In this document: positions 1 through 64,000 of the stretch, piece after piece
Layout: each line of letters begins with the position of its first letter
How positions within the stretch are numbered: the stretch's first letter is position 1
DNA from: Candidatus Bathyarchaeia archaeon
GTDB lineage: Archaea > Thermoproteota > Bathyarchaeia > Bathyarchaeales > Bathycorpusculaceae
Assembly: GCA_038882955.1 (NCBI GenBank)
Contig: JAVZNC010000001.1
Coordinates: forward strand, 1 to 64,000
Reading direction: 5' to 3'
Length of the DNA: 64,000 nt
Notes under the pieces: generated by a model
What the model saw: only the letters and a program-made list of their open reading frames with translations
Database searches by the model: none
Told to the model about the DNA's origin: nothing
Made by a program: the position numbers and the translations under genes

Positions 1-191
1 GCACAAAAACTCCACTCATCATCCCTCTGAACAGCAGTCCTACACCACATGTCGCCATCCCAATACTTTGTCACCGTAAGGAAAATATCATCCTCCCTAT
101 TCCACTTCAATGTGTTTTTAACAGCAATCTTTATCCACTCACCCTCCGGTTGCGAATTAACACACTCCCCATAACCCTTATATTCAAGCAT
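1..191 (-). CDS. hypothetical protein, 5' part (runs off window)
   Basis: ATG at 191 preceded by GGTGA; open frame MLEYKGYGECVNSQPEGEWIKIAVKNTLKW... continues to the window edge; not in the ORF track. Confidence 0.55.
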   Translation of the reverse strand, partial: MLEYKGYGECVNSQPEGEWIKIAVKNTLKWNREDDIFLTVTKYWDGDMWCRTAVQRDDEWSFC

Positions 192-278
192 ACGCCCACA
201 ATCACCACAAAATTTTCTCCAACGCCAAAAATTTAAGCTTTTTGCAAAAATTTTATAAAATAAAGCTATTTTAAGCAT

Positions 279-299
279 TTAACTACGAAACGTAGTTAA
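279..299. repeat. perfect 9-bp inverted repeat TTAACTACG-AAA-CGTAGTTAA
   Basis: Read directly; lies in an AT-rich non-coding stretch. Confidence 0.8.
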
Positions 300-567
300 T
301 TTCCGTTTTTAAAGCCAATTTTTGCTTTTAAACAGCTACGAAACTAAACATTTTTAAAGAACACAACGGTATTCCGGCAAGCTCCATAACGCCTAACAAC
401 CTCCATGGATTAGGTAACCTCACCCTCTCTAATTGCAAACAAACAACATAAACCAAAGACAAAACCACCAAAAACCACAAGCGCCTTATGGAAAATCTCT
501 GATGAAGAAAACTCAATTACAAAAAATACAGTCGTATAAAACTACAAAACTACAGAAAAACAAAAAC

Positions 568-1269
568 CTAAGAAAAAGCGCCATTCAAGGAAAGAAACTG
601 CGAAAACAAAACGAAACTATAGTCGTACACAAAATAAAAAACCAGAAAAACAGCCCGTTCTTCAAAAAAAGCCTTTAAATAAAGCTCGGCTATACACCCA
701 AAAAGATATCTTTCATTTTCAGAGATGCTTTTATTGGTTATTCGTGCTTTTATTGGGCTTGTTTTCGTGTTTGGGGCTTGGTTTGGGCTTGTTATTGGTT
801 TTTCCTCATCAGTTGTTATGGTTGTGAAGGCAAGCGGTTTTATCCATAGTTTTACCCAGATGGGGAGCGTTTCTTTTACTGCTTGTCCGAATTTTTCGTC
901 TATTGTTTTTGCGTAGGCTAGAGCGATGTTGAATTCGTTTATTGCTCGGTCTAAGGCGTTTGCCAGCGTGGCTGTTAAAGTGGGGCTTGTCAGCATCCAT
1001 TTTCCTCTTTTTACTTGGACGGCTATGCCTACTTCTTCGAATTCTGCTATGTGTCGCCATATTGTTGAGAGGTCTTTGTCAATGTAGGCTCGGAGTTCTC
1101 TTAGGGTTACTCCTCTTTTTTCTAATGTTGCCAAATATAATCCAAGAAGCACTTTCACTCTTGTTCCCATTTTGTCTTGTGGAGCCTTGAAGTTTATTCG
1201 TTGAAGGATAGCTTCTGTAAACGATTGAAGTTTTGGGTCAGTCATGTGGCGTGCCGCGAGGCATTCCAT
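568..1269 (-). CDS. winged-helix DNA-binding protein (possible Rep or regulator of the element)
   Basis: wHTH-like VTLRELRAYIDKDLSTIWRHIAEFEEVGIAVQVKRGKWML; GGAGGTGA SD upstream; C-terminal ~40 aa look like read-through into non-coding DNA. Confidence 0.65.
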   Translation of the reverse strand: MECLAARHMTDPKLQSFTEAILQRINFKAPQDKMGTRVKVLLGLYLATLEKRGVTLRELRAYIDKDLSTIWRHIAEFEEVGIAVQVKRGKWMLTSPTLTATLANALDRAINEFNIALAYAKTIDEKFGQAVKETLPIWVKLWIKPLAFTTITTDEEKPITSPNQAPNTKTSPIKARITNKSISENERYLFGCIAELYLKAFFEERAVFLVFYFVYDYSFVLFSQFLSLNGAFS

Positions 1270-1306
1270 TTATGTGTTTTTCACCTCCTATAACAGGCTT
1301 CTCATT

Positions 1307-1465
1307 GTATAGTCGTGTAGGTGTTGGGATTTAAATCTTGCTTTTTTTATTGCGTTTTAGTTGCAATAGGCTCAGAATAAGCATTTTTAAGCAATAGAAC
1401 GTCAATATTTTGTTATTCTTTGAAGAAAGGCTTTATTTACTTCATTTAAGCATGTACGACTATAG
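1307..1465. promoter_or_regulatory. divergent promoter region with two copies of a TATAGTCGT operator-like motif
   Basis: GTATAGTCGTGT at 1307-1318 and TGTACGACTATAG at 1453-1465, each just downstream of an AT-rich TATA-like box on its own strand. Confidence 0.5.
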
Positions 1466-1487
1466 GTAAAGCGAGGGATTTCCCTAA

Positions 1488-1700
1488 TTGACTGGTGATA
1501 AAAAGCTTGCAAGGCATTTGAAGAAGGATGTTAAGAAAATCTTGGTTGAGTTTGATGCACCAGAGGATTTGGTTTGCGAGTTTGACCGTATAGTCATGAA
1601 TGAGCTTAGTTATCAATCTAGATCTGAGGCGCTTCGTGAGTATATGAGGAAAGTAGTGATGGAGTATAGACCTGTGCAGCATAGAAGAGGGATCTTCTAA
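1488..1700 (+). CDS. ribbon-helix-helix (CopG/NikR-like) regulator
   Basis: ILVEFDAPEDLVCEFDRIV...YQSRSEALREYMR RHH pattern. Confidence 0.75.
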   Translation: MTGDKKLARHLKKDVKKILVEFDAPEDLVCEFDRIVMNELSYQSRSEALREYMRKVVMEYRPVQHRRGIF

Positions 1701-1927
1701 TGGCTGTTAAAGGAGTAACAAAAGAAAGAGAATGCAAAGTTAGAATTAATGCAGTTATAACCGGAGAACCAGCTAAATGGCTCATGGAATGGAAACGCCG
1801 AGGTTTAATAACCAGCTATACTGATGGAGTTATTCAAGCCTTGAAGGCTCTTAATGAAAAAATGACCGAACTGGATTTAAAGTTCATTCAGCTTAAGAAC
1901 CTTAGAAGTGATGAGGAAGAATTATAA
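1700..1927 (+). CDS. small RHH-like protein
   Basis: Translationally coupled (TAATG); VRINAVITGEPAKWLMEWKRRGLITSYTDGVIQAL. Confidence 0.6.
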   Translation: MAVKGVTKERECKVRINAVITGEPAKWLMEWKRRGLITSYTDGVIQALKALNEKMTELDLKFIQLKNLRSDEEEL

Positions 1928-2030
1928 GCGTTTTGAAATTATCTCGACTGGAAATGTAGGTTTAATGACCTCAATTTCGTCTGTTGGATTTTTATTTCCT
2001 AATTTCGTAATAAAATGAAAGGGGATAAGG

Positions 2031-2186
2031 ATGAACTTTTATCTACAATCCTATGTTGAAAGTCTATTATTAGAATGCGAAAAATGTCAGTTTATCTTTA
2101 CAAGTAACAATTTAAGTGAAAAATCTTGTCCGAAATGTGGTTCTAAGAAGGTAAAAATAAAATTTCGGTTTGTTGAATGTGAATAA
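2031..2186 (+). CDS. small zinc-ribbon protein (51 aa)
   Basis: MNFYLQSYVESLLLECEKCQFIF...SCPKCGSKKVKIK; two CxxC motifs; below the ORF-track cutoff. Confidence 0.55.
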   Translation: MNFYLQSYVESLLLECEKCQFIFTSNNLSEKSCPKCGSKKVKIKFRFVECE

Positions 2187-2255
2187 AATATGATTGTTAG
2201 TTGTCCTATCAAAACGAAATTTGCATGAAAAAACTTAATTTTATGCCAATATATA

Positions 2256-2732
2256 ATGAAGGTTATGAATGAGGGGTCTGAAAAAGATCACTTGCAAATT
2301 TATTTGTCGATTTACCAAGCATTTCTTCCTATTCTTTCATTGTTTCTTGGCTTTATTTTAGCGACTGCTGCTTTAGTGTCGTTTTTGGAGGCACCTATAG
2401 AATTGCGTCGAATTCTATTATGGCTACTCTTATCGTCATTTTTGCTAATGGATTTTGTTCTCGTTAGAACGCATGCTACGGTTATTGAAATGTTAATTAA
2501 GAGAAAAATACCTTTATTATGTCCTCCATGGAATGACGAAATTCTAACTATAGGAATATTCGTTTTATCTATTTCCTTTAGTTTTATGCTTTTAATAGGT
2601 GGGTTAACTAAATATGAAGCTATAATTTGGGGGTTTCTTTCTGTGATTTTGGCAGTTTGGTCATATTTCCGTATTCGTGGTGCTAAGAAAACTGGAGAGG
2701 AAAACAAAATATTAATTGTTTTGAAAAGTTAA
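2256..2732 (+). CDS. 4-TM membrane protein, unknown function
   Basis: Four hydrophobic segments. Confidence 0.65.
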   Translation: MKVMNEGSEKDHLQIYLSIYQAFLPILSLFLGFILATAALVSFLEAPIELRRILLWLLLSSFLLMDFVLVRTHATVIEMLIKRKIPLLCPPWNDEILTIGIFVLSISFSFMLLIGGLTKYEAIIWGFLSVILAVWSYFRIRGAKKTGEENKILIVLKS

Positions 2733-2780
2733 TAATGGTCTATTCTATCGTCAAGCCAAATATTTTAAGATTTCTGCATA

Positions 2781-4109
2781 TTATACACTTAGTTTTATAA
2801 GCAATGTATGCGTGAGAAGGTCTAAGGCATCTAAAAATGTAGATTTTTCAGATATTGGGTATTTCTGGATAAACTGATGTAACATTCTTTCCTTCCGTTT
2901 CAAATAAGAGTTATAATCTTCTAATTCTTTTCTACTCTTAAAGTATTGATTCAAGTTTATTAATAATTCACGTGAAGAAGATGCTAAGCTTAACGGAGTA
3001 ATAATAGGTGATAGAATTGGCACAGCGACGTCTGCGACCCCCAAACCTAAGGATAACGCGCTTTTCCTTAGTCCTTTAGTTATTTCCTTACGCTTTTTGT
3101 TCAGAAATTCTGGAAGCTCTTTTTCAAAAATTTCTTCGAAAGTTTCTGATATTTTGTCTATAATCTCTATTGGCTTTACTATGTCATACATGACTCCTCC
3201 AGTACCAACTTCTGCGCTCCTTACTATCTGAATGCAATTTTGAATCAAATCATCATATTTTTTCTGAAATGCACTATTTTTGAGGGGCTTTCGCAAATAG
3301 TATATATCCTCAAAAGACAATTCGTCTAAAAGCGCGACGGGTAATGGATTTTTATTAAGAATTTCGAATGCCAACTCGAAGAATATTTTTAGGAATACTT
3401 GTGTTTCAGAAAGCTTTGTTCTACGCATAGAGAAATCTGTAAGAGAATAATCAATGTAACTTTCCTGTGGTAAAGCGCTTTCACAATTAACAACTCTCGC
3501 TCCAGATATGTGATAAACGAGATTAACAAAGTTTAGAAGAGTTCTCTGTTCTTTTGGTGACCACGTTGAAATACTTTTTAGAATTAAGTCTCTGGTTGCG
3601 ACATTCTCCTTTTGTATTTCCCTTACCAACGAGTTTATTTTTTGTCTGGGTATACCTCTTAAGTTCCTCCTTATAACGGATTTTTCATCATTAAGTGCTG
3701 CTAATATTTTTTCTCTAAACCACGCTACATTCTCCATGAATTCCCAGTTTACAACTTCCTCAACATGACTCTCGTAAAAAGACTGCATTTCCTCTTTTAT
3801 AGAACTTTTTATTCGTTTACCTTTCAAATAATCGGTTACATGCTCCTTATCTTCTCGTAAGGCGGGAATAACCATTTTTTGAGCTAATAATATGGAGTTA
3901 TCTTTAAAGATACTATATGCGAATTCGCTAGCTAAATGCGAAGCAGCACACACAATATTTTTCTTAGTTAAAAGAATAATCTTTAACCTACGTTCTACTT
4001 CTCTTCTATAAACTTCAGCATCATGCTTAAATTGTACAATAGTGTAATCAAAATCTGTAAAATATGCTCTTGGTCCTTGAAAGGTTATGGGGTTTATTCT
4101 TTTTATCAT
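2781..4109 (-). CDS. hypothetical protein (442 aa) with C-terminal hydrophobic hairpin
   Basis: Long ORF; LSLGLGVADVAVPILSPIITPLSLAS segment near the C-terminus. Confidence 0.7.
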   Translation of the reverse strand: MIKRINPITFQGPRAYFTDFDYTIVQFKHDAEVYRREVERRLKIILLTKKNIVCAASHLASEFAYSIFKDNSILLAQKMVIPALREDKEHVTDYLKGKRIKSSIKEEMQSFYESHVEEVVNWEFMENVAWFREKILAALNDEKSVIRRNLRGIPRQKINSLVREIQKENVATRDLILKSISTWSPKEQRTLLNFVNLVYHISGARVVNCESALPQESYIDYSLTDFSMRRTKLSETQVFLKIFFELAFEILNKNPLPVALLDELSFEDIYYLRKPLKNSAFQKKYDDLIQNCIQIVRSAEVGTGGVMYDIVKPIEIIDKISETFEEIFEKELPEFLNKKRKEITKGLRKSALSLGLGVADVAVPILSPIITPLSLASSSRELLINLNQYFKSRKELEDYNSYLKRKERMLHQFIQKYPISEKSTFLDALDLLTHTLLIKLSV

Positions 4110-4254
4110 TGTTACACTAAATGTATGCGAATTCTTTTACTAAAACTTTATTGGAGAAGAAGAAAACAAGGTGTGGGAATTGATAATCCTCGAGGATTTT
4201 ATGAATCGATAAGTTTTTGGGCAAATTTATATTTATAGAATTACTTGAATCAAG

Positions 4255-5181
4255 ATGCCATGTTACCATATACTTGTCAGTTATAGGGATCTAAAGAATG
4301 CTTCACGATCACTTCTTTACGAGTTAGATTTATCAAAAGACGAGGTTGAAATATTTGTGGAGCAGTATTTAAAGGGGCAAGTCTTATTCAAGGGAAAATG
4401 GTTAGATGTTGCAAATATAGATGAGGTCGAAATTCTAGAAACTCGGTATCCACATGATTCGTGGTCTAATATTGTTCCTTTAGTCTCGGTAAGAGATATC
4501 ACTATTTCAAGTAGAGGACGAAATGCAAAGACTGTTACAAGAAAGTTTATCAAATTAGAACCTAATTGGTTCGTTAGAAAACATGCAAAGCACATGCCTC
4601 CAAGCAAAAATGTGTTTATAGTGCATGGAAGAGACCACAAACCAGTGAAGGAACTTGAAGTGATGCTTTCTGAATTCGGTCTCAATCCGATAATCCTTCA
4701 CGAACAACCAAGTGGAAGCAGAACAATCATTGAGAAACTTGAAAAATACTCTGATGTTGGTTATGCATTTGTGATTCTGACACCAGATGATGTGGGATGT
4801 TTTAGGAGCGATTTCATCAAATTCATGCAAGTTTTAGACGAACTTTGGAAATCAATCTATGACTATGAAACCGGGTATAACTATGTTCCCGCAGACGTTT
4901 TGGACGAACTATGGAAGCAGACATGCAATCATATTCCAGAGGGGATTCCTGGGATTGTTAGATTATTAAGATCTAGGGCACGCCAAAACGTTGTTCTCGA
5001 GTTTGGATATTTTATGGGATTGCTTGGTCGTGACAGAGTTTGCTGTTTATATAAGGGAGATGTAGAGTTACCATCGGATATGCACGGAATAATTTACATA
5101 CCTTTCAAAGAATCAGTGGAAGAGTGTCGTGATAAGATAATTAAAGAACTTAAAGCTGCTGGCTACGAAATAAAAATATAA
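4255..5181 (+). CDS. TIR-like domain protein (Cap12/Pycsar-type TIR, 'predicted nucleotide-binding protein')
   Basis: VFIVHGRD, TIIEKLE, FVILTPDD, RARQNVVLEFGYF and ELPSD motifs. Confidence 0.88.
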   Translation: MPCYHILVSYRDLKNASRSLLYELDLSKDEVEIFVEQYLKGQVLFKGKWLDVANIDEVEILETRYPHDSWSNIVPLVSVRDITISSRGRNAKTVTRKFIKLEPNWFVRKHAKHMPPSKNVFIVHGRDHKPVKELEVMLSEFGLNPIILHEQPSGSRTIIEKLEKYSDVGYAFVILTPDDVGCFRSDFIKFMQVLDELWKSIYDYETGYNYVPADVLDELWKQTCNHIPEGIPGIVRLLRSRARQNVVLEFGYFMGLLGRDRVCCLYKGDVELPSDMHGIIYIPFKESVEECRDKIIKELKAAGYEIKI

Positions 5182-5311
5182 AATTGGCAAAAGGTGGTTT
5201 TTGATAAAAGTAAGGGCGTGTTCCAAGCTCCTTTAGCTCGGATGACTCTCCCTTTTTATTCTTTTATGGGGTCCGAAGTGTGTAACACCATACAGCTATA
5301 AAAGTTTATAT

Positions 5312-5323
5312 ACCACTAGTGGT
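5312..5323. promoter_or_regulatory. 12-bp palindrome ACCACTAGTGGT, probable RHH operator
   Basis: Immediately after the TTTATATA box and before the small RHH gene. Confidence 0.5.
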
Positions 5324-5344
5324 CTGTTTATTTTGGTGTTATAA

Positions 5345-5494
5345 ATGCCCAAAAAAGAAAAAACTTCAACCTCTATAAAGATAGACCCTGAGCTTTGGAA
5401 AGAGGCGAAAATTGAAGCTATAAAAAGGGATATAGAAGTATCCGAACTTGTGGAACTTGCCTTGAAAAAAGAATTAGGTTTAAAGAGGCTCTAA
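5345..5494 (+). CDS. small CopG/RHH protein (49 aa)
   Basis: MPKKEKTSTSIKIDPELWKEAKIEAIKRDIEVSELVELALKKEL; not in the ORF track. Confidence 0.8.
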   Translation: MPKKEKTSTSIKIDPELWKEAKIEAIKRDIEVSELVELALKKELGLKRL

Positions 5495-5497
5495 AAA

Positions 5498-5958
5498 ATG
5501 AGTCATGATAAGGGAAAAGTGCTAGAGGAAACAAGGAAGGAACTTCGTCAAATGGTAGATGAAAGTTTTAAGTGGCAAAGGAAATTGAACATATGTTCAA
5601 GTATAGGCTTAAGGATGTTACAAGCGTTAAAGACCTAGAACTCATATCAGCCTTAATTACTAGATTGACGGAACAGTTAGCAGACCTAGCGATGCTTCAG
5701 TATAGAATTTTAGTGGAACTAAAGGATGCCTCCTTTTACATCTTATATGTGCCTCTCCATACAACTTTAGAGTTTAACGAAAGGACACTACCTTTGGTAG
5801 GTCAGCGACTTCAAGCATTCGAAAGTGAAGTTGAACGCTTAAAGAAAAGTAGAGAAAAGATTGTAGTTGAAGTGCGCAAAGAATACGAAGAAGCCATGAA
5901 AGAGCTCACTAAGATGTTGGAAGAACGGAAACGAAAAGAGAAAGGGATTATTGTATGA
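5498..5958 (+). pseudogene. coiled-coil hypothetical protein, apparently frameshifted near 5570
   Basis: ATG 5498 (MSHDKGKVLEETRKELRQMVDESFK) follows the RHH stop; downstream ORF 5572-5958 is in the -1 frame. Confidence 0.45.
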
Positions 5959-6167
5959 TGAATAATCCTTTACAATTAAAAAATAGCTAAGGAATCTCAA
6001 TATCGAGCCGATGGAAACTCTGGTTTATGTAATGCATTTAACAGAACCCGAAACCGAAAAACAAAAAAATCTCGAAAAACAAATGTATATTGCCCCCCTT
6101 TGGATTTATGCTGGTCCCTAAGGGGGTACGGCGATGAAACTCCAATTGGAGCGAGAGCCGATTCATT

Positions 6168-7970
6168 TTACTTGTCGATTCTAAGTTTCGATGTTTTGCT
6201 AGCTAATGCTTTTCGGTATAGAATTTCGGATTCAATATGGGTTGTACGGCAACGGGGAGACTTAATGAGGTGACATTTTGGAGCTGCTATATTTGTTATG
6301 TTTGGAGGTGATCTTATAACGAAATATCCCGGTGGCAGCTGGGAGATTCTGGATGCGAATTCTTGTAAGTCTCGGGCTTGACTTTTAATTGCTGCTTCCT
6401 CAAGATTGCCAAAAATTTTAGTTCCAACTAAGTCGTTAACAGTGGTATGGAAATCTTCTGGTGAGTGTGAAATTAAAACTAAACCAGCACCTGCAGCTCT
6501 AAAGACGCGCATTGTTTCAATAACTGTGGAAACAAGTAATTGTTGATAACCAGGTCTCGGCGACCTTGGGACAATGTAATGCGCTTCATCCAATATTTGC
6601 ATTAAATAGGGTTCTCCGGGTTTCTTTTTCTTAGCTTCAACGGATTTAAGTAGCCAATGTAATTGGAATATCATTCTAAACTCGAATGGTACTTGGCTAA
6701 CAGAAATTATATTTAGCCGAGGAGATTTCATAATTTCTTGTTCAACAAAGTCTGTGGCGCCTTCTTTATCAAAAATTTTCGATCTATCCATTGCTATAAG
6801 ATTTCTCTGGATGCTTTGTATGGTAGAAGAGTACAAACCCAAGTTACTCATTGTTTCTTGTCCATTTCTACTTAGAGACCAGTTCATCATATTATTAAGA
6901 GTCGCTTTTCCGGCTTCACCTGCATATTTACGAAAGGCATCCATGACTTGAGGGAAAAAGTCAACAGCTTGCTCGGATGGGTTTGGCATATAAAGTGCAG
7001 CAAGCTCAGCTGGTATATTGTTCCATTCAATAGTGAAGGGCTTCATGTGTTTTCTAAGTGCTTCAACATCATAGCCTTCATCCTTGAGGTAAGTAAAGTT
7101 CGGCGGATGGTCTGGCAAGTAGTATATATATGATTCGGAGATTTCCATAGGGCTAAAACCCATTTCTTCCCAGAACTTCTTGTCTTCCTCTGTAAAACCG
7201 AGTTTATCAGGTTCAGCTTTAAATATCATCTGAGCAAACTCGTCTTTAAAATCAGGGGCGATGACCACCCAATCGGATTCATATGCATGTTCTATTAGAG
7301 TTTTTGCAAGAACTGTTTTGCCCGACCCCGGTCCTCCAACTATATAAACTCCACGGAATACGGCATACGGATCTAATGGGTAAGGAAATACTTTTTCGAT
7401 ATCATTTTCCTTAAAGCGGACAATTTTCATACCTTGAACCAAGGCACCGATGGTCCACCCTTCTCTGAAAGCGTAAATTATCTTCATCTCTTGAGGCAAA
7501 GGTAAGAAGATCGGGCATCCATAAGGAACAGGGGTGATAACGGGTCTTAATGACTGGCTTTTATCGTCAACAACTCCTATCAGGTCTAGTGTGCATGTCT
7601 GAAACAATTCAGGAATTATTGACCTAATATTCTTAGACCAATTTTCGGTAAGAGGCTTCAAATCTCTGTATCCGGCATAAAGCGGGCTTTTAACACCAGG
7701 CGGAGGTTGCAGACCATGTTCTACTATTCTTGCTGCAACCTTCTCTTTAATATTATAGCTTCCTCCCTCAGTTGTATAAACACCAATGATAACGTCTGTC
7801 CCAAGTGAAACGTCAGCTTCTAACCTAAAGTTAGCTATAACGCTCATCCGTTCCTGTGTGATTGTGGCAGGGTTTAATTCGCTGGGTGCGGTAACCCCTA
7901 TTATCTTTCTTCCTGTAACTTCAAGAAACTCCTTATTTGTATTCAATCTCCCCACCCATACGCTTCCCAA
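6168..7970 (-). CDS. HerA/FtsK-like ATPase (DUF87 family)
   Basis: Walker A GGPGSGKT, PDFKDEF strand, Walker B ILDEAH, N-terminal beta-rich (HAS-like) region; start may be TTG 7946. Confidence 0.82.
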   Translation of the reverse strand: MGSVWVGRLNTNKEFLEVTGRKIIGVTAPSELNPATITQERMSVIANFRLEADVSLGTDVIIGVYTTEGGSYNIKEKVAARIVEHGLQPPPGVKSPLYAGYRDLKPLTENWSKNIRSIIPELFQTCTLDLIGVVDDKSQSLRPVITPVPYGCPIFLPLPQEMKIIYAFREGWTIGALVQGMKIVRFKENDIEKVFPYPLDPYAVFRGVYIVGGPGSGKTVLAKTLIEHAYESDWVVIAPDFKDEFAQMIFKAEPDKLGFTEEDKKFWEEMGFSPMEISESYIYYLPDHPPNFTYLKDEGYDVEALRKHMKPFTIEWNNIPAELAALYMPNPSEQAVDFFPQVMDAFRKYAGEAGKATLNNMMNWSLSRNGQETMSNLGLYSSTIQSIQRNLIAMDRSKIFDKEGATDFVEQEIMKSPRLNIISVSQVPFEFRMIFQLHWLLKSVEAKKKKPGEPYLMQILDEAHYIVPRSPRPGYQQLLVSTVIETMRVFRAAGAGLVLISHSPEDFHTTVNDLVGTKIFGNLEEAAIKSQARDLQEFASRISQLPPGYFVIRSPPNITNIAAPKCHLIKSPRCRTTHIESEILYRKALASKTSKLRIDK

Positions 7971-9061
7971 GGTGTGGATTCTGGCGAAACTATTTTCATT
8001 TTCTGGGCAAGTTTAGCCCTAAACATCTGCCTAAGTCCCTCTGATATTGAGAACTGTTCATGTGCAAGAGTTTGGTGAAGCGGTAAAAATCCTCCTCCGT
8101 TCTGGTAACTGTCTGATATTACTAGGTTTAAGATATCATCTCCTTTTTCTTTGAACATCCAGTAAAACGTTTCAATTCTAAATATCAAGTTTCGTGGTGT
8201 TAATATCCAACAAAATGTAACTTGATTTTCCTTAGTTACTCGTGGATCGCATTCGCGAATCCAGTGTGAACGCATATAATTATCTGAGCTTTTCCTTCCT
8301 TGTATCATCTTACTTAAGTAGAAAGCTCTATCATCTGAGTATTGGTCTAAGCCGAAATGCCGGACAATCGTCTGCATTCGGGGACGCTTAACAATGAATG
8401 AAACCATGCGTCCTGTCTTCTCATAAACATATCTATACGTATTTCCAAGTTTATCAATATGTTGATGACTATACGCCCTTAATGCTCCGTCAATCTCGTC
8501 GATCTTTATTCCAGGCAAATTCATTGCACTATTTATTGTTGAACGCAATTGTGTTTGCATAAAATGAGATGCAAGTCTATCTACTTGTCCCTCAATAGGA
8601 TGATGTGATGAAAGAAGATAGACGCGACTTCTTAATGAATAAGGTAGCTGCGAATTCAGAACCTCCCTGCTTCTAACGACAACAGCCCAATCTCTGGTTA
8701 CTTCCTTAGACCATTGTGGAAAATTTAACCATGTATTTACATGTCCAGAAATGCAAACTAAAATGTCATGTGTACCAAGAACCCAACGCCACAATCCCTC
8801 ATCGATTCCTACTGCTGGAAATCGACGGTCTGCCAACAAGTCATCTGTTGTTACTTCTTTCACGACCTGACCCTCGAGAACTTCTGGTTTAGCAACAATC
8901 TTCGAGTCTTGCCTTTCAATAAGCTCTTCTTCACTTTCCTGTGTTGGAGGACCGCAAACTTGAAATGATTCCGGCTTTAAAACGCGGAGTATACCCTCTG
9001 CTATCTCATCAATATCTAAATGCACCATGCTGGTCCCAGTTGAAAAAAGCGCTGACCTCAT
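7943..9061 (-). CDS. NurA-like nuclease
   Basis: AVGIDEG and IDGAL acidic motifs, FIVKRP, C-terminal LPLHQTLAHE; overlaps the HerA-like gene. Confidence 0.65.
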   Translation of the reverse strand: MRSALFSTGTSMVHLDIDEIAEGILRVLKPESFQVCGPPTQESEEELIERQDSKIVAKPEVLEGQVVKEVTTDDLLADRRFPAVGIDEGLWRWVLGTHDILVCISGHVNTWLNFPQWSKEVTRDWAVVVRSREVLNSQLPYSLRSRVYLLSSHHPIEGQVDRLASHFMQTQLRSTINSAMNLPGIKIDEIDGALRAYSHQHIDKLGNTYRYVYEKTGRMVSFIVKRPRMQTIVRHFGLDQYSDDRAFYLSKMIQGRKSSDNYMRSHWIRECDPRVTKENQVTFCWILTPRNLIFRIETFYWMFKEKGDDILNLVISDSYQNGGGFLPLHQTLAHEQFSISEGLRQMFRAKLAQKMKIVSPESTPWEAYGWGD

Positions 9062-9131
9062 TTAAAAACTTTTCCAGTGGAAATTTAGGTCATTATTTGG
9101 GTTACATTTATCAGATTTTAAGTCTTTAAGT

Positions 9132-10733
9132 TCATTTTCCTACTTGCAATAAGCATTTTTCGAACTCGTAAACATCATTGTTTTTGATAGATATCTGTGA
9201 TAGGATTTTTTCACCATTTTTAGGATTTTCCCAGATGCTCTTAAGAATATCCCTTACCTCTTTTTCATCTCTAGCAAGTTTGCATATTTTCTGGACATTA
9301 ATATTCTTCGAACATCCTCTTTTCCATAACCTTTCATTGAAATCGTTTGCCTTTAAAAGCTGGATATTCATTCTTGCCGCGTAACTCGATAAACTTATCT
9401 TTGAACCATCTTTTAGTTGAACTTTTTCACTTGGGTCGAAAGCAGAACCAGCAAAGACGCCCATTACTCCCTGCTTTATCTTTCGCCCTTCCGGAGTATC
9501 CACCCCAAATTCTTTGCTCCACAAGAGCATATTAAAGAAGTCATCAACATCTCTCTTTCTTATTAGACCCCACTTGCACTCGAGCACATAAGTTGTTGGT
9601 TGTAGTAATGGTGCCGGAGTTACATCCCAAACCCTATCAACTTCCGCATTATTCTTTCTTCCGCCCACTGACTTTATTAGATGAATCGTTATTCTCTTCG
9701 GGTCCATTGCATTATTCCGATGTCTTTGAACCCAAAAATGAGCCCCTGTGGTTAACGTGTCAATGAACCATTCGGCGCATGCCTCCCAATTATGACCTAT
9801 TCGGTTTGCTCTTCCTTTGACTTTTCTGATATAATTCTCCTTCATAGCTATTGCTGCCCTTAACTCGTCAGCGGGCATCGAGTTATGGTAGTAATAACGA
9901 TAAGCATTAAACAGTTTAACTTCTCGTATGTCTGGATAAAGTTGTATGGTTCGAGATATTGCCGTTTCAGCCTCATATTCGGAACAATTCAGCTTGTTTT
10001 TAATAAAATCAAAGCTTACCAGTTCTCTAAGCTTAGTGGACTCATATACTATGTCTTTAATTATACGAACCCTTTGTACTATTGGACTTACGGACTCGAT
10101 TTCTTTAAGCGCTAACCCAGTACGTTGAATAGCCTCTTCGAGAGCTTGCTCTCTAGGCTTATTTTGGTCGACCCATGTAAGGAGATATCCATCCCTAAAA
10201 GGAGTCTCCCCGTAATCCGTTCTGTAACCTCGAACATAAACCCAACCTTTCTTTTCGAATCTGCGAACATTCGTCATAACATCTGAAGGCTTAACTCCTT
10301 TACTCTTCAATGCTTTTGCGACCTCATTTGAAAACCAAGCCCTATTTTTGTTCTCTTTTAAAAAATCCAAAATCATTTTTGCTTTACTTCCATGCCTTCT
10401 ACCTCGTTCATCCAAATGTTCTTTTGCATATCGTACAAAGTGATAATTTTCCATTTGAACTAAATCCTTTCCAGGTGGGCGGAGTATATAGAGATAATAA
10501 GTCCGCATGTTAGAGCTAATTCCAGCTCTCCCTTTGAAAGCGCGATTCACCTCCCTTAAAGGTTTATCAGTTCGCAAAAGATATCCACGCTGCCAAAGTC
10601 TCCGCAATGCATCACCGACTAATGAACTGCGAATATTTGCTTCTTTAGCTACCTGATTAAGAGACATCGGTCGTCCATCTTGAAAAATGGTAAGAATTTT
10701 CCTCTGAACTAGACCCAATCTAGACATTTTCAA
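9132..10733 (-). CDS. multi-wHTH protein with C-terminal PD-(D/E)XK (Mrr-like) endonuclease domain
   Basis: wHTH (MSLNQVAKEANIRSSLVGDALRRLWQRGYL; WFSNEVAKAL...VRRFEKKGWV); GHNWE...EVDRVW...VLECKWG. Confidence 0.7.
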   Translation of the reverse strand: MKMSRLGLVQRKILTIFQDGRPMSLNQVAKEANIRSSLVGDALRRLWQRGYLLRTDKPLREVNRAFKGRAGISSNMRTYYLYILRPPGKDLVQMENYHFVRYAKEHLDERGRRHGSKAKMILDFLKENKNRAWFSNEVAKALKSKGVKPSDVMTNVRRFEKKGWVYVRGYRTDYGETPFRDGYLLTWVDQNKPREQALEEAIQRTGLALKEIESVSPIVQRVRIIKDIVYESTKLRELVSFDFIKNKLNCSEYEAETAISRTIQLYPDIREVKLFNAYRYYYHNSMPADELRAAIAMKENYIRKVKGRANRIGHNWEACAEWFIDTLTTGAHFWVQRHRNNAMDPKRITIHLIKSVGGRKNNAEVDRVWDVTPAPLLQPTTYVLECKWGLIRKRDVDDFFNMLLWSKEFGVDTPEGRKIKQGVMGVFAGSAFDPSEKVQLKDGSKISLSSYAARMNIQLLKANDFNERLWKRGCSKNINVQKICKLARDEKEVRDILKSIWENPKNGEKILSQISIKNNDVYEFEKCLLQVGK

Positions 10734-10879
10734 TCTATATAACTAATGCGATACCTACATATAAAGCACGTGTTCGAACAGAAAATGCTATTTAATATGT
10801 ATGCTAAAACTAAAGCAGTATTTCGATAAGGTCTATATCTGAAAAAAGCTTGAAAAGGGTTCAATTCGTTGATTTAGAG

Positions 10880-10955
10880 TGGTAGCCCGGGAGAGATTCG
10901 AACTCTCGTCAGAGGCTCCAGAGGCCTCCATGCTTGACCGCTACACCACCGGGCT
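10880..10955 (-). tRNA. tRNA-Gln(CTG), CCA encoded
   Basis: Reverse complement AGCCCGGTGGTGTAGCGGTCAAGCATGGAGGCCTCTGGAGCCTCTGACGAGAGTTCGAATCTCTCCCGGGCTACCA; A1-U72; anticodon loop CT-CTG-GA. Confidence 0.96.
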
Positions 10956-11027
10956 TTTACAAGTTGAAAGGCTTTTCTCTTCGTAATAACTTTAGCGTTT
11001 GCTTTTAAACTTAAAAATAGAGGGAGT

Positions 11028-11258
11028 TTATTTGTTAATTTTGCCTTTCAAAGCTTCTTTTATGCAGTAACATTCTTGGCTGCTTGGGTTCCAGTGTTCA
11101 CAGCACCACAAGGTTTCAACTATGGGGTTTCTTCCCTTGCAGAAGAGCACTGAACAGAAAATTCTGTCTGGATATTCGTAAGGGGCATGATTTCCACAGT
11201 TTCCGCAACATCTCTGCGGTTCAGCATCTGCTTTCTCTTTCATTTCAGCCTCCTCCAA
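11028..11258 (-). CDS. small Cys-rich metal-binding protein
   Basis: CCGNCGNH...CSVLFC...CCEHW...CYC; overlaps the dys stop. Confidence 0.6.
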   Translation of the reverse strand: MEEAEMKEKADAEPQRCCGNCGNHAPYEYPDRIFCSVLFCKGRNPIVETLWCCEHWNPSSQECYCIKEALKGKINK

Positions 11259-12255
11259 ACTTTAATAATGCCCTGTCAAAGTTTTCGCCGAGCCTTTCAA
11301 TCGCAGAAGCAACAATTATTGGAAAAACTATCATGGCATCGCCGATAACCATAACCTTGTCCGCCTTACCCTTCACTTTGCCCCAACTAACAGTTTCAGA
11401 AAGTGTGGAACCAGATAAACCGCCAGTTTCTGGACGGTCCATGGTTATAACTATAGCGTAGTCCATGCCCTTTTTGGCAGATAAAGCTGCTGATTGAACA
11501 GTGTTTCTCGGCACTCCACCGCCAATAACTATCATGCCGTTTCTTGGAGAGTCTCTGCAAATTTCAACTATTTCTGGCACATCCTTAAAGGCGTCCAAAA
11601 CAAGTTTACAGCGCACATTCTCCTTAACTGCGTGAAGCCAGTGTATAAAGCCAAATTCCGAGTCTCTCACCGCTGGAAGAAAAATTGGCACTTTTGCCTC
11701 GTAGGCTGCCCTTAAAATCGAGTCAGGATCATTGAGGCGCTTGCCTAATTCCCACGCAAACTCCCTCGAAGATAGGCTTTCACCTTTCCTTTCGGCTGCT
11801 ATTTCCTCATACATTTCCGCAATTCTATAATCCAGCCTAGAAAAGTCTTCCTCTGGCACAAAAACATCGTATATGCGGTAAACGTGATACTTGTAGAGCA
11901 ACCAATCATCAACAGCCCAATGCCCCTTATAATGATGCCCACCCAAAGCCTCAATGGCATCATGAACCATGTTCGCGCCAGTGCTCACAATAACGTCAAC
12001 AAGCCTCTTGCGTGTAATGTCTGCGATAAGCGTTCGCAGCCCAGCTGGAACAACAGCCCCAGCAAGCGACAGAAATATTGTACATTCCTTGTCGCGTAGC
12101 ATCCGCTCATATATGTCGCATGCCGTTGATAGCCTACCAGCCCCAAACGAGCCAGCATTTTTGAATTGCTGGATAAGCTGGTCCACAGTGAGTTTTCCAT
12201 TAATCTTAATGTGCTTTACTGGTTCGGCAAGGAAGTCTTCTCTCCGCATTTTCAA
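11245..12255 (-). CDS. dys: deoxyhypusine synthase
   Basis: STGANMVHD, GGGVPRN, TGGLSGSTLSETVSWGK motifs. Confidence 0.93.
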   Translation of the reverse strand: MKMRREDFLAEPVKHIKINGKLTVDQLIQQFKNAGSFGAGRLSTACDIYERMLRDKECTIFLSLAGAVVPAGLRTLIADITRKRLVDVIVSTGANMVHDAIEALGGHHYKGHWAVDDWLLYKYHVYRIYDVFVPEEDFSRLDYRIAEMYEEIAAERKGESLSSREFAWELGKRLNDPDSILRAAYEAKVPIFLPAVRDSEFGFIHWLHAVKENVRCKLVLDAFKDVPEIVEICRDSPRNGMIVIGGGVPRNTVQSAALSAKKGMDYAIVITMDRPETGGLSGSTLSETVSWGKVKGKADKVMVIGDAMIVFPIIVASAIERLGENFDRALLKFGGG

Positions 12256-12387
12256 TTTTCAACTCCAGAATTGACTTATTTTATAGGACATAGCAAAAAT
12301 AATTTTCTATGCCTCTGCTTCTTAAGAAATTAAAGCCAAACATTAAAAGCAGCGAGAACCAATCCCCTTAAGGGTGAAACCGCTCCA

Positions 12388-13410
12388 TTGACAACAAATG
12401 CGAGCAAAGACTTATTCGAAATTTCAAGCGACATCCCACTTGTGGGCAACATAGCCTTCGGACTAATCGACAGAGGAACAAACGTCATACAAGTACGCCC
12501 AATATCAACATGCCCACTCTCATGCATATTCTGCTCCACAAACGCTGGACCAAAGTCCAAGATACGCCAAACAGAATACATCGTGCCAATGGACTACCTA
12601 GTCGAGGAGTTTAGGAAAATCGTAGCCTACAAAGGCGAAAAAAACATTGAAGCGCACATAGACACAGTCGGAGACCCAACCACCTATCCAGAAATTGTTG
12701 AGCTTGTTGCACGTCTAAACCAGACAAGCGGAGTTGAAGTCGTTTCCATGCAGACGCACGGCGCACTGTTAAACGAGAAAATCTTAAACCGCCTTTCAAG
12801 CGCTGGTTTAAAACGCATAAACCTTTCATTAGACGCGTTAGAACCTACATTAGCCAAAAAATTGGCTGACACAGAATGGTATGATGCCGAAAAAATAGTT
12901 GAGCTTACACGCTACATTGTTTCAAGCACAAAAATCGATTTGCTTCTTGCACCAGTTTGGATTCCAGGCTTAAATGATACGGAGATTCCAAAAATAATTA
13001 GGCTGGCAATTGATGTTGGCGCTGGAAGAAAGTTTCCACCTTTAGGCATACAAAAATACGAAAGGCACAAACACGGAAGGAAACCGAAAGGCGTGAAAGG
13101 AATTTCATGGAAAAAATTCTATTCGCAACTGAAAACTTGGGAGCACGATTTTGGCGTAAAACTCATAATAACCTCAAGGGATTTTGGCATACATAAGAGG
13201 CAGATGCTTCCAGTGCCATACAAAAAATTTGAAAAAATCAAAGTTAAGGTTGTTGGACCAGGGTGGCTTAAAAGAGAAAAACTCGCTGTCACGCAGAAGG
13301 GCGACAGAAGCCTAACGCTTGTTAATGCTGAGGAAATTCCGATTGGCGCAAACTTGAAGGCTAGAGTTGTCGCCAACAAGCATAATCTCCTGATTGCAGA
13401 GCCACTCTAG
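12388..13410 (+). CDS. radical SAM protein with C-terminal TRAM-like region (COG2100-like)
   Basis: FGLIDRGTNVIQVRP, CPLSCIFC. Confidence 0.85.
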   Translation: MTTNASKDLFEISSDIPLVGNIAFGLIDRGTNVIQVRPISTCPLSCIFCSTNAGPKSKIRQTEYIVPMDYLVEEFRKIVAYKGEKNIEAHIDTVGDPTTYPEIVELVARLNQTSGVEVVSMQTHGALLNEKILNRLSSAGLKRINLSLDALEPTLAKKLADTEWYDAEKIVELTRYIVSSTKIDLLLAPVWIPGLNDTEIPKIIRLAIDVGAGRKFPPLGIQKYERHKHGRKPKGVKGISWKKFYSQLKTWEHDFGVKLIITSRDFGIHKRQMLPVPYKKFEKIKVKVVGPGWLKREKLAVTQKGDRSLTLVNAEEIPIGANLKARVVANKHNLLIAEPL

Positions 13411-13417
13411 CACTTGA

Positions 13418-13885
13418 CTACTTAACCACCAAAACTGGGCAGGGAGCGCTCCTTAAAACTCCGTCGCTGACACTTCCAAGGAGAAACTCTTTTATTTTAC
13501 TTAAGCCCCTAGCGCCCATAACGATTATGTCAAATTTACCGTCCACCGCGATTCTAACAATCTCTTGAACGATGTTGCCCTCCCTCAAAACCGTTTCCAC
13601 TTGAACGCCTTCAGCCTCAACCCTCTGCGCCCCATCCGCTAAAATTCCGCTCCCAGCTTTCCTCGTAGCTTCAGCGACTCTTGAAATTTCCATTGGCGTC
13701 ATCACTGGAATTATGGGGGGAGGCGCAGTTGCGGTTTCAGGAACCATCACGGGTCTAACAGCGGCAGAGTAAACATGGATAAGCGTTATTTTCCCATCAA
13801 ACTTTTTGGCTAGTTGTATGGCAACGTTTAAAGCCCTAAACGAATGTTCAGAACCGTCCAACGGAACCAGAATTTTCTGAAACAA
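13418..13885 (-). CDS. universal stress protein
   Basis: KILVPLDGSEHS; IVMGARG...LLGSVSDGVLRSAPCPVLVVK. Confidence 0.93.
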   Translation of the reverse strand: MFQKILVPLDGSEHSFRALNVAIQLAKKFDGKITLIHVYSAAVRPVMVPETATAPPPIIPVMTPMEISRVAEATRKAGSGILADGAQRVEAEGVQVETVLREGNIVQEIVRIAVDGKFDIIVMGARGLSKIKEFLLGSVSDGVLRSAPCPVLVVK

Positions 13886-13956
13886 ACCTGATCCTCAAAA
13901 TAATAAAATAAATTACTAATCCTTTATAATTTGCGGAAATTTTGGAAAAAGGGGTT

Positions 13957-14030
13957 TTAGGTTTTGCTTTTTCGCTTTTTAAGAAGGATTGCCCCAGCGA
14001 CTATCACTATGATTGCTATTATGCCGCTCA
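13957..14030 (-). pseudogene. orphan 3' end of a membrane-anchored protein gene
   Basis: LSGIIAIIVIVAGAILLKKRKSKT* followed by a CCCCTTTTT tract; no intact upstream gene. Confidence 0.5.
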
Positions 14031-14711
14031 AAAATAAGTTTAAATGGCAAGGAATTCAACGTATGTGGAATTGTTGAAGGACCTTCAGCACTTCTTGGAC
14101 GTTCCATAATCATGAGCCTAGAAGAAGCTCAAGACACTTTTGGGTATCACATGTTTCTGAACATGGCAATAGTAGAGCCAACGGCAGGCACCGAACAAAA
14201 TCATCTTGCAAGTTCGATTGAAAATAACGTATCATCCGTAATGGCTCTAACAGATGAGGAACGTAACGTTTTAACAAAGCCCATCATTGACTTTGTAGGC
14301 GAGTGGAACATCGCCATTCAAATAATTCTCCTGTTTTTAAGTATGCTTTTAACGGCTATTGTTGGAATAATGAATGTTTCAGAAAGAAGAAGAGATTTCG
14401 CAACTATGGATGCAATGGGCGCACGTTCTAGCCACATTTTCAAAATTATACTGTTTGAAAATTCAATAATCGGGCTCATAGGAAGCATCCTAGGAGTATT
14501 TTTTGGCATAATCGTTGCAGCATTTCTGGCAAGCTTTTACACAACAATACCTCTTAACCAATCTTTCTTAAGCATTATAGCGATTATAAAACCAATTTAC
14601 ATTATTGAAATAGCGGGTTTTGTGGTTGCTTCATGTTGCGTGGGAGGCATAATTCCCGCAATAAGTGCCTCGAGGGTGCGGATTTCAGAAATCTTGAGGG
14701 CAGAATACTAA
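14013..14711 (+). pseudogene. FtsX/MacB-like ABC permease, 5'-truncated
   Basis: NVSERRRDFATMDAMGA and GGIIPAISASRV..SEILRAE; lacks the N-terminal TM and part of the extracellular domain. Confidence 0.65.
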
Positions 14712-15391
14712 TGAAAATTAAAACAGTGGATTTAACGAGAACATACAATTTAGGCTCTTCTGAAATAGTCGCCGTTGACAAGGTCAACTTTGAGATAAAC
14801 GCAAACCAGTTCGTCGCAATAGTTGGTCCAACAGGGTCTGGAAAAACAACGCTCCTCAACCTTATAGGATTAAATGATTATCCAACTTCTGGAAAAATTT
14901 TCATAGACGACCTTGTAGATGCGTCGTTTCTTTCAAATAAAAAGCGCAGAGCGATTAGGCTTTTCCGCATAGGCTTCATATTTCAAACCTTCAACTTACT
15001 GCCTATGCTTACGGCTTTGGAAAATGTTGAGTTGCCAATGGCTTTGGCTGACAAACCCCAAAAAGAACAGCGAAAAAACGCCGTGAAACTTCTTGAGGCT
15101 GTTGGTTTGGGCGGAAGGCTTCATCATAGACCTAAAGAGTTGAGCATGGGTGAGATGCAGCGTGTGGCGATAGCCAGAGCTTTAGCTAACAACCCCGAAC
15201 TGATTATTGCTGATGAGCCGACTGGCGAGCTTGACTCGGAAACCGCCAAAGAAATTATTGCTTTGCTTTTTAACATGAGTAAAAGCGAAAAGAGAACAGT
15301 TATTGTTGCAACGCATGACGAAAAAATTGTTGACGCTGCGGATGCAGTTTACATGATGCGTGATGGCAAGCTGAAAAGAAAGAGTGTTTAG
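14711..15391 (+). CDS. ABC transporter ATP-binding protein (LolD/MacB-like)
   Basis: GPTGSGKTT, LSMGEMQRVAIARAL, ADEPTGELD; ATG coupled to the permease stop. Confidence 0.92.
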   Translation: MKIKTVDLTRTYNLGSSEIVAVDKVNFEINANQFVAIVGPTGSGKTTLLNLIGLNDYPTSGKIFIDDLVDASFLSNKKRRAIRLFRIGFIFQTFNLLPMLTALENVELPMALADKPQKEQRKNAVKLLEAVGLGGRLHHRPKELSMGEMQRVAIARALANNPELIIADEPTGELDSETAKEIIALLFNMSKSEKRTVIVATHDEKIVDAADAVYMMRDGKLKRKSV

Positions 15392-15393
15392 GG

Positions 15394-15636
15394 CTATAGT
15401 AGTGCGAAGTCTGTTGATTTGATTTTGCCCTTCTGGTCCACAACTATTTCGAACTTTTCAGCCCATGGGTGTCCTTCCAAGTCTATTGGGCATGTGCCCC
15501 TAATAACCCAACATCCGCCCTTCTGCTCAACAGTGGATATTTCTATGCGTTCTGCTTTCTTTCTTTGCCTAATGAAGTCGACGACTATTTGGCGGGCAGC
15601 GTCTGTGGATAGTTCGCCCATTAACGTTTCCTCCAA
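15394..15636 (-). CDS. hypothetical protein (80 aa)
   Basis: ORF with GGGAG SD; protein-like composition. Confidence 0.65.
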   Translation of the reverse strand: MEETLMGELSTDAARQIVVDFIRQRKKAERIEISTVEQKGGCWVIRGTCPIDLEGHPWAEKFEIVVDQKGKIKSTDFALL

Positions 15637-15778
15637 TCGCTCCCTTTTATTAGAAACATGGGCGCATTAAATGTTATGAATGGAGAATCGTTAGTGAAGT
15701 TCCACATATGCCCAGCGGCGTACACATTTTCGCGATAAATTCAAATCAGCAAACGCCAAATCTTAAACTTGAAAGAGC

Positions 15779-16852
15779 ATGAGCGAGAAAAAGCGGATAA
15801 TTTTTCACATAGACATGGACCACTTCTTCACGGCGATTGAGGAGCGAGAGCATCCAGAATACAGGGGCAAACCAGTCATTGTTGGAGCTGACCCAAAAGG
15901 CGGTAAAGGAAGAGGTGTGGTAAGCACATGTAATTACGAGGCTAGAAAGTACGGTGTTAGGTCTGGCATGCCCATATCAAAGGCTTGGAAACTTTGCCCA
16001 GAAGCCATATACCTCCCAGTGAACTACGAATTATACACGGCAGTTTCAAACGAGATTATGAATATACTGCGGAAACACGCGGACAAGTTTGAACAGTGGG
16101 GGATAGACGAAGCCTTCTTGGACGTTACGTCTAGGGCTAAGGATTACGCTGAAGCTGAAGCGCTTGCAAGACAAATTAAAAGGGAAATCTATGAGAAAGA
16201 GAGATTGACATGTTCAATAGGCATTGGTCCAAACAAGCTTGTGGCAAAATTAGCAAGCGACATCCAAAAGCCAGACGGACTAACAATAATAAGGGAAGAC
16301 GAAGTTGAAAAGGTTTTGGCTCCACTGCCAATTCGAAAGCTCTTGTGGGTTGGAAGAAAAACCGAGCAGAAGCTTAGAGTTATGGGCATAAAGACAATAG
16401 GTGACCTAGCTCGCTATGACCCAACGGTTTTAACTGAAAATTTTGGGGTTATGGGCACCCAGTTGTATCTTATGGCGCATGGTATAGATAAAAGCGAAGT
16501 TGAAGAAAGGAGCGAAATAAAATCAATCAGCCGAGACGTAACATTCGAAGAAGACACTTCAGATTTTGCATCAATTCAAAATACCCTGGATAAGCTCGCA
16601 GAAGAAGTTCACAAGGATGTTGTAAGGCAACAGTTGAACTTCAAGACGGTAACGGTCAAAATTCGATACGAAGACTTCGAGACGCACACGCACAGCAGAA
16701 CATTACCATTCATAACAAACCGTCTAGAAGACCTAAAGAAAACAGCAAAAGAACTAATACAACCATACTTTAGGCTTGATAAAAAAGTGAGACTTGTAGG
16801 CGTAAAAGTTTCAAACTTCACATCAGCAGAAAAACAGAAAACACTCATTTAG
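15779..16852 (+). CDS. dinB: DNA polymerase IV (Y family)
   Basis: HIDMDHFF, CNYEARKYGVRSGMP, GIDEAFLD, KPDG. Confidence 0.95.
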   Translation: MSEKKRIIFHIDMDHFFTAIEEREHPEYRGKPVIVGADPKGGKGRGVVSTCNYEARKYGVRSGMPISKAWKLCPEAIYLPVNYELYTAVSNEIMNILRKHADKFEQWGIDEAFLDVTSRAKDYAEAEALARQIKREIYEKERLTCSIGIGPNKLVAKLASDIQKPDGLTIIREDEVEKVLAPLPIRKLLWVGRKTEQKLRVMGIKTIGDLARYDPTVLTENFGVMGTQLYLMAHGIDKSEVEERSEIKSISRDVTFEEDTSDFASIQNTLDKLAEEVHKDVVRQQLNFKTVTVKIRYEDFETHTHSRTLPFITNRLEDLKKTAKELIQPYFRLDKKVRLVGVKVSNFTSAEKQKTLI

Positions 16853-16867
16853 CACATTAACGCGAAT

Positions 16868-17134
16868 CTATTTTCTAATCCTTCGAATTTCAAAGACAAC
16901 AGGATTTTCCGCATCTGGACAAGCATTAAAAATAACATCCTTATCTTCGCTCCATGGAAATTCAACGCCGTAACGCATGGCATAAACCTTGGGCAGTAAA
17001 ACCATAAGGGCACTATAGCATATATCACCCTTCACAGCTTTGCCATCAAAAACTATTTTATCGCCAACCTTATGCCCAAAAGCACATTTTCCCTTCTGGC
17101 TTACCACTCTAACTTCAATTGTGGACATACACAT
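16868..17134 (-). CDS. TIGR04076-like protein
   Basis: KGKCAFGHKVGD...ICYSA...CPDAENPVVFEIRR. Confidence 0.8.
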   Translation of the reverse strand: MCMSTIEVRVVSQKGKCAFGHKVGDKIVFDGKAVKGDICYSALMVLLPKVYAMRYGVEFPWSEDKDVIFNACPDAENPVVFEIRRIRK

Positions 17135-17142
17135 TCACCACG

Positions 17143-17424
17143 TTAAGGTTTTGCGTCGGGATATTTCTCTTTTATCCTTTCATCTGCTATCTTAGCAATA
17201 AGCGCATTAGAAATTAACACACATTTGACACCCATGAGTTCTGCGAGTTCTGCTGGTTTCTGGTCTTGCGTTATTAGCAGCAGATTGTTTTTCTTGGCGT
17301 ATTCCACTATGTCCTTGTCTTTTGCGCTTTGCAGTCCAATTTCATGCACGGTTAGGACTTCATATCCTAAGGTTTCGAAATACTCTTTTAATCCAGCGTA
17401 CATTTCGTCTAGTAGCAACTTCAA
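17143..17424 (-). CDS. DUF5615 / Mut7-C PIN-like protein
   Basis: MKLLLDEM...DKDIVEYAKKNNLLLITQD. Confidence 0.8.
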   Translation of the reverse strand: MKLLLDEMYAGLKEYFETLGYEVLTVHEIGLQSAKDKDIVEYAKKNNLLLITQDQKPAELAELMGVKCVLISNALIAKIADERIKEKYPDAKP

Positions 17425-17580
17425 CGTTTTAGCCTCCTCGCATTTTATTAGGGTTTTTAGGGTTATTTAGGGTATTCTGATGGCAAGTTTTATAAGCAGC
17501 TGTGTATTTGATGTGTGCATCGTGCAAAAGCGTGCTTAGGCTGTTTTTGCACAACAAAAATATAGGAGTTGAAAGTGTAA

Positions 17581-17721
17581 ATGTCAGATAAGCAAATGTA
17601 TAAGGCAGTTTGCTCTGATTGTGGACAGGAATGCGAAGTTCCATTCAAGCCTGACCCAAGCAGACCAGTTTACTGCCGAGAATGTTGGTCGAAAAGAAGA
17701 AACCAAAGGCGAAGATATTAG
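17581..17721 (+). CDS. CxxC-x17-CxxC zinc-binding protein (46 aa)
   Basis: MSDKQMYKAVCSDCGQECEVPFKPDPSRPVYCRECWSKRR; not in the ORF track. Confidence 0.88.
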   Translation: MSDKQMYKAVCSDCGQECEVPFKPDPSRPVYCRECWSKRRNQRRRY

Positions 17722-17867
17722 GCTACGCCACCAACGCTTAGGCTAATCTGTTTCTCCCACATTTATTTTTATAGTGTAAACTTTTGCAGTAACTTGCGCC
17801 GTTTTCTCGGTGGTAATTATGATGAAAAGAGTTTTGATGGTTTATGTCATCGGGACGGCGCAAATCA

Positions 17868-18419
17868 TCAGCGCATTTTGAATTCCCACTTACACCACAA
17901 ATCTTTTGGGTGTGGGTCTGGCGGGCAAATTAGGCAGTTCACTTCGACCTTCGGGTTTAGTGTTTCCGCGAATTTTTTGAGATAGCCAAAACGCACTTTC
18001 TTGCATGGAAATTCGTATAATCCCTTGTTTAGGCGAGCTTCTTGGGTTCTACACTTGTCAATGCTTAAAATGGCTCTATTTTCGCTTACCTCAACGGTTT
18101 TGAAGGGTTGGTCTAAAGCCCAACTTGATAAACGTAGAAGATGCATTATTGTTTGTACGTTGGGACTTTCGCCTACATTGAACATTTTCCGCATGCTTTT
18201 GGCTTCAATCTGAGCCATGGCTTCCCAAACTTCAGCGTCAATTTTTACGGCGGCTTCTGTTCCAAACATTTTTTCTATTCCTAAAAAGTATAGTCCATCG
18301 ACTCTCCACAGGTTTCGGATTTGGAGGAAAAATACGTCTAAAAGATTTTCGATTGGTAGTTTTAATAGCATCTCGCGGTCTTCGCGGCTTCCATTTGGAT
18401 ATTCGCTCATGCCGTTCAC
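17868..18419 (-). CDS. DUF6125-like protein
   Basis: LWRVDGLYFLGIE, CRTQEAR, FPCK, CPPDPHPKDLWCKWEF. Confidence 0.75.
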   Translation of the reverse strand: MNGMSEYPNGSREDREMLLKLPIENLLDVFFLQIRNLWRVDGLYFLGIEKMFGTEAAVKIDAEVWEAMAQIEAKSMRKMFNVGESPNVQTIMHLLRLSSWALDQPFKTVEVSENRAILSIDKCRTQEARLNKGLYEFPCKKVRFGYLKKFAETLNPKVEVNCLICPPDPHPKDLWCKWEFKMR

Positions 18420-18471
18420 CGCAGTTTTGACAATTATTGTTGGTTAATCTTTTAAACCTAACCCAGAAATA

Positions 18472-19314
18472 ATGATGAAAGAGACGTGGCTGAAGCATTT
18501 GCTAGAGTTGGAACAACTTATAAAAACAGTGATTCTCGGTTTGATTCAGGGCTTTACCGAGTGGCTTCCAATTTCGAGCACCGGGCATTTGAAGGTGGCT
18601 GAACGCTTTCTGCAGTTTTCATCTCCCAGAGACTCGCTTGTTCTTGATTTTGTCCTTCACATTGGAACACTGGTTGTCGTGATGTTCTTCTTTAGAAGGG
18701 AAATTAAAGAAATATTGCGTGCTCTTGTAAGGCTAGATTTCAAAACGGAAAATGGAAAACTCGTGCCATTAATCGTTATTGGAACAATACCCGCCATAAC
18801 AGTTGGACTTCTCCTAGAAAAGACTGCAGAAGAGCAAATAGCGCAAAATTTCACTTTAATCGGAATGGCTTTTGTCCTATGCGGAGTCATACTCTATTTT
18901 TCGAAAATGGGAACAGACAAGAAAGACGAAATAGATTTTTCAACAGCAATTATGGTCGGCATTGCAGAGGGCATAGCAATAATCCCAGGACTTTCAAGAA
19001 GCGGACTAACAATCGCGGCGGCGCTCCTTTTGGGCTTGAAACGCGAAAAAGCCTTCAAATTCTCTTTTCTGCTTTCAATTCCAGCAGTTATTGGCGCCAT
19101 AAGCTACACATTTTACACGGAACACGACGCGTTGGCATCTTCGGGTTTGGGTTTAACAGAAATTCTTGTAGGCGTTATTGTAGCTATGTTTGCTGGATAT
19201 TTTGCTTTGAAAATTCTCTGGAAGACTTTGGCAGTTAAGAAATTTCACTTTTTTGCATTCTACTGTTGGCTTATGGGCGTGATAATTATTGCTTTTGGTT
19301 TAAGCGGTTTCTAA
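18472..19314 (+). CDS. uppP: undecaprenyl-diphosphate phosphatase (BacA family)
   Basis: GLIQGFTEWLPISSTGH, PGLSRSG, FSFLLSIPA. Confidence 0.93.
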   Translation: MMKETWLKHLLELEQLIKTVILGLIQGFTEWLPISSTGHLKVAERFLQFSSPRDSLVLDFVLHIGTLVVVMFFFRREIKEILRALVRLDFKTENGKLVPLIVIGTIPAITVGLLLEKTAEEQIAQNFTLIGMAFVLCGVILYFSKMGTDKKDEIDFSTAIMVGIAEGIAIIPGLSRSGLTIAAALLLGLKREKAFKFSFLLSIPAVIGAISYTFYTEHDALASSGLGLTEILVGVIVAMFAGYFALKILWKTLAVKKFHFFAFYCWLMGVIIIAFGLSGF

Positions 19315-20724
19315 CCAGCGAGGCTTCCCTAAAAGAAAATCTGTTAAGAACTTTGCAAATTCCTTGTTTCGCATGTAAATATCGGCTATTTCATCGTTAA
19401 CAAGTACTTTAAACCCTTCACGCATTTTCTTCGAGATTTCTTCCGCGACGCCCGCGCTTCTCCCGCCATCCTTCAGTTTTTCCTTGAGTAAAGAAGCAGC
19501 ATCAGTGCACATTCTACGAATTTCGACAACCCATCGCCCATCTTCAATGTAGGGTCCAGATATCGTTTCCACGTTTCCAACATATTTTTTGAGAAAGTTT
19601 TCGCATTCCCTAGCCTTCTCCATCGGCGGTCCCAAATGCTTCTTTATTTGCGGCAATACCCTTTGTTCAAGTTCAAATACGAACATGTTAAGCATTTTTT
19701 CGTCGCTCCACACAGTTTGCCTCAAAACCTTAAAGTCGTTAAGCTGAAGTAGTTTGCCCAGTGAACGCTGTGTCTTGTAGAGTTGTCCCCATAGAACGTC
19801 TGGCACTGCGTCAACCTTTCCAAATGTTATGAAAATTGCCGCTGAACCACGCTTCCTAAATTCTTCCTTAAGTTCCTTCATGGTTAATACTGGTTTTTCT
19901 GGCGGATAAAAGAAGCCTATGCTTGGATTTTTCAGGAAGCTTCTGGACGCTGCAATAAACGTGTAAAGCTTTTGCGGTTGCACAGCAGAAGCCACGTTCC
20001 TTCCCTTATCAACAGGATCCACAAGCACTAGGGGTTCTGGGAAAAGAAGCGCAAGCTCATCCTGCCTCTTTTTGTAATGGTTTTCAATGTCTATGACAAG
20101 GCGTTGCTTGGCTTCTGCGAACGCCTTCAACGTGCCAATGAAACTTTTGTAGTGCAAGATTAGGAGTTCGCATAGGTAACCGCTGAATCCACCGACTTTT
20201 ATTTCGGCACCATAAACGCCTATGCCCTTCATAAACCTCTTCAGCAAGCGCACCTCGTCCCGCATCTTCGCTGATAAATGCTTTTTAATGTAATCCGTGT
20301 GGTACGGCGTTCTATCTGTAGCGCTTAGCCACTCGCCGCGCTTCACATCATAACATGGTACGATGTTAACTCTTACGCCTTCAACAATAGCCTCGAGATA
20401 TGGATGTTCAGCAAACCTTTCAATTTGTTTGGAACCTTCTGTGGCTTTTCTAGCAATTTTTAGGCAGACTTCGCCGAGCGATTTTCTAGGAATTGATGTT
20501 GGAACACGCATGAAAATGTCAATGTCCGGCTCCTCGCTGAGCCAGGTGTCTTTTGCAACGGAACCCTCAAGTCGCACTGTTGCGTTTACGCCCAAAACTT
20601 TGCATGCGGAAATAACTTTTCTCTCCACTTTTTCAGCTAAAGCCTCAATTTTTTCCCGTTCTTCCTTTTTTGGCTTTATGCGCCCCAAAACCGCATTAAG
20701 GATTTTTCCGATTCCCTCTCGCAT
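19300..20724 (-). CDS. cca: archaeal CCA-adding enzyme
   Basis: GSVAKDTWL..DIDIF, AEHPY, DRTPYH, GGFSGYLCELL. Confidence 0.95.
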   Translation of the reverse strand: MREGIGKILNAVLGRIKPKKEEREKIEALAEKVERKVISACKVLGVNATVRLEGSVAKDTWLSEEPDIDIFMRVPTSIPRKSLGEVCLKIARKATEGSKQIERFAEHPYLEAIVEGVRVNIVPCYDVKRGEWLSATDRTPYHTDYIKKHLSAKMRDEVRLLKRFMKGIGVYGAEIKVGGFSGYLCELLILHYKSFIGTLKAFAEAKQRLVIDIENHYKKRQDELALLFPEPLVLVDPVDKGRNVASAVQPQKLYTFIAASRSFLKNPSIGFFYPPEKPVLTMKELKEEFRKRGSAAIFITFGKVDAVPDVLWGQLYKTQRSLGKLLQLNDFKVLRQTVWSDEKMLNMFVFELEQRVLPQIKKHLGPPMEKARECENFLKKYVGNVETISGPYIEDGRWVVEIRRMCTDAASLLKEKLKDGGRSAGVAEEISKKMREGFKVLVNDEIADIYMRNKEFAKFLTDFLLGKPRWLETA

Positions 20725-20745
20725 AAACTCGCCTTTTCTCCTACG

Positions 20746-21315
20746 CTATTTTTGTGGGCAATGCTCCTTGAGGGTTGAGTATATTGGTCCTTTTGGTGTT
20801 AGGTCGCTTCTCTTCAGCCTTAAACAAGCCGCCCACACTGTTCCAAAATCATAGTTTATGTTTTGGTTTAGGCATTTAGCCAACTCTGCCTTGTTTCTTC
20901 CAGACTTCACCCTCGCAATTGTCAGGTGTGGACTAAAACCTTTTGGGTCTGGCGCAAAACCCAAACTGCGCAAACGCGGCTCAATCTGGTTAAAGATTTC
21001 TTTCAGTTGGAGCGCGCCTTCTGTTATTCCAGCCCATAAAACGCGCGGGTAATGCATGTTCGGAAAAGCGCCTACGCCGCTTATTTTTACATTAAAGGGC
21101 GTAAACTGCACTTTCTTAAGTTCTTCGCCAATTTTTTCAACGGTGGCGCTTGTTATGTTTCCAAGAAACCTTATGGTTATGTGAATGTTTTTTGGTTCAA
21201 CAAGCTTCAAATCCGCGCCGGTTCCCAATAACAATTTTTGCACATCACTTATTCTTTTAAGGATTGACTCGTCCTCTATGTCGAAGGCTATAAAGCTTCT
21301 GATGGTTTCAAGCAT
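20746..21315 (-). CDS. thpR: RNA 2',3'-cyclic phosphodiesterase (2H family)
   Basis: Two HxT motifs (HITIRF, HLTIAR); start set at ATG 21315. Confidence 0.92.
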   Translation of the reverse strand: MLETIRSFIAFDIEDESILKRISDVQKLLLGTGADLKLVEPKNIHITIRFLGNITSATVEKIGEELKKVQFTPFNVKISGVGAFPNMHYPRVLWAGITEGALQLKEIFNQIEPRLRSLGFAPDPKGFSPHLTIARVKSGRNKAELAKCLNQNINYDFGTVWAACLRLKRSDLTPKGPIYSTLKEHCPQK

Positions 21316-21416
21316 CTGCCATTCCTTCGCATATTCTTTATAGGCTTTTCCATAAATGCTTTTAACATAAAAGAGCACTGTAATAGCCAGTTAATTCAAA
21401 TTTAACGTGGTGCACA

Positions 21417-21992
21417 ATGACGGTGAACAAGGTGGATAAGCTTGTGGTCGGCGTTGCAGGTATGCCGGGCGCTGGAAAATCTGTCGTAGTTGATGTTGCG
21501 GAGGGAATGGGTTATGATGTTGTTGTTATGGGTGACGTTGTGCGGGAGGAAGCGCGGAGGAAAGGTTTGGAATGCACTCCTGAAAACCTTGGAAAGGTTA
21601 TGATTGAGTTGAGGCTTCAAGAAGGAAAAAGTGCGATAGCGAAACGGTGCATACCAAAAATTATGGAAGCGAAAAGGGAAAAAGTAATAGTTGATGGCAT
21701 AAGAAGCATGGCAGAAGTTGAAGAATTTAAGAGGCATTTTCAAAAGTTCACGTTAATTGCCATTAAGGCGTCTCCGGAAACAAGGTTTAAACGCTTATAC
21801 CACCGTAAGAGAAGCGACGACCCGAAAAATTGGGAAATATTCAGCGAAAGGGACAGGCGGGAATTGTCGGTCGGGCTTGGGGAAGCCATAGCTAAAGCTG
21901 ATTATACGATAGATAATGAATGCTCAGTGAGGGTTGTTAAGGAGCAGATTGCAGAGGTTTTGAGGACGGTTGAGGAGAAATGGATGACGTGA
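21417..21992 (+). CDS. P-loop nucleotide kinase-like protein (UPF0200)
   Basis: GMPGAGKS, MGDVVREE, VDGIRS. Confidence 0.85.
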   Translation: MTVNKVDKLVVGVAGMPGAGKSVVVDVAEGMGYDVVVMGDVVREEARRKGLECTPENLGKVMIELRLQEGKSAIAKRCIPKIMEAKREKVIVDGIRSMAEVEEFKRHFQKFTLIAIKASPETRFKRLYHRKRSDDPKNWEIFSERDRRELSVGLGEAIAKADYTIDNECSVRVVKEQIAEVLRTVEEKWMT

Positions 21993-22375
21993 AAGTTTTC
22001 GTTGAGGTTGAAGTTAATCCAACGGAAGATGAGGACAAAGTTAAACGTGCCGTCGAAAACATTTTTGGAAACTTGCAATTCCAATCAAGACAATCGCATA
22101 AAGGAATCACGTTATTGGGCGAGGCTAAGGGGCTTGAGGCGATCACAAAACTTTACAATTTGCTGAGGAGAGAACGCATCCGCGACGCTGCAAGAAGCGT
22201 ATTCTTTGAGGGAATGAATGAGAGAACTATAAATTTCTGTTTAAATAAACAAGCCGCATTTGCTGGGCACATCTCATTTTCCAAAGAGACGGCAGAATCG
22301 CCATTAGGACCGATAAGGGTTAGAATAGAATGCGCAAATCCAAGAGAATTAATTGAGTGGCTTGTCTCAAAATAA
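21980..22375 (+). CDS. UPF0201/DUF54 RNA-binding protein
   Basis: PTEDEDKVKRAVENIF, LNKQAAFAG, SPLGPI. Confidence 0.85.
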   Translation: MDDVKVFVEVEVNPTEDEDKVKRAVENIFGNLQFQSRQSHKGITLLGEAKGLEAITKLYNLLRRERIRDAARSVFFEGMNERTINFCLNKQAAFAGHISFSKETAESPLGPIRVRIECANPRELIEWLVSK

Positions 22376-22471
22376 AGCGAAATTATGCAAAATAAGTTTA
22401 GCAGTTTACAGGCAAAGGACAAAGTTTATTGCGACTTTAATCAATGATTTTCTTGTGAACGGTGCTGACTA

Positions 22472-23473
22472 TTGTCTTCAAAAGCCACAATAACGCCTCG
22501 CGGGGCCATTCTGCTTGGAAGCCGCGTGGCTTGTGATGCTCACGAAGAAGCTAGACCGTTGAGGGTCGTGACCCATGCGCACGCTGACCACATGGTTGGA
22601 CTGCAACGAAGCCTAAGAACATGTGAAAAGGTTTTGATGACCCCCGCCACGAAAGATTTGATTGATGTCATGAAGAGTCCGCTTTTTCTTATGAGCGGGT
22701 TTGTTGAAACACTTGATTATGGCAGAACTTTGCAGTACGAGGAAGAGCGAATAACACTTTTTATGGCGGATCACATACTTGGCGCAGCGCAGGTGCTTGT
22801 TGAGGATGCAGAGGGAACGCGGATCGTTTATACTGGGGATTTTAGGATTGATGAGACCCCAGTTTTGGAGGCTGATGTCCTCGTTATAGAAGCGACTTAT
22901 GGAAGTCCAAACTGTAGGCGCTCTTTTGACAGGAATGTTAGGGATTTGCTTGTTTCAATTGTTGAGGAAGGACTGAAAAGTGGGGTGGTTTACGTTTTTG
23001 GTTATCATGGCAAGCTTCAAGAGGCAATGCAAATTTTGCATAATGCAAACGTTAAGGCGCCTTTTGTTGTTCCAGAGAGGGTTTTTCACGTTTCTAGAAT
23101 CTGCGAAAAGCATGGCATGCATCTTGGGCGTCTAATCCTCTCTGACGAACGGGAAGCGAAAGAACTGCTTGAGAAAAATTCGCCTTGCATTGCCTTTTAT
23201 CATATGAATTCTCGGGATAGGTTCGGCAATGAATGTTTTAGGGTTTACGTTAGTGGTTGGGAGTTTGATATGCCTTGCCGCGAAATTTCTGAAAGAGAGT
23301 ATATCATTGCCTTAAGTGACCATTCGGATTTTAATGGTTTAATGGAGTATGTTAGGCGTTCTAAGCCGAAGTTTGTTGTTACAGACAATTTTCGGGTTGG
23401 TTATGCTGAAACTTTGGCTAAGGAAATCAAAAAGCGTTTTGGGACTTCAGCTGTGGCTTTGCCTAAGCGTTAG
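22472..23473 (+). CDS. MBL-fold (beta-CASP-like) nuclease
   Basis: THAHADH, HILGA, YTGDF, EATYG, LSDHSD. Confidence 0.88.
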   Translation: MSSKATITPRGAILLGSRVACDAHEEARPLRVVTHAHADHMVGLQRSLRTCEKVLMTPATKDLIDVMKSPLFLMSGFVETLDYGRTLQYEEERITLFMADHILGAAQVLVEDAEGTRIVYTGDFRIDETPVLEADVLVIEATYGSPNCRRSFDRNVRDLLVSIVEEGLKSGVVYVFGYHGKLQEAMQILHNANVKAPFVVPERVFHVSRICEKHGMHLGRLILSDEREAKELLEKNSPCIAFYHMNSRDRFGNECFRVYVSGWEFDMPCREISEREYIIALSDHSDFNGLMEYVRRSKPKFVVTDNFRVGYAETLAKEIKKRFGTSAVALPKR

Positions 23474-23550
23474 GCTTTTGTGGCGAAAAGAGTGGTGTAG
23501 TGAATATTACGACAAAAGATTTATCTCCTTCCACGACACGTTTTATTGTA

Positions 23551-23575
23551 GAATTCGGATTTAGATTCCGAATTC
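23551..23575. promoter_or_regulatory. 9-bp inverted repeat GAATTCGGA-N7-TCCGAATTC upstream of a TATA box
   Basis: Read directly; just upstream of CTTAAATA at ~23582. Confidence 0.5.
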
Positions 23576-23610
23576 ACACATCTTAAATAAGCAGAAACAA
23601 GACATTCCGA

Positions 23611-24330
23611 GTGCGAATCGCAATGCCCTCCCCACTACAACCAGAGTTCTTCGCACTGCTAGGCATAGACCTCTTCCTAGCGATAAGCCTACTGACATGC
23701 CTACTCGACAAGCATTTTCCATGGCAGCTGCCCTACGTCTATCAGTTAGCGGCTCTTGCTGGTTTTGGACAACTGCTCATAAACCGCGAGTTTATGGCGA
23801 TGTTCGGTGAGTACATGCGCTTCTGGGGAAGCCTCCTCTACCTAATCGTGGCATTGGCAAACATCGTCGCCATAAACGCGTACCTAGGCGTAATAAAGAA
23901 GCTGTTCGCATACGCGAAAGTCTTCATGTTCACAGTAACATTCCCAGCCGTAACGCTGTCTGCCTTCTTCGTAACAAGTTATACGGAAATTGCCACGCAT
24001 CCGCTTGTGATGCTTCCGGCGCTTTCTTGGGAAGCCACGTTCATAGGCATAGTCGCTTTTGACACGCTTGTAGTGGGAGTGGGCACATACGTGTTCTTCA
24101 AGCCGAAATGGTGGTACATCGCCCTGGGTGCAGGCGCAGCGATAATCGGCTCAAGCCTATACGTTCTTGTTAAGCCTTCGTGGGGAGCGGCAGCCTTCGT
24201 GATTTCAGCCATAGCCCTAGCATTAGCCTGCATCCTAGTCCTAGGCGTAAGCATCTACGTACTCGCAAGAATATGGGTAGAAACCCTAAAAGAAAGAAAG
24301 AAGAGAAAAGGAGGTGAAACAACAAAATGA
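23611..24330 (+). CDS. multi-TM membrane protein
   Basis: About 7 hydrophobic segments, basic C-terminal tail. Confidence 0.75.
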   Translation: MRIAMPSPLQPEFFALLGIDLFLAISLLTCLLDKHFPWQLPYVYQLAALAGFGQLLINREFMAMFGEYMRFWGSLLYLIVALANIVAINAYLGVIKKLFAYAKVFMFTVTFPAVTLSAFFVTSYTEIATHPLVMLPALSWEATFIGIVAFDTLVVGVGTYVFFKPKWWYIALGAGAAIIGSSLYVLVKPSWGAAAFVISAIALALACILVLGVSIYVLARIWVETLKERKKRKGGETTK

Positions 24331-24866
24331 AAACCAATTATAAAAAAATAATAAAACTAGCAACGCTACTAGCAACATCGCTGCTAATAGCCACAACAAG
24401 TGCCCAAGTTTACACACAGATGTTTCTAACTGCACATGTGGGAGTTGCGGGATTATCATTGAAATGGGTTCAAGGATCTAATGAGAATGTGACTGCTAAT
24501 ATCGCTGGCTCTACATGTACACTTAATGGATTACAAGGCTATCCAGGCCAAACAGCATTATTCAATGATACTGTAAGAATCACAAATGCGGGATCAAGTA
24601 CGGTTACGTTTAATATAACAACCACACAATGCACAGGCGACACAAGCAAATTGACATCAATTTATGTAAGGATATACGATTCCACTAGCGGTAACCTATT
24701 GCATAGCTTAACTGTTTGGAGTGGCGGCGGCACAGGTAGTCCTTTAACAAACCTTCAAATTGACGCTGGTGCAACATGGAAATTATCATGGGAGATTACA
24801 TGGTCTAATGATGCGACAGTCTCTAATTATGTCGACGTAACATTGAGGCTGGATGTAAACTCATAA
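24327..24866 (+). CDS. secreted Thr/Ser-rich beta-sandwich-like surface protein
   Basis: Signal-like N-terminus; GGAGGTGA SD; ATGA overlap with the upstream gene. Confidence 0.75.
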   Translation: MKTNYKKIIKLATLLATSLLIATTSAQVYTQMFLTAHVGVAGLSLKWVQGSNENVTANIAGSTCTLNGLQGYPGQTALFNDTVRITNAGSSTVTFNITTTQCTGDTSKLTSIYVRIYDSTSGNLLHSLTVWSGGGTGSPLTNLQIDAGATWKLSWEITWSNDATVSNYVDVTLRLDVNS

Positions 24867-25044
24867 AATCCCCCCTTATTTTTCTAAACCTTCCTAAATT
24901 TTGAAGTATGCAGCATTGTTGACTTTAGTTTATATTCCGCACTAAGTTTAGCAAGCAAAATTACCAATAAATAAAGCAGCAGAGTTCACTAACCTTTAAA
25001 AGTAAAGCATACTTTGAATGTTCAGCAGATACGAGATGATATGC

Positions 25045-26322
25045 ATGAGTAAGTCGTCTTTGGTTTCGGGTTTCTATAAGCTCAGCCCAAAAGAGCGTTT
25101 GGCTTTTGTTAAGGAGTTTGCTGGCTTAACTAATGAGGAAGCTGCTTTGTTGCAGAATACTGGTAGTCTGCCTTTAGATTTGGCTGACCGCATGATTGAG
25201 AACGTTGTTGGCGCCATTCCAGTTCCCTTAGGCATAGCCGTCAACTTCCTAATAAACAAGCGCGATTACCTTATTCCAATGGCTATTGAAGAACCTTCCG
25301 TTGTTGCTGCCGCGAGCTACGCGGCGAAGATGGCACGCGACGGCGGAGGCTTCTATGCAAGTAGCACGCCGCCGATAATGATTGGGCAAGTTCAAGCAGT
25401 TGGCATAAAAGACCCTTACGCGGCTAGACTGCGCGTATTAGGGGCGAAAGAAGAAATTTTGAAGAAGGCGAACGACCAAGACCCAGTTCTCGTTTCAGTG
25501 GGCGGAGGCGCAAAAGACCTAGACGCAAAAGTTATACACACAACGCATGGACCGATGGTTATTACGGAATTGCATGTGGACTGCCGAGATGCCATGGGCG
25601 CTAACGCTGTAAACACCATGTGTGAAGCTGTCGCGCCACTAATAGAGCGCATAACTGGCGGACGCGTTTACCTACGGATTATATCGAATTTGGCTGTTAA
25701 GCGCCTGGCAAGGGCATGGTGCACCATTCCAAAAGAGGCTGTTGGCGGAGAAGAAGTTGTAGACGGCATAGTGAACGCTTGGGCTTTCGCAGCTGCAGAC
25801 CCCTATCGGGCGGCTACGCATAATAAGGGCATAATGAACGGCATAATAGCCGTAATAATTGCCACATGCAACGACCACCGCGCAATCGAAGCCGGCGCAC
25901 ACGCCTACGCAGCAAGAAACGGGCAGTACACGACGCTTTCTACTTGGGAGAAGAACGAAAACGGCGATTTGGTTGGCTCTATTGAGTTGCCGATGGCAGT
26001 CGGTCTAATAGGCGGAGCAGTGCGAACACATCCCATAGCGCGCATAGCACTAAAAATACTTGGCGTAAAAACTGCAAACGAGTTCGCAGAAGTTTTAGCC
26101 GCGGTTGGTTTAGCCCAAAACCTAGGCGCATTACGCGCCCTAGCACATGAAGGCATACAACGCGGACACATGTCGCTGCACGCAAGAAACATAGCCATAG
26201 CCGCTGGCGCAACTGGCGAACTGATAGATTTGGTTGCTGAAAAGATGGTTGAAGAACGCAAAATCCGCATGGACAGAGCCAAGGAACTAATAGAACAGTT
26301 TAAAGCCTCTGGAAAAACATAA
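25045..26322 (+). CDS. mvaA: HMG-CoA reductase, class II
   Basis: ENVVG, EEPSVVAAAS, DAMGAN, THNKGIMNG, GIQRGHMSLH. Confidence 0.93.
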   Translation: MSKSSLVSGFYKLSPKERLAFVKEFAGLTNEEAALLQNTGSLPLDLADRMIENVVGAIPVPLGIAVNFLINKRDYLIPMAIEEPSVVAAASYAAKMARDGGGFYASSTPPIMIGQVQAVGIKDPYAARLRVLGAKEEILKKANDQDPVLVSVGGGAKDLDAKVIHTTHGPMVITELHVDCRDAMGANAVNTMCEAVAPLIERITGGRVYLRIISNLAVKRLARAWCTIPKEAVGGEEVVDGIVNAWAFAAADPYRAATHNKGIMNGIIAVIIATCNDHRAIEAGAHAYAARNGQYTTLSTWEKNENGDLVGSIELPMAVGLIGGAVRTHPIARIALKILGVKTANEFAEVLAAVGLAQNLGALRALAHEGIQRGHMSLHARNIAIAAGATGELIDLVAEKMVEERKIRMDRAKELIEQFKASGKT

Positions 26323-26363
26323 GTTTACACGAATTTAAAGCCAGTTTTGGAAGACTGTGGAAG

Positions 26364-27254
26364 ATGAAGATAATACCTGGACCAGCGTCAAAGGAGCTAG
26401 GCGAAAAAATAGCGCAAACACTAAAAGTTGAAGTTGTTCCAGTAGCCTTCAAAACTTTTCCAGACGGCGAATCCTACATACGCTTTGAAACAGAAACCTT
26501 GAAAAACGAAGATGTTGTAATCGTACAGACAACAAGTCCACCGCAAGACCAGAGGCTTATACAACTATTTCTTATGGCGGACAACGCCAAGGACATGGAA
26601 GCAAAAAGCATAACCGTTGTCGCACCGTACTTCGCCTATTCGAGGCAAGATAAAAGGTTCATGAAGGGCGAAGCCTTCAGCATAAAAACAATCATGAAGC
26701 TTCTGGAAAACTGCGGCGTAGACAAGCTTATAACAGTAAACGCGCACAGCCCAACAACACTAAAAGCCTTCAAAGTTCCAGTTGTAGACTTGTCGGCTGT
26801 TCCACTGCTTGCTGAATACTTCAAAAATGAAGGATTAGCGGAAAATCCCGTTTCGCTTTCGCTCGGCAAAAAAGCATTAAGCATGGCAACAGAAGCAAAC
26901 GCCATCCTAAAGGGTGGCTTTGACTATATCGCTACAAAGAGAGACGTAACAAGCGGAAACGTCACACTTGAAGAAAAGGCGCTACCAGTCAAAAATAGAG
27001 ACGTGATAATTTTTGATGACATAATAAGCAGCGGTGGAACCATGGCGAAAGCAGTAAAATACGCCAAAAGCCAAGGCGCACGCAAAGTCTATGCTGCTTG
27101 TGTGCACCCGCTTTTGATAGGAGACGCCCAAAAAAGGATTATGGAAAATGGGGCGGATGGAATAGTTGGCACAGACAGCGTCCCAAGCCCAGTGAGCAAG
27201 GTTTCGCTTGCACCATCAATATGTAAAGCCTTAAAGGAGCATAAGAGTGGCTAA
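26364..27254 (+). CDS. prs: ribose-phosphate pyrophosphokinase
   Basis: FPDGE, PYFAYSRQD, DDIISSGGT. Confidence 0.93.
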   Translation: MKIIPGPASKELGEKIAQTLKVEVVPVAFKTFPDGESYIRFETETLKNEDVVIVQTTSPPQDQRLIQLFLMADNAKDMEAKSITVVAPYFAYSRQDKRFMKGEAFSIKTIMKLLENCGVDKLITVNAHSPTTLKAFKVPVVDLSAVPLLAEYFKNEGLAENPVSLSLGKKALSMATEANAILKGGFDYIATKRDVTSGNVTLEEKALPVKNRDVIIFDDIISSGGTMAKAVKYAKSQGARKVYAACVHPLLIGDAQKRIMENGADGIVGTDSVPSPVSKVSLAPSICKALKEHKSG

Positions 27255-28284
27255 ACTCTTCTTTTTACTTTCAGGCGAACACGAAACCCTGCCAGCTTCA
27301 GAGTTAAAAGCCATACTTGAAGCGGAACATTACCCATACACAACAGTGGAGAAACTCGACCAAGTATTAAGGGTCGAAGCAGACGTGAAATGTGTGGAAA
27401 AGGTAAAGTATAGAGCCGCGTTAACGCGACTTTGTGGACTCGAACTTTTCGCATGCAAAGCGGAGATAAATGCAATCGCAAAGTCCCTACGCTCCACAAG
27501 CATAAGCGAATTTTTAGATGGGGGCGAAAGCTTTGCTGTTCGCGTCAAAAGAGTTAAGGAGTATGCAGAAAAACTTGACAGTATGTTTCTTGAAAGGAAA
27601 CTTGGCGAAATAATACTTGACGCACGGGCAAATGCGCGTGTAAGCCTAAAAAATCCAGAAAAAACCTTCGTGGGAATAGTAACAAACGAAAAATTCGTTT
27701 TTGGAGTCAAGCTCGCGGAAATCCCGCCAAAACCCTTCGTTGAAAGACGCCCAAAGAAAAAACCATTCTTCCACCCATCCGCCATGCCGCCGAAACTGGC
27801 AAGATGCATGGTAAACCTAGCAGAACCAGAAAAAGAAGAAACAGTGTTCGACCCGTTCTGCGGAACTGGAAGCATGCTCATAGAAGCCGCACTCATGGGA
27901 TTTAGAGTTTTAGGTTTAGACGCACAAAGGTACATGGCAATGGGAAGCCTCAAAAACCTAGCCCACTTCGGCATAAAACCAGAAGGCATCATAGTTGCAG
28001 ATGCACGAGAGCCACCAGTAAGAGAAGTCGGCTGTATAGTGACAGATCCGCCTTACGGAAAATCAGCTTCAACCCTAAAAAGGACAACGAAACAGCTTGT
28101 TGAAGAAGTTTTAACCGCAGCCACCGACATACTAAAAAGTGGAAAAAGAATTTGCATCGCATCTCCAAAAACGTTGAACATCGGGAAAATCGGTGAAAGC
28201 TTGGGATATAAACACGTGGAGTCCCATTTCGTTTATGTCCACAGAAGCCTAACAAGAGAAATAGCCGTATTCGAAAAGGTGTAA
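27247..28284 (+). CDS. THUMP-domain tRNA (guanine-N2) methyltransferase, Trm11/TrmG10
   Basis: RPxxKPFFHP, LARCMVNL, DPFCGTG, TDPPYG. Confidence 0.88.
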   Translation: MAKLFFLLSGEHETLPASELKAILEAEHYPYTTVEKLDQVLRVEADVKCVEKVKYRAALTRLCGLELFACKAEINAIAKSLRSTSISEFLDGGESFAVRVKRVKEYAEKLDSMFLERKLGEIILDARANARVSLKNPEKTFVGIVTNEKFVFGVKLAEIPPKPFVERRPKKKPFFHPSAMPPKLARCMVNLAEPEKEETVFDPFCGTGSMLIEAALMGFRVLGLDAQRYMAMGSLKNLAHFGIKPEGIIVADAREPPVREVGCIVTDPPYGKSASTLKRTTKQLVEEVLTAATDILKSGKRICIASPKTLNIGKIGESLGYKHVESHFVYVHRSLTREIAVFEKV

Positions 28285-28286
28285 GC

Positions 28287-29210
28287 ATGAGTCTAAACAT
28301 AATCTTCCTAGGCACTGCCGGAAGCGTCCCAACACCAAAAAGAAGCCTACCAGCCATACTAATACAGCGCAAGGGAGAACAGATAATGTTTGACTGCGGA
28401 GAAGGCGTCCAAAGACAAATGGTAAAAGCAAAAATAAGCTTCCACAAAAAAATGAAAATCTTCATAACACATATGCACGGAGACCACGTTCTAGGCTTGC
28501 CCGGACTGCTCCAAACAATGGCTTTGCTTGACAGAGAAAAGAAACTGGAAATTTATGGACCGCTTGGGATAGAACACTTTTTGAAAGCCGTTAGAGAGAC
28601 AGTCCAGTTTGTACTAACATTTCCAATAGAAATACACGAAATAAATGAAGAAGGCACGGTGTGCAAGGAAGACGAATACGTTGTCCAAGCGGTTTGGGCG
28701 AACCATGTCATTCCAAACCTCGCATACGCGTTAACAGAAAAACTGCGTCCAGGAAAATTCTATCCAGAGAAAGCCAAAGCGCTTGGAATTCCAGAAGGAC
28801 CACTATGGTCGAAACTGCAACACGGACACAATGTTAAACTGCCAGATGGAAGAACAATAAAACCAGAAGACGTTGCTGGACCGCCAAGACCTGGAAGAAA
28901 AATCGTTTACACTGGCGACACGAGGCCGTTTAGGGGTTTTGCAAAGTTTGCAGCTAATGCGGACTTAATAATCCATGATGCCACGTTGGACGAAGAGTTA
29001 AGCGAAAGGGCAAGAGAGGATGGGCATTCAACGCCTGAACAAGCGGCAAAAAACGCGAAGAAGGCGCGAGCAAAAAAGCTGATTCTCACGCACATCAGCG
29101 CCAGATACGAGGATGCAGATGTGCTTTTGCAGCAAGCGCAGAAGATTTTTAAGAACACGCTTGTGGCGGAAGACTTCATGAGAATAGAAGTTCCGCTTTT
29201 GGAAGGCTAA
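28287..29210 (+). CDS. rnz: ribonuclease Z
   Basis: FLGTAG, DCGEG, THMHGDH, GP exosite, HST, THISARY. Confidence 0.95.
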   Translation: MSLNIIFLGTAGSVPTPKRSLPAILIQRKGEQIMFDCGEGVQRQMVKAKISFHKKMKIFITHMHGDHVLGLPGLLQTMALLDREKKLEIYGPLGIEHFLKAVRETVQFVLTFPIEIHEINEEGTVCKEDEYVVQAVWANHVIPNLAYALTEKLRPGKFYPEKAKALGIPEGPLWSKLQHGHNVKLPDGRTIKPEDVAGPPRPGRKIVYTGDTRPFRGFAKFAANADLIIHDATLDEELSERAREDGHSTPEQAAKNAKKARAKKLILTHISARYEDADVLLQQAQKIFKNTLVAEDFMRIEVPLLEG

Positions 29211-29214
29211 AAGC

Positions 29215-29997
29215 CTAAACTAGCAGCTGCTTAATTTTTTCCACACTTTCCATGACATGCTCAACGGATTCGACTATGACAACGCCGTTAAATTTCGCTT
29301 TCTTTAGCAAGTTTGCAAACTTTTCCCAGTTTACTGTGCCATAGCCTACTCCTAGATGCTGGTCTTCTCGTCCATTATTGTCGTGGACATGCACATGCAC
29401 TATTTTGTCCGCAAAGCTTGTCAGAAACTGTTCTATTTGCCCATTTAGGTTTGCGTGTCCAACATCCAAAGCCAAGCCTATAGGCTCGCCTATTTCACTG
29501 TAAAATTTTTCAAATTCTGCTGTGCCCTTCATTAGGAATGGGTATGGTTCTGGCACATTCTCTATAGCTATTTTTACGCCATAATCATCCGCAATCTTTA
29601 AAAGAAGCCTTGCAGTCTCGCGGTTTTGAGCCCGATCAGCGTTTGGGTAGAACATGCTAATGCCGGTCTTCAGCCCTGGATGAAAAATCCACATGTAAGC
29701 GTCTAGGCTGTTCGCGTTGGCAATTGATTTTTCCAGTCTCTTAAGCATGGCTTTCAGCATAAAATTGGATGGTGAAGCAATGTTTATGTCCGCGAATGGC
29801 GCATGAATTGAGTACTTTAGACCGTAGTATTCTCCCAAATTTTTTAAGGCTGACACTTTTCGGTTATCTAACGCGTGAAGTCCGTCATCGACAACCTCTA
29901 CGTAGCGCACTTTTGACTCAACTATTCTTTTGGTCATTTGCGCGAAAGGTTTACCTAAACAGTGTAGAGTGGACAAGCCTACTTTTGGTTCCGCCAT
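29215..29997 (-). CDS. sugar phosphate isomerase/epimerase (AP endonuclease 2 TIM barrel)
   Basis: HAPFADINIAS, IEN, LDVGH, HVHDN.G.EDQH. Confidence 0.85.
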   Translation of the reverse strand: MAEPKVGLSTLHCLGKPFAQMTKRIVESKVRYVEVVDDGLHALDNRKVSALKNLGEYYGLKYSIHAPFADINIASPSNFMLKAMLKRLEKSIANANSLDAYMWIFHPGLKTGISMFYPNADRAQNRETARLLLKIADDYGVKIAIENVPEPYPFLMKGTAEFEKFYSEIGEPIGLALDVGHANLNGQIEQFLTSFADKIVHVHVHDNNGREDQHLGVGYGTVNWEKFANLLKKAKFNGVVIVESVEHVMESVEKIKQLLV

Positions 29998-30201
29998 ATT
30001 TGTCCAGCCAAACCTTAGTTCGGTCTCTTTATTGGAGTTTCTTTCTTATAACGCTATTTTTGGAAAAGTGAACATTCCTATTCCGATTTTTATTCTGAAT
30101 ACGAAAGTTTAGTCCTAATTTATACTCCACATTCATACAAGTTAAATGCCTAAAAGCCAGAAAATCCACTTAGCGTAGCCAGTTTGTGACGGAAGCAAGA
30201 A

Positions 30202-32187
30202 ATGTCAAGAGAAATTAATGCTACAGACGAGTTCACAGAGCATTTAATAAGCGAAAGTGGATTTCGCAGTCTGATTGAAAACGCAGCTGTGGCTGTTGGT
30301 ATCACAGATACTAGAGGGCGTTTCGTGTATGTTAATAGGGCTTTGACTGATTTGTTGGGTTATTCTGCCGAGGAGATGCTTGGTCGCCCATTCAAGTTCT
30401 TCCTACATCCAGAAGACAGAGCCAAAATAACACGCTCATTCTTCAGAATTGTGGTTCTACGTAGGCAGCCAAGACATTTGGAGTTTAGGGCTTTACGCAA
30501 GGATGGGGCAGTTGTATATTTATGGTCGAAACCCACGCGCTTTGTTGTTAATGGCAAAACTGTTGGTTTTCAAGCAATAATAGTGGACATAACAAAGCTT
30601 AAGGAAATTGAAAGGAAGCTAACTGAAACTAACAGAAGGCTTGAAACCATTTTTGAAACGGCGTCTGAAGGCATAATGACCGTTGATGAAAACGAGAACA
30701 TAACTTTCGTAAATCATGCGTTCGCTAGGATGCTTGGCTACAACGAACACAAGCTTGTTGGAGTGAATCTACGAAAATTTGTTGATGAAAAAGGCTTCCA
30801 AAAGATAATGAGGCAGACACAAATCAGAAAGCACGGAAGAATTAGCCGCTACGAAATAATCCTATACACTAAGGATGGCAAACCACGCGTCCTTCAGGTT
30901 TCAGCATCACCATTATGGAATGAGAAGGGCGAGTATAGAGGCGCTATAAGTGTCGTAATGGATGTTACCGAACGCAGGAAAATGGAGGAGAGACTCAAGG
31001 AATCTGAAGAGAGACTTAAACGCCTAATAGAATATGCACCAGACGCCATCTACATAAACGATTTAGAAGGCAGATTTATTGACGGAAACAAGCAGGCAGA
31101 AGCCCTAATAGGCTATAGAAAAGAGGAGCTTGTTGGAAAAAGCTTCTTTGAAGCTGGAATTTTTCCGAGAGAATATCTGTCCAAAGTTAGAGAGGCAATG
31201 GCAAAGAACATGCGTGGAGAAAAGTACGGTCCAGAAGAATTTGAGCTGATAAGAAAAGATGGTGAAAGAGTTTTTGTTGAAGTATCATCGTTTCCAGTGT
31301 CCAGCAGCGGAAAGATTGAGGTTATGGGCATTGTTAGAGATATAACTGAGCGGAAGCAGATGCAGAAAAAGCTGGAGGAGTACACCCAGCATCTTGAAGA
31401 ACTTGTGGAACAAAGAACCAAAGCGCTGAAAGAAGCCCAAGAACAACTCATAAGGGCTGAAAGGCTTGCCGCCATTGGACAGGTTGCAGCTATGGTTGGA
31501 CATGACCTTCGAAACCCACTGACTGGTATAAACAGTGCAGTTTACTATCTGAAGAATAAGTTGGCTACGCGCGCTGATAAGAAACTCATGGATATGCTGA
31601 AGCTTATTGAGGAAAGCGTGGAACACGCAAACAGCATAATCGCAGACCTTATGGAATATTCGCGTGAAATAAAACTGGAGTTAACGGAAACAACTCCAAA
31701 GGCACTGGCGCAAGAAGCGTTGTCAATCGTTCACATTCCAGACAAAATACAAGTTGCAAATTTGACGCAAGACAGCCCGAAAATGGAGGTTGACACTGAA
31801 AAAATGAAGAGGGTCCTTGTTAACATCATTAAAAATGCTGTAGATGCCATGCCAAACGGCGGCAAACTCACAATAGCATCGAAGGAAGTGGATGGAAACG
31901 TGGAGATATCTTTCGCTGACACTGGGAAAGGCATGACAAAGGAAGTTATGGACAAAATTTGGACGCCATTTTTCACGACGAAGTCGAGGGGTATGGGTTT
32001 AGGCTTACCAATTTGTAAACGTATTGTGGAAGCGCACGGCGGCAAAATTTCGGTAAAAAGTGCGGTTAATGAAGGAACAACTTTCACGGTGACTGTTCCA
32101 ATCAAGCTAAAAAGCGAAAGAGAAGGGGGTGAAAAAGTTTGGTTAGGCGTGCCAGAATACTTGTCGTCGACGATGACGAAAGCATAA
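30202..32187 (+). CDS. triple-PAS sensor histidine kinase
   Basis: Three PAS/PAC repeats, HDLRNPL, NAVDA, DTGKG, FFTTK..GMGLGL. Confidence 0.93.
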   Translation: MSREINATDEFTEHLISESGFRSLIENAAVAVGITDTRGRFVYVNRALTDLLGYSAEEMLGRPFKFFLHPEDRAKITRSFFRIVVLRRQPRHLEFRALRKDGAVVYLWSKPTRFVVNGKTVGFQAIIVDITKLKEIERKLTETNRRLETIFETASEGIMTVDENENITFVNHAFARMLGYNEHKLVGVNLRKFVDEKGFQKIMRQTQIRKHGRISRYEIILYTKDGKPRVLQVSASPLWNEKGEYRGAISVVMDVTERRKMEERLKESEERLKRLIEYAPDAIYINDLEGRFIDGNKQAEALIGYRKEELVGKSFFEAGIFPREYLSKVREAMAKNMRGEKYGPEEFELIRKDGERVFVEVSSFPVSSSGKIEVMGIVRDITERKQMQKKLEEYTQHLEELVEQRTKALKEAQEQLIRAERLAAIGQVAAMVGHDLRNPLTGINSAVYYLKNKLATRADKKLMDMLKLIEESVEHANSIIADLMEYSREIKLELTETTPKALAQEALSIVHIPDKIQVANLTQDSPKMEVDTEKMKRVLVNIIKNAVDAMPNGGKLTIASKEVDGNVEISFADTGKGMTKEVMDKIWTPFFTTKSRGMGLGLPICKRIVEAHGGKISVKSAVNEGTTFTVTVPIKLKSEREGGEKVWLGVPEYLSSTMTKA

Positions 32188-32597
32188 GAAAAGTCCTAAA
32201 AACCGTGCTGGAAGACGATGGATACATTGTTGATACTGCCGCAAGCGGAAAGGAAGCCATAAGGAAATCCTATAGAAACTTCTACAATTTGGCTTTGATT
32301 GACATTAGGCTGCAAGACATGGAAGGTGTAAAACTTCTGCAAAAGTTGAAAGATACCGTGCCAAAAATGCGCAAAGTAATGGTTACGGGGTATCCAACGC
32401 TTCGAAGCGCAATCGAAGCCTTAAACAAAGGCGCAGACGGTTACGTTGTAAAGCCATTTGATATGAAAGAGCTTTTGGCGACTATAAAGGAGCAACTGAT
32501 AAAGCAAGAGGAAGAGAAAAAGTACAGTCAAGAGAAAGTTAAAGAGTTTATTGAAACACGAGTAAGAGAGCTTGAGGAGAAAAAAGTGTCAAATTAA
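32139..32597 (+). CDS. response regulator (receiver domain)
   Basis: ILVVDDD, LIDIRL, VTGY, KPF. Confidence 0.92.
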   Translation: MVRRARILVVDDDESIRKVLKTVLEDDGYIVDTAASGKEAIRKSYRNFYNLALIDIRLQDMEGVKLLQKLKDTVPKMRKVMVTGYPTLRSAIEALNKGADGYVVKPFDMKELLATIKEQLIKQEEEKKYSQEKVKEFIETRVRELEEKKVSN

Positions 32598-32672
32598 ACT
32601 TTTAGTTTCAAACTTTCGTGAAAATTCCACAAGTTATAAAAGGAATTGGCCATAAATCATAACCGATGCGCC

Positions 32673-34318
32673 ATGAAAAGAAAATTTTTGTTAACTCTAA
32701 GCATTTTTGTTTTGCTCTTTACAACGCTATCTTTTAGGCTTAACATCGCTGAAGTGAAAGCTATGGATGGAATAGACCCTTCAAAAATTTATGGAATAAT
32801 TATGCTTTGGAACAATTCTATGAGCGTGTATGACGTGAAAGTGTCAGACGATGGCAAATACATAGCAGCTGTGAATGAGACTGGCTTATACTATTTTGCA
32901 TGGAACGATTCAACTCCCAAATGGTGGTATTCTGGAACAACATTCCTTTCAGTCGCAATATCTGGCGATGGCGAATACGTGGTTGCAGGCGACAACAGCG
33001 GACGCTTAAGCTACTTTAACAATTCCCGTGCAATAACTGGCGAACGCTCAACCCCAACATGGACAAGCAGAGATCTTTGGGGTCAAGTTGAAAGAGGCAC
33101 TTTGGACATGTCTTATGATGGCGAGTATGTAGTTGTTGGCGGAACTGGCATAACATTATATTACTTTGCTGGATGCACAACTAGGTCGGGCACTGATGAA
33201 AGCGAAACTTGGTTGACAGGTTTTGGCGTATATGATTTTCGCGCTGTAAAAATATCACCGAATGGCGAATATGTTGCTGCAGGCGGGAGCGGCTATACTA
33301 ATGGCTTTGTTGTTTTTTATAAAGATGCAACTACCGCCAGTGGAACTTGTACTCCACAGTGGGTTTCTTATTCAATAAGTGCTCCAGTGGTAGATTTGGC
33401 ATTGTCAGATGATGGTTACTCTGTTGCTGCGGTAGACGTAGGAATAGAAGTTCTTGAGGAACCAACAACCCTTTGCTATTGGGCAAATGCCACAAACCTT
33501 TCTGGAGAACCAGACCCTACGTGGACTAGAAATGTAGCGTTCCTTTGTGTGGATATGAGCTATAATGGCGCCGAAGTTATAGCCGGCACTTCCCCTGTGG
33601 GTCCATGCGGCTTGCACTTTTGGGCTATGACCAAATTGAAAACTGGACTAGACGTGAAGGTGAAATTGTATGGGATGTTGCTATCAGCAGCAATGGCGGT
33701 CTAATCGCTGCAGCTGCTCAAGCCCCAGATGAGTCCAATAATACGGCTTACTTCTTTAAATCTGATGGCACCATGATTGCCAACTTTGACTTACCTCAAT
33801 TTAGTCCATTAATTTCCATGTCTGGAGACGGCATGATAACTGCCGTGGCGGGTCCGGGCTATGACAGCCTTTATGTTTTTCAAACAGTGGTGGATATAAC
33901 TCCGCCTTCAATAGAAAACGTGTATCAGCAACCAGCCAACGACAGCGTTTACCCAGAAGATGATGTTATTGTTTACGCCGAGGTCACCGATGACCTTAGT
34001 GGAGTAAAGCAGGTTATTCTAAACTACACTTACACTAATAGCACGGGAACATGGAATGAAACGGCTATTATGGAAAAGTTTGAAGGAAACCTCTACAGCG
34101 GCACGATTCGAGCCCTACCGTTCTGCACAAACGTGACATACGTGATAATAGCAGAAGACAACTTCAACAACATAATTACAACCGCAGAAATGGGACAAGA
34201 ATACAAATACCATGTAATTCCAGAATTTTCAACGCAGTTGATTCTTCCATTATTCACCGCAGCAACGATACTAGCAGCGGCAATCAGCAAGAAAAAACTC
34301 TTCAAAAAGCAAAATTGA
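32673..34318 (+). pseudogene. secreted beta-propeller surface protein with PEF-type sorting signal, split by a frameshift near 33625
   Basis: Repeated VAIS.DG.YVVAG blades continue in ORF 33605-34318, which ends VIPEF-TM-KKKLFKK. Confidence 0.75.
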
Positions 34319-34420
34319 ACAGCAATTTACACCTCCCTTCATTTTTCAATTAAAAGCAAACGCCACATCCCACTCTGTTGGAAAAGTTTATTTCACTGAT
34401 AAGTGTGTTATGAACAAACG

Positions 34421-34474
34421 TTGGCGGATAGGCATCCGCTGGGATGTAACCCTAAAGAAAAGGGGTTGAACCAT
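34421..34474 (+). promoter_or_regulatory. structured 5' leader of rpl15e (candidate r-leader)
   Basis: Hairpins TTGGCGGAT/ATCCGCTGG and AACCCT/GGGGTT between the TATA box (~34387) and ATG 34502. Confidence 0.5.
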
Positions 34475-34501
34475 AAACTAGAAAGGAGGAATGCATTGGA
34501 A

Positions 34502-35077
34502 ATGGCGTACAAGTACATTGCAGAGGCTTGGTCAAAACCAGAAAAATCCTTCGTAGACGAGCTTATGCGCCAGAGGCTAATCGAATGGCGCAGGCAACCA
34601 GCCATAACCCGCGTGGAAAAGCCCACAAGACTGGATAGGGCGAGAAGGCTTGGTTACAAGGCGAAACAAGGCTTCATAATAGTCCGTGTGCGCGTTAGAA
34701 GAGGAGGCTTACGGAAACAGCGTCCAAGGTCTGGAAGAAGACCGAAGCGCATGGGTGTCAAAAAGTTCAAGCCCGCCAAAAGTTTGAGGCTTATAGCCGA
34801 AGAACGCGCTGCAAGGAAGTTCCCAAACCTTGAGGTTCTAAACTCGTATTGGGTGGGCGAGGATGGACGCTCAAAATGGTTTGAAGTCATAATGGTGGAT
34901 CCGCATCACCCAGCAATAAAGGCGGATAAGGACGTGAGCTGGATAACCCAGAAACAGCACAAAAGAAGAGTTTTCAGAGGCTTGACAAGCGCAGGCAAGA
35001 AAGTTAGGGGATTAAGGCTAAAGGGAAAAGGCGCGGAAAAGTTTAGACCAAGCAAGAAGTCGGGCATGGGAGAATAG
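34502..35077 (+). CDS. rpl15e: 50S ribosomal protein eL15
   Basis: [41 protein letters not shown]. Confidence 0.97.
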
Positions 35078-35082
35078 CACCC

Positions 35083-35316
35083 ATGATAGCTTTAAAGCCA
35101 AAGATCTTTAAAAAAGACGGAAAGCAACGTTTAGGAAAGGGTTTCAGCCAAGAAGAATTGAAGAAGGCTGAGTTAAGCCTGAAAGAAGCCTTGAAGCTTG
35201 GAATTCCAGTAGACCCTAGGCGTAGAACAGCGCATCAAGAAAATGTTGAGGCGATTAAAGGTTTTCTGGAAAGCGTAAAGGAGAAGCCGCGTCGCAAAGC
35301 AAAGTCTAAAAGTTAA
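35083..35316 (+). CDS. rpl13e: 50S ribosomal protein eL13
   Basis: RLGKGFSQEELKKA...GIPVDPRRRT..ENV. Confidence 0.9.
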   Translation: MIALKPKIFKKDGKQRLGKGFSQEELKKAELSLKEALKLGIPVDPRRRTAHQENVEAIKGFLESVKEKPRRKAKSKS

Positions 35317-35337
35317 AGGGCGTCTAATCTAGAAGCA

Positions 35338-35796
35338 GTGATAGCGACTTTGCCTTCTAAAAATCCGATAGGATACATTGACATAAGGGTGTTTGCACAC
35401 GCCACAGAAGACCCAGAAAAAGTTCTCACGGCAGTGCGCAACATGCTCCCACCAGAAACGCTGGATGCGGGCACATTTAAAAAGTCAAATTTAGCTGGGC
35501 ATCATGGAAACCCAATAATACTGTTTGAAGCGCGAGTTAAAGACAAGAGCGCAGTTCAAGCGATTTTTGATAGGATTGCTGCGAGGCTAGGCATTATGGA
35601 TAAGGAGATGCTGAACAGCGAAATTGAAAGCCATTTGGAGAGGGGAAACCTCTATCTTAGGCTTGATAAGCAATCCGCTTATCTGAACGAGGCGCGAATT
35701 GCGAAAGCTGATGCGATTCACTTTAAGATACACTTCAAAAAGGAGAAGCCGGAGGAAGTAGTTGAAATTTGCAGAAAGTTTGGGTTGCTTCCATGA
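35338..35796 (+). CDS. exosome-associated RNA-binding protein (COG1325/DUF54)
   Basis: HATEDPEKV, GHHGNPI, LYLRLDKQ. Confidence 0.85.
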   Translation: MIATLPSKNPIGYIDIRVFAHATEDPEKVLTAVRNMLPPETLDAGTFKKSNLAGHHGNPIILFEARVKDKSAVQAIFDRIAARLGIMDKEMLNSEIESHLERGNLYLRLDKQSAYLNEARIAKADAIHFKIHFKKEKPEEVVEICRKFGLLP

Positions 35797-36527
35797 AAAA
35801 GGCGTATGCGGACTTGCATTTGCTTCCAAACCCTAGGGATTTAAAACTGGTTTCGCGCATTGTGAGTAAGGCATCTGCACTTGGATACAAGGTTATAGGC
35901 ATATCATTGCCACAAAATTTTGGACAAGAAGAAATTCAAAAATTGAAAAATTTGTGCGCAGAAAACAAAATTGACTTTGTTTCTCGTGTGGATTTGAAGC
36001 TGCGAAGCCCAAAAGAGCTAATCAGAGACCTGAGAAAAATGCGGAGAAAATTCGAGTTAATAGCCGTACTATGCGAGTCAAAAAGCGTTGCAAGACAAGC
36101 AGCGAAAGATAGGCGCGTAGACCTTCTAAACTTTCCGTCAACAGACTTTCGCAAAAGATTCTTTGATAGGGCAGAGGCAGAATTAGCTTCGAACGCGTTG
36201 GCATCGCTAGAAATAGACGTTAAGCCTCTACTCACGCTTGAGGGACTCGCAAGAGTAAGGCTCATACACAACATTAGAAGAGAAGCCGCAACCGCCACCA
36301 AGTACGGTGTTCCCATAGTGATTTCGAGCGGCGTAGCAGACGAACGGCTAATGCGAAAACCGATGGAGCAAGCCTCTTTGGCTTTTCTCTTCGACTTGGA
36401 CGAGGCAGCAGCCTTAAAGGCGGTTTCAAAAAACCCAATAGCAATAGTAAAAAAGAATAGGGAGAAACTTAGTCCAAAGTTTGTTGCGCCTGGAATAAGG
36501 GTCATTCGGAAGGGGAAAGATTGCTGA
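35793..36527 (+). CDS. rnp3: RNase P protein Rpp30
   Basis: YADLH, RQAAKDRRVDLL, IVISSG; gene context. Confidence 0.85.
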   Translation: MKKAYADLHLLPNPRDLKLVSRIVSKASALGYKVIGISLPQNFGQEEIQKLKNLCAENKIDFVSRVDLKLRSPKELIRDLRKMRRKFELIAVLCESKSVARQAAKDRRVDLLNFPSTDFRKRFFDRAEAELASNALASLEIDVKPLLTLEGLARVRLIHNIRREAATATKYGVPIVISSGVADERLMRKPMEQASLAFLFDLDEAAALKAVSKNPIAIVKKNREKLSPKFVAPGIRVIRKGKDC

Positions 36528-36841
36528 AGAAGGTGAAGAGGCGCTATTTGGCGCTTAAAATAGATTCTACGGAAAAAATCGGCTCAAAAGAGTTTATCGA
36601 CAGCGTCTGGAACGCAGTGTTGAAGCTTTATGGAGAGTATGGCGCAAGCCATACAGGCTTGACGTTAATAAGCTATGATGATGAGCAGCAATTAGCGGTT
36701 ATACGCGTAGCGCATGCTGCCCTAAAAATGGTTAGAGCAGCAATAGCAACAATAACAAGAATAGGCGAGAAACCAGCAACCATCCACATCCTAACAGTTT
36801 CAGGAACAATAAAAACACTAAACAAAAAAATAGGAACATAA
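36521..36841 (+). CDS. rnp2: RNase P protein Pop5/Rpp14
   Basis: KRRYL, LYGEYG, VSGTIK. Confidence 0.9.
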   Translation: MLKKVKRRYLALKIDSTEKIGSKEFIDSVWNAVLKLYGEYGASHTGLTLISYDDEQQLAVIRVAHAALKMVRAAIATITRIGEKPATIHILTVSGTIKTLNKKIGT

Positions 36842-36865
36842 GCTGAATAATAGCTTACTTTTGCT

Positions 36866-37000
36866 CATCAATTGGAACCTTTCCACCAGTATAAAACTTT
36901 CCTTCCTTGCTTTGAAGAGTCAACAAGGCCTTCTCTCACTAGCTTTTCTAACGCAAGTCTCACTCTCGTGTATTGACTTGGGGCTCCTTTTGGCCAATCT
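36866..37000 (-). pseudogene. wHTH C-terminal remnant
   Basis: Frame reads SQYTRVRLALEKLVREGLVDSSKQGRKVLYWWKG* with upstream stops; ends approximate. Confidence 0.4.
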
Positions 37001-37235
37001 TATATGCTCTGCTAGGTGTATTATCACCATATTATCTCCTATATTATCACTATTTGTTTACTATTAAAAGAGAAATAGAGGTAGCTAATGGGCGGTTTAG
37101 TGAAAGGGGGCTCTAAATAATTCGGAATTAGTGTGGGAATGGGATACTGGAATGGATAAAATGGTGGTTTAGGGTCGGAGCTTGAGCGAACATCTTATAT
37201 TTTGATAATTTAATGCTAATATTTGTGGTTATACT

Positions 37236-37622
37236 GTGGAACTTACCGAGAAAGAAAGGCTAATGCTGGTTGAAAAGAAAGAGGAAATTAGAAGATTAAC
37301 AACTGAAATTTTGGGAATGGCGTCTAATCCAAAAAACGAGTTGGAAATCAAAAAAGGATTTACTAGCATTTTAGCACATTTGAATACTATCGCGTCTTAT
37401 TCTGACTGTCAGAATTACGATTTAGATAGATTAACGTCTGCTATAAACGCTTTATTTATCACCATGCGTCGTGAAGAAAGAGCGAATGTCTGGGTTGTCT
37501 CCCCATTGTATATCGAGGTAACTTGCAATCACATAAATTCCATTAGATTCAATTTCACAAAAAGAGACGTAAAGATACATCTGCCTAAAATAGACATTTC
37601 GATATTCAGAACTAATAAATAG
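37236..37622 (+). CDS. hypothetical protein
   Basis: 128-aa ORF, GTG start after a TATA-like box. Confidence 0.6.
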   Translation: MELTEKERLMLVEKKEEIRRLTTEILGMASNPKNELEIKKGFTSILAHLNTIASYSDCQNYDLDRLTSAINALFITMRREERANVWVVSPLYIEVTCNHINSIRFNFTKRDVKIHLPKIDISIFRTNK

Positions 37623-37712
37623 GTAGAGCATTAAAATCTTTATTTGTAAATAGCTGATGCTTGTTACGATACGAAAGGTGGGAAACGTAAGAAATTATGA
37701 AAAGTGATAATC

Positions 37713-38117
37713 ATGGAAAAACCGCTAGGTAAAGAAGAACAAAAGGCGTATTTGCATAGTAAAATAGGAGAATCAGTCAATTTTAAGTACCCAGAACCCC
37801 CGTACCTTTTGAAAGGTAAGTTACTGGACAGATATGCAATTTCTTTGGGATATGGAGACGAATGGGTAGATTATTAGATGATTGTAGACATTATTAAGTT
37901 TGAAGGTGAGACTGAGGACTGGCTAAGGATAACTTACTATAGGTACAAGAAGAAAGAAATGAGATGGGTTTTTGCGGGTCAAACAGCATTGGCGATGCCA
38001 ATAAGTGGTTTCCGTGAATTATTCATCAAGGTAATAAAAGAGAAAGAATGGATTAGACCGCTTTTCAAAGAAATCTACAAACAATGTTTAAACGAGTTAA
38101 ATATAGAAAACTTATAG
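37713..38117 (+). pseudogene. hypothetical protein with in-frame TAG at 37875-37877
   Basis: ATG 37713 gives MEKPLGKEEQKAYLHSKIG...WVDY*, in frame with ORF 37878-38117. Confidence 0.6.
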
Positions 38118-38230
38118 CTGAACCAAAAGAACTAATCAGAATCAGAGAATTGCATAGGCTCTTTTTGAGAACAGAGCAAAAGTTTAAAATTTTATATAGA
38201 AAACTGCCTATTAACTGGATGAGAATTAAA

Positions 38231-38524
38231 ATGAGTAAAGAACTTGAACTTAAACCATTGCTAAAGAAACTAGACGACCTAGCCAATAAAATAGACACGT
38301 TAATCATGGTCACAGCAGTTACACATCAGAGTCAAAAACTTTTAGAAGGCAAATCGCAGAAAGAGCAGATTAAAATTCTTGCTGAAAGAAAGCTTCCGAG
38401 AGACGTAATCGCGTTGATAGTCGGCACCAAACCAGAAGTTGTAAGTGTTAGGTTAAGCGAATTAAAGAGTAAGTCTGGTAAACCAAAGGAAAAACCACAA
38501 AAACAAGTAGAAGAGGCTCAATAA
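38231..38524 (+). CDS. small coiled-coil + HTH protein
   Basis: LDDLANKIDTLI...LPRDVIALIVGTKPEVVSVRLSELK; TTTATATA box at ~38190. Confidence 0.7.
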   Translation: MSKELELKPLLKKLDDLANKIDTLIMVTAVTHQSQKLLEGKSQKEQIKILAERKLPRDVIALIVGTKPEVVSVRLSELKSKSGKPKEKPQKQVEEAQ

Positions 38525-38541
38525 ATAAGAGGATCATTTAA

Positions 38542-38745
38542 ATGAAAACGAAAAAATCCGTTGGAAATAGTGGTTTAAATAAGAAAATTGAAAAGGTAAA
38601 CAAGAAACTGGACATGATAATAGTTATCCTTTTAGCTAAATCTGGTTTTACAAGAAAAGAAGTAGCCGACGTTTTGAAGGTAAGCGAGAAAACCATAGAA
38701 CGAATGCTTCCATTTGAGAAGCTCAAAAAACGGCGTGAAGAATGA
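38542..38745 (+). CDS. small coiled-coil + HTH protein
   Basis: VNKKLDMIIVILL...FTRKEVADVLKVSEKTIERML. Confidence 0.75.
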   Translation: MKTKKSVGNSGLNKKIEKVNKKLDMIIVILLAKSGFTRKEVADVLKVSEKTIERMLPFEKLKKRREE

Positions 38746-39449
38746 AAAAGCCTGAATTAGACCCACGGATTGTTCAAAAAATAAAAAGAAAGGGAAAAAT
38801 TTCTGAAAAAACAATAAGACCAGCTATTTCTAAAATTAGAGGAGACAATCCCTCACTTACACTGAATGCTGCAGCAGAAATATTCGCTAAGAAACATGGT
38901 TTCAGCGTTTCAAGATATCTAAATGACAAGGATAGGGACGCCTTAAAGAGTCTGCAAATAGAAAAAATAAAAGTGCCAGTAGGCAAACCAAAATCAAGAA
39001 AGAAAATTGCAATAATCGCCAATTATGACACTACTGACCCATTACTAAAAGCTCATATTGATGAAATAAACAAAACATATACCTACGGATGTTACACAGC
39101 TACTTTTATTCTCTGTAGGAAAGTTTTAGAAAATTTGATAGTTCATCATATTCTTAGAAAAAAATATCCAGAAAACTCAGAACAGCATAGAAGTAAATAT
39201 TTTGATTTTAATAGAAACAGAAATTTAGATTTCAATAAATTATTGACAAATTTGAGGGAATCATCTAAGGACTTCGGACCAGAGAAAAGTCTTGTTGAAA
39301 GAATCTGTCAGTTGGCGGAGAGATTCAAAGAAGAAGCAAATGAAATGACGCACTCTTTGTATCATATAGCAACAAAGAAAGAGATAGATGAAATACGATT
39401 TCAGTATATACTGGATTTAATTAAAAAACTTGAAAGGACTTTGTCCTAA
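38742..39449 (+). CDS. DUF4145/HEPN-like protein
   Basis: YTATFILCRKVLENLI and KEEANEMTH (degenerate Rx4-6H). Confidence 0.6.
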   Translation: MKKPELDPRIVQKIKRKGKISEKTIRPAISKIRGDNPSLTLNAAAEIFAKKHGFSVSRYLNDKDRDALKSLQIEKIKVPVGKPKSRKKIAIIANYDTTDPLLKAHIDEINKTYTYGCYTATFILCRKVLENLIVHHILRKKYPENSEQHRSKYFDFNRNRNLDFNKLLTNLRESSKDFGPEKSLVERICQLAERFKEEANEMTHSLYHIATKKEIDEIRFQYILDLIKKLERTLS

Positions 39450-39537
39450 ATTTTCTGAGACTTATTTTTATATTATCATCTTAGGCTTTCGTAGGCAGTA
39501 TCCCCATTCAGTTTTAGTTAGTAGTGCATTTGTATAG

Positions 39538-40500
39538 CTATTTACGTTTACGGAATAGCTTAGCACCATCTATATCAGTTACATAGTCAAAGCCTTGCTC
39601 TAGCAGAGTCTTAGCCTCATCAAGGGTTCTAGCCACAGCAACATGGTACTCTTCAGATGGAAAGGCTACTAGGTGAGTGTAACGGAGAGTGGCTCTAAGG
39701 TCTCTATGACCCATTATAGATTTAACATATAGCAAATCTTTAGTTTTATAATATTCTAAGGAAGCCTTAAGGTGTCTAAGGTCGTAGAGGCGTATAGACT
39801 TAATGGAAGGGTCACCGAGCTTATTAGCAACCTTGTTACGTACACGTCTAAAGGTTTCAGATAGGGATTCAGACCTTATAGGAAAGAGCCTATCATTTAA
39901 AGATAGTTTTTTAATGGCTACGTAGGCTTTTAGCATAGCTAGTGTTTGAGGTGTAAGTTTAAGGGTTCTACCAGAGCAGTGTTTAGCACTTGTAACAGTC
40001 ACCATACCAGACTCTAAATCTACATCTTTAAGCCTTAACCATGTAAGCTCTATAGGTCTAAGACCTAGGTCTCTAATTATACTAAAGGCTAACGCATACC
40101 TTTTAGAAGCATTAGATATTATCAGATTAACCTTTTCCATAGTAGGTAGCTTTGGCAGTCTATCATAGCGTTTATAGAAGGGTTTAGACCATGCTAGACC
40201 GTTAGCCTTGCAATAGAGGTCGTAGGCTTCCACTAGAGTCTCTTTAAAAGCCATGCTACAACCTTTTAAAGCTATAAAGCCCTTTACAGTCTCTGGATTG
40301 GATAGGTCACAGTTTCTAGATAGGTGTCTAAGCCTTTTAGCAGTAGCCTTGATATAGCTTTCAGAGTAGGCGTTCTTTTTCATATACCATAGAGTATTAA
40401 AAAGTTTATCAGTTGGGGATGCTGTTATAGCTTTGGGGGATGATGTTGCCGTCCCAGACTGATTTATGCGGATGAGGAACTCATGACGGACAGACCCCAA
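39538..40500 (-). CDS. tyrosine recombinase/integrase
   Basis: GLRPIEL, SAKH, YDLRH, MGHRD, LRYTH; C-terminal GFDYVTDIDGAKLFRKRK; first ~23 codons overlap the sRNA antisense. Confidence 0.92.
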   Translation of the reverse strand: MGSVRHEFLIRINQSGTATSSPKAITASPTDKLFNTLWYMKKNAYSESYIKATAKRLRHLSRNCDLSNPETVKGFIALKGCSMAFKETLVEAYDLYCKANGLAWSKPFYKRYDRLPKLPTMEKVNLIISNASKRYALAFSIIRDLGLRPIELTWLRLKDVDLESGMVTVTSAKHCSGRTLKLTPQTLAMLKAYVAIKKLSLNDRLFPIRSESLSETFRRVRNKVANKLGDPSIKSIRLYDLRHLKASLEYYKTKDLLYVKSIMGHRDLRATLRYTHLVAFPSEEYHVAVARTLDEAKTLLEQGFDYVTDIDGAKLFRKRK

Positions 40501-40501
40501 A
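40432..40501 (+). ncRNA. box C/D guide sRNA (23S rRNA Gm2251 and ~Um2593, E. coli numbering)
   Basis: Terminal stem TTTGGGG/CCCCAAA; C ATGATGT 40440; guide TGCCGTCCCAGA; D' CTGA 40459; C' ATGAGGA 40472; guide ACTCATGACGGA; D CAGA 40491. Confidence 0.8.
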
Positions 40502-40521
40502 CAAACGCCCTTTATTACAAA

Positions 40522-41250
40522 CTACAAGCGAAAACGTTCTTGTAACTTCTTTTTGCGCTTAAGCCCAAAAGCCAATGCCAAAACCAACCCTGCAACAAAA
40601 CCGCCTATGTGTGCAAAGTAGGCTACGCCTCCAGAAAGGTCAAAGTACACGTAAAACCATTGTAGCAGGAACCATATGCCTAGGAAAATGAAAGCTGGAA
40701 CTGGCAGGATCGCATAGATAAACAGCGTTAAAATTATTGCTTTTGGGTAAAGTATGAAGTAGGCGCCTAAAACGCCTGATATGGCTCCAGAAGCCCCAAC
40801 AACACCGTCAGCCAAACTCGAAGTTATGGGCAAACCCACAAGCTGATAAAGCAAAGGTGCATACAACGTTACAAGAATGTGGGTGAAATCCGCGGCTAAC
40901 CCGCAGATAAGATAGAAGATTAGGTATCCTGCATGTCCAAAAACGTCTTCTACATTATCGCCGAAAACGAAGAGGAAAAGCATGTTTCCAAAAAGGTGAA
41001 ACCAGCTGGCATGCATAAACATCGAAGTAAACAATGTATATAGGCGTTCACCGTGGAGAATTTCGTTTGGCACCATCACAAAAGCGCCGCTTTGGCTTTC
41101 TGTTCCAGCCATGTAAACCGCGATTTTCTCGTCCAAAACCCCTATGCTTGAAAGCCAAAAAACAACAAAAATTGCTATGTTCAAAATTATTAGTAGGCGG
41201 TTTACGTGCGGCGTTGTTTTAGACCTATTAACGTCTCTAATGGGAAACAA
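40522..41250 (-). CDS. rhomboid intramembrane serine protease
   Basis: HLFGNMLFL, GASGAISG, AHIGGF. Confidence 0.93.
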   Translation of the reverse strand: MFPIRDVNRSKTTPHVNRLLIILNIAIFVVFWLSSIGVLDEKIAVYMAGTESQSGAFVMVPNEILHGERLYTLFTSMFMHASWFHLFGNMLFLFVFGDNVEDVFGHAGYLIFYLICGLAADFTHILVTLYAPLLYQLVGLPITSSLADGVVGASGAISGVLGAYFILYPKAIILTLFIYAILPVPAFIFLGIWFLLQWFYVYFDLSGGVAYFAHIGGFVAGLVLALAFGLKRKKKLQERFRL

Positions 41251-41314
41251 GCGAAACTCACTGACTGAAAGGTAGACGCCAAAAGGCTATTTAATCCTTT
41301 AACCAGTCACGGGC

Positions 41315-41689
41315 TCAGTAAGCCAAACACTCAATCATCCTTTCGCAAGTTAAACACTCGTCTGGAATAGGCGTGTTCTTTGGACGCTTCCGTAAATACC
41401 CAAGAAAATGCTTACAACCAGCAGCACTCGCATGCTCACCAACCTTTTCAGTCCTCTCAACCTTTTCGACAATTGCTCGGTTCTCTTCTCTCTCCTCGCC
41501 ACGTTTACGCTCTTTAACGTCAACCCTTGAAAGACAACGCGGACAAGCATAATAAACATGAACACACCCACCAGAAGAATCCGTCGCCAAAAGAGGCCTC
41601 TGAAAAGTTTCATGACACCCACTGCAGCGATAACTACCCAAACCCAAATCTTCATAGCCAACACGAATCGCGCTTAAACTCTTTTCCAT
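41315..41689 (-). CDS. zinc-finger hypothetical protein
   Basis: CSGC, YYACPRC, CKHFLGYL..IPDECLTC..MIEC. Confidence 0.7.
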   Translation of the reverse strand: MEKSLSAIRVGYEDLGLGSYRCSGCHETFQRPLLATDSSGGCVHVYYACPRCLSRVDVKERKRGEEREENRAIVEKVERTEKVGEHASAAGCKHFLGYLRKRPKNTPIPDECLTCERMIECLAY

Positions 41690-41788
41690 AGCGTGCACCT
41701 TTCCACAATACATATCGAAAATATTGACATTTAATAAACCTTTTTGCGTACATGTACAACAAAAAGACACAATAACAAACACACAAAA

Positions 41789-41863
41789 TGGGCCCGGCCG
41801 GATTTGAACCGGCGACCAACAGGTTATGAGCCTGTCGCTCTAACCTAGCTGAGCTACGGGCCC
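41789..41863 (-). tRNA. tRNA with CAT anticodon, most likely tRNA-Ile2
   Basis: Reverse complement GGGCCCGTAGCTCAGCTAGGTTAGAGCGACAGGCTCATAACCTGTTGGTCGCCGGTTCAAATCCGGCCGGGCCCA; GGGCCCG acceptor typical of archaeal Ile tRNAs; no encoded CCA. Confidence 0.92.
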
Positions 41864-42001
41864 TTGTTCGCGTTTGCCGCGTATTTTGCGCTATTTAGTA
41901 TGCTTGTGGGAATTTAATTTAAACGTTTTCCGCGTTTAAGGGTTTGGTGGAAAATTTAAAAGGCTGATATGCAAAGAATTTATGTTTTGGAGAAAGGTCT
42001 T

Positions 42002-42283
42002 ATGGAACTAAAGGTTTTCACCTTGCCCACGTGTCCAGTTTGCCCAGTCGCCAAAACAATTGCTGCAGAGGTTGCGCAGAAGTTCGGCGTCGCCTTTAGA
42101 GAAGTGAACATGGCAACAGAGGAAGGACTAAAAGAAGGATTAGCCTACCAGATTATGAGCACGCCAAGCATAACCATCGATGATGAGGTCATAGTCAAGG
42201 GGCACCTCATTTCAAAGGAGAAACTTGAGGAAGAAGTCAAAAAGCGAATAGAAAAGTGGAAGGAGAGAGCCACCGCAAAATAA
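42002..42283 (+). CDS. thioredoxin/glutaredoxin-like protein
   Basis: CPVC, IMSTP. Confidence 0.88.
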   Translation: MELKVFTLPTCPVCPVAKTIAAEVAQKFGVAFREVNMATEEGLKEGLAYQIMSTPSITIDDEVIVKGHLISKEKLEEEVKKRIEKWKERATAK

Positions 42284-42672
42284 CGGCGTTTATACCTTTA
42301 AAGTGGAGAAAAATCTTGGAAGTAAAAAAAGCCCTAACAGTTTTCCATTACGCCGAGAAGATAAAGTCAAACCTAATTCTAGCAGCAAAACTTCTAGAAG
42401 CATTAGAGAACATGAAACAAGAGGAAGTTGCTGGCGCAGAGAAAATCTTCATTGCCTATCTGAACTCATTCATTTCTGAAGCTCACATTGCAGCTAACGC
42501 CTCTGGAGTTAAGCAATTCATGGACGTAGGCGCAAAACTTGACGAAGCTATTGAACAAACGTTAAGGCATGACTATTATGCGACAATGAAGCTAATTTCA
42601 GAGGCTATATCAATCATAACTACAAGTGGCAGTGCCGCCGCAGAAATTTTGAAAGAGAAAAATCTAATCTAG
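42256..42672 (+). CDS. hypothetical helical protein
   Basis: ORF following the thioredoxin gene; true start probably TTG near 42316. Confidence 0.65.
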   Translation: MEGESHRKITAFIPLKWRKILEVKKALTVFHYAEKIKSNLILAAKLLEALENMKQEEVAGAEKIFIAYLNSFISEAHIAANASGVKQFMDVGAKLDEAIEQTLRHDYYATMKLISEAISIITTSGSAAAEILKEKNLI

Positions 42673-43541
42673 ACTTGAGTTTTCACGTAGTGGTAAAGGT
42701 ATTCTTGCGCGTAGCCCGCATAATCGCCGAAGTATTTTCTCCCAAAAAGGTTAAGCTCTTTATATATGGAAGGCGTTAAAGACTCTTTTCTGGACAACCT
42801 CGCCAAAAAATCCTCTGGAAAGTGATGTGCATAAAATTTTAGGATAGCACGCCTTATCCAAACGTCCACCGGAAAAGCCTCAAACTTTTCCAAGCTAAAC
42901 AGCAACACACAATCAGCAACTTTACAGCCCACACCTGGAAAGCGCAGCAACTCACCCTTAGCCCTTTCATAACTAATTTTTTTTAATCGCTTAAAACCGA
43001 AGCTGGCTTCGCATATGGCTTTCGCTGTTTCATGTACGTATTTTGCTCTATATCCAAGACCGCATCCCTCTAACTCCTTAACTGTTGCCCCTGCAACTTT
43101 TTCCGCTGTTGGAAAAGTGTAGAACTCCATCCCATCGAAGCATGTTTTTTCGCCAAATCTTCTTGACAGCGCCTCAAGCATCTTCCGTATTGCTGGAATG
43201 TTTTTGTATGTTGCGCAGATGTAGGAGATGAGGCATTCCCATGGTTCTTGGCGGATGATGCGCAAGCCCTTTGAAGCTTCAATGGCGTTTTTAATGTGTT
43301 CGTCCTTGCAGATTTTTCCGTAAATCCACGGCAAATCATCATTCAACCCAAAATAGTTCCTCACAAACTTTTCGTCAACATTCTCAAACTCAAGCTTTTC
43401 GCGGTTTTGACGTATTTTAAACGCCTTTCCTCCCACAACACCATACCACCATTCACCGTGCCTAATCCACCTAAAGGCTTGACCACAACAAAGCGTAACA
43501 TCTAAATCGAACAGGGTTGCTGACTTTAGCGTTATCTTCAT
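42669..43541 (-). CDS. 8-oxoguanine DNA glycosylase (OGG1/HhH-GPD family)
   Basis: CGQAFRW, LRIIRQEPWECLISYI, GLGYRAKY, PGVGCKVADC, FPVDVW, AGYAQEYLY. Confidence 0.9.
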   Translation of the reverse strand: MKITLKSATLFDLDVTLCCGQAFRWIRHGEWWYGVVGGKAFKIRQNREKLEFENVDEKFVRNYFGLNDDLPWIYGKICKDEHIKNAIEASKGLRIIRQEPWECLISYICATYKNIPAIRKMLEALSRRFGEKTCFDGMEFYTFPTAEKVAGATVKELEGCGLGYRAKYVHETAKAICEASFGFKRLKKISYERAKGELLRFPGVGCKVADCVLLFSLEKFEAFPVDVWIRRAILKFYAHHFPEDFLARLSRKESLTPSIYKELNLFGRKYFGDYAGYAQEYLYHYVKTQV

Positions 43542-43543
43542 CT

Positions 43544-44446
43544 TTATGTGGGCTCCCGCTGGATGTTTTTCCGCATAAACTTCCAATTGTGTGCAACTTG
43601 AAAGCCTAGCTTTTGCAGGAGAGTTACTGATGGAATGTTCTGTTCAGCAGTATATAATGCAACAGAATCGTATCCACGCGTGTATAGAAAGTTCATTGCA
43701 CGACATGTTAATGCGCATGCAAGCCCTTTCCCGCGGTATTGCGGGATGGTTGCCGCTGGACCCATATAACCCCTTTTTCCCCCATAATATTCGTTGTATT
43801 CCGTGTCCGGACGTGAAACAACCACGGAAACAATTTTGCAACCAGCGTCAGCAACGTGTATCCATTCTTCGTTGAAGGGTGGATGCTCATCTTTCCAACG
43901 TTGGATTGCGCCCACACTGATTCTTTCCCAGCCGAATCCAGCATTAACAGCCTCGACAAACGCTTTCTCCTCTTCTGGTTTTAGGCTGCGGAGGATTATG
44001 CCCTCTGGAACCTTTGGAATAGGCTTTAACCCTTTAAGCTTGGCAATCATGTGGTATAATCCGCCTTCAGCTTTGTATCCTCGTTCAACCCATTCGGCGA
44101 TTTTTGGGCTTTCAACATCAACAGCTGTGAAAACTGCAGAGCCCTTAACGCGCTTCTCAATCGCTTTAACTAACGCGTCTTCAATAGCCCTTTTGTCCAC
44201 AACATCCTTTGTGGCGAGCCACTCAATTTCCTCACCCCAATGCCCATCCCTATACAAGGCAACACCCAAAATTTCGCCTTTCACCTCTGCAACAAAAATC
44301 TCGGCGTTTCCACGTTGGAGCCAAAAGCGAACATCGTCTTCGCGGTAAGGAGTAAACTCGTAAACTCCTCGATAAGCTTGATTAAGTAAATTGACGATTG
44401 CAGGCAAATCTTTCTCTTCGAAGTTTCTGATTTTAAAGTTGCTCAT
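43544..44446 (-). CDS. tandem GNAT acetyltransferase
   Basis: PQYRGKGLA, NIPSVTLLQKLGF. Confidence 0.85.
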   Translation of the reverse strand: MSNFKIRNFEEKDLPAIVNLLNQAYRGVYEFTPYREDDVRFWLQRGNAEIFVAEVKGEILGVALYRDGHWGEEIEWLATKDVVDKRAIEDALVKAIEKRVKGSAVFTAVDVESPKIAEWVERGYKAEGGLYHMIAKLKGLKPIPKVPEGIILRSLKPEEEKAFVEAVNAGFGWERISVGAIQRWKDEHPPFNEEWIHVADAGCKIVSVVVSRPDTEYNEYYGGKRGYMGPAATIPQYRGKGLACALTCRAMNFLYTRGYDSVALYTAEQNIPSVTLLQKLGFQVAHNWKFMRKNIQREPT

Positions 44447-44661
44447 TTTCTCTATTGCACAAGGCTGGAAAGGTGTAATAAACCTTTACTTTAAATGGAA
44501 AATTTTAAGCTTTAATGAATTTTTTGAAATTGAACGCTTTTTCCAAAAAGGCTTGTTTTCGGGTTTTTTGTTTTCCGCGATTATGTATACAAATACGTTC
44601 GCTTCTGGAATGTCTTTTGCGGCAGTTTCAAAGTTGTTGTGGAAAGGGTTTAAATAACAAA

Positions 44662-44677
44662 GCCCTACATTTAGCGT
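44662..44677. promoter_or_regulatory. NrdR box candidate
   Basis: GCCCTACATTTAGCGT resembles acaCwAtATaTwGtgt; directly after the TTTAAATA box; weaker copy at ~44695. Confidence 0.55.
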
Positions 44678-44717
44678 CTACTTTGGTTATAAAAGCACTA
44701 AATTTCAGCGTGAAAAA

Positions 44718-45164
44718 ATGAAATGTCCATATTGCGGCTCCGAGAACATCAAAACCCTTGAAACAAGAGACTCGCCAGACAATACTGTTAGGAGGCGCAA
44801 GGAATGCGCAGACTGTGAAAAGCGCTTCACAACTTACGAATATGTGGAGACAATTGAGCTTATGGTTAAGAAGAAGGATGGAAGACTCGAAAGGTTCGAC
44901 CTAAACAAGATTGTCCGCGGTCTCCAGAAGGCATGTGAAAAAAGACCAGTAACAATGGAGCAAATTCGCGAGTTAGCAGAACGTGTAAGGCAGGATTTGG
45001 CGAGGCTTGGAAGGGAAGAGGTTAGCTCGCAGGAGATTGGCGATTTAGTTATGAAGTACTTGAAGAATCTTGACCGTGTCGCGTACATTAGGTTTGCTTC
45101 AGTTTATAGACGATTTGAAGAACCAGAAGATTTCCGCAAAGTGCTTTTAGAGGTGAAAAAATGA
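44718..45164 (+). CDS. nrdR: transcriptional repressor NrdR
   Basis: MKCPYC, RRRKEC..C..RFTTYE, ATP cone, VAYIRFASVY. Confidence 0.95.
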   Translation: MKCPYCGSENIKTLETRDSPDNTVRRRKECADCEKRFTTYEYVETIELMVKKKDGRLERFDLNKIVRGLQKACEKRPVTMEQIRELAERVRQDLARLGREEVSSQEIGDLVMKYLKNLDRVAYIRFASVYRRFEEPEDFRKVLLEVKK

Positions 45165-47284
45165 AATTTGTTAGAAAACGTGATGGTAGGTTAGAGGCGT
45201 TTGACCAGGAGCGTATAACAAACGCCATTTGGAAAGCCGCCAAGGCAGTTGGCGGAAAAGACCGTGAACTAGCCAAGAAATTAAGCGATAGAGTTGTTGA
45301 AATACTCAAGCAGCGGTTCGGGGAGGAAGGAGTCCCAACAGTAGAGGAAATCCAAGACATAGTCGAAAAAGTGCTGATTGAAAATGGACATGCACGAACA
45401 GCTAAAGCCTACATACTCTACCGCAAGCAACACCAAGATTTAAGGGAGTTAGCAGCCCTCCTAAGCTCAGCAGACCTCGTAGACCAATACCTAGAAATTG
45501 AGGACTGGCGCGTAAAAGAAAACTCAAACATGAGTTATTCGCTGCAGGGCTTGAACAATTACCTCTCATCCACAGTCATAGCAAAGTACTGGATTACAAG
45601 GATTTACCCGCCGAAAATCGCGGATGCACACTTCTCTGGAGACATGCACATCCACGACCTAGGCGTTCTGGGACCATACTGCGTAGGATGGGACATCAAA
45701 GACTTGCTTCTTTCAGGCTTCGGAGGAGTTGCTGGAAAAATTGAAAGCAAACCAGCAAAACACTTCAGAACAGCCCTAGGACAAATAGTCAACTTCTTCT
45801 ACACGCTTCAAGGCGAAGCAGCAGGAGCGCAAGCCTTCAGCAGTTTCGACACGTACCTGGCGCCATTCATATACTATGATAAGCTAAGCCAGAAGGAAGT
45901 TGAACAAGCGCTTCAAGAGTTCTTCTTCAATATGAACGTGCCGACGCGTGTTGGTTTTCAGACGCCCTTCACAAATGTTACTTTAGATTTGAGCGTCCCA
46001 GAGTTCATGAAGGATGAGCCCGTAATTGTAGGCGGACAGGTTATGGAGAAAACTTATGGCGAAATGGGAGAGGAAATGCGAATTTTTAACACGGCGTTCG
46101 CTGAGGTCATGAGTCAAGGCGACGCGAAAGGCAGAGTTTTCACATTTCCGATACCAACATACAACATAACCAAGGATTTTGATTGGGAATCGCTCATATC
46201 CCAAAAAATCTTTGAAGTAACAGCGAAATATGGCGTGCCATACTTCTCAAACTTCATAAACAGTGACATGAAACCAGAAGACGTTAGGAGCATGTGCTGT
46301 CGCCTAAGAATAGACAACCGCGAACTCCGCAAGAGAGGTGGCGGATTCTTCGGCGCCAACCCATTAACGGGTTCAATAGGCGTCGTGACGCTTAACATGC
46401 CGCGGATTGGTTATCTGGCGAAGAATGAGGATGAGTTTTTTGAGCGTTTGGAGGCGCTTATGGAAATAGCAAAGGACAGCCTAGAAATAAAGCGCAAAGC
46501 CCTAGAAAACTTCACAGAAAACGGCTTATACCCATATTCTAGGCGCTATCTGCGCAATGTTAAAGAAACTTTCGGCAAATACTGGAAGAACCACTTCTCG
46601 ACAATTGGACTTGTAGGTATGAACGAGGCGATAATGAACCTCTTCGGCTTCAGCATAGCCTCTCCGGAAGGTTTGGAATTCGCAGTTAAAGTGCTCAATT
46701 TTATGCGAGAAAAACTTGCAGACTTCCAAGAAGAGACTGAAAACATTTACAATTTGGAGGCAACACCAGCTGAAGGCACAAGTTATAGGCTTGCTCGCAT
46801 AGACAAGCGGAAATATCCAGACATAATTGTGGCAAATGAGCGCCACCTCTCGAAAGGCGCGGAGCCCTTCTACACGAATTCTTCGCAGTTGCCAGTTGAC
46901 TTTGAAGGCGACTTGTTTGAGGCTTTGGAACATCAAGAAAGGCTGCAGACGCTTTATACTGGCGGAACAGTCTTCCACATATACTTGGGCGAAAGGCTTT
47001 ACTCGTGGAGGTCCGCTGCCGAGTTAATCCGCAAAGTGACATGGAGCACACACTTGCCATATTTCACCTTAACGCCGACGTTTAGCATATGCCCAACACA
47101 CGGCTACACAAACGGCGAACACAAACAATGCCCAATCTGCGGAGCAAAATGTGAAGTCTATTCGCGTGTGGTTGGTTACCTACGCCCAGTAGACCAGTGG
47201 AACGATGGAAAACAGGCGGAATTCGCCATACGCAGAACATTTGACAAATCCGTTGTTGTGGCTGTTCCAGCGATTCCAGCGTGA
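45161..47284 (+). CDS. nrdD: class III anaerobic ribonucleotide reductase with ATP cone
   Basis: ATP cone, HIHDL, SMCCRL, EATPAEG, YSRVVGYLRP glycyl-radical motif. Confidence 0.95.
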   Translation: MKFVRKRDGRLEAFDQERITNAIWKAAKAVGGKDRELAKKLSDRVVEILKQRFGEEGVPTVEEIQDIVEKVLIENGHARTAKAYILYRKQHQDLRELAALLSSADLVDQYLEIEDWRVKENSNMSYSLQGLNNYLSSTVIAKYWITRIYPPKIADAHFSGDMHIHDLGVLGPYCVGWDIKDLLLSGFGGVAGKIESKPAKHFRTALGQIVNFFYTLQGEAAGAQAFSSFDTYLAPFIYYDKLSQKEVEQALQEFFFNMNVPTRVGFQTPFTNVTLDLSVPEFMKDEPVIVGGQVMEKTYGEMGEEMRIFNTAFAEVMSQGDAKGRVFTFPIPTYNITKDFDWESLISQKIFEVTAKYGVPYFSNFINSDMKPEDVRSMCCRLRIDNRELRKRGGGFFGANPLTGSIGVVTLNMPRIGYLAKNEDEFFERLEALMEIAKDSLEIKRKALENFTENGLYPYSRRYLRNVKETFGKYWKNHFSTIGLVGMNEAIMNLFGFSIASPEGLEFAVKVLNFMREKLADFQEETENIYNLEATPAEGTSYRLARIDKRKYPDIIVANERHLSKGAEPFYTNSSQLPVDFEGDLFEALEHQERLQTLYTGGTVFHIYLGERLYSWRSAAELIRKVTWSTHLPYFTLTPTFSICPTHGYTNGEHKQCPICGAKCEVYSRVVGYLRPVDQWNDGKQAEFAIRRTFDKSVVVAVPAIPA

Positions 47285-47300
47285 AAAAGGGAAAAGCCAA

Positions 47301-47978
47301 ATGAAGTTTAGCGGAATCCAGAAAACAAGCCTCATAGACTTCCCAGAAAAAGTAGCAACAGTGCTTTTTACACCAAGCTGCAACCTGCGCTGTCCATACT
47401 GCCACAACTGGCGCATAGTCATAGACCCAAAACCGCCATTTCTACAAGAAGAGACTGTGCTCAAGATTCTGGAAAGCCGCAAGAAATTTGTTGACGCTGT
47501 TGTTGTCACTGGCGGAGAGCCAACAATGCATAAGGAGATGCCGCGATTCCTAAAGAAACTTAAGGAGAGAGATTTCGCGGTTAAACTTGACACTAACGGT
47601 TTTTACCCACAAGTGCTTGAACAGTGCCTCGCCCACGTGGATTATGTTGCCCTAGACGTGAAAACATCACTGGAAAAGTATCCGAAACTGGGCGCAAAAA
47701 ACGTGGATGACTTGCTCCGCACAATAGAGATTTTGAAAACTGGAAAAGTTGCATACGAGTTTAGGACAACTGTTGTTCCAGGATTTGTGGACGCTGAGGA
47801 TGTACAGAAAATAGGCGAAGTTGTTAAAGGCGCGAAAACATTTGCCTTTCAGCAGTTTATTCCAGACAACGCGTTTGACGAAAGTTTTAGGATAATCAAG
47901 CCATACCCGCCCACAACAATCGCCGAGTTTGCAGAGACCATGAAGAAGTATGTGGACAATGTTGTGTTGCGCGTTTGA
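47301..47978 (+). CDS. nrdG: anaerobic RNR activating radical SAM protein
   Basis: CNLRCPYCHN, TGGEPT, LDTNG, EFRTT. Confidence 0.92.
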   Translation: MKFSGIQKTSLIDFPEKVATVLFTPSCNLRCPYCHNWRIVIDPKPPFLQEETVLKILESRKKFVDAVVVTGGEPTMHKEMPRFLKKLKERDFAVKLDTNGFYPQVLEQCLAHVDYVALDVKTSLEKYPKLGAKNVDDLLRTIEILKTGKVAYEFRTTVVPGFVDAEDVQKIGEVVKGAKTFAFQQFIPDNAFDESFRIIKPYPPTTIAEFAETMKKYVDNVVLRV

Positions 47979-48045
47979 AGCGTAAAGTTTAAAGGTTTAA
48001 TGGTTGGTTAAGGTTTCGATTGCCCTTATAAAAGGTGTTTTAGGT

Positions 48046-48597
48046 TTGAGTTTGGAAGAAGAAAGTTTAGAGGAAAGAAAGGCGAAGATGCTCATAAAAC
48101 TTAGAGGCTACAAGCTCGTTAAAAGGGAAAAGTATGAGGATGCTGTTGGCTTTCTTGTTGAAATTCCAAAGGAGAAGGAAAAAGCCCTAATATGGTGCAT
48201 CCCAGAAGACAGCGCCGTTGGAATAACATCAATAAACCGCATGCAAAAAGTCATGAAGGAAGAAGGCATTGAAAGGGGAATAGTAATTACTGGCGGCAGA
48301 TACACACACGCCGTCAAGCAAGGCGCAAAGAAGAAGAAAATTGAGCTTTTACCAAAAACTTTTCCAGCATTCGACATTTTCGAACACAAGCTTGTTCCAA
48401 AACACGAGATCCTAACAGAGGAAGAGAAGGAGCAGCTTCTTGCGCAATATAAGGTTAAGCCTTACCAGCTTCCACAGATAAAGGCTTCAGACCCAGCCGT
48501 AAAAGCTATAGGCGCCAAGCCAGGCGACATACTACGCATAATCCGCAGAAGCCCTACAGCAGGCGAGCACATAGCTTATCGCTACGTTGTTGAATAG
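48046..48597 (+). CDS. rpoH: RNA polymerase subunit H/Rpo5 with Rpb5-like N-terminal domain
   Basis: [10 protein letters not shown]...LPQIKASDP...[13 protein letters not shown] preceded by a ~105-aa extra domain. Confidence 0.92.
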
Positions 48598-48600
48598 CGC

Positions 48601-49161
48601 CTAATCCTTTGTTATCGTCAATTCTGTTGCCTTTATTACTGCTTCAACTTTGTCTCCGACTTTTATATTCAAGTCTTCAAATGCCTTTCTCGAAATTAGC
48701 ACTGTAAAAACAGTAGGCGTTGCTATTTCTATTTTTACTTTTGCTGCAGTGTCGCCCTTATCAACAGTCTTAACCATCCCCTTCAAACGATTTCTTATGC
48801 CAATTTTTAATCCAAGAGCCTCTAGGCATTCCGCATCAGCTAAAGCTCCACTCAAATAACCCTCAAAATGCCTGTATTCATCTAAAAGCTGTTTTCCGAG
48901 CGCCGTGAGTTTGGCTCCGCCGCCTCCAGATTTTCCGCCCTTAAATGTTTCTATGACGGATGCGCCTAACACGCTTTCGATTTTTTGTAGGTAACTCCAA
49001 ACATAACGGTAAGACATGCCCAGATTTTTAGCCGCTTTAGATATTGACTTTTGCTTTTCTATTTGTTCTAGAATTTGGGCTCCGCCCTTGCCTATAATGG
49101 GCTTTCCTTCGTGTTCTATCCAAATTTTGCATGATGGCTTATGTTTCTTCTGGGTGAACAT
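48601..49161 (-). CDS. ModE-family regulator (wHTH + TOBE)
   Basis: SISKAAKNLGMSYRYVW, GGKSGGGAKLT, IRNRLKG...AVIKAT. Confidence 0.88.
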   Translation of the reverse strand: MFTQKKHKPSCKIWIEHEGKPIIGKGGAQILEQIEKQKSISKAAKNLGMSYRYVWSYLQKIESVLGASVIETFKGGKSGGGGAKLTALGKQLLDEYRHFEGYLSGALADAECLEALGLKIGIRNRLKGMVKTVDKGDTAAKVKIEIATPTVFTVLISRKAFEDLNIKVGDKVEAVIKATELTITKD

Positions 49162-49204
49162 TATCTTGTGATTTTATAGTTGCGCAATGTTTATAAGCGT
49201 TAGC

Positions 49205-49228
49205 CGATGTGAATAGGAAAACACATCG
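49205..49228. promoter_or_regulatory. ModE-like operator palindrome CGATGTGAA-N6-AACACATCG
   Basis: 7-bp inverted repeat in a 24-bp span between divergent modE-like and tauE-like genes. Confidence 0.55.
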
Positions 49229-49306
49229 TTCACGAGGTGCACCATCATCATCACAGATAACATCGCCAACAGTATAGACATATCGATTGGCAAAGCGTCG
49301 ACCGCT

Positions 49307-50062
49307 TTGTTTTTCGGCCTTTTAATGGGAATAGCCGCTGGTTTGATAGGCGTGGGTGGAGGAGAATTCCGAATTCCCATATTGCTTTACGTGATTGGAC
49401 TTCCAGTAATCGCAGCAGTCGCCGTAAATCTCCTCGTAGGGCTCCTAACAGTCATAGTCTCGTTCATTATACGTTTCCAGTTGGGGCTATTAGATGCACA
49501 AGCAATTAACGTAGCTCTAACGATGTCTTTTGCGTCTATTATTGGAAGTTATCTTGGCGCAGCCTTAACTGGAAAGGTTAAGGAAGGAAATTTGAAAAAG
49601 GTTCTAGCGGCTCTCCTGGTCATAATTGGGTTAAAAATTGGGTTTGAACCATTCATTCATACGCCACCGCTTTTTGAGCTTACTTTAGGCTTTGCAGAAG
49701 AAACCTTTTTGGCGGCGCTTGTCGGCATAGTTATAGGCATAATTTCTGGAATGCTCGGCGTCGCTGGAGGCGAGTTCCGAATCCCAGCGTTAATCTACAT
49801 TTTTGGCTTTGACATAAAAGTTGCTGGAACGGCAAGCCTCCTCGTTTCCATACCTACTGTTGCCACTGGCTTCGTAAAACACCGCATGATGGGGCACACC
49901 AACAGAAACGCGACCTTAATAGCAGTTATAATGAGTATAGGCTCCATCATCGGCGCCTTTATTGGGGCGTCGCAAGCAGCTGTTGTGGAAAAGGATGTCC
50001 TAAAAGTGCTTTTAGGTGCAATCCTAATCTTGGCGACTGTAAGAATGGTTACTAAACCATGA
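49307..50062 (+). CDS. TauE/SafE family membrane transporter
   Basis: Duplicated GLIGVGGGEFRIP / GMLGVAGGEFRIP. Confidence 0.88.
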   Translation: MFFGLLMGIAAGLIGVGGGEFRIPILLYVIGLPVIAAVAVNLLVGLLTVIVSFIIRFQLGLLDAQAINVALTMSFASIIGSYLGAALTGKVKEGNLKKVLAALLVIIGLKIGFEPFIHTPPLFELTLGFAEETFLAALVGIVIGIISGMLGVAGGEFRIPALIYIFGFDIKVAGTASLLVSIPTVATGFVKHRMMGHTNRNATLIAVIMSIGSIIGAFIGASQAAVVEKDVLKVLLGAILILATVRMVTKP

Positions 50063-50064
50063 AG

Positions 50065-50289
50065 CTAGGCGGTTGCCTTTTTCTCATTCGCCAATTCATA
50101 GAGGATTACAATGGCTTCGCCAAGTGGTATGCCCAATCTTGCCGCCAACTCTTGAGGAGTTATATCTGGTTTCTCGTGGAGTATAACTTCCCGCGTGTAA
50201 GCCTTATGAGTTGGGTATAAAACCAAAGCGTGAACGGTTTCCACAAGTACTGGCCACAAATTCTCTTTAGCATATTCTTCTAGGCTCAT
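50065..50289 (-). CDS. small HTH-like hypothetical protein
   Basis: ITPQELAARLGIPLGEA. Confidence 0.7.
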   Translation of the reverse strand: MSLEEYAKENLWPVLVETVHALVLYPTHKAYTREVILHEKPDITPQELAARLGIPLGEAIVILYELANEKKATA

Positions 50290-50413
50290 AGCTCATCAAA
50301 ATGTATTGCGTGCTGGTTAAATATGCGGTTTGCCCCTTCCACCGTAAAGTATATTTCTCTAGAAACATGATTAATGCCTTCAAGTTCGGAAAAGCAAAAG
50401 CGAGAATTAAACC

Positions 50414-51115
50414 ATGAAGGTTAAGGCTGTCATCTTCGACCTGGACGGAACAATCGCAAAATTTAACATAGACTACAGGGCGGTTAGGGCTGAAGTTCGA
50501 AGTTTACTAATAAGGGCGGGAATGCCAGCATCAACGCTTTCCACAAACGAAAGCATATTCGAAATGTTGAAGAAAACCGAAATCTTCATGAAAAACAATG
50601 GACAGAATGAAAAGGCTATTGCCCAAATCCGCAGTGAAGCACTAGAAATAGCGGAAAAACACGAGTTGGAAGCCGCCAAATACACAACTCCATTTCCAGG
50701 AGTAAAAGAAACATTGAAAGCGTTAAAGGATATGAGCTTAAAGCTTGGATTATGCACAATAAACAGCGAAAAATCCACAGAGTACATACTAAAAAGGTTT
50801 AGAATAAGCGAATTTTTCGATGCATTAACTCCGAGGGACAAAGTGAAAAATGTTAAGCCAAACACGGAGCACCTCGAAGCTACATTAAAAACGTTAGGCG
50901 TTAAGCCTCAAGAAACTGTAGTTGTCGGCGACGGCGCAAACGACATGAAATGTGCAAGAGATTTAGGCGCCATAGCCGTGGGCATACCGACTGGCGTTTC
51001 AAGTCCAAAAGAACTGATAAGCTCTGGAGCGAACTACATGATAACCTCAATAACGGACTTGCCCACGTTAATAGGATACATAAACAAAAGCATGGAAGAA
51101 AAAAGCGAAAATTAG
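50414..51115 (+). CDS. HAD-family hydrolase
   Basis: FDLDGT, KP, VGDGAND. Confidence 0.9.
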   Translation: MKVKAVIFDLDGTIAKFNIDYRAVRAEVRSLLIRAGMPASTLSTNESIFEMLKKTEIFMKNNGQNEKAIAQIRSEALEIAEKHELEAAKYTTPFPGVKETLKALKDMSLKLGLCTINSEKSTEYILKRFRISEFFDALTPRDKVKNVKPNTEHLEATLKTLGVKPQETVVVGDGANDMKCARDLGAIAVGIPTGVSSPKELISSGANYMITSITDLPTLIGYINKSMEEKSEN

Positions 51116-51516
51116 GCTGGTTTAAAGAAGTATCTGGGCCATTGGGGCCATTCTTGTGTTGCTGCGCATGTGCCAAAATCTATCGTTAATGGCATTCCGA
51201 TCTTTATCTGTTCTATGGCGACTCCTCTAATCATTCCTGGAATTTTCACGCCGTTTTCCAGCTCAACTATGCCAACAGCGTATGGAGCCATCCCCTGAAA
51301 CTGTGTCGGAGCCACGTAAATAACCGTATATGTTAAGAGTTTGCCTTTCTGTGGAAGTTCAACCCACTCGAAATCTTTTGAGTAGCATTTGTCGCATAGG
51401 GGTCTTGGCGGTAGATGAATTTTTCCGCATTGTTTGCATTTGCCGCCCATAAGCTTTCCTTGTAGAACATGCCTATAGAACTGTTCGATTGTGAACTGTG
51501 AGGTTTGCTCGCTCAT
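51112..51516 (-). CDS. DUF35 Zn-ribbon/OB-fold protein
   Basis: CKQCG..HLPPRPLCDKC, GKLLTYTV. Confidence 0.9.
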   Translation of the reverse strand: MSEQTSQFTIEQFYRHVLQGKLMGGKCKQCGKIHLPPRPLCDKCYSKDFEWVELPQKGKLLTYTVIYVAPTQFQGMAPYAVGIVELENGVKIPGMIRGVAIEQIKIGMPLTIDFGTCAATQEWPQWPRYFFKPA

Positions 51517-51520
51517 CTTT

Positions 51521-52717
51521 TTAACCTCTCCTATAAATGTGAACTGCCGCTGTGGCGCCCGAACCTCCCACATTATGCGTTAGCCCTATCTCCGCATCTT
51601 TAACCTGCCTCTTCCCCGCTTGCCCAGTCAACTGCAAATAAACCTCATACGCTTGGGCTGTTCCAGTTGCGCCTACTGGATGTCCCTTCGCTTTTAATCC
51701 GCCGCTTGTGTTTACTGGAATTTTTCCGCCGAGTTTGGTTTCTCCACTTTCAGCTAGGGCGCCGCCTTCGCCTGGACTGCAGAATCCAAGGTCTTCGTAG
51801 GCTATTATTTCGGCTATTGTGAAGCAGTCGTGGATTTCAGCCACATCCATGTCTTCTGGCTTCAAGCCAGCCATTTCGTAGGCTTGTTTTGCCGCAAATT
51901 TGGCTGCTCTAAGCGACGTGAATTCTTCTCTTTCATACATGCCTATCGTTTCACTTGCTTGTCCACTCCCAATAATGTGAACTGGCGTGTCCGTGTATTT
52001 TTTGGCAAGCTCTGGCTTTGTTAGGATTAAACAGCTTGCGCCGTCGGTAATTAGGGAACAGTCGTAAAGTTTTAGGGGCCAAGCGATGACGCGCGAAGAC
52101 AAGGCAGTTTCAAGAGTTATTTCCTTCCGCATATGCGCTTTCGGGTTTAGACTCCCATGATAATGGTTTTTTACGGCCACATGTGCCAACTGCTCTTCTG
52201 TTGTGCCATATTTGTGCATGTGCGCCGTAGCCATCAAAGCAAACAAACCTGGAAAAGTTATGCCATGCCACTGCTCAAAGGGAAAATCAGAAGCCATAGC
52301 CAAATATTCCGTAACTTCAGGCGTTGTGCGGTGAGTCATCTTTTCAACGCCGCCAACCATTACGATGTCGCATAAACCAGAAAGAACAGCGTATATGGCT
52401 GCTCTTAATGCGGCTCCAGAAGAGGCGCATGCCGCTTCGGTTCTTGTTGCTGGTATATGCAGCAGTCCAGCCCAGTCCGCGGCCGTGGCGCCAGTATGCC
52501 CCTGATGCTCGTAGGATTCGCCCATGTGGCCAACGAAAAGGGCTTGAATATCCTTTTTGGGGTCTAGGTTTGGGCAGCGTTCAAACGCCTCTTTTGCTGC
52601 TTCCGCGAAGAGTTCTCTGGCGTATAAGCCTTCGCGTTTTCCAAATTTCGATAATCCAGCAGAAACAATTGAAACTAGGGGTTCGCCCTTCAATGGGGTT
52701 TTCTCCTTCATTGGCAT
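51521..52717 (-). CDS. thiolase (archaeal SCP-x type) with intact catalytic Cys
   Basis: EAACASS, GGVEKM, EIHDCF, GHPVGATG. Confidence 0.92.
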   Translation of the reverse strand: MPMKEKTPLKGEPLVSIVSAGLSKFGKREGLYARELFAEAAKEAFERCPNLDPKKDIQALFVGHMGESYEHQGHTGATAADWAGLLHIPATRTEAACASSGAALRAAIYAVLSGLCDIVMVGGVEKMTHRTTPEVTEYLAMASDFPFEQWHGITFPGLFALMATAHMHKYGTTEEQLAHVAVKNHYHGSLNPKAHMRKEITLETALSSRVIAWPLKLYDCSLITDGASCLILTKPELAKKYTDTPVHIIGSGQASETIGMYEREEFTSLRAAKFAAKQAYEMAGLKPEDMDVAEIHDCFTIAEIIAYEDLGFCSPGEGGALAESGETKLGGKIPVNTSGGLKAKGHPVGATGTAQAYEVYLQLTGQAGKRQVKDAEIGLTHNVGGSGATAAVHIYRRG

Positions 52718-52834
52718 GTTAATGTAGAAAACTAAATATTGTTGGTACAAATATTTAAATGTGTTAACCAGTCTTCAGCCGTTTTCACGAGGAAAATTAA
52801 AAATAGGGGTTTGATCTGGAATTAAACCTTCAAA

Positions 52835-53521
52835 CTATTTTTGTCCGAAGGTTTTTCTAACCCAAGCCAATGTTTTTTCCATGTCTTCCCTGAAACGTTT
52901 AAGTTCTTCTGGAGTTCTTTTTGGCGGTTTAGGCTCTTCTGCTGGAGTTGCATAAACGTCGAGGAGGTCGCCTTTAGGCTGCTTCTCGATGTGTATGTTC
53001 ACTTTTAGGCCTATGTTCACTTTTTCCGGGTCAATGTTCCGCATTGTCATAGGCAAGCACGTGTTTGTTCCCTCTATGCGAACCATAGCGCCAACAAGCG
53101 GCTGCAGATGCGCCATTGAAGGCCAAGCAATAGCCATAACAGTGTACGAGTAAACTTCGCCTCTCTTTGGAAGCTCAATCCAAACCGTTTCCTGAAGCTT
53201 GCACTTTGGGTTGTAACAGTGAGCCCTTGGTGGACAATAGACTAAGCCGCATTTTGGACATTTTGTTCCATAAAGTTTGCCTTCTAAAAGGCCAGTAAAG
53301 AACTTTGAAACTTTGCCGTAGCTGTGATGGTAAAAGACCGCGTGTGGCCTATGCACAATCATAAACTGTTCAGGCTTCAAATCATTAAGCGTAGGCCCAT
53401 CATTCATCTCAACGATTTTCCAGCCTACAGGTCGCCATCCGCCTTCGCGTTCCCACTTCTCCCAGTACTTCTCGTCGATCTTCTGTTCTTTCAACACCTT
53501 TTCTGGTCCAGGCTGCTTCAT
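52835..53521 (-). CDS. DUF35 Zn-ribbon/OB-fold protein with N- and C-terminal extensions
   Basis: GTKCPKCG.VYCPPRAHC, GEVYSYT. Confidence 0.88.
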   Translation of the reverse strand: MKQPGPEKVLKEQKIDEKYWEKWEREGGWRPVGWKIVEMNDGPTLNDLKPEQFMIVHRPHAVFYHHSYGKVSKFFTGLLEGKLYGTKCPKCGLVYCPPRAHCYNPKCKLQETVWIELPKRGEVYSYTVMAIAWPSMAHLQPLVGAMVRIEGTNTCLPMTMRNIDPEKVNIGLKVNIHIEKQPKGDLLDVYATPAEEPKPPKRTPEELKRFREDMEKTLAWVRKTFGQK

Positions 53522-53524
53522 GGT

Positions 53525-54835
53525 CTATACCTCCAAAACCACGGCGCCTGCTTGGCACCCAGTGCCACCATGGCCATGCACAAAGCCCCGTTTGGGTTTG
53601 CTTAATTGCCTTCCAGGCGCGCCCCACTTTTTACCGATTTGGTTGCTTAATTGCCAATAGACATCAACAACTTGAGCGATTGATGTTGAGCCCACAGCAT
53701 GACCTTGAGCGGTTAAGGCGCCGCTGAGTTGACATGGAAGCTCACCGTCTGGAGCGATTACTCCTTCGCGAAGCAGTTTCTTTCCTTCTCCTCTTTTGCA
53801 GAAGTCGAAGTCTTCGAGAGCGGCTAAAACCACGCCAGCGTACGGGTCGAAGATTTCAACTAGGCTTATTTCTTTTCTCGGATTTTTTATTCCAGCATCT
53901 TTGTAGGCCATTCTTGCAGCTACACGAAGCGAGCCAAAGTTTGTTAAATCGGGATAAGGCGATAGTGGACGCGGAACCTCTTTAGGCCATATCTTCTCAT
54001 CTTCAGGATACAATCCTTTCCACGCAGGGTTGTCTGGGCGGTCTCCAGGCCTCATGGTATCTGTTCCAAAGCCTACGCCAGTTATCCAGACGGGATTGTC
54101 TGTTAATTTCTTTGTCATCTCTTCATTTGCCAAGAGCATGGCGGATGCTCCCTCGCTTGTCATGGCGCATTCAAGGAGTCTGTAGGGCCAAGAGATTAAC
54201 CGTGATTTGTAGACGTCTTCCACTGTTATTTTGCTGAAGCCGTGCTGAGCTGGCCATTGGGCGTATGGGTTGTCGAGTGAGTTGTTGTGGCAGAGAACGG
54301 CGACTTCAGCTAAATCTTCTTCTGTTTCTCCATATACGTGCATTCGCCTAGTTTCGAGCGTGGCGTAAAAAGCGTTGTATGTAAAACCTGAAACGAAGTC
54401 CCAGTCAGTATCACCTGCGATGGCTATTGCCTCGTTGACTTTTTGGATGGGCAGCTCGTTCATTTTTTCCCATCCAACAACAAGAACCACGGGGAACATG
54501 CCCGATCGAATCCACAGAGTTGCATTTACTATTGCGTCGATTGGTGTTGCTCCGCCGGATTCAACGCGGAAGGCGGGTACTCCGCTTAAGCCTAAGTAAT
54601 CGTGGATTATCCAGTGCATGCATTGTTGCTGTTCAAGGATGTCGCTGAAGTAAGAGTAGCAGCACGCGTATCCTTTCTTTATGAAATCTCCAATTTCGAG
54701 GTCTGGTACATCGTCCAGTACCATTTTAACTGCTTCAGCGCACATTTCTTCTTGCAGCGTATGCCTCGGGTTGTCGAATCTTGATATGCCTCCTGCAACT
54801 ATCCCAACTTTTTTCGACAAGTTTCTCCACCTCAT
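53525..54835 (-). CDS. thiolase-fold protein lacking the canonical Cys
   Basis: RVESGGAT in place of EAACAS; VGWEKM, EIFDPY, GHAVGSTS. Confidence 0.88.
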   Translation of the reverse strand: MRWRNLSKKVGIVAGGISRFDNPRHTLQEEMCAEAVKMVLDDVPDLEIGDFIKKGYACCYSYFSDILEQQQCMHWIIHDYLGLSGVPAFRVESGGATPIDAIVNATLWIRSGMFPVVLVVGWEKMNELPIQKVNEAIAIAGDTDWDFVSGFTYNAFYATLETRRMHVYGETEEDLAEVAVLCHNNSLDNPYAQWPAQHGFSKITVEDVYKSRLISWPYRLLECAMTSEGASAMLLANEEMTKKLTDNPVWITGVGFGTDTMRPGDRPDNPAWKGLYPEDEKIWPKEVPRPLSPYPDLTNFGSLRVAARMAYKDAGIKNPRKEISLVEIFDPYAGVVLAALEDFDFCKRGEGKKLLREGVIAPDGELPCQLSGALTAQGHAVGSTSIAQVVDVYWQLSNQIGKKWGAPGRQLSKPKRGFVHGHGGTGCQAGAVVLEV

Positions 54836-54947
54836 TTATGAAGGGTAGCTATTGATTAAGTGGGTATAAGATTTTTGTGGAAAAATGATCCCAAAATTAT
54901 GGACACTTTAAGAATCTTTTTATAACGTCTAACACCAATTTCAATGC

Positions 54948-56042
54948 ATGCAAATACTGAAATTAGCCACAGCTTTACCGAAAAATGCACATTCGACGGA
55001 AAAGCTTTTAGAAGCATTTCCGTGTCAGCTTCCCGAAGGCGTAAGACAAAACGTGCTTAACTTAGGAGTTCTAAGGCGCTACCTTATCAACAATGCCAAT
55101 TCGGAAACTGAATTGATTGAACTTTGCGTGGAAGCATGCCATAAAGCTATCCAAAAGGTTGGCATACCGACTAGAAAAATTGGATTTATCATCGCGGCTT
55201 ATGATGCAAATCCATTTTTAAGTCCAGGTTTAAGTCAACTTCTCATTCGCAGCATAGGCTTTAACCCTTACATTAGGCATGTTAACGTTCAAGGAATAGC
55301 CAGCACAGCGTTTCCAAAAACACTAGAGGTTGCGGAAAACTATCTTGCTGTTCACCCCAAAGATTGTGTCTTAATATGTGTTTCTGGAGTGAGCTCCTAC
55401 TGGTTCCAAAATCAGATTCGCGGCATAAAAGATGTTATGGACATCAGCCAAATACGCCAAATAAAAGATAAAGTCAAACAGCAAATGGAACTGCAAAAAT
55501 GGATTGCAGTTATGGAGTATTTCCTTTTCGGAGACGGCGTAGCCGCCGCAGTTGTGGCGAATTATGATGAAGGCTTAGCTTTTAAGAAAAGTGTTGAAGT
55601 CACAAACTTGGGTAAAAGGGATTACTTGGCTGGCTACGCTAGAATTTTGGCATCGAACGAGCCTTTCAAGTTTGGCTTTTGCTCGTATTTAGACAAGGAA
55701 ATCCCGCAGCTTGGAGTCAAATACACTGGTTTAGCCCTCAAAAAACTTCTCGGAAAGAACATGAAAGAAACGATTAAAGCTGCAAAGAAATTGGCAATTC
55801 ACACTGGAAGCGAAAAAATCCTAAAGGCTATGGCAGAACATCATGAAATTGAACATGAAAAACTAAGGGAATCATATGAAGTGCTTAGGGAATACGGTAA
55901 CTTGGCGGGCGCAAGCTTGCCCTTTATTCTTGAAAGGATAATTTCACACAACAAATTAGGTGATGGCGACATAATTCTGATGCTAGGGTACGGGTGGGGC
56001 TTTTCAGCTTCTGCCGCCCTATTAGAATTCAAAACAATGTAG
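54948..56042 (+). CDS. type III PKS / FabH-like condensing-enzyme-fold protein
   Basis: LATALP, FLFGDG, IHTGSEKIL, YGNLAGAS, GYGWGFS. Confidence 0.82.
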   Translation: MQILKLATALPKNAHSTEKLLEAFPCQLPEGVRQNVLNLGVLRRYLINNANSETELIELCVEACHKAIQKVGIPTRKIGFIIAAYDANPFLSPGLSQLLIRSIGFNPYIRHVNVQGIASTAFPKTLEVAENYLAVHPKDCVLICVSGVSSYWFQNQIRGIKDVMDISQIRQIKDKVKQQMELQKWIAVMEYFLFGDGVAAAVVANYDEGLAFKKSVEVTNLGKRDYLAGYARILASNEPFKFGFCSYLDKEIPQLGVKYTGLALKKLLGKNMKETIKAAKKLAIHTGSEKILKAMAEHHEIEHEKLRESYEVLREYGNLAGASLPFILERIISHNKLGDGDIILMLGYGWGFSASAALLEFKTM

Positions 56043-56074
56043 GAAAAAATTTCACTTGTATGGCAACGTCAATT

Positions 56075-56170
56075 TTACAAGTTGAAACTGCGCAAAATTG
56101 GATACCCCCCTCTAGATTTTTCTCCGCCATGAACAGCCTTCGTTAAAAAATCGCCATCCTCCAAACTCAT
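56075..56170 (-). pseudogene. 5' remnant of a PLP trans-sulfuration enzyme (Met/Cys gamma-lyase family)
   Basis: MSLEDGDFLTKAVHGGEK...* resembles the family N-terminal FxTxAxHxG motif. Confidence 0.4.
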
Positions 56171-56281
56171 TTTGAATGCACTCTTTCAAATGATTGTTTC
56201 ATGGCTTGTTTGAGAAATAACTTTTTAGGTTTGACGCCGATATTTAGTTCAAAACCAGCCTACAATAGGGGTTGATGCAGC

Positions 56282-57961
56282 ATGTTTGACAAGCAGAAAA
56301 TCGATGAAATAGTCAAAGAAAGGGAACGTTGGGAAAGGACTACTTTGCCAAACTGGATTAGGCAGTGTCCAGAAAGGCAGAAGGAATTTCGCAATCATTC
56401 TGGTATCGAGATAAAGCGCCTTTACACTCCAGAAGACGTTAAGGAAATGGATTATATGCGTGACCTTGGCTTTCCAGGCGAATACCCGTTCACGAGGGGA
56501 TTACACGCAACAATGTATCGTGGGCGATTGTGGACTATGCGCATGTTTGCTGGTTATGGCACAGCCGCGGACACAAACAAGCGCTTCAAATACTTGCTAA
56601 GCGAAGGCGAAACGGGCTTAAGCACGGCTTTCGACTATCCAACGATTATGGGTTATGATTCCGACCACCCCATGGCGAAGGGCGAAGTCGGCGTCTGCGG
56701 AGTAGCCATCTCATCACTGCAGGACATGGAAGTTCTGTTCGACGGCATACCGTTGGACAAGGTTACAACTTCAATGACTATAAATGGTCCAGCGACGGTG
56801 CTGCTTGCGATGTACGTTGCCGTAGGCGACAAGCAAGGAGTTCCTAGGGAAAAGCTTGGCGGGACAACTCAAAACGACAACTTGAAAGAGTTTTTCGCCC
56901 AGAAATTGTGCATTTTTCCGCCGGAGCCTTCGCTTAAGCTTTCAACAGACATAATCGAATACTGCGCTAGGCACCTGCCAAAATGGAACCCAATAAGCAT
57001 AAGTGGCTACCACATACGCGAGGCAGGCGCCACAGCGCTTCAAGAGTTGGCTTTCACGCTTTATGATGGAATAGCCTACGTCGAATCCACATTAAAGAGA
57101 AGCTTAAAAGTCGACGACTTCGCCCCGAGACTATCATTCTTCTTCGCTTCACACAATGACTTTTTCGAGGAAATAGCCAAGTTCCGCGCAGCACGACGGT
57201 TATGGGCTAGGATAATGAAGGAGCGCTTCCACGCGAAAAATCCGAGGTCTATGTGGATGCGCATGCATGTGCAAACTTCAGGCTGCACATTAACAGCCCA
57301 GCAGCCACTAAACAATATTGTACGCACCACAATTCAGGCGCTTGCCGCGGTTCTTGGCGGAACCCAATCCCTACACACAAACTCTTTTGACGAAGCCTTA
57401 TGTTTGCCAACAGAGGAGTCCGTAAGAGTTGCCTTGCGAACACAGCAGATAATCGCCTACGAAAGCGGGGTGACAAACACCGTTGACCCGCTTGCAGGCT
57501 CCTATTACGTTGAAGCCTTAACAAACGAGATGGAGGAGAAAGCCATGGAGTACATCCAAAAAATAGACGACATGGGCGGCGTCATACCCGCGATAGAGAA
57601 GGGCTTTTTCCAGAGGGAAATTGCTGACAGCGCGTATAGGTACCAGCGCGAAATTGAGGAGAAAAAGCGCATAATAGTCGGCTTAAACGAGTACACAATT
57701 GAAGAGGAATGTCCAATAGAACTTTTGAGGGTGGACCCGAAGGTTGAGGAAGAGCAAGTTGAAAGGCTGCAAAAGCTAAAAAGGGAAAGGGATAACAGAA
57801 AAGTTAAGGAAGTCCTTGAAAAACTTCATTACGCGGCACAGAAGGATGAAAACCTCATGCCGACAATAATTGAGGCTGTGAAAGCCTACGCCACCTTAGG
57901 CGAAATAACGGATGTGCTGCGCAAAGTTTACGGAGAATATAAAGAATTAATACTAATCTAA
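56282..57961 (+). CDS. B12-dependent acyl-CoA mutase large subunit (isobutyryl-CoA mutase-like signature)
   Basis: [41 protein letters not shown]. Confidence 0.92.
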
Positions 57962-57965
57962 ATGG

Positions 57966-58379
57966 TTGGTGAAAGCCATGCGAAAGAAAATTAGAGTATT
58001 AGTCGCAAAGCCTGGTTTGGACAGCCACGACAGAGGAGCAAAAGTTGTGGCAAGAGCCTTAAGGGACGCTGGGATGGAAGTAATATACACTGGTTTGAGG
58101 CAGACTCCAGAACAAATAGTTGAGGCAGCACTGCAAGAGGACGTTGACGTGATAGGTTTGAGTATACTCTCTGGAGCGCATAAGGCGCTTTTCCCAAAAA
58201 TAATGCAACTGCTAAAAGAGAAGGGCTTAACAGACGTCCTTGTTTTCGCGGGCGGAATAATTCCAGAAGAGGACATACCGGAGCTGAAGAAGATAGGGAT
58301 TAAGGAGGTTTTTGGTCCAGGAACTCCAACGGAAAAGATAATTCAGTGCATTTTGGATTACTGTTCAAAAAGAGCCTAA
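57966..58379 (+). CDS. acyl-CoA mutase cobalamin-binding small subunit
   Basis: [22 protein letters not shown]. Confidence 0.93.
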
Positions 58380-58392
58380 AGATGTGTAGCAA

Positions 58393-59346
58393 TTGATAAG
58401 AACAGAAGAGATAGTCAAGGGCGTCCTATCTGGCGACAGAAGAAGCATAGCAAAGGCAATAACAATAATTGAAAACAACGAGCCACAGGCAAAAGAAATA
58501 ATTGCCACTATTTATCCGCACACTGGGAAAGCCCACGTGATAGGATTAACGGGTCCAGGTGGTTCTGGCAAAAGCACACTGATAGAAAAGATTGTTTGCG
58601 AGTATAGGCGGATGGGTAGGAAAGTTGGCGTCGTCGCCGTTGACCCTACAAGCCCGTTCACTGGCGGAGCGTTTCTAGGCGACAGAATTAGGATGCAAGA
58701 GTTAAGCACCGACCCGGAAGTCTTCATTAGAAGCATGGCTACACGCAACTATTCTGGCGGAATCGCGAAGGCGACAAGCGACGCCGTGAAAGTCTTGGAT
58801 GCCGCTGGAAAAGACGTGGTTATCGTGGAAACAGTCGGCGCTGGACAATCTGAAGTTGAAATTGTGAAGGTAGCACAAACCATAGTGGTCATACATGCTC
58901 CTGGACTTGGAGACGAGATACAGGCGATAAAGGCTGGTTTGATGGAGATAGCCGACATATTCGTTGTTAACAAGGCTGATAGAGAGAATGCCGACAAAGC
59001 CGTCATCGACATTCAAGCAATGTTACAGTTAAACAATAAGGAAAAAGCTTGGCGAATCCCAATAGTGAAAACAGTTGCGCTCACTGGAGAAGGTGTCCCA
59101 GAGCTAATTGAAAAACTTGAAGAGCACAAAAAATTTTTGGAAACGGAGAAACAGCGCGAAAAAGCCCTGTTAAAGGCTGAAGCGGAACTTGTAGAGGCGA
59201 TTAAGGATAAAGTTGCCCAGTCAATAGTTGAAGAGCTGAAAAAAGAAGGAAAATTTGAGGAACTGCTTGAAAAAATCGTTAAGAAGGAAATAGACCCAGC
59301 ATCAGCCGCTGAAAAGTTTCTTCGAGAAAAGCTGAGGAAGGCGTAA
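58393..59346 (+). CDS. meaB: MeaB/ArgK GTPase chaperone
   Basis: GPGGSGKST, DPTSPFTGGA.LGDRIRM, ETVGAGQSE, NKAD. Confidence 0.93.
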   Translation: MIRTEEIVKGVLSGDRRSIAKAITIIENNEPQAKEIIATIYPHTGKAHVIGLTGPGGSGKSTLIEKIVCEYRRMGRKVGVVAVDPTSPFTGGAFLGDRIRMQELSTDPEVFIRSMATRNYSGGIAKATSDAVKVLDAAGKDVVIVETVGAGQSEVEIVKVAQTIVVIHAPGLGDEIQAIKAGLMEIADIFVVNKADRENADKAVIDIQAMLQLNNKEKAWRIPIVKTVALTGEGVPELIEKLEEHKKFLETEKQREKALLKAEAELVEAIKDKVAQSIVEELKKEGKFEELLEKIVKKEIDPASAAEKFLREKLRKA

Positions 59347-59353
59347 ACCAGAA

Positions 59354-59881
59354 ATGGGCAAGCTTGAGAAGGGACTTGTTCAAGTTTACACTGGGAATGG
59401 GAAGGGCAAAACAACAGCGGCTTTCGGCTTAGCCCTAAGAGCCATAGGAAGAGGCTTAAAAGTTTACGTTATACAGTTCATTAAGGGCGGATTCGATTAT
59501 GGCGAGCTCTACATTGCTGATAAACTGCCAAACCTCACATTGAAAGCCTTTGGGATGGGCAAGTTTATAATGGAAAAGCCTTCCGCGGAGGACATTAAAA
59601 GCGCCGAGGAAGCCTTGTCGCTGGCTGAAGCAGTTGTGAAAAGCGGGGAATACGACATAGTGATTTTGGACGAGATAAATGTTGCATTAAAATTGAAGCT
59701 GATAAGCCTTGAAAGGGTTCTAAAGCTGATAAAAGGCAAGCCGAAACACGTTGAACTGGTGTTGACTGGAAGATACTCTCCAAACGAGATAATAGAAGCA
59801 GCGGACTTGGTCACAGAAATGAGGGAGGTCAAGCACCCATACAATAAGGGGTACCAAGCCAGAAAAGGAATAGAATTTTAA
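59354..59881 (+). CDS. cobO: cob(I)alamin adenosyltransferase (CobO/BtuR)
   Basis: YTGNGKGKTTAA, QFIKG, ILDEI, LTGR, KHPY..G..ARKGIEF. Confidence 0.93.
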   Translation: MGKLEKGLVQVYTGNGKGKTTAAFGLALRAIGRGLKVYVIQFIKGGFDYGELYIADKLPNLTLKAFGMGKFIMEKPSAEDIKSAEEALSLAEAVVKSGEYDIVILDEINVALKLKLISLERVLKLIKGKPKHVELVLTGRYSPNEIIEAADLVTEMREVKHPYNKGYQARKGIEF

Positions 59882-59890
59882 ATATAAGCG

Positions 59891-60487
59891 TTAAAAGCGC
59901 TTTCTCAAAAGTTTTCTAAAAAGGTTAATTCTCTTTTTTGATGTTAGAGCTTGTTGAAATTCTGGCTTGTACGGGTGCATTTCGCTTTCTAGAAGTTCCG
60001 CCAGCCTCGCGTAGTAAGCTTCAAACTCTTTCATATTGTTGCTTTTAAATTTGAATATTGGAACGCCCACTGGTGGCGTCTCCCACCGTTCATCCCAAGT
60101 AGCGACTGGCGTGGCGTCTCCGAAAAGCGCTATATTTCTTTCAATTATGACTTCCCTATCAACGTTGAAGAGAACAACCAAGCGGTTCACATTTTTGACA
60201 TTCGTCATCAGCAAAAAAGCGCGGGTCACGTTATCTGGCGCTGTTGAATCTATGACGACGCTGTAGCCCTTCTTCAACAAGTAATCGCGTAACTGAGCAA
60301 TTATCGAGTAAACGAGAAACTCGTCTCTGCATGGAGGCGCCTCGTTAAAAAGCATTGTTCTTAATTCGTCCACGCCTATCCGCGCAAACTTCTTGTTTTC
60401 CGCAACCAAACGGTTGGCAAGCATGGTCTTTCCAGACTTTGGATAACCACTAAGCACGATGTTCCACAAACCCTTGACAGCGCTCAT
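59891..60487 (-). CDS. P-loop kinase (AAA_33-like)
   Basis: GYPKSGKT, DELR, VVIDST. Confidence 0.8.
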   Translation of the reverse strand: MSAVKGLWNIVLSGYPKSGKTMLANRLVAENKKFARIGVDELRTMLFNEAPPCRDEFLVYSIIAQLRDYLLKKGYSVVIDSTAPDNVTRAFLLMTNVKNVNRLVVLFNVDREVIIERNIALFGDATPVATWDERWETPPVGVPIFKFKSNNMKEFEAYYARLAELLESEMHPYKPEFQQALTSKKRINLFRKLLRKRF

Positions 60488-60567
60488 ACGTATCACCACT
60501 TCAAGTTTACCACTTACATGCAAATAAGAATAACATCATCAGCAAGGTTTTTCTCAAACAAAAACAT

Positions 60568-60903
60568 ATGATTAAATTGGGAAACGAAGTGGCAAACTAC
60601 AGTGTCGGCGAGGCTTTCTCTGCTGGTTTAGGCTTAGCAATGGGCTTAATGATTTCGCAGTCCATGTTCCAAATTATGCAATCATCACAAAGAATCGCCA
60701 AACAAGTCATTATTTGCCTAAAATGCGGCGGAAAAAACCCAGTTGAAAACAAGTTTTGTGGACACTGTGGAAAAGCATTGTATCCGCCAGCGCCAATAAC
60801 TTGTCCATCATGTGGTGCGTTGATGCCGCCGCACATGAATTTTTGTGGAAAATGTGGTTCTCCATTAAAAGAAAAGGTCAAAACAAGAAAAAGGAGAAGC
60901 TAA
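60568..60903 (+). CDS. double zinc-ribbon protein with Gly/Ala helix
   Basis: AGLGLAMG; CLKC..FCGHC; CPSC..FCGKC. Confidence 0.8.
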   Translation: MIKLGNEVANYSVGEAFSAGLGLAMGLMISQSMFQIMQSSQRIAKQVIICLKCGGKNPVENKFCGHCGKALYPPAPITCPSCGALMPPHMNFCGKCGSPLKEKVKTRKRRS

Positions 60904-60910
60904 AAGGGTT

Positions 60911-61981
60911 TTAGGCTAGTTTTTCGCCGCAGTTTCCGCAGAACTTCGTTCCAGCAGGATTCTTCGTGCCACACTTCGGACACGTAACTTCACCAGCTGG
61001 CTGAGTCAGCGGCGAACCGCAGTTCCCACAGAACTTCATTCCAGCTGGATTTTCAGCCTTGCATTTTGGACAAATAACCTTTGCTTGTGGAGCCAAGCTT
61101 GCGCCGCAGTTTCCACAGAACTTCGTTCCAACAGGGTTTTTCGCACCGCAGCTTGGGCATATAACCAACTGTTGCGCTTGAGTTTGCTGCATCTGCTGCG
61201 CCATAATGTATGGCATTGTTAAGCCCATTCCCGCGCCTAATCCCGCTGCGGCTGCGCCTCCGCCTTCGCTTCCCTTGAGTTCCGTGGCTGTTTCTTTCAT
61301 GTACTGCATCACCATAGCTTGGGCGCCCAATCCAGACGCGAAGCGCCTGGCTTCTTCTGGAATCTTTACGCCTTCGAAGACGCAGTCTATCACTTTCAAG
61401 CCTACTCTTGCTGCTTCGTCGCTTATTTTCAGCGTAACCTTATCGGTGGTTGCGTCAACGTTTCGCACAAGGGTGAATATGTCGTAGTTTGCGAACTCGT
61501 TTATTATACGCTCGTTTATGAAGCCCCTAATGTAGTTTTCAACATCCCTAGATGTACTTGCATTTCGGTTTCCAAAGAACTCCATCACGAAAAGCTTCGG
61601 GTCTTCAACCTTGTAGAGCATGTAACCGTAAAATCCAAGCTCCGCTTGATATTTTATGTCTCCGCTTGGAGCGGAATAGGCTGTTCCGCCGAAGTTTGCC
61701 CTAAACTGGCTGTTACTTACAAAAACAACTTCACAATCGAATATGTCGCCTATAATACGAAGCGCCTTCAAGGCGCCAGTCAAAAGCGGAATATTATTAC
61801 TCGTTATTGTGTGTCTTCCAGGACCAAAAACATCATAGGCTTTTCCGTCACGGAAGAAAACTGCCCACTGATTTTCTTTAACTATGACTTGGCTTCCATA
61901 CTTTAAAGTGAGTTTTGGAAACCTGTAGGCTATGTCTTCTGGTCCAGCATAATCCCATGAAACCCTTTCAATAACTGGCAT
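60911..61981 (-). CDS. SPFH-domain (YdjI-like) protein with three C-terminal zinc ribbons
   Basis: GSQVIVKENQWAVFFRDGK..FGPGRHT..NIP; three CPxCGxxNPxGxKFCGNCG units. Confidence 0.88.
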   Translation of the reverse strand: MPVIERVSWDYAGPEDIAYRFPKLTLKYGSQVIVKENQWAVFFRDGKAYDVFGPGRHTITSNNIPLLTGALKALRIIGDIFDCEVVFVSNSQFRANFGGTAYSAPSGDIKYQAELGFYGYMLYKVEDPKLFVMEFFGNRNASTSRDVENYIRGFINERIINEFANYDIFTLVRNVDATTDKVTLKISDEAARVGLKVIDCVFEGVKIPEEARRFASGLGAQAMVMQYMKETATELKGSEGGGAAAAGLGAGMGLTMPYIMAQQMQQTQAQQLVICPSCGAKNPVGTKFCGNCGASLAPQAKVICPKCKAENPAGMKFCGNCGSPLTQPAGEVTCPKCGTKNPAGTKFCGNCGEKLA

Positions 61982-61986
61982 CTAAC

Positions 61987-62514
61987 TTACACCTCCATTG
62001 GTCTAAACTGTTTTTCTCTTTCATCCCATTTAGACTCAAAACCGAGTATTAAGGATTTAATGTTCCTCGCTTTAGATGCGGCTTCAGACCAGTTTTCCGC
62101 TTGGCTATCCTTGTACAGGTCGTTTACAGCGTCAATTATTTTCTGAATTTCGTCGCTTAACGCCTTATCATAATTGAAGACGCGGGCTAGCTCTGTTTCT
62201 CTTATGTGCCCCTTGCGGTCCATAAGCCCAGCATAACCATAGTCAGCGCGGTTGACTTTCTCTGCAACACGATCCATTATCTGTATAACCTTCTTGAAGT
62301 CGTCTGTGGCTTTCCCAGCGTTCAAAGCTGCTAAGTAGATTTCTTCCCATCTGTGGCGCAAACTCCTAAAGTCAGCATAGTAGAAGTCCCGCAGTTTCTT
62401 GTCCAACTCCCTTACGTCTTCTTTAGTCGCGTAGCCCAATCCAAAAATGTTTTGGATTTTCGCGAGCAGCCCCTGCCTATCCTTTACTTTTTCTATGGTT
62501 TCTTTTTCCGACAT
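61987..62514 (-). CDS. helical hypothetical protein associated with the SPFH gene
   Basis: GYATKEDVRELDKKLR, ADYGYAG; tightly linked in the same strand. Confidence 0.75.
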   Translation of the reverse strand: MSEKETIEKVKDRQGLLAKIQNIFGLGYATKEDVRELDKKLRDFYYADFRSLRHRWEEIYLAALNAGKATDDFKKVIQIMDRVAEKVNRADYGYAGLMDRKGHIRETELARVFNYDKALSDEIQKIIDAVNDLYKDSQAENWSEAASKARNIKSLILGFESKWDEREKQFRPMEV

Positions 62515-62531
62515 TTTCTAACTTCCTTATC

Positions 62532-63887
62532 CTATTTGATTTTAAATAGCGGTCTTCCCCCACCTAAAACTTTCCCTTCGCAACCGTCGATGGCAACTAC
62601 GTAGTTTTCGCCGCCCAAAGTGTAATGCACAAACCAGACTGGGGCGTGAACAAGCTCCATTTCGCCCATAACAACATTTGTGTTGCACGCCTCAAGCGTG
62701 TCCACTTTCCCAGAAGCGATCAGCCGCTCTTTTGCTTCGACTTCCGCTTTAATCTTCATTTTGGCTTCCTCCTCATTCAACTCTATGTTTAGGAATTCCG
62801 CATCTGACGGTATCTTTCCAACGTCAAAGGGAATCTTTCGTGCAGCTGGCACATCATAATAGTTTATTTCGCTTATCATTGTCCGCCTAGCCAAAGTCGG
62901 CCAAATATAAGTGTTGGAGAAGGAATACGCCACTGTTTGTGGTCGCCTATCCTTCTGCTGGGTTTCAGCATAGGCTTTTGCTCCAGCAAGAACGAGTTTT
63001 CCAAATTTTGCCAGTCCACTTGAACGTTTATCTGTGACTGCCTCTTGCGCTTGATGAATCTCGCCCATAATTCCAGTTCCAGTAACGCCCCTAAAATAGG
63101 TGTTTGTGGTCGCTTGGCAAACCCAGAATGGCACATAACGCAGCTTCACATCTGTTATGACGGCTTCCTTTGAAACGCCAACCCTGAAAATGCCCTTATC
63201 CATGTACTTCCGCGCTGCTTCAACGGCTTGTTGAGCGAATAGACGGTTCTCCAGCATGCTGTGCCGTTTTATTTCTTCCCTAGTCGCCACAGTCATGGTA
63301 AAGCCACAGTATCTACAAGTCACGACCAAATCCTCATGCGACACACTTAACGGGGCGCCACATCTGCCGCAGTTTGTTGGCAATGGCAGACTTGGCTTGG
63401 GCATTGGTGGCGGTGGCGGCTGAATTTGCTGCGGCTCAGCTACCTCGATTTCTAGGGTTTTGCTTGTTGCGTCCGGTCTACCTTTGACCTCTATAACGCC
63501 TTTAATACTCCATGTAAGTTTGCGGTCAGCCCCCTTATAGGTTAGCCACGCACTTGTTGGAAGCTTAATGCTAATAGGGAAAGCTTGTGTCGATCCCTTT
63601 GCAATGTGGATAGGGCCGCAAACGGTTGGCTTTTCTGCGAAGTGCGTGGTTCTATTCACAACGTCCCTTGTGACCATGCGTTTGCTTGATGAATCGTATT
63701 CGCTTACTCTGGTTCTAATTTCTTCGACGCATTCTATTTCGCATCGTATTCCATCAGCGTCAAAATCTTCTTCCGAATTGACTATGACTTTGCCTTCGAG
63801 GGGTTCGCCTGGGCTGAAACGCCATTTTGCGAGTTCCAGAGAAATTGAGGCTTTTGGCGGGGTTAACTTTTTCTTTAAAAAGGACAA
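62532..63887 (-). CDS. arrestin/Spo0M-like N-domain fused to a YdjG-like zinc-ribbon domain
   Basis: FSPGEPLEGKV, FPISIKLP, WSIKGVI..GRPD; poly-Pro linker; CGRCGAPL..CRYCG, YVPFW, PVW, IDG..GKV. Confidence 0.7.
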   Translation of the reverse strand: MSFLKKKLTPPKASISLELAKWRFSPGEPLEGKVIVNSEEDFDADGIRCEIECVEEIRTRVSEYDSSSKRMVTRDVVNRTTHFAEKPTVCGPIHIAKGSTQAFPISIKLPTSAWLTYKGADRKLTWSIKGVIEVKGRPDATSKTLEIEVAEPQQIQPPPPPMPKPSLPLPTNCGRCGAPLSVSHEDLVVTCRYCGFTMTVATREEIKRHSMLENRLFAQQAVEAARKYMDKGIFRVGVSKEAVITDVKLRYVPFWVCQATTNTYFRGVTGTGIMGEIHQAQEAVTDKRSSGLAKFGKLVLAGAKAYAETQQKDRRPQTVAYSFSNTYIWPTLARRTMISEINYYDVPAARKIPFDVGKIPSDAEFLNIELNEEEAKMKIKAEVEAKERLIASGKVDTLEACNTNVVMGEMELVHAPVWFVHYTLGGENYVVAIDGCEGKVLGGGRPLFKIK

Positions 63888-63944
63888 CAGTGGTCCTCCA
63901 TTCTGTTTATGAAACGTTAATCTAGCGTAAAAGTTTTCCCTTTC

Positions 63945-64000
63945 CTATTTAGTTATTAGCGGGTAAACTTCCTTCTGCACATACTTCAAATAGCGTTCCT
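63945..64000 (-). CDS. 3' end of an upstream gene (partial)
   Basis: ...ERYLKYVQKEVYPLITK* open to the window edge. Confidence 0.4.
   Translation of the reverse strand, partial: ERYLKYVQKEVYPLITK

Follow-up and report, generated by a model that had tools for sequence, protein, structure and literature searches.

A variable island behind a tRNA-Gln gene of a Bathyarchaeia genome: a widespread archaeal winged-helix gene and, probably as separate cargo, a HerA/NurA-like gene pair

The 64,000 nucleotides analysed here (the window; contig JAVZNC010000001.1, positions 1 to 64,000, of the Candidatus Bathyarchaeia archaeon assembly GCA_038882955.1) begin with an island of variable DNA next to a tRNA-Gln gene. 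The island seems to be best explained as a composite rather than as a three-gene system: gene A heads a tRNA-flanking element, and genes B and C form a separate cargo module, probably with a function in defence (Table 1). A is a widespread and so far unstudied archaeal gene, which in most cases directly follows a tRNA gene and marks the margin of a variable island.

Table 1 Features of the island and its tRNA-side flank (positions in the window)
Feature	Position	Strand	Basis or remark
tRNA-Gln(CTG), encoded CCA	10880..10955	-	ARAGORN and sequence; island boundary
Spacer between tRNA and A, 147 nt, within variable DNA	10734..10879	-	Sequence, same-genus blastn
Gene A, 533 aa, three wHTH-like modules and nuclease-like C-terminal region	9132..10733	-	
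Gene B, 372 aa, orphan NurA-like protein	7943..9061	-	
Gene C, 600 aa, divergent HerA/FtsK-family ATPase	6168..7970	-	
128-aa ORF, function not assigned	5572..5958	+	In the stretch absent from L006
TIR-domain protein	4255..5181	+	Pfam CAP12-PCTIR_TIR; PADLOC candidate PDC-S35, E 5e-61
442-aa ORF, without family match	2781..4109	-	
158-aa ORF, without family match	2256..2732	+	
75-aa ORF, convergent with A, member of A's small partner family	1700..1927	+	
233-aa ORF, weak HTH matches	568..1269	-	
Deoxyhypusine synthase, conserved core flank across the tRNA from the island	11245..12255	-	

According to the sequence and the ORF calls, A, B and C are co-oriented, with B running into C, as a preliminary description of this DNA had stated; they lie on the minus strand, and the overlap measures 28 nt. 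The likely true start of A is the ATG at 10727, homologues of B start at M12 (position 9028), which gives a protein of 361 aa, and the start codon of C is TTG. In comparison to the closest relative, the metagenome locus L006, dN/dS values of 0.084 (A), 0.092 (B) and 0.059 (C) were obtained; all three are real genes under purifying selection. About 2924-6050 of the window is absent from L006, and the similarity to this locus stops near position 434.

Homology with same-genus genomes (blastn) ends at window positions 10878 and 10873, that is, at the 3′ end of the tRNA-Gln, so that the tRNA marks the boundary of the island and the DNA from base 1 to 10879 is variable. Variable DNA beginning at a tRNA 3′ end was also observed in a second lineage. 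Both the tRNA-Gln directly beside the cluster and the location in a tRNA island had been described before and were found again. The first base of the window is the contig end, and the far end of the island lies beyond the contig. Within 8 kb no direct att repeat beyond chance was detected, the end of the tRNA-Gln does not recur in the window or in L006 (with the contig stopping short of the island's far side), and none of the window ORFs contains a tyrosine or serine recombinase domain.

The preliminary description had proposed A, B and C as one candidate defence system, with A as the sensor and nuclease for foreign DNA and a dedicated HerA-NurA machine for its resection. Co-orientation and close spacing of the three genes in the window as well as in L006, together with the purifying selection on all of them, would fit such a unit. 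However, the linkage pattern makes it very improbable. Whereas B and C adjoin or overlap each other in 5/5 loci (the window and the metagenome loci L006-L009), A lies upstream of the pair in just one of the four metagenome loci, L006, and not directly upstream in L007, L008 and L009; conversely, neither B nor C was found within about 8 kb of A in any of 74 other A loci, and in size the A family exceeds that of B or C about a hundredfold. Furthermore, a small partner gene of A is present in 30/62 eligible loci and lies convergent within 200 bp of A in 14 of those, but its copy in the window sits 7.2 kb beyond A, with B, C and the TIR (PDC-S35) gene in between. Everything between the two is therefore regarded as cargo, and the position of the partner beyond B-C points to an insertion of the pair between A and its partner. 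Since A is not linked to B-C, no evidence is left for a sensor nuclease with its own resection machinery. By eye, the partner ORF of the window has the look of a ribbon-helix-helix protein.

A shows MarR/HTH_24 matches in Pfam, and three wHTH-like modules are confidently modelled, in addition to an extra helical tail. Beyond the wHTH part no Pfam, NCBIfam or PDB match was obtained, and the nuclease-like region has a pLDDT below 50 in the structure model. Nevertheless, E317, E364, D366 and K387 are conserved in 50/50 full-length copies, and E385 of the 'ECK' motif is E in 32/50 and S in 18/50 of them. Of the proposed architecture of several wHTH domains plus a PD-(D/E)XK nuclease, the first half is thus confirmed, whereas the second is a motif without profile match, and a nuclease activity of A is putative. 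Mrr-type type IV restriction enzymes combine wHTH with PD-(D/E)XK. A resembles them in its N-terminal winged helix and its D...(E/S)xK-type motif, but differs by its three wHTH modules, the helical tail, the association with tRNA genes and the missing Pfam Mrr_cat match (hhalign probability against Mrr_cat 0.65%). Mrr_cat and NERD clusters are found among the language-model neighbours of A (Atlas, 0.88), which can serve as a lead only. On visual inspection, Mrr-type cores also show a likeness to the pattern D...(E/S)xK...GVFAGSAF...NIQLL of A.

The A family comprises at least 734 relatives among 5.8 billion clusters, with 56-62% identity across several archaeal lineages. Its distribution is that of an accessory gene: A is present in 4/41 relatives and in 0/3 same-genus genomes, one genome carries 5-6 copies and another one two, and some copies are frameshifted. 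A tRNA gene on the same strand lies 105-201 nt upstream of A in 38/50 testable loci, compared with such an upstream tRNA for 5/656 long ORFs of the window's own genome. These 38 comprise 24 intron-free tRNA calls, representing 13 anticodons and 8 amino acids, and 14 intron calls; at nine of ten further loci the contig begins inside a tRNA 3′ end. A complete adjacent tRNA gene is missing at the remaining 12 of the 50, in agreement with Rfam for the 10 of them that were searched. Units of about 2.5 kb consisting only of A and the small gene are common to different tRNA-gene sites with 82-88% identity, and two of them occur within one genome. Elsewhere, restriction-modification (RM), pAgo, Schlafen, HEPN and UvrD-PDDEXK genes were found downstream of A. 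A was not found in IMG/VR or in the plasmid and phage collections searched.

A is probably the hallmark gene of a patchy, sometimes multi-copy archaeal element family whose members immediately follow tRNA genes and share their orientation. As the element's own DNA-targeting protein it would recognise the tRNA-gene end by its three wHTH modules and cut by its nuclease-like domain, and would act in insertion or maintenance of the element. The role as a mobility enzyme is doubtful, given the lack of att repeats, the recombinases beside A at some loci and the 12 loci without a complete tRNA. Alternatively, A could be a passenger, namely a stand-alone Mrr-like defence nuclease (wHTH plus restriction fold) or a regulator occupying an att-proximal slot in islands whose tyrosine integrases, encoded elsewhere, are responsible for the movement. 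This is a serious possibility, though it is rated as the less probable one: four loci have a tyrosine recombinase gene immediately upstream of A and one (L024) has it downstream, defence genes are abundant in A-headed islands, and both the Mrr_cat/NERD neighbours and the Mrr-like pattern mentioned above would suit a passenger. The minimal 2.5 kb units at different tRNA genes argue against it, as does the poor alignment to Mrr_cat. In addition, according to Pfam, no tyrosine recombinase follows A on its contig in five genomes with about 11 copies; the only Phage_integrase matches of the genome with 5-6 copies are two weak ones, neither of them on a contig with A, and another of the five has no tyrosine recombinase match at all.

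Site- and orientation-specific insertion after the 3′ end of a conserved gene is also a feature of Tn7 at attTn7, where TnsA is a restriction-fold nuclease and TnsD binds the target, and of free-standing homing endonucleases. By analogy, a putative restriction-fold nuclease gene, A, would be the first gene at that end. Unlike in Tn7, however, genes similar to TnsB or TnsC are missing, and neither terminal repeats nor duplications of the target were defined. Tyrosine integrases and att repeats define the cryptic integrated elements of a Thaumarchaeota survey, which are reported to be integrated at tRNA genes, to have short and easily missed att sites and to carry RM and wHTH/RHH genes as cargo (PMC6563490). 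The window shares with these elements, as described there, the variable DNA beginning at the tRNA 3′ end, but neither a tyrosine integrase nor att repeats were found in it; the A family is not mentioned in the passages of the survey that were consulted (PMC6563490).

Judged by its sequence, C belongs to the HerA/FtsK-type ATPases, and its catalytic set is intact. It matches Pfam DUF87 with 34.1 bits (cut-off 23.2) and, in a PDB profile search, the HerA-like protein YjgR (E 1.7e-4); Walker A (GGPGSGKT), Walker B (LDEAH) and the arginine finger R491 are invariant. The motif SHSP, on which the description as a divergent HerA had been based, indeed stands opposite TNQP and TQRI in the alignment with the two other HerA-type proteins of the genome. 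The PADLOC models mad8 (2.9e-12) and HerA (2.2e-10) match C, but as the housekeeping HerA scores as well (1.8e-13), these matches are valid at family level only. The 5.8 billion clusters contain seven relatives of C, its clade occurs in just one of 41 genomes, the window's own, and C was not found in IMG/VR.

B, likewise with seven relatives in the 5.8 billion clusters, is more difficult to place. Its match to Pfam NurA stays below threshold (17.2 bits, cut-off 21, E 0.0037), whereas the housekeeping NurA of the genome (363 aa) reaches 34 bits. An hhalign comparison with a Pfam-typical NurA is weak (5.8% probability, E 0.0065, residues 205-348), though with the motif order kept, and with the lineage's own NurA the probability is 0.2% (positive control 94.9%). 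The motifs GIDEG, IDGAL, VKRP, FRIET and AHE were recognised by eye; D87, D191, E297 and H334 are invariant in 7/7 sequences, their assignment to NurA motifs also being made by eye. The earlier assignment as NurA-like is therefore retained in part: it is based on the sub-threshold Pfam match, the language-model neighbours and the weak hhalign match, besides the position overlapping herA, and the low level of the Pfam and hhalign scores speaks against it. B is probably a very divergent NurA-like protein with a putative nuclease role. That it is no nuclease, and that the HerA-type ATPase is instead paired with a new and unrelated kind of adaptor or effector, appears unlikely. Such a partner would explain why a profile of B, searched against 1.84 billion representatives, returns nothing beyond its own cluster, why a PDB profile search gave no match, why hhalign to NurA alignments is not significant and why the AF2 model, built from seven sequences, is unusable (mean pLDDT 31.7). 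On the other hand, the three best language-model neighbours of B (Atlas) are NurA clusters (0.89-0.90, 180-188 shared features), the Pfam and hhalign matches fall on the same C-terminal region in the same motif order, and both the size of 361 aa and the overlap with the herA start correspond to the genome's own NurA.

Archaeal HerA-NurA is a DNA end-resection complex, usually encoded in an operon with mre11-rad50. B-C is similar in that its HerA-family ATPase gene begins within the end of a gene for about 360 aa, and the ATPase motifs of C are intact, although the NurA signal of B is weak. However, no mre11/rad50-type domain is present among the ORFs scanned around the cluster, in line with the earlier observation. 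B-C is also additional to the housekeeping set, as had been supposed, since a separate conserved NurA-HerA pair is encoded on contig 7 of the same genome. From this pair B-C differs by its location in a variable island and its accessory distribution, its clade being found in 0/40 relatives, besides the sub-threshold Pfam score of B and the SHSP of C.

SIR2-HerA and DUF4297-HerA are reported as defence systems consisting of HerA plus an effector (PMC11472057, PMC11514289, PMC11291478). As a two-gene combination of a HerA ATPase and a partner in a defence-island context, B-C resembles these systems as outlined there, but B shows no SIR2 or DUF4297 signal and no PADLOC match, and the PADLOC HerA and mad8 models fit C no better than the housekeeping HerA. 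The opinion that the combination is not a named system agrees with the PADLOC HMMs, which gave no named system match.

A rather unlikely alternative is that B-C serves the mobile element itself by processing DNA ends when an integrated plasmid-like element is replicated, repaired, packaged or transferred. C has weak matches to DNA-translocating ATPases (NCBIfam CedD, E 0.0003; PHROG terminase, E 0.00015), and a DUF87-HAD gene adjoins A in L024. Against this, neither A nor C was found in IMG/VR, nor A in the plasmid and phage collections, and among the genes of the window island none was recognised as serving replication or conjugation or as encoding a capsid. B-C was moreover found in three different neighbourhoods with defence-type genes in each, comprising the PDC-S35 TIR gene, PD-T7-4, a ThsB-like gene, a type II MTase and a DrmC-like PLD nuclease.

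From this gene neighbourhood B-C is probably an accessory ATPase-nuclease module for defence. As a strictly paired cargo module, it may work by the C ATPase feeding DNA to the B nuclease, and would degrade the linear or nicked DNA of invaders, adding to the defence alongside the TIR gene as an accessory module.

The three genes near the beginning of the contig, designated here A (winged helix-turn-helix modules, wHTH, and a nuclease-like domain), B (NurA-like) and C (HerA/FtsK-type ATPase), are present as minus-strand open reading frames (ORFs), and the preliminary description was largely right in what it observed. B and C overlap by 28 nt. In comparison with the closest relative of this region, the metagenome locus L006, the dN/dS ratios of A, B and C are 0.084, 0.092 and 0.059, and therefore all three are real, constrained genes. 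The GC content is 0.30-0.40 over the window positions 1-10000 and 0.42-0.45 past the tRNA gene. The window begins at the first base of the contig, so that the island region is cut at its far end.

Genes and flanking features of the island region in the window
Feature	Position	Strand	Remarks
Gene A	10733..9132	minus	ORF of 533 aa
Gene B	9061..7943	minus	ORF of 372 aa; M12 is the start in all homologues
Gene C	7970..6168	minus	ORF of 600 aa
tRNA-Gln(CTG), CCA encoded	10880-10955	minus, as A	147 nt upstream of A
Deoxyhypusine synthase, core gene			On the other side of tRNA-Gln from A

A, B and C had been proposed to form one defence system. Among 5.8 billion clusters, however, relatives of A number at least 734 (56-62% identity, full length; source labels including Bathyarchaeota, Freyarchaeota and Nitrososphaeria), compared with seven each for B (58-100% identity) and C (69-94%). 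A metagenome scan with C alone yielded no loci and a scan with an alignment yielded four, in all of which B and C are adjacent or overlapping. L006, with the same tRNA-Gln and 84% DNA identity to the window, is the only one of them with A upstream. No A was found in the 8.9 kb upstream of B in L007, in 2.8 kb in L008 or in 0.77 kb in L009, a span that would have shown the end of A. Conversely, none of 74 A loci from species-representative genomes has a tblastn match to B or C. Outside L006 the nuclease-like gene is thus unlinked to this herA/nurA clade, and the three-gene interpretation is wrong. This keeps a false three-gene defence system out of the catalogues and leaves a clean candidate of two genes, one for a HerA-family ATPase and the other for its orphan partner, which is possibly derived from NurA.

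B-C is additional to a separate housekeeping pair on contig 7. There a NurA gene (363 aa, 34 bits) overlaps a HerA gene (487 aa) in a housekeeping context, with orthologues in loci of 11 relatives. On contig 3 (177876-181638; L124:1876-5638) there is a third gene of the HerA type, for a 624-aa DUF87 ATPase that is matched at 3e-42 by the PADLOC HerA model with the label 'Type III coevolved'; its partner, a protein of 638 aa with no family match, overlaps it. A 638-aa frame in a same-genus genome gives a weak NurA match. An hhalign comparison of B with the 638-aa partner found no relationship.

C belongs to the HerA/FtsK-type ATPases: it matches Pfam DUF87 with 34.1 bits (cut-off 23.2), HerA_C weakly and, in a PDB profile search, the HerA-like helicase YjgR (E 1.7e-4), and its Walker A, Walker B and R491 are invariant. 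The SHSP motif of C is aligned to TNQP and TQRI in the other two HerA-type proteins of the genome. The PADLOC models mad8 and HerA match C at 2.9e-12 and 2.2e-10; since the housekeeping HerA is matched no less well (1.8e-13), these matches are family-level only. No named system among the PADLOC HMM models fits, in agreement with the earlier statement that the combination is not a recognised one.

The assignment of B is less firm. Its Pfam NurA match is below threshold (17.2 bits, cut-off 21), a B profile retrieves its own cluster alone among 1.84 billion representatives and has no match in the PDB, and hhalign gives 0.2% probability against the NurA alignment of the lineage itself (control, NurA alignment against NurA alignment: 94.9%). 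Against Pfam-typical NurA, residues 205-348 reach 5.8% (E 0.0065) with the motif order preserved, and the top three Atlas feature neighbours of B are NurA clusters (0.89-0.90, 180-188 features in common). The AF2 model, built on an alignment of seven sequences, is unusable (mean pLDDT 31.7). 'Divergent NurA-like' is therefore the best available label for B, a tentative member of the family at most.

Another part of the preliminary description, the position of the cluster in a tRNA island, was borne out by two genomes of the same genus. Homology spans the deoxyhypusine synthase and tRNA-Gln and ends at window positions 10878 and 10873, at the 3' end of the tRNA gene. The stretches beyond it, of 4.8 kb and 6.9 kb, have no match to the genome of the window or to each other and carry other accessory genes (PIN, AAA_14/DUF4143, radical SAM). 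In a Nitrososphaera-type lineage the flank homology likewise stops at the tRNA end in many relatives, and an orthologous site reads ...GCACC followed by TTCC... where empty versus ...GCACCA followed by TCTTAC... where occupied (one of the three loci compared is from the unpublished genome G051, of which the claim is independent). A unit of about 2.5 kb is repeated in this lineage at 82-88% identity beside different tRNA genes, twice in one genome. It comprises A with a promoter-like box (CCTTAAAT), a small gene convergent with A, and GGTACCA/GGCACCA palindromes in an array. The palindromes may represent protein-binding sites. The array, with about 8-10 copies (L036:9950-10270 and equivalents in L038-L044 and L058; e.g. 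TGGCACCAGTGGTGCCA), is located between the small gene and the end of the shared unit. Inside it, about 2.4 kb downstream, the tRNA acceptor end recurs imperfectly (CCCCCGCAC[T]A); this copy is not callable as attR because conservation runs past it.

A is present in four of 41 related genomes, the window's own included, and in none of three same-genus genomes (93-98% complete). The copies in related genomes are 57-58% identical to that of the window, which is no higher than for copies labelled as coming from other phyla, and conservation across archaeal phyla is about 60% identity. Copy number reaches 5-6 in the genome G042 and two in G041; some copies are frameshifted or fragmentary. Among 50 loci with enough upstream DNA, 38 have a tRNA gene on the same strand ending 105-201 nt before A, and in nine of ten further loci the start of the contig falls within a tRNA 3' end, at the distance to be expected; as a control, of the 656 ORFs of 300 aa or more in the genome to which the window belongs, only 5 have such a tRNA. 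Intron-free calls (24 of the 38) cover 13 anticodons and eight amino acids; the other 14 contain introns and their identities are unreliable.

The 12 exceptions comprise one locus with a tRNA 3' fragment, four with a tyrosine recombinase, three with a conserved non-coding stretch and four with none of these; Rfam detected no adjacent tRNA in the ten examined. In the four recombinase loci (L018, L021, L023 and L030) an ORF of about 180 aa, the recombinase (about 315 aa) and A form an apparent operon in which the recombinase stop lies about 10 nt before A, and no tRNA was found within 4.6-8 kb upstream. The non-coding stretch (L049, L063 and L071), located about 150 nt upstream of A (GGTGGACCGGGCTAT...GGGTTAAGAGCC...), has no Rfam match in L049 and L063 and may be another structured-RNA gene or the end of an element.

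The A protein matches MarR and HTH_24, and the family is currently annotated as a MarR or winged-helix regulator only. No description of it was found in full-text literature searches or in passages of PMC6563490 and PMC11529989, and PHROGs yielded no useful information on either A or B. The AF2 model shows three wHTH-like modules, predicted with confidence, as well as a helical tail, and leaves the proposed nuclease core (residues 328-460) unmodelled. E317, E364, D366 and K387 are present in all 50 full-length copies, position 385 being E in 32 and S in 18, and an hhalign alignment with Mrr_cat was negative (0.65%). Foldseek searches of the PDB with the model returned only multi-wHTH proteins (TM 0.10-0.16), which would indicate a likeness of tandem wHTH modules and nothing more. 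The best matches of the wHTH array are eukaryotic TFIIIC tauB and Pol III RPC62. TFIIIC tauB binds the B-boxes of tRNA genes; given the association of A with tRNA genes, the match is a curiosity and not evidence.

The small gene that usually follows A directly was found in 30 of 62 eligible A loci (33-78% identity to its window member, ORF 1700-1927 on the plus strand), and in 14 loci it is convergent and less than 200 bp from the stop of A. The distance is 4.1 kb in L006 and 7.2 kb in the window, where A is separated from its usual partner by B, C, a TIR gene and three unknown ORFs; about 3.1 kb of this (about 2924-6050), including the TIR gene, is extra in comparison with L006. B-C is read as cargo inserted into an A-headed island, that is, variable DNA starting at a tRNA 3' end. 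Its neighbours are a TIR protein matching the PADLOC candidate PDC-S35 (5e-61) in the window, PD-T7-4 (6e-23) and a ThsB-like TIR (8e-12) in L006, a type II methyltransferase, a DrmC-like PLD nuclease and PDC-M57A in L007, and a weak Csx3-like match only in L008. Confined to defence-type neighbourhoods, B-C extends the theme of HerA plus effector.

At 36 further A loci, 105 downstream ORFs were scanned, no more than the first three that reach 140 aa being taken from each locus; nine loci that were redundant or fragmentary were excluded, as were four ORFs that were doubtful or had been covered before. Most of the ORFs gave no family match. The recognisable genes are mostly restriction-modification (RM) methylases, type I subunits, pAgo with helicase, UvrD-PDDEXK, Schlafen/AlbA_2, HEPN, NB-ARC and DDE transposases; Phage_integrase was found once. 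In L017 (2962-6984; MAG labelled Archaeoglobaceae) a Piwi-domain (pAgo) gene and an adjoining helicase are directly downstream of A. L012 and L020 (also L022 and L079), from two MAGs, have 7.9 kb downstream of A in common at 90% DNA identity, with A genes only 69% identical that follow different tRNAs (Leu-tag versus Gln-ttg); the same cargo is attached to different A alleles.

Most likely, then, the locus is a variable island next to a tRNA gene, with an unstudied gene family of wHTH and nuclease-like parts at its head, and the rare module of HerA-family and NurA-like genes is its cargo, which probably serves in defence; what B-C does and how A works as an enzyme are what we infer. A could itself be a mobility enzyme. 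The compact units of about 2.5 kb hold nothing else of size, and no Pfam tyrosine recombinase was found downstream of A on the same contigs in five genomes with about 11 copies, one genome being without any. However, an integrase gene lies directly upstream of A in four loci, and A is absent from the plasmid and phage collections and, like C, from the IMG/VR viral contigs. Moreover, no direct repeat above the reverse-complement control length was found within 8 kb for the tRNA-to-A segment, and the window and L006 each contain the 15-nt end of tRNA-Gln only once. A derivation of the spacer upstream of A from a split SSV-type integrase gene was rejected by eye because the spacers are unlike the 3' end of the integrase gene preceding A in the four loci.

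Going further, it is conceivable, though rather unlikely, that A defines a new type of archaeal mobile element. With its three wHTH modules and a domain like a restriction fold, the A protein would recognise tRNA 3' ends and direct insertion immediately behind the CCA, no tyrosine, serine or DDE recombinase being involved. A landing pad between A and the small partner would gather cargo for defence and DNA processing, among it the HerA/NurA-like orphan pair, RM systems, pAgo and TIR genes. If true, the element would be a tRNA-targeted 'island seeder' across Bathyarchaeia, Nitrososphaeria, Hadarchaeota and Asgard-labelled lineages. As the head of a variable island, A marks the tRNA-proximal edge of defence-rich regions and can be multi-copy where the same contigs show no integrase. 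As a targeting or insertion enzyme it would represent a new mechanism of mobility and would be of practical use as a marker in finding archaeal defence islands; as a passenger nuclease it would still be a very common, unstudied defence-island gene.

Elsewhere in the window, ORFs for an FtsX-like permease (14013-14711) and an ABC ATPase (14633-15391) overlap by about 80 nt as listed, which may be a mere matter of start-codon choice. A Mrr_cat-domain ORF (48082-48351, plus strand; 36 bits) lies in an open frame of 198 aa and has orthologues of similar size in many relatives.

Follow-up and report, generated by a model that had tools for sequence, protein, structure and literature searches.

The window analyzed here is the whole 64,000-nt stretch from the start of contig JAVZNC010000001.1 of a Candidatus Bathyarchaeia archaeon, and the entire analysis is based on sequences of metagenome-assembled genomes (MAGs) and metagenomes. 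Two host genes, one encoding the RNase P protein Pop5 (36521..36841, plus strand) and the other a rhomboid protease (40522..41250, minus strand), enclose a segment with a G+C content of about 0.33 between ~36900 and ~40400, versus about 0.44 in the flanks. Next to the rhomboid gene, and convergent with it, is a host gene for a box C/D sRNA (40432..40501, plus strand). On its other side lies a gene for a 281-aa tyrosine recombinase, here termed Int(C), which runs from an internal Met (MKKNAY) to the stop codon on the same strand as the rhomboid gene (39538..40383, minus strand). Composition and absence from the corresponding sites of relatives delimit an integrated element of ~3.56 kb (36875..40431), the left end of which is eroded. 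The remainder of the element contains six cargo ORFs of 128, 57, 79, 146, 67 (helix-turn-helix, HTH), and 235 aa (37236..39449, plus strand) without an informative family, and, at the left end, a frameshifted small ORF in two overlapping frames (36868..37057, minus strand) that is winged-helix-like judging only by a reading of its translation.

The sRNA gene (70 nt) reads UUUGGGGG-AUGAUGU-(12 nt)-CUGA-UUUAUGCGG-AUGAGGA-(12 nt)-CAGA-CCCCAAA. The original prediction, an earlier reading of this DNA, had proposed a C/D architecture with a terminal stem, boxes C/D'/C'/D, and two 12-nt guides, and each of these parts was seen on the plus strand: the terminal stem TTTGGGG/CCCCAAA (40432-38 and 40495-501), C box AUGAUGU (40440-46), D' guide (40447-58), D' box CUGA (40459-62), C' box AUGAGGA (40472-78), D guide (40479-90), and D box CAGA (40491-94). 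Archaeal box C/D sRNAs have a consensus C box, RUGAUGA, near the 5' end and a D box, CUGA, near the 3' end. Here the D box deviates from CUGA, with A in place of U and the GA of the kink-turn retained, and CAGA is invariant in all 28 aligned homologues. The same alignment showed invariant AUGAUG (C) and AUGA.GA (C') boxes and a D' box of the form C(U/C/G/A)GA; both guide spacers are exactly 12 nt. The short terminal stem GGGG/CCCC is also invariant and thus shows no covariation, which leaves the sRNA structure without independent support. A covariance model (R1) built from the 28 homologues matched the window sRNA with 94.7 bits (E 9e-23) and had no other match in 16 kb; such an arrangement is far from what chance would produce. 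Rfam at gathering thresholds returned no C/D family in the window; the best subthreshold match of the sRNA was Pyrococcus sR60, with 18.7 bits versus a gathering score of 50. Fibrillarin and Nop5 genes were identified side by side in the host genome.

The integrase matched Pfam PF00589 with 54.5 bits (cut-off 27.1). Residues R109, K134, Y200, R203, H226, and Y235, which we take to be the catalytic residues of a tyrosine recombinase with the pattern R..K..(H/Y)xxR..H..Y, were invariant in 36 homologues. Its nearest relative of solved structure is XerA (5hxy, E 8e-10), and the XerA equivalog NF040815 scored 75.3 bits, below the curated cut-off of 220. No match to PF16795 (Phage_integr_3) was found in the integrase, even at E values up to 10, and PF00589 was the sole family recovered. 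By these profile matches, the protein is classified as a Xer-like tyrosine recombinase outside the SSV superfamily defined by PF16795. An integrase of the SSV1/pTN3 type had been expected at this locus; that likeness applies to the placement of the att site within the gene, described below, and not to membership in the PF16795 superfamily.

Comparison with relatives revealed sites at which the element is absent. There, in the comparison with relatives lacking the island that had been suggested beforehand, Pop5, a promoter, the sRNA, and the rhomboid gene follow one another in a row. Such empty sites were observed in G003 (same genus, 85-87% identity), G002, G011, G028, G034, G035, G022, and others, and at least 10 relatives have the sRNA flanked by Pop5 and rhomboid with no element in between. 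Homology of the window to these genomes stops at ~36830, the end of Pop5, restarts exactly at 40431, and continues through the rhomboid gene. Between these two points, the empty sites have 45-120 nt, which hold a clear BRE/TATA (GAAAGyTTATTTG or CATTTAAG); from Pop5 to the sRNA the distance there is 45-75 nt. Given that only 45-120 nt are present at the empty sites, the ~3.56 kb in the window is DNA inserted where the sRNA begins, at its 5' boundary. Contigs from four public DNA runs joined 36827, 36831, or 36833 to 40431, skipping ~3.6 kb, with joint sides of only 23-24 nt and 85% likeness; at that length they give a hint, and nothing stronger, of co-occurring relatives with an empty site.

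The same arrangement recurs in other genomes. The closest integrases in relatives, those of G021 (72% identity), G001 (68%), G009 (61%), and G004 (45%), each have the same sRNA ~50-75 nt away on the opposite strand, and remnants of the integrase 5' end lie beside the sRNA in G024, G020, and G052. A profile scan of metagenome contigs yielded 509 relatives of the integrase. Of the best 80 of these 509 (at least 55% identity), 79 have the sRNA on the opposite strand at a distance of 39-108 nt upstream of the integrase, and the sole unlinked locus has just 56 nt of upstream sequence. The 79 linked loci comprise 75 strong matches (four of them cut by contig ends), one match cut to 30 nt, and three weak or partial ones. 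With one genome per species, the sRNA was found upstream of the integrase at 46 of 71 loci, that is, at 24 of the 24 loci with at least 54% identity and at 22 of the 47 more distant ones. Integrases that are 38-51% identical lie at the same short distance from tRNA-Val, tRNA-Thr, or tRNA-Pro genes, and an archaeal RNase P RNA gene is beside 4 of 20 such loci. The metagenome, genome, and relative-genome sets overlap and are partly redundant (L146 = L045, L152 = L046), and the loci they contain are related. Protein and profile scans of IMG/VR detected no relatives besides one 28% match.

Six relatives (G021, G009, G024, G032, G001, and G059) also have a partial copy of the sRNA several kilobases away. 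In each, the match to the sRNA breaks off after nt 19-33 and gives way to unrelated DNA; wherever the preceding flank can be seen, it holds Pop5 and the native promoter. By this structure, the distal partial copy is identified as attL and the intact sRNA beside the integrase as attR. At 29 of the best 80 metagenome loci, a second, weaker match on the same strand lies 1.6-9.8 kb downstream of the integrase; four were inspected. In the window, the att core (attR) spans the 5' stem strand, C box, and D' guide (40435..40460), the portion of the sRNA that is duplicated as attL in the elements of relatives. Together, the empty sites, the attL copies, and the near-universal linkage of clade and sRNA bear out the original prediction that an element represented here by an intC-like fragment integrates into a C/D sRNA, and the survey it had proposed, of ncRNA genes at the 5' ends of homologous integrases, returned this same sRNA at the 79 of 80 metagenome loci and all 24 close genome loci. 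These distributions indicate that the integrase clade regularly uses the sRNA gene as its landing site, a role that tRNA genes play for other elements.

The element side of attR contains a spacer (40384..40431) that, on the minus strand, codes for the linker of the integrase and the beginning of helix 1 (..ASPTDKLFNTLWY) and, on the plus strand, carries a BRE/TATA and repeats. The BRE/TATA (AAAAGTTTAT; AAAGTTTAT) lies at about 40400-40409 on the plus strand, 34 nt before GGGGG, within the integrase coding spacer, the location given for it in the original prediction. On the element side of attR, the distance from the start of AAAG(y)TTAT to GGGGG is 34 nt in three cases (the window, G001, and G021) and 34-36 nt in three more (G009, G004, and G052). 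The native sRNA promoters of G011, G034, and G022 have the same 34-nt spacing to GGGGG. As integration leaves the native promoter at attL, transcription of the rebuilt sRNA would have to be driven from element sequence that is also integrase coding sequence. A putative promoter at the native distance on the element side agrees with the earlier proposal that the element supplies the promoter of the sRNA. The degenerate copy of the sRNA 5' end expected just upstream was likewise located, as a direct repeat in which GGGGATGCTGTT (40415-26) and GGGGATGATGTT (40436-47) are 21 nt apart. A second repeat in the spacer is the CCCAGNCTGAT segment in inverted orientation, which matches perfectly over 17 nt in G001 and at 83% over 12 nt in the window (40408-19 with 40452-63). 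This pairing of repeats in spacer and att resembles core-type binding sites around a crossover, and we infer such a role from the repeats themselves.

The reading frame of the integrase extends beyond the internal Met. In the window, the minus-strand ORF at 39538-40500 encodes 320 aa from a TTG start, and the sRNA in reverse complement makes up its first 23 codons. The original prediction had described this antisense overlap of about 23 codons correctly, but the opening ~13 codons, with the TTG at 40500, are host sequence, antisense to the 3' half of the sRNA, and fall outside the native integrase. In gene predictions, most homologues begin at MKK (281 aa). Nonetheless, the frame is open upstream of MKK in 20 of 20 loci, with the motif (K/R)I(L/F)N(T/V)LW(E/Y) directly before the Met, and the internal Met position itself is ATG in 14 of the 20 and L, C, or R in six. 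In all five elements of relatives, the number of nucleotides separating this Met position from the sRNA is divisible by three. Across the 79 metagenome loci, the gaps between integrase and sRNA fall into 17 length classes whose remainder after division by three is 0 in 60 loci, 2 in 19, and 1 in none (gap and attL tallies are hand counts from tables, and model boundaries may be off by 1). Longer ORFs in the databases read through att as ..GTATSSP.. or ..(S/V)WDG(D/I)IIP.. in the corresponding frames.

The attL sides provide the other half of this reading frame. In 9 of 12 examined, an ORF in the integrase sense enters att from an ATG that lies between a few and ~45 codons upstream; of the other three, one is open without an ATG (L050), one has a stop directly before att (L048), and one is cut by the contig end. 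The frame of this attL-side ORF, termed Int(N), matches the frame class of its cognate integrase in the nine cases. Int(N) peptides are conserved within classes, as ..RNPY..TQDT(K/R)KLLRRKSGTATSSP and M(T/A)E(N/I).KE...KP.SDWDG.IIP. One attP-type contig, L093, has element DNA rather than sRNA upstream of att and encodes an uninterrupted ORF, M..NVLLQKKVL-GTATSSP-NKLAPSPTNKVFNTLWQ-MKKNAY..; similar uninterrupted ORFs with non-sRNA N termini are present in P0073, P0078, and P0082. In a second attP-type contig, L138, the ORF joining Int(N) and att is 1 nt out of frame with the integrase, at a C-run. Both attP-type contigs hold only the 5' ~22-25 nt of the sRNA. No terminal repeats were found in L093 or L138, and the suggested search for a circular attP form thus yielded no circular contig. 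An AlphaFold2 model of the L093 protein (mean pLDDT 85.5) has disordered residues 1-24 and places residues 27-37 (KVFNTLWQMKK) in one helix, so that the Met called as the start would lie inside helix 1.

From the conserved upstream motif, the frames of the gaps and of Int(N), the L093-type ORFs, and the predicted helix, we conclude that attP lies inside the integrase ORF and that integration would remove Int(N) and its promoter. This agrees with the original prediction of an attP inside the gene as in SSV1 and pTN3, given the frame conserved upstream of MKKNAY in 20 of 20 loci and the Int(N) that reads into attL. Homologues that start at MKKNAY and have no link to ncRNA genes had been named as evidence to the contrary; most are indeed called at MKK, yet nearly all the close ones are linked to the sRNA, and the frame continues upstream in the 20 loci examined.

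The main competing explanation is a classical integrase of the pNOB8/lambda type, the gene of which would begin at MKKNAY, with att ~50 nt outside it, and would remain whole after integration, the open frame arising incidentally from an att that lacks stop codons and from the geometry of the promoter. The ATG at MKK in 14 of 20 loci and the 281-aa calls of most database entries accord with such a gene, but the peptide before the Met is kept in 20 of 20, including the six loci that have L, C, or R there. An ATG-sRNA gap of 51-54 nt would, by our reasoning, fit one bidirectional TATA shared by both genes; against this, spacer lengths wholly avoid one frame class (60/19/0). The Int(N) pieces are short and predicted to be disordered, and L138 is out of frame; in the nine cases noted above, however, the Int(N) frame fits the spacer class, and the modeled helix spans the Met. 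On balance, we consider the classical arrangement improbable and continue with an attP placed inside the ORF.

The copy in the window appears to have decayed. Neither a second att copy nor attL nor Int(N) was found in the window or elsewhere in the MAG, so the suggested search of this genome for a second partial sRNA copy with an intN fragment gave a negative result. The 23-nt att core occurs once in the window, versus 0 occurrences in 100 shuffles, and the native promoter region after Pop5 is recognizable in part only. Int(C) is intact and keeps all the residues invariant in the 36 homologues. The cargo ORFs, both those in the window and those in the element of G009, had almost no matches in Pfam and PHROGs; the 67-aa HTH protein matched phrog_4583 (repressor) at 1.3e-5. 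With attL and Int(N) lost and one cargo gene frameshifted, the element would be trapped in place, and it is most likely the immobilized remnant of an old insertion.

The sRNA itself is widely conserved. BLAST of 106 nt around it against 61 relatives, ranging from the same genus to the same order, gave a match in 54 at E<=1 and in 45 at E<=1e-3 (our count from the BLAST table). Of 151 genomes drawn from the whole class, 53 contained the sRNA according to the covariance model, almost always as one copy per genome, and by the source names of homologous proteins and contigs the hosts are Bathyarchaeia. The lack of conservation that would have spoken against a genuine sRNA was therefore not observed. 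Invariant across the 28 homologues are GGGG, AUGAUG, G.CGUCCCAG (the D' guide), C.GA, AUGA.GA, CAGA, and CCCC. The loop is variable, and in some families (G060, G052, G025, and G039) the whole D guide differs. Partial matches in these four genomes were at first read as att scars; they are in fact full sRNAs that share the 5' half and have another D guide.

Potential targets were sought in rRNA. The MAG contains a full 16S rRNA gene but only the 5' half of the 23S rRNA gene, and complete 23S genes were therefore taken from G011 and G052. In both, the D' guide pairs over 11 bp (1-2 of them G-U) with GCUGGGGCGGCA, and the fifth nucleotide upstream of D' (N+5) faces the second G of GGGG in the 23S P-loop. 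Since CUGGGGCGG corresponds to positions 2248-2256 of E. coli rrlH, the N+5 residue of the D' guide is G2251 of the P-loop. In a review table (PMC11542601), Gm2251 of E. coli (made by RlmB) is equated with Gm1950 of H. marismortui, which is made by aFIB and an sRNA, and the eukaryotic equivalents are snoRNA guided. From the pairing we infer that the D' guide directs 2'-O-methylation of G2251. The best rRNA partner of the D guide is ACCGUCGUGAGA in helix 93 (10 bp including one G-U, with N+5 on U2593), which scored well above the next rRNA candidate. The D guide thus probably targets U2593, although less certainly than the D' guide its own target; U2593 is not, to our knowledge, an established methylation site. 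Elongator tRNA-Met was considered as a target of the D guide and rejected on reading the sequence. Overall, this evidence suggests that Bathyarchaeia have a conserved guide for Gm2251 that had not been catalogued before.

It is also conceivable, but very unlikely, that the conserved 70 nt form a DNA or RNA element of some other function that resembles a C/D sRNA by chance and guides no methylation. Such a view can draw on the CAGA D box, the absence of an Rfam family at threshold, and the lack of covariation in the stem, yet it does not account for two exact 12-nt spacers combined with four invariant boxes and a BRE/TATA of its own. Moreover, the rRNA segment that best matches the D' guide has G2251, a universally methylated residue, at N+5, and the D guide varies among families around fixed boxes, as is typical of guide RNAs. 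Still less credible, to the point of being nearly negligible, is that the sRNA is cargo, a guide RNA of the element's own as the original prediction had alternatively suggested: it always abuts the integrase and its promoter on the occupied side is element DNA, but it is a host gene that stands without an element at the empty sites of at least 10 relatives, is single copy in nearly all 53 genomes that bear it, marks with its 5' end the exact point at which homology to empty sites restarts, and is represented by just its 5' ~22-25 nt in the attP-type contigs L093 and L138.

The explanation that we favor, with considerable confidence, is that small integrative elements target the 5' end of a host sRNA by means of a Xer-like integrase with att inside its ORF, replace the promoter of the sRNA, and have left in the window an old, trapped copy. 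In this scheme, the host carries a single-copy C/D sRNA gene between the Rpp30-Pop5 operon and the rhomboid gene, and elements of about 2-10 kb use its first ~20-30 bp (5' stem strand, C box, and D' guide) as their attachment site. The integrase ORF of the free element would consist of an Int(N) of ~12-45 aa, the att peptide, a spacer of 13-36 codons, and the 281-aa body, a layout in which integration would sever Int(N) and the integrase promoter, as in the "suicidal" integrases of SSV and pTN3. After integration, attL would hold the native promoter and the 5' piece of the sRNA, while at attR the intact sRNA would be rebuilt and driven, at the native distance, by the BRE/TATA of the element within the integrase coding spacer. 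The window copy would then be an old insertion in which Int(C) stayed intact, attL and Int(N) were deleted, and a cargo gene was frameshifted. The sequence comparisons establish the insertion, its target, the linkage, the duplicated att, and the continuous coding frame; methylation, use of the element promoter, and recombination activity would be expected from them.

The integration sites described for archaeal integrative elements are tRNA genes, a few protein-coding genes, and intergenic positions. The terms sRNA, snoRNA, and RNase P do not occur in the main text of a 2021 review of archaeal tyrosine recombinases (PMC8371274). By their titles and abstracts, the papers retrieved with "box sRNA" and "integrase" concern other subjects. 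In a survey of Bathyarchaeia viruses, "sRNA" is absent and the passages on integrases name no att site. Searches for literature on snoRNA-like integration sites in archaea and on integrases or att sites of Bathyarchaeia returned nothing on the topic. We regard the use of a C/D sRNA gene as an att site, and the att-in-ORF design in a Xer-like family, as undescribed in the literature searched. A C/D guide RNA gene would constitute a new class of att site that is a regular target of an abundant integrase clade, with sister clades at RNase P RNA and tRNA genes, and the locus makes it possible to test whether a mobile element provides the promoter for a guide of ribosome modification. The results also suggest that the att-inside-gene design arose more than once.

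More tentatively, and with somewhat less than even confidence, we propose that these proteins form a second, independently evolved lineage of "suicidal" integrases, Xer-like (PF00589) and outside PF16795, that radiated in Bathyarchaeia over stable ncRNA genes (C/D sRNA, RNase P RNA, and tRNAs), and that the elements take over transcription of the Gm2251 guide through a promoter antisense in the integrase ORF. If true, control of the P-loop Gm2251 guide by an element promoter would tie ribosome modification to retention of the element, and in the free element the same promoter would yield an antisense transcript over the 5' end of the integrase.

Among known systems, the pTN3-like SSV-type integrases of Thermococcales plasmids are similar in having attP near the 5' end of the ORF and, as attB, the 5' part of an RNA gene. 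According to PMC8371274, integration of pTN3 rebuilds the tRNA gene, which is then expressed from an element-supplied promoter, an outcome that the sequence of our elements would lead us to expect for the sRNA as well. The same review gives PF16795 as common to all known suicidal integrases (SSV, pTN3-like, and pT26-2-like) and traces these to a single origin. In contrast to pTN3, the elements described here target a C/D sRNA instead of a tRNA, encode a PF00589/XerA-like rather than a PF16795 integrase, and reside in Bathyarchaeia; their Int(N) piece is of very small size, and an in-frame Met is retained in Int(C).

The putative guide itself shares with archaeal C/D sRNAs, such as Pyrococcus sR60 and the H. 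marismortui Gm1950 guide, the C/D'/C'/D order, 12-nt guides, a stem, and N+5 on the P-loop G, and differs in its CAGA D box (28 of 28 homologues) and in scoring below every Rfam threshold. Bacterial elements at RNA genes mostly use the 3' end and keep the native promoter, as at ssrA. Phages and islands at ssrA/tmRNA and at ffs/4.5S RNA (PMC12540744 for the latter) nevertheless provide a parallel, in that their tyrosine integrases recognize a conserved RNA gene other than a tRNA as att and the gene is restored after insertion, albeit in another domain of life and with another class of RNA. Finally, XerA-type archaeal recombinases are the best sequence and structure relatives of the integrase (5hxy, E 8e-10; NF040815, 75.3 bits), but its score is far below the 220-bit equivalog cut-off, and its gene is tied to mobile DNA and att, not to dif.

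The integrase family to which the window's Xer-like enzyme belongs adjoins several kinds of RNA gene. At four loci in relatives (L032, L037, L041 and L042, in genomes G055, G042, G059 and G022, respectively), integrases with 38 to 44% identity to that of the window lie ~50 nt from the end of an archaeal RNase P RNA gene (Rfam RF00373, 189 to 218 bits); this proximity suggests that the RNase P RNA gene is apparently a further att target of the family. Family integrases at L031 (G024:C6) and L038 (G012:C84) abut a conserved RNA-like sequence common to both, GGGTAAACCCGCCATCAC..., which was matched by no tRNA and no Rfam family. Another upstream sequence is shared by loci L028 and L030.

The C/D box sRNA is also adjoined by a more distant integrase clade (25 to 44% identity, among loci L167 to L213; for example, L170, L171, L175, L176, L204, L206, L208, L211 and L213). 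Here the integrase lies 139 to 155 nt from the sRNA, a distance that implies a predicted longer N-terminal region in this clade. The same sRNA (68 bits) adjoins an integrase of 40% identity on L172, a contig labelled as part of a Methanocella MAG, which could reflect either mis-binning or transfer. Within the sRNA itself, the D box (window positions 40491 to 40494) reads CAGA in all 28 homologues of alignment A1, which in the kink-turn would presumably give a U-A, adjoining the sheared G-A pairs, where a U-U is usual. Other RNA features of the window were an eL15-Euryarchaeota ribosomal leader (34424 to 34477, + strand; Rfam, 45 bits), a tRNA-Gln(CTG) (10880 to 10955, - strand) and a tRNA-Met(CAT) (41789 to 41863, - strand).

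One MAG, G032 (6% contamination), held both an empty Pop5-sRNA-rhomboid site (L055, G032:C18) and an occupied site with an attL copy (L048, G032:C33), probably representing two strains polymorphic for an element. Across window positions 36000 to 41500 in sequencing runs X1 to X4, summed contig depth peaked at the sRNA bin, with values of 191 and 294, and had a flat minimum over the island (26.4 in X1), a profile that fits flanks common to many related populations and an island present in one. At three loci the arrangement looks like tandem or nested insertion: in L081 (features at 382 to 451, 5836 to 5873 and 5921 to 6763) an integrase with a partial att immediately before it lies 5.4 kb from the full sRNA. 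In L071 (9966 to 10100) and L078 (12654 to 12788), what comes after attL is a short relic of the start of a further integrase, reading ..ATLWLTKKEA and then a stop.

The 8.9-kb element of G009 encodes a 297-aa cargo protein (L152:12060-12953) weakly resembling major head proteins (phrog_267, E 1.8e-6), which raises the possibility that a subset of these elements are satellites or small proviruses. The attP-type contig L138 encodes a putative Zn-ribbon protein (2729 to 3472, - strand) with an H-F-H-V motif reminiscent of the HUH motif found in rolling-circle Rep proteins.
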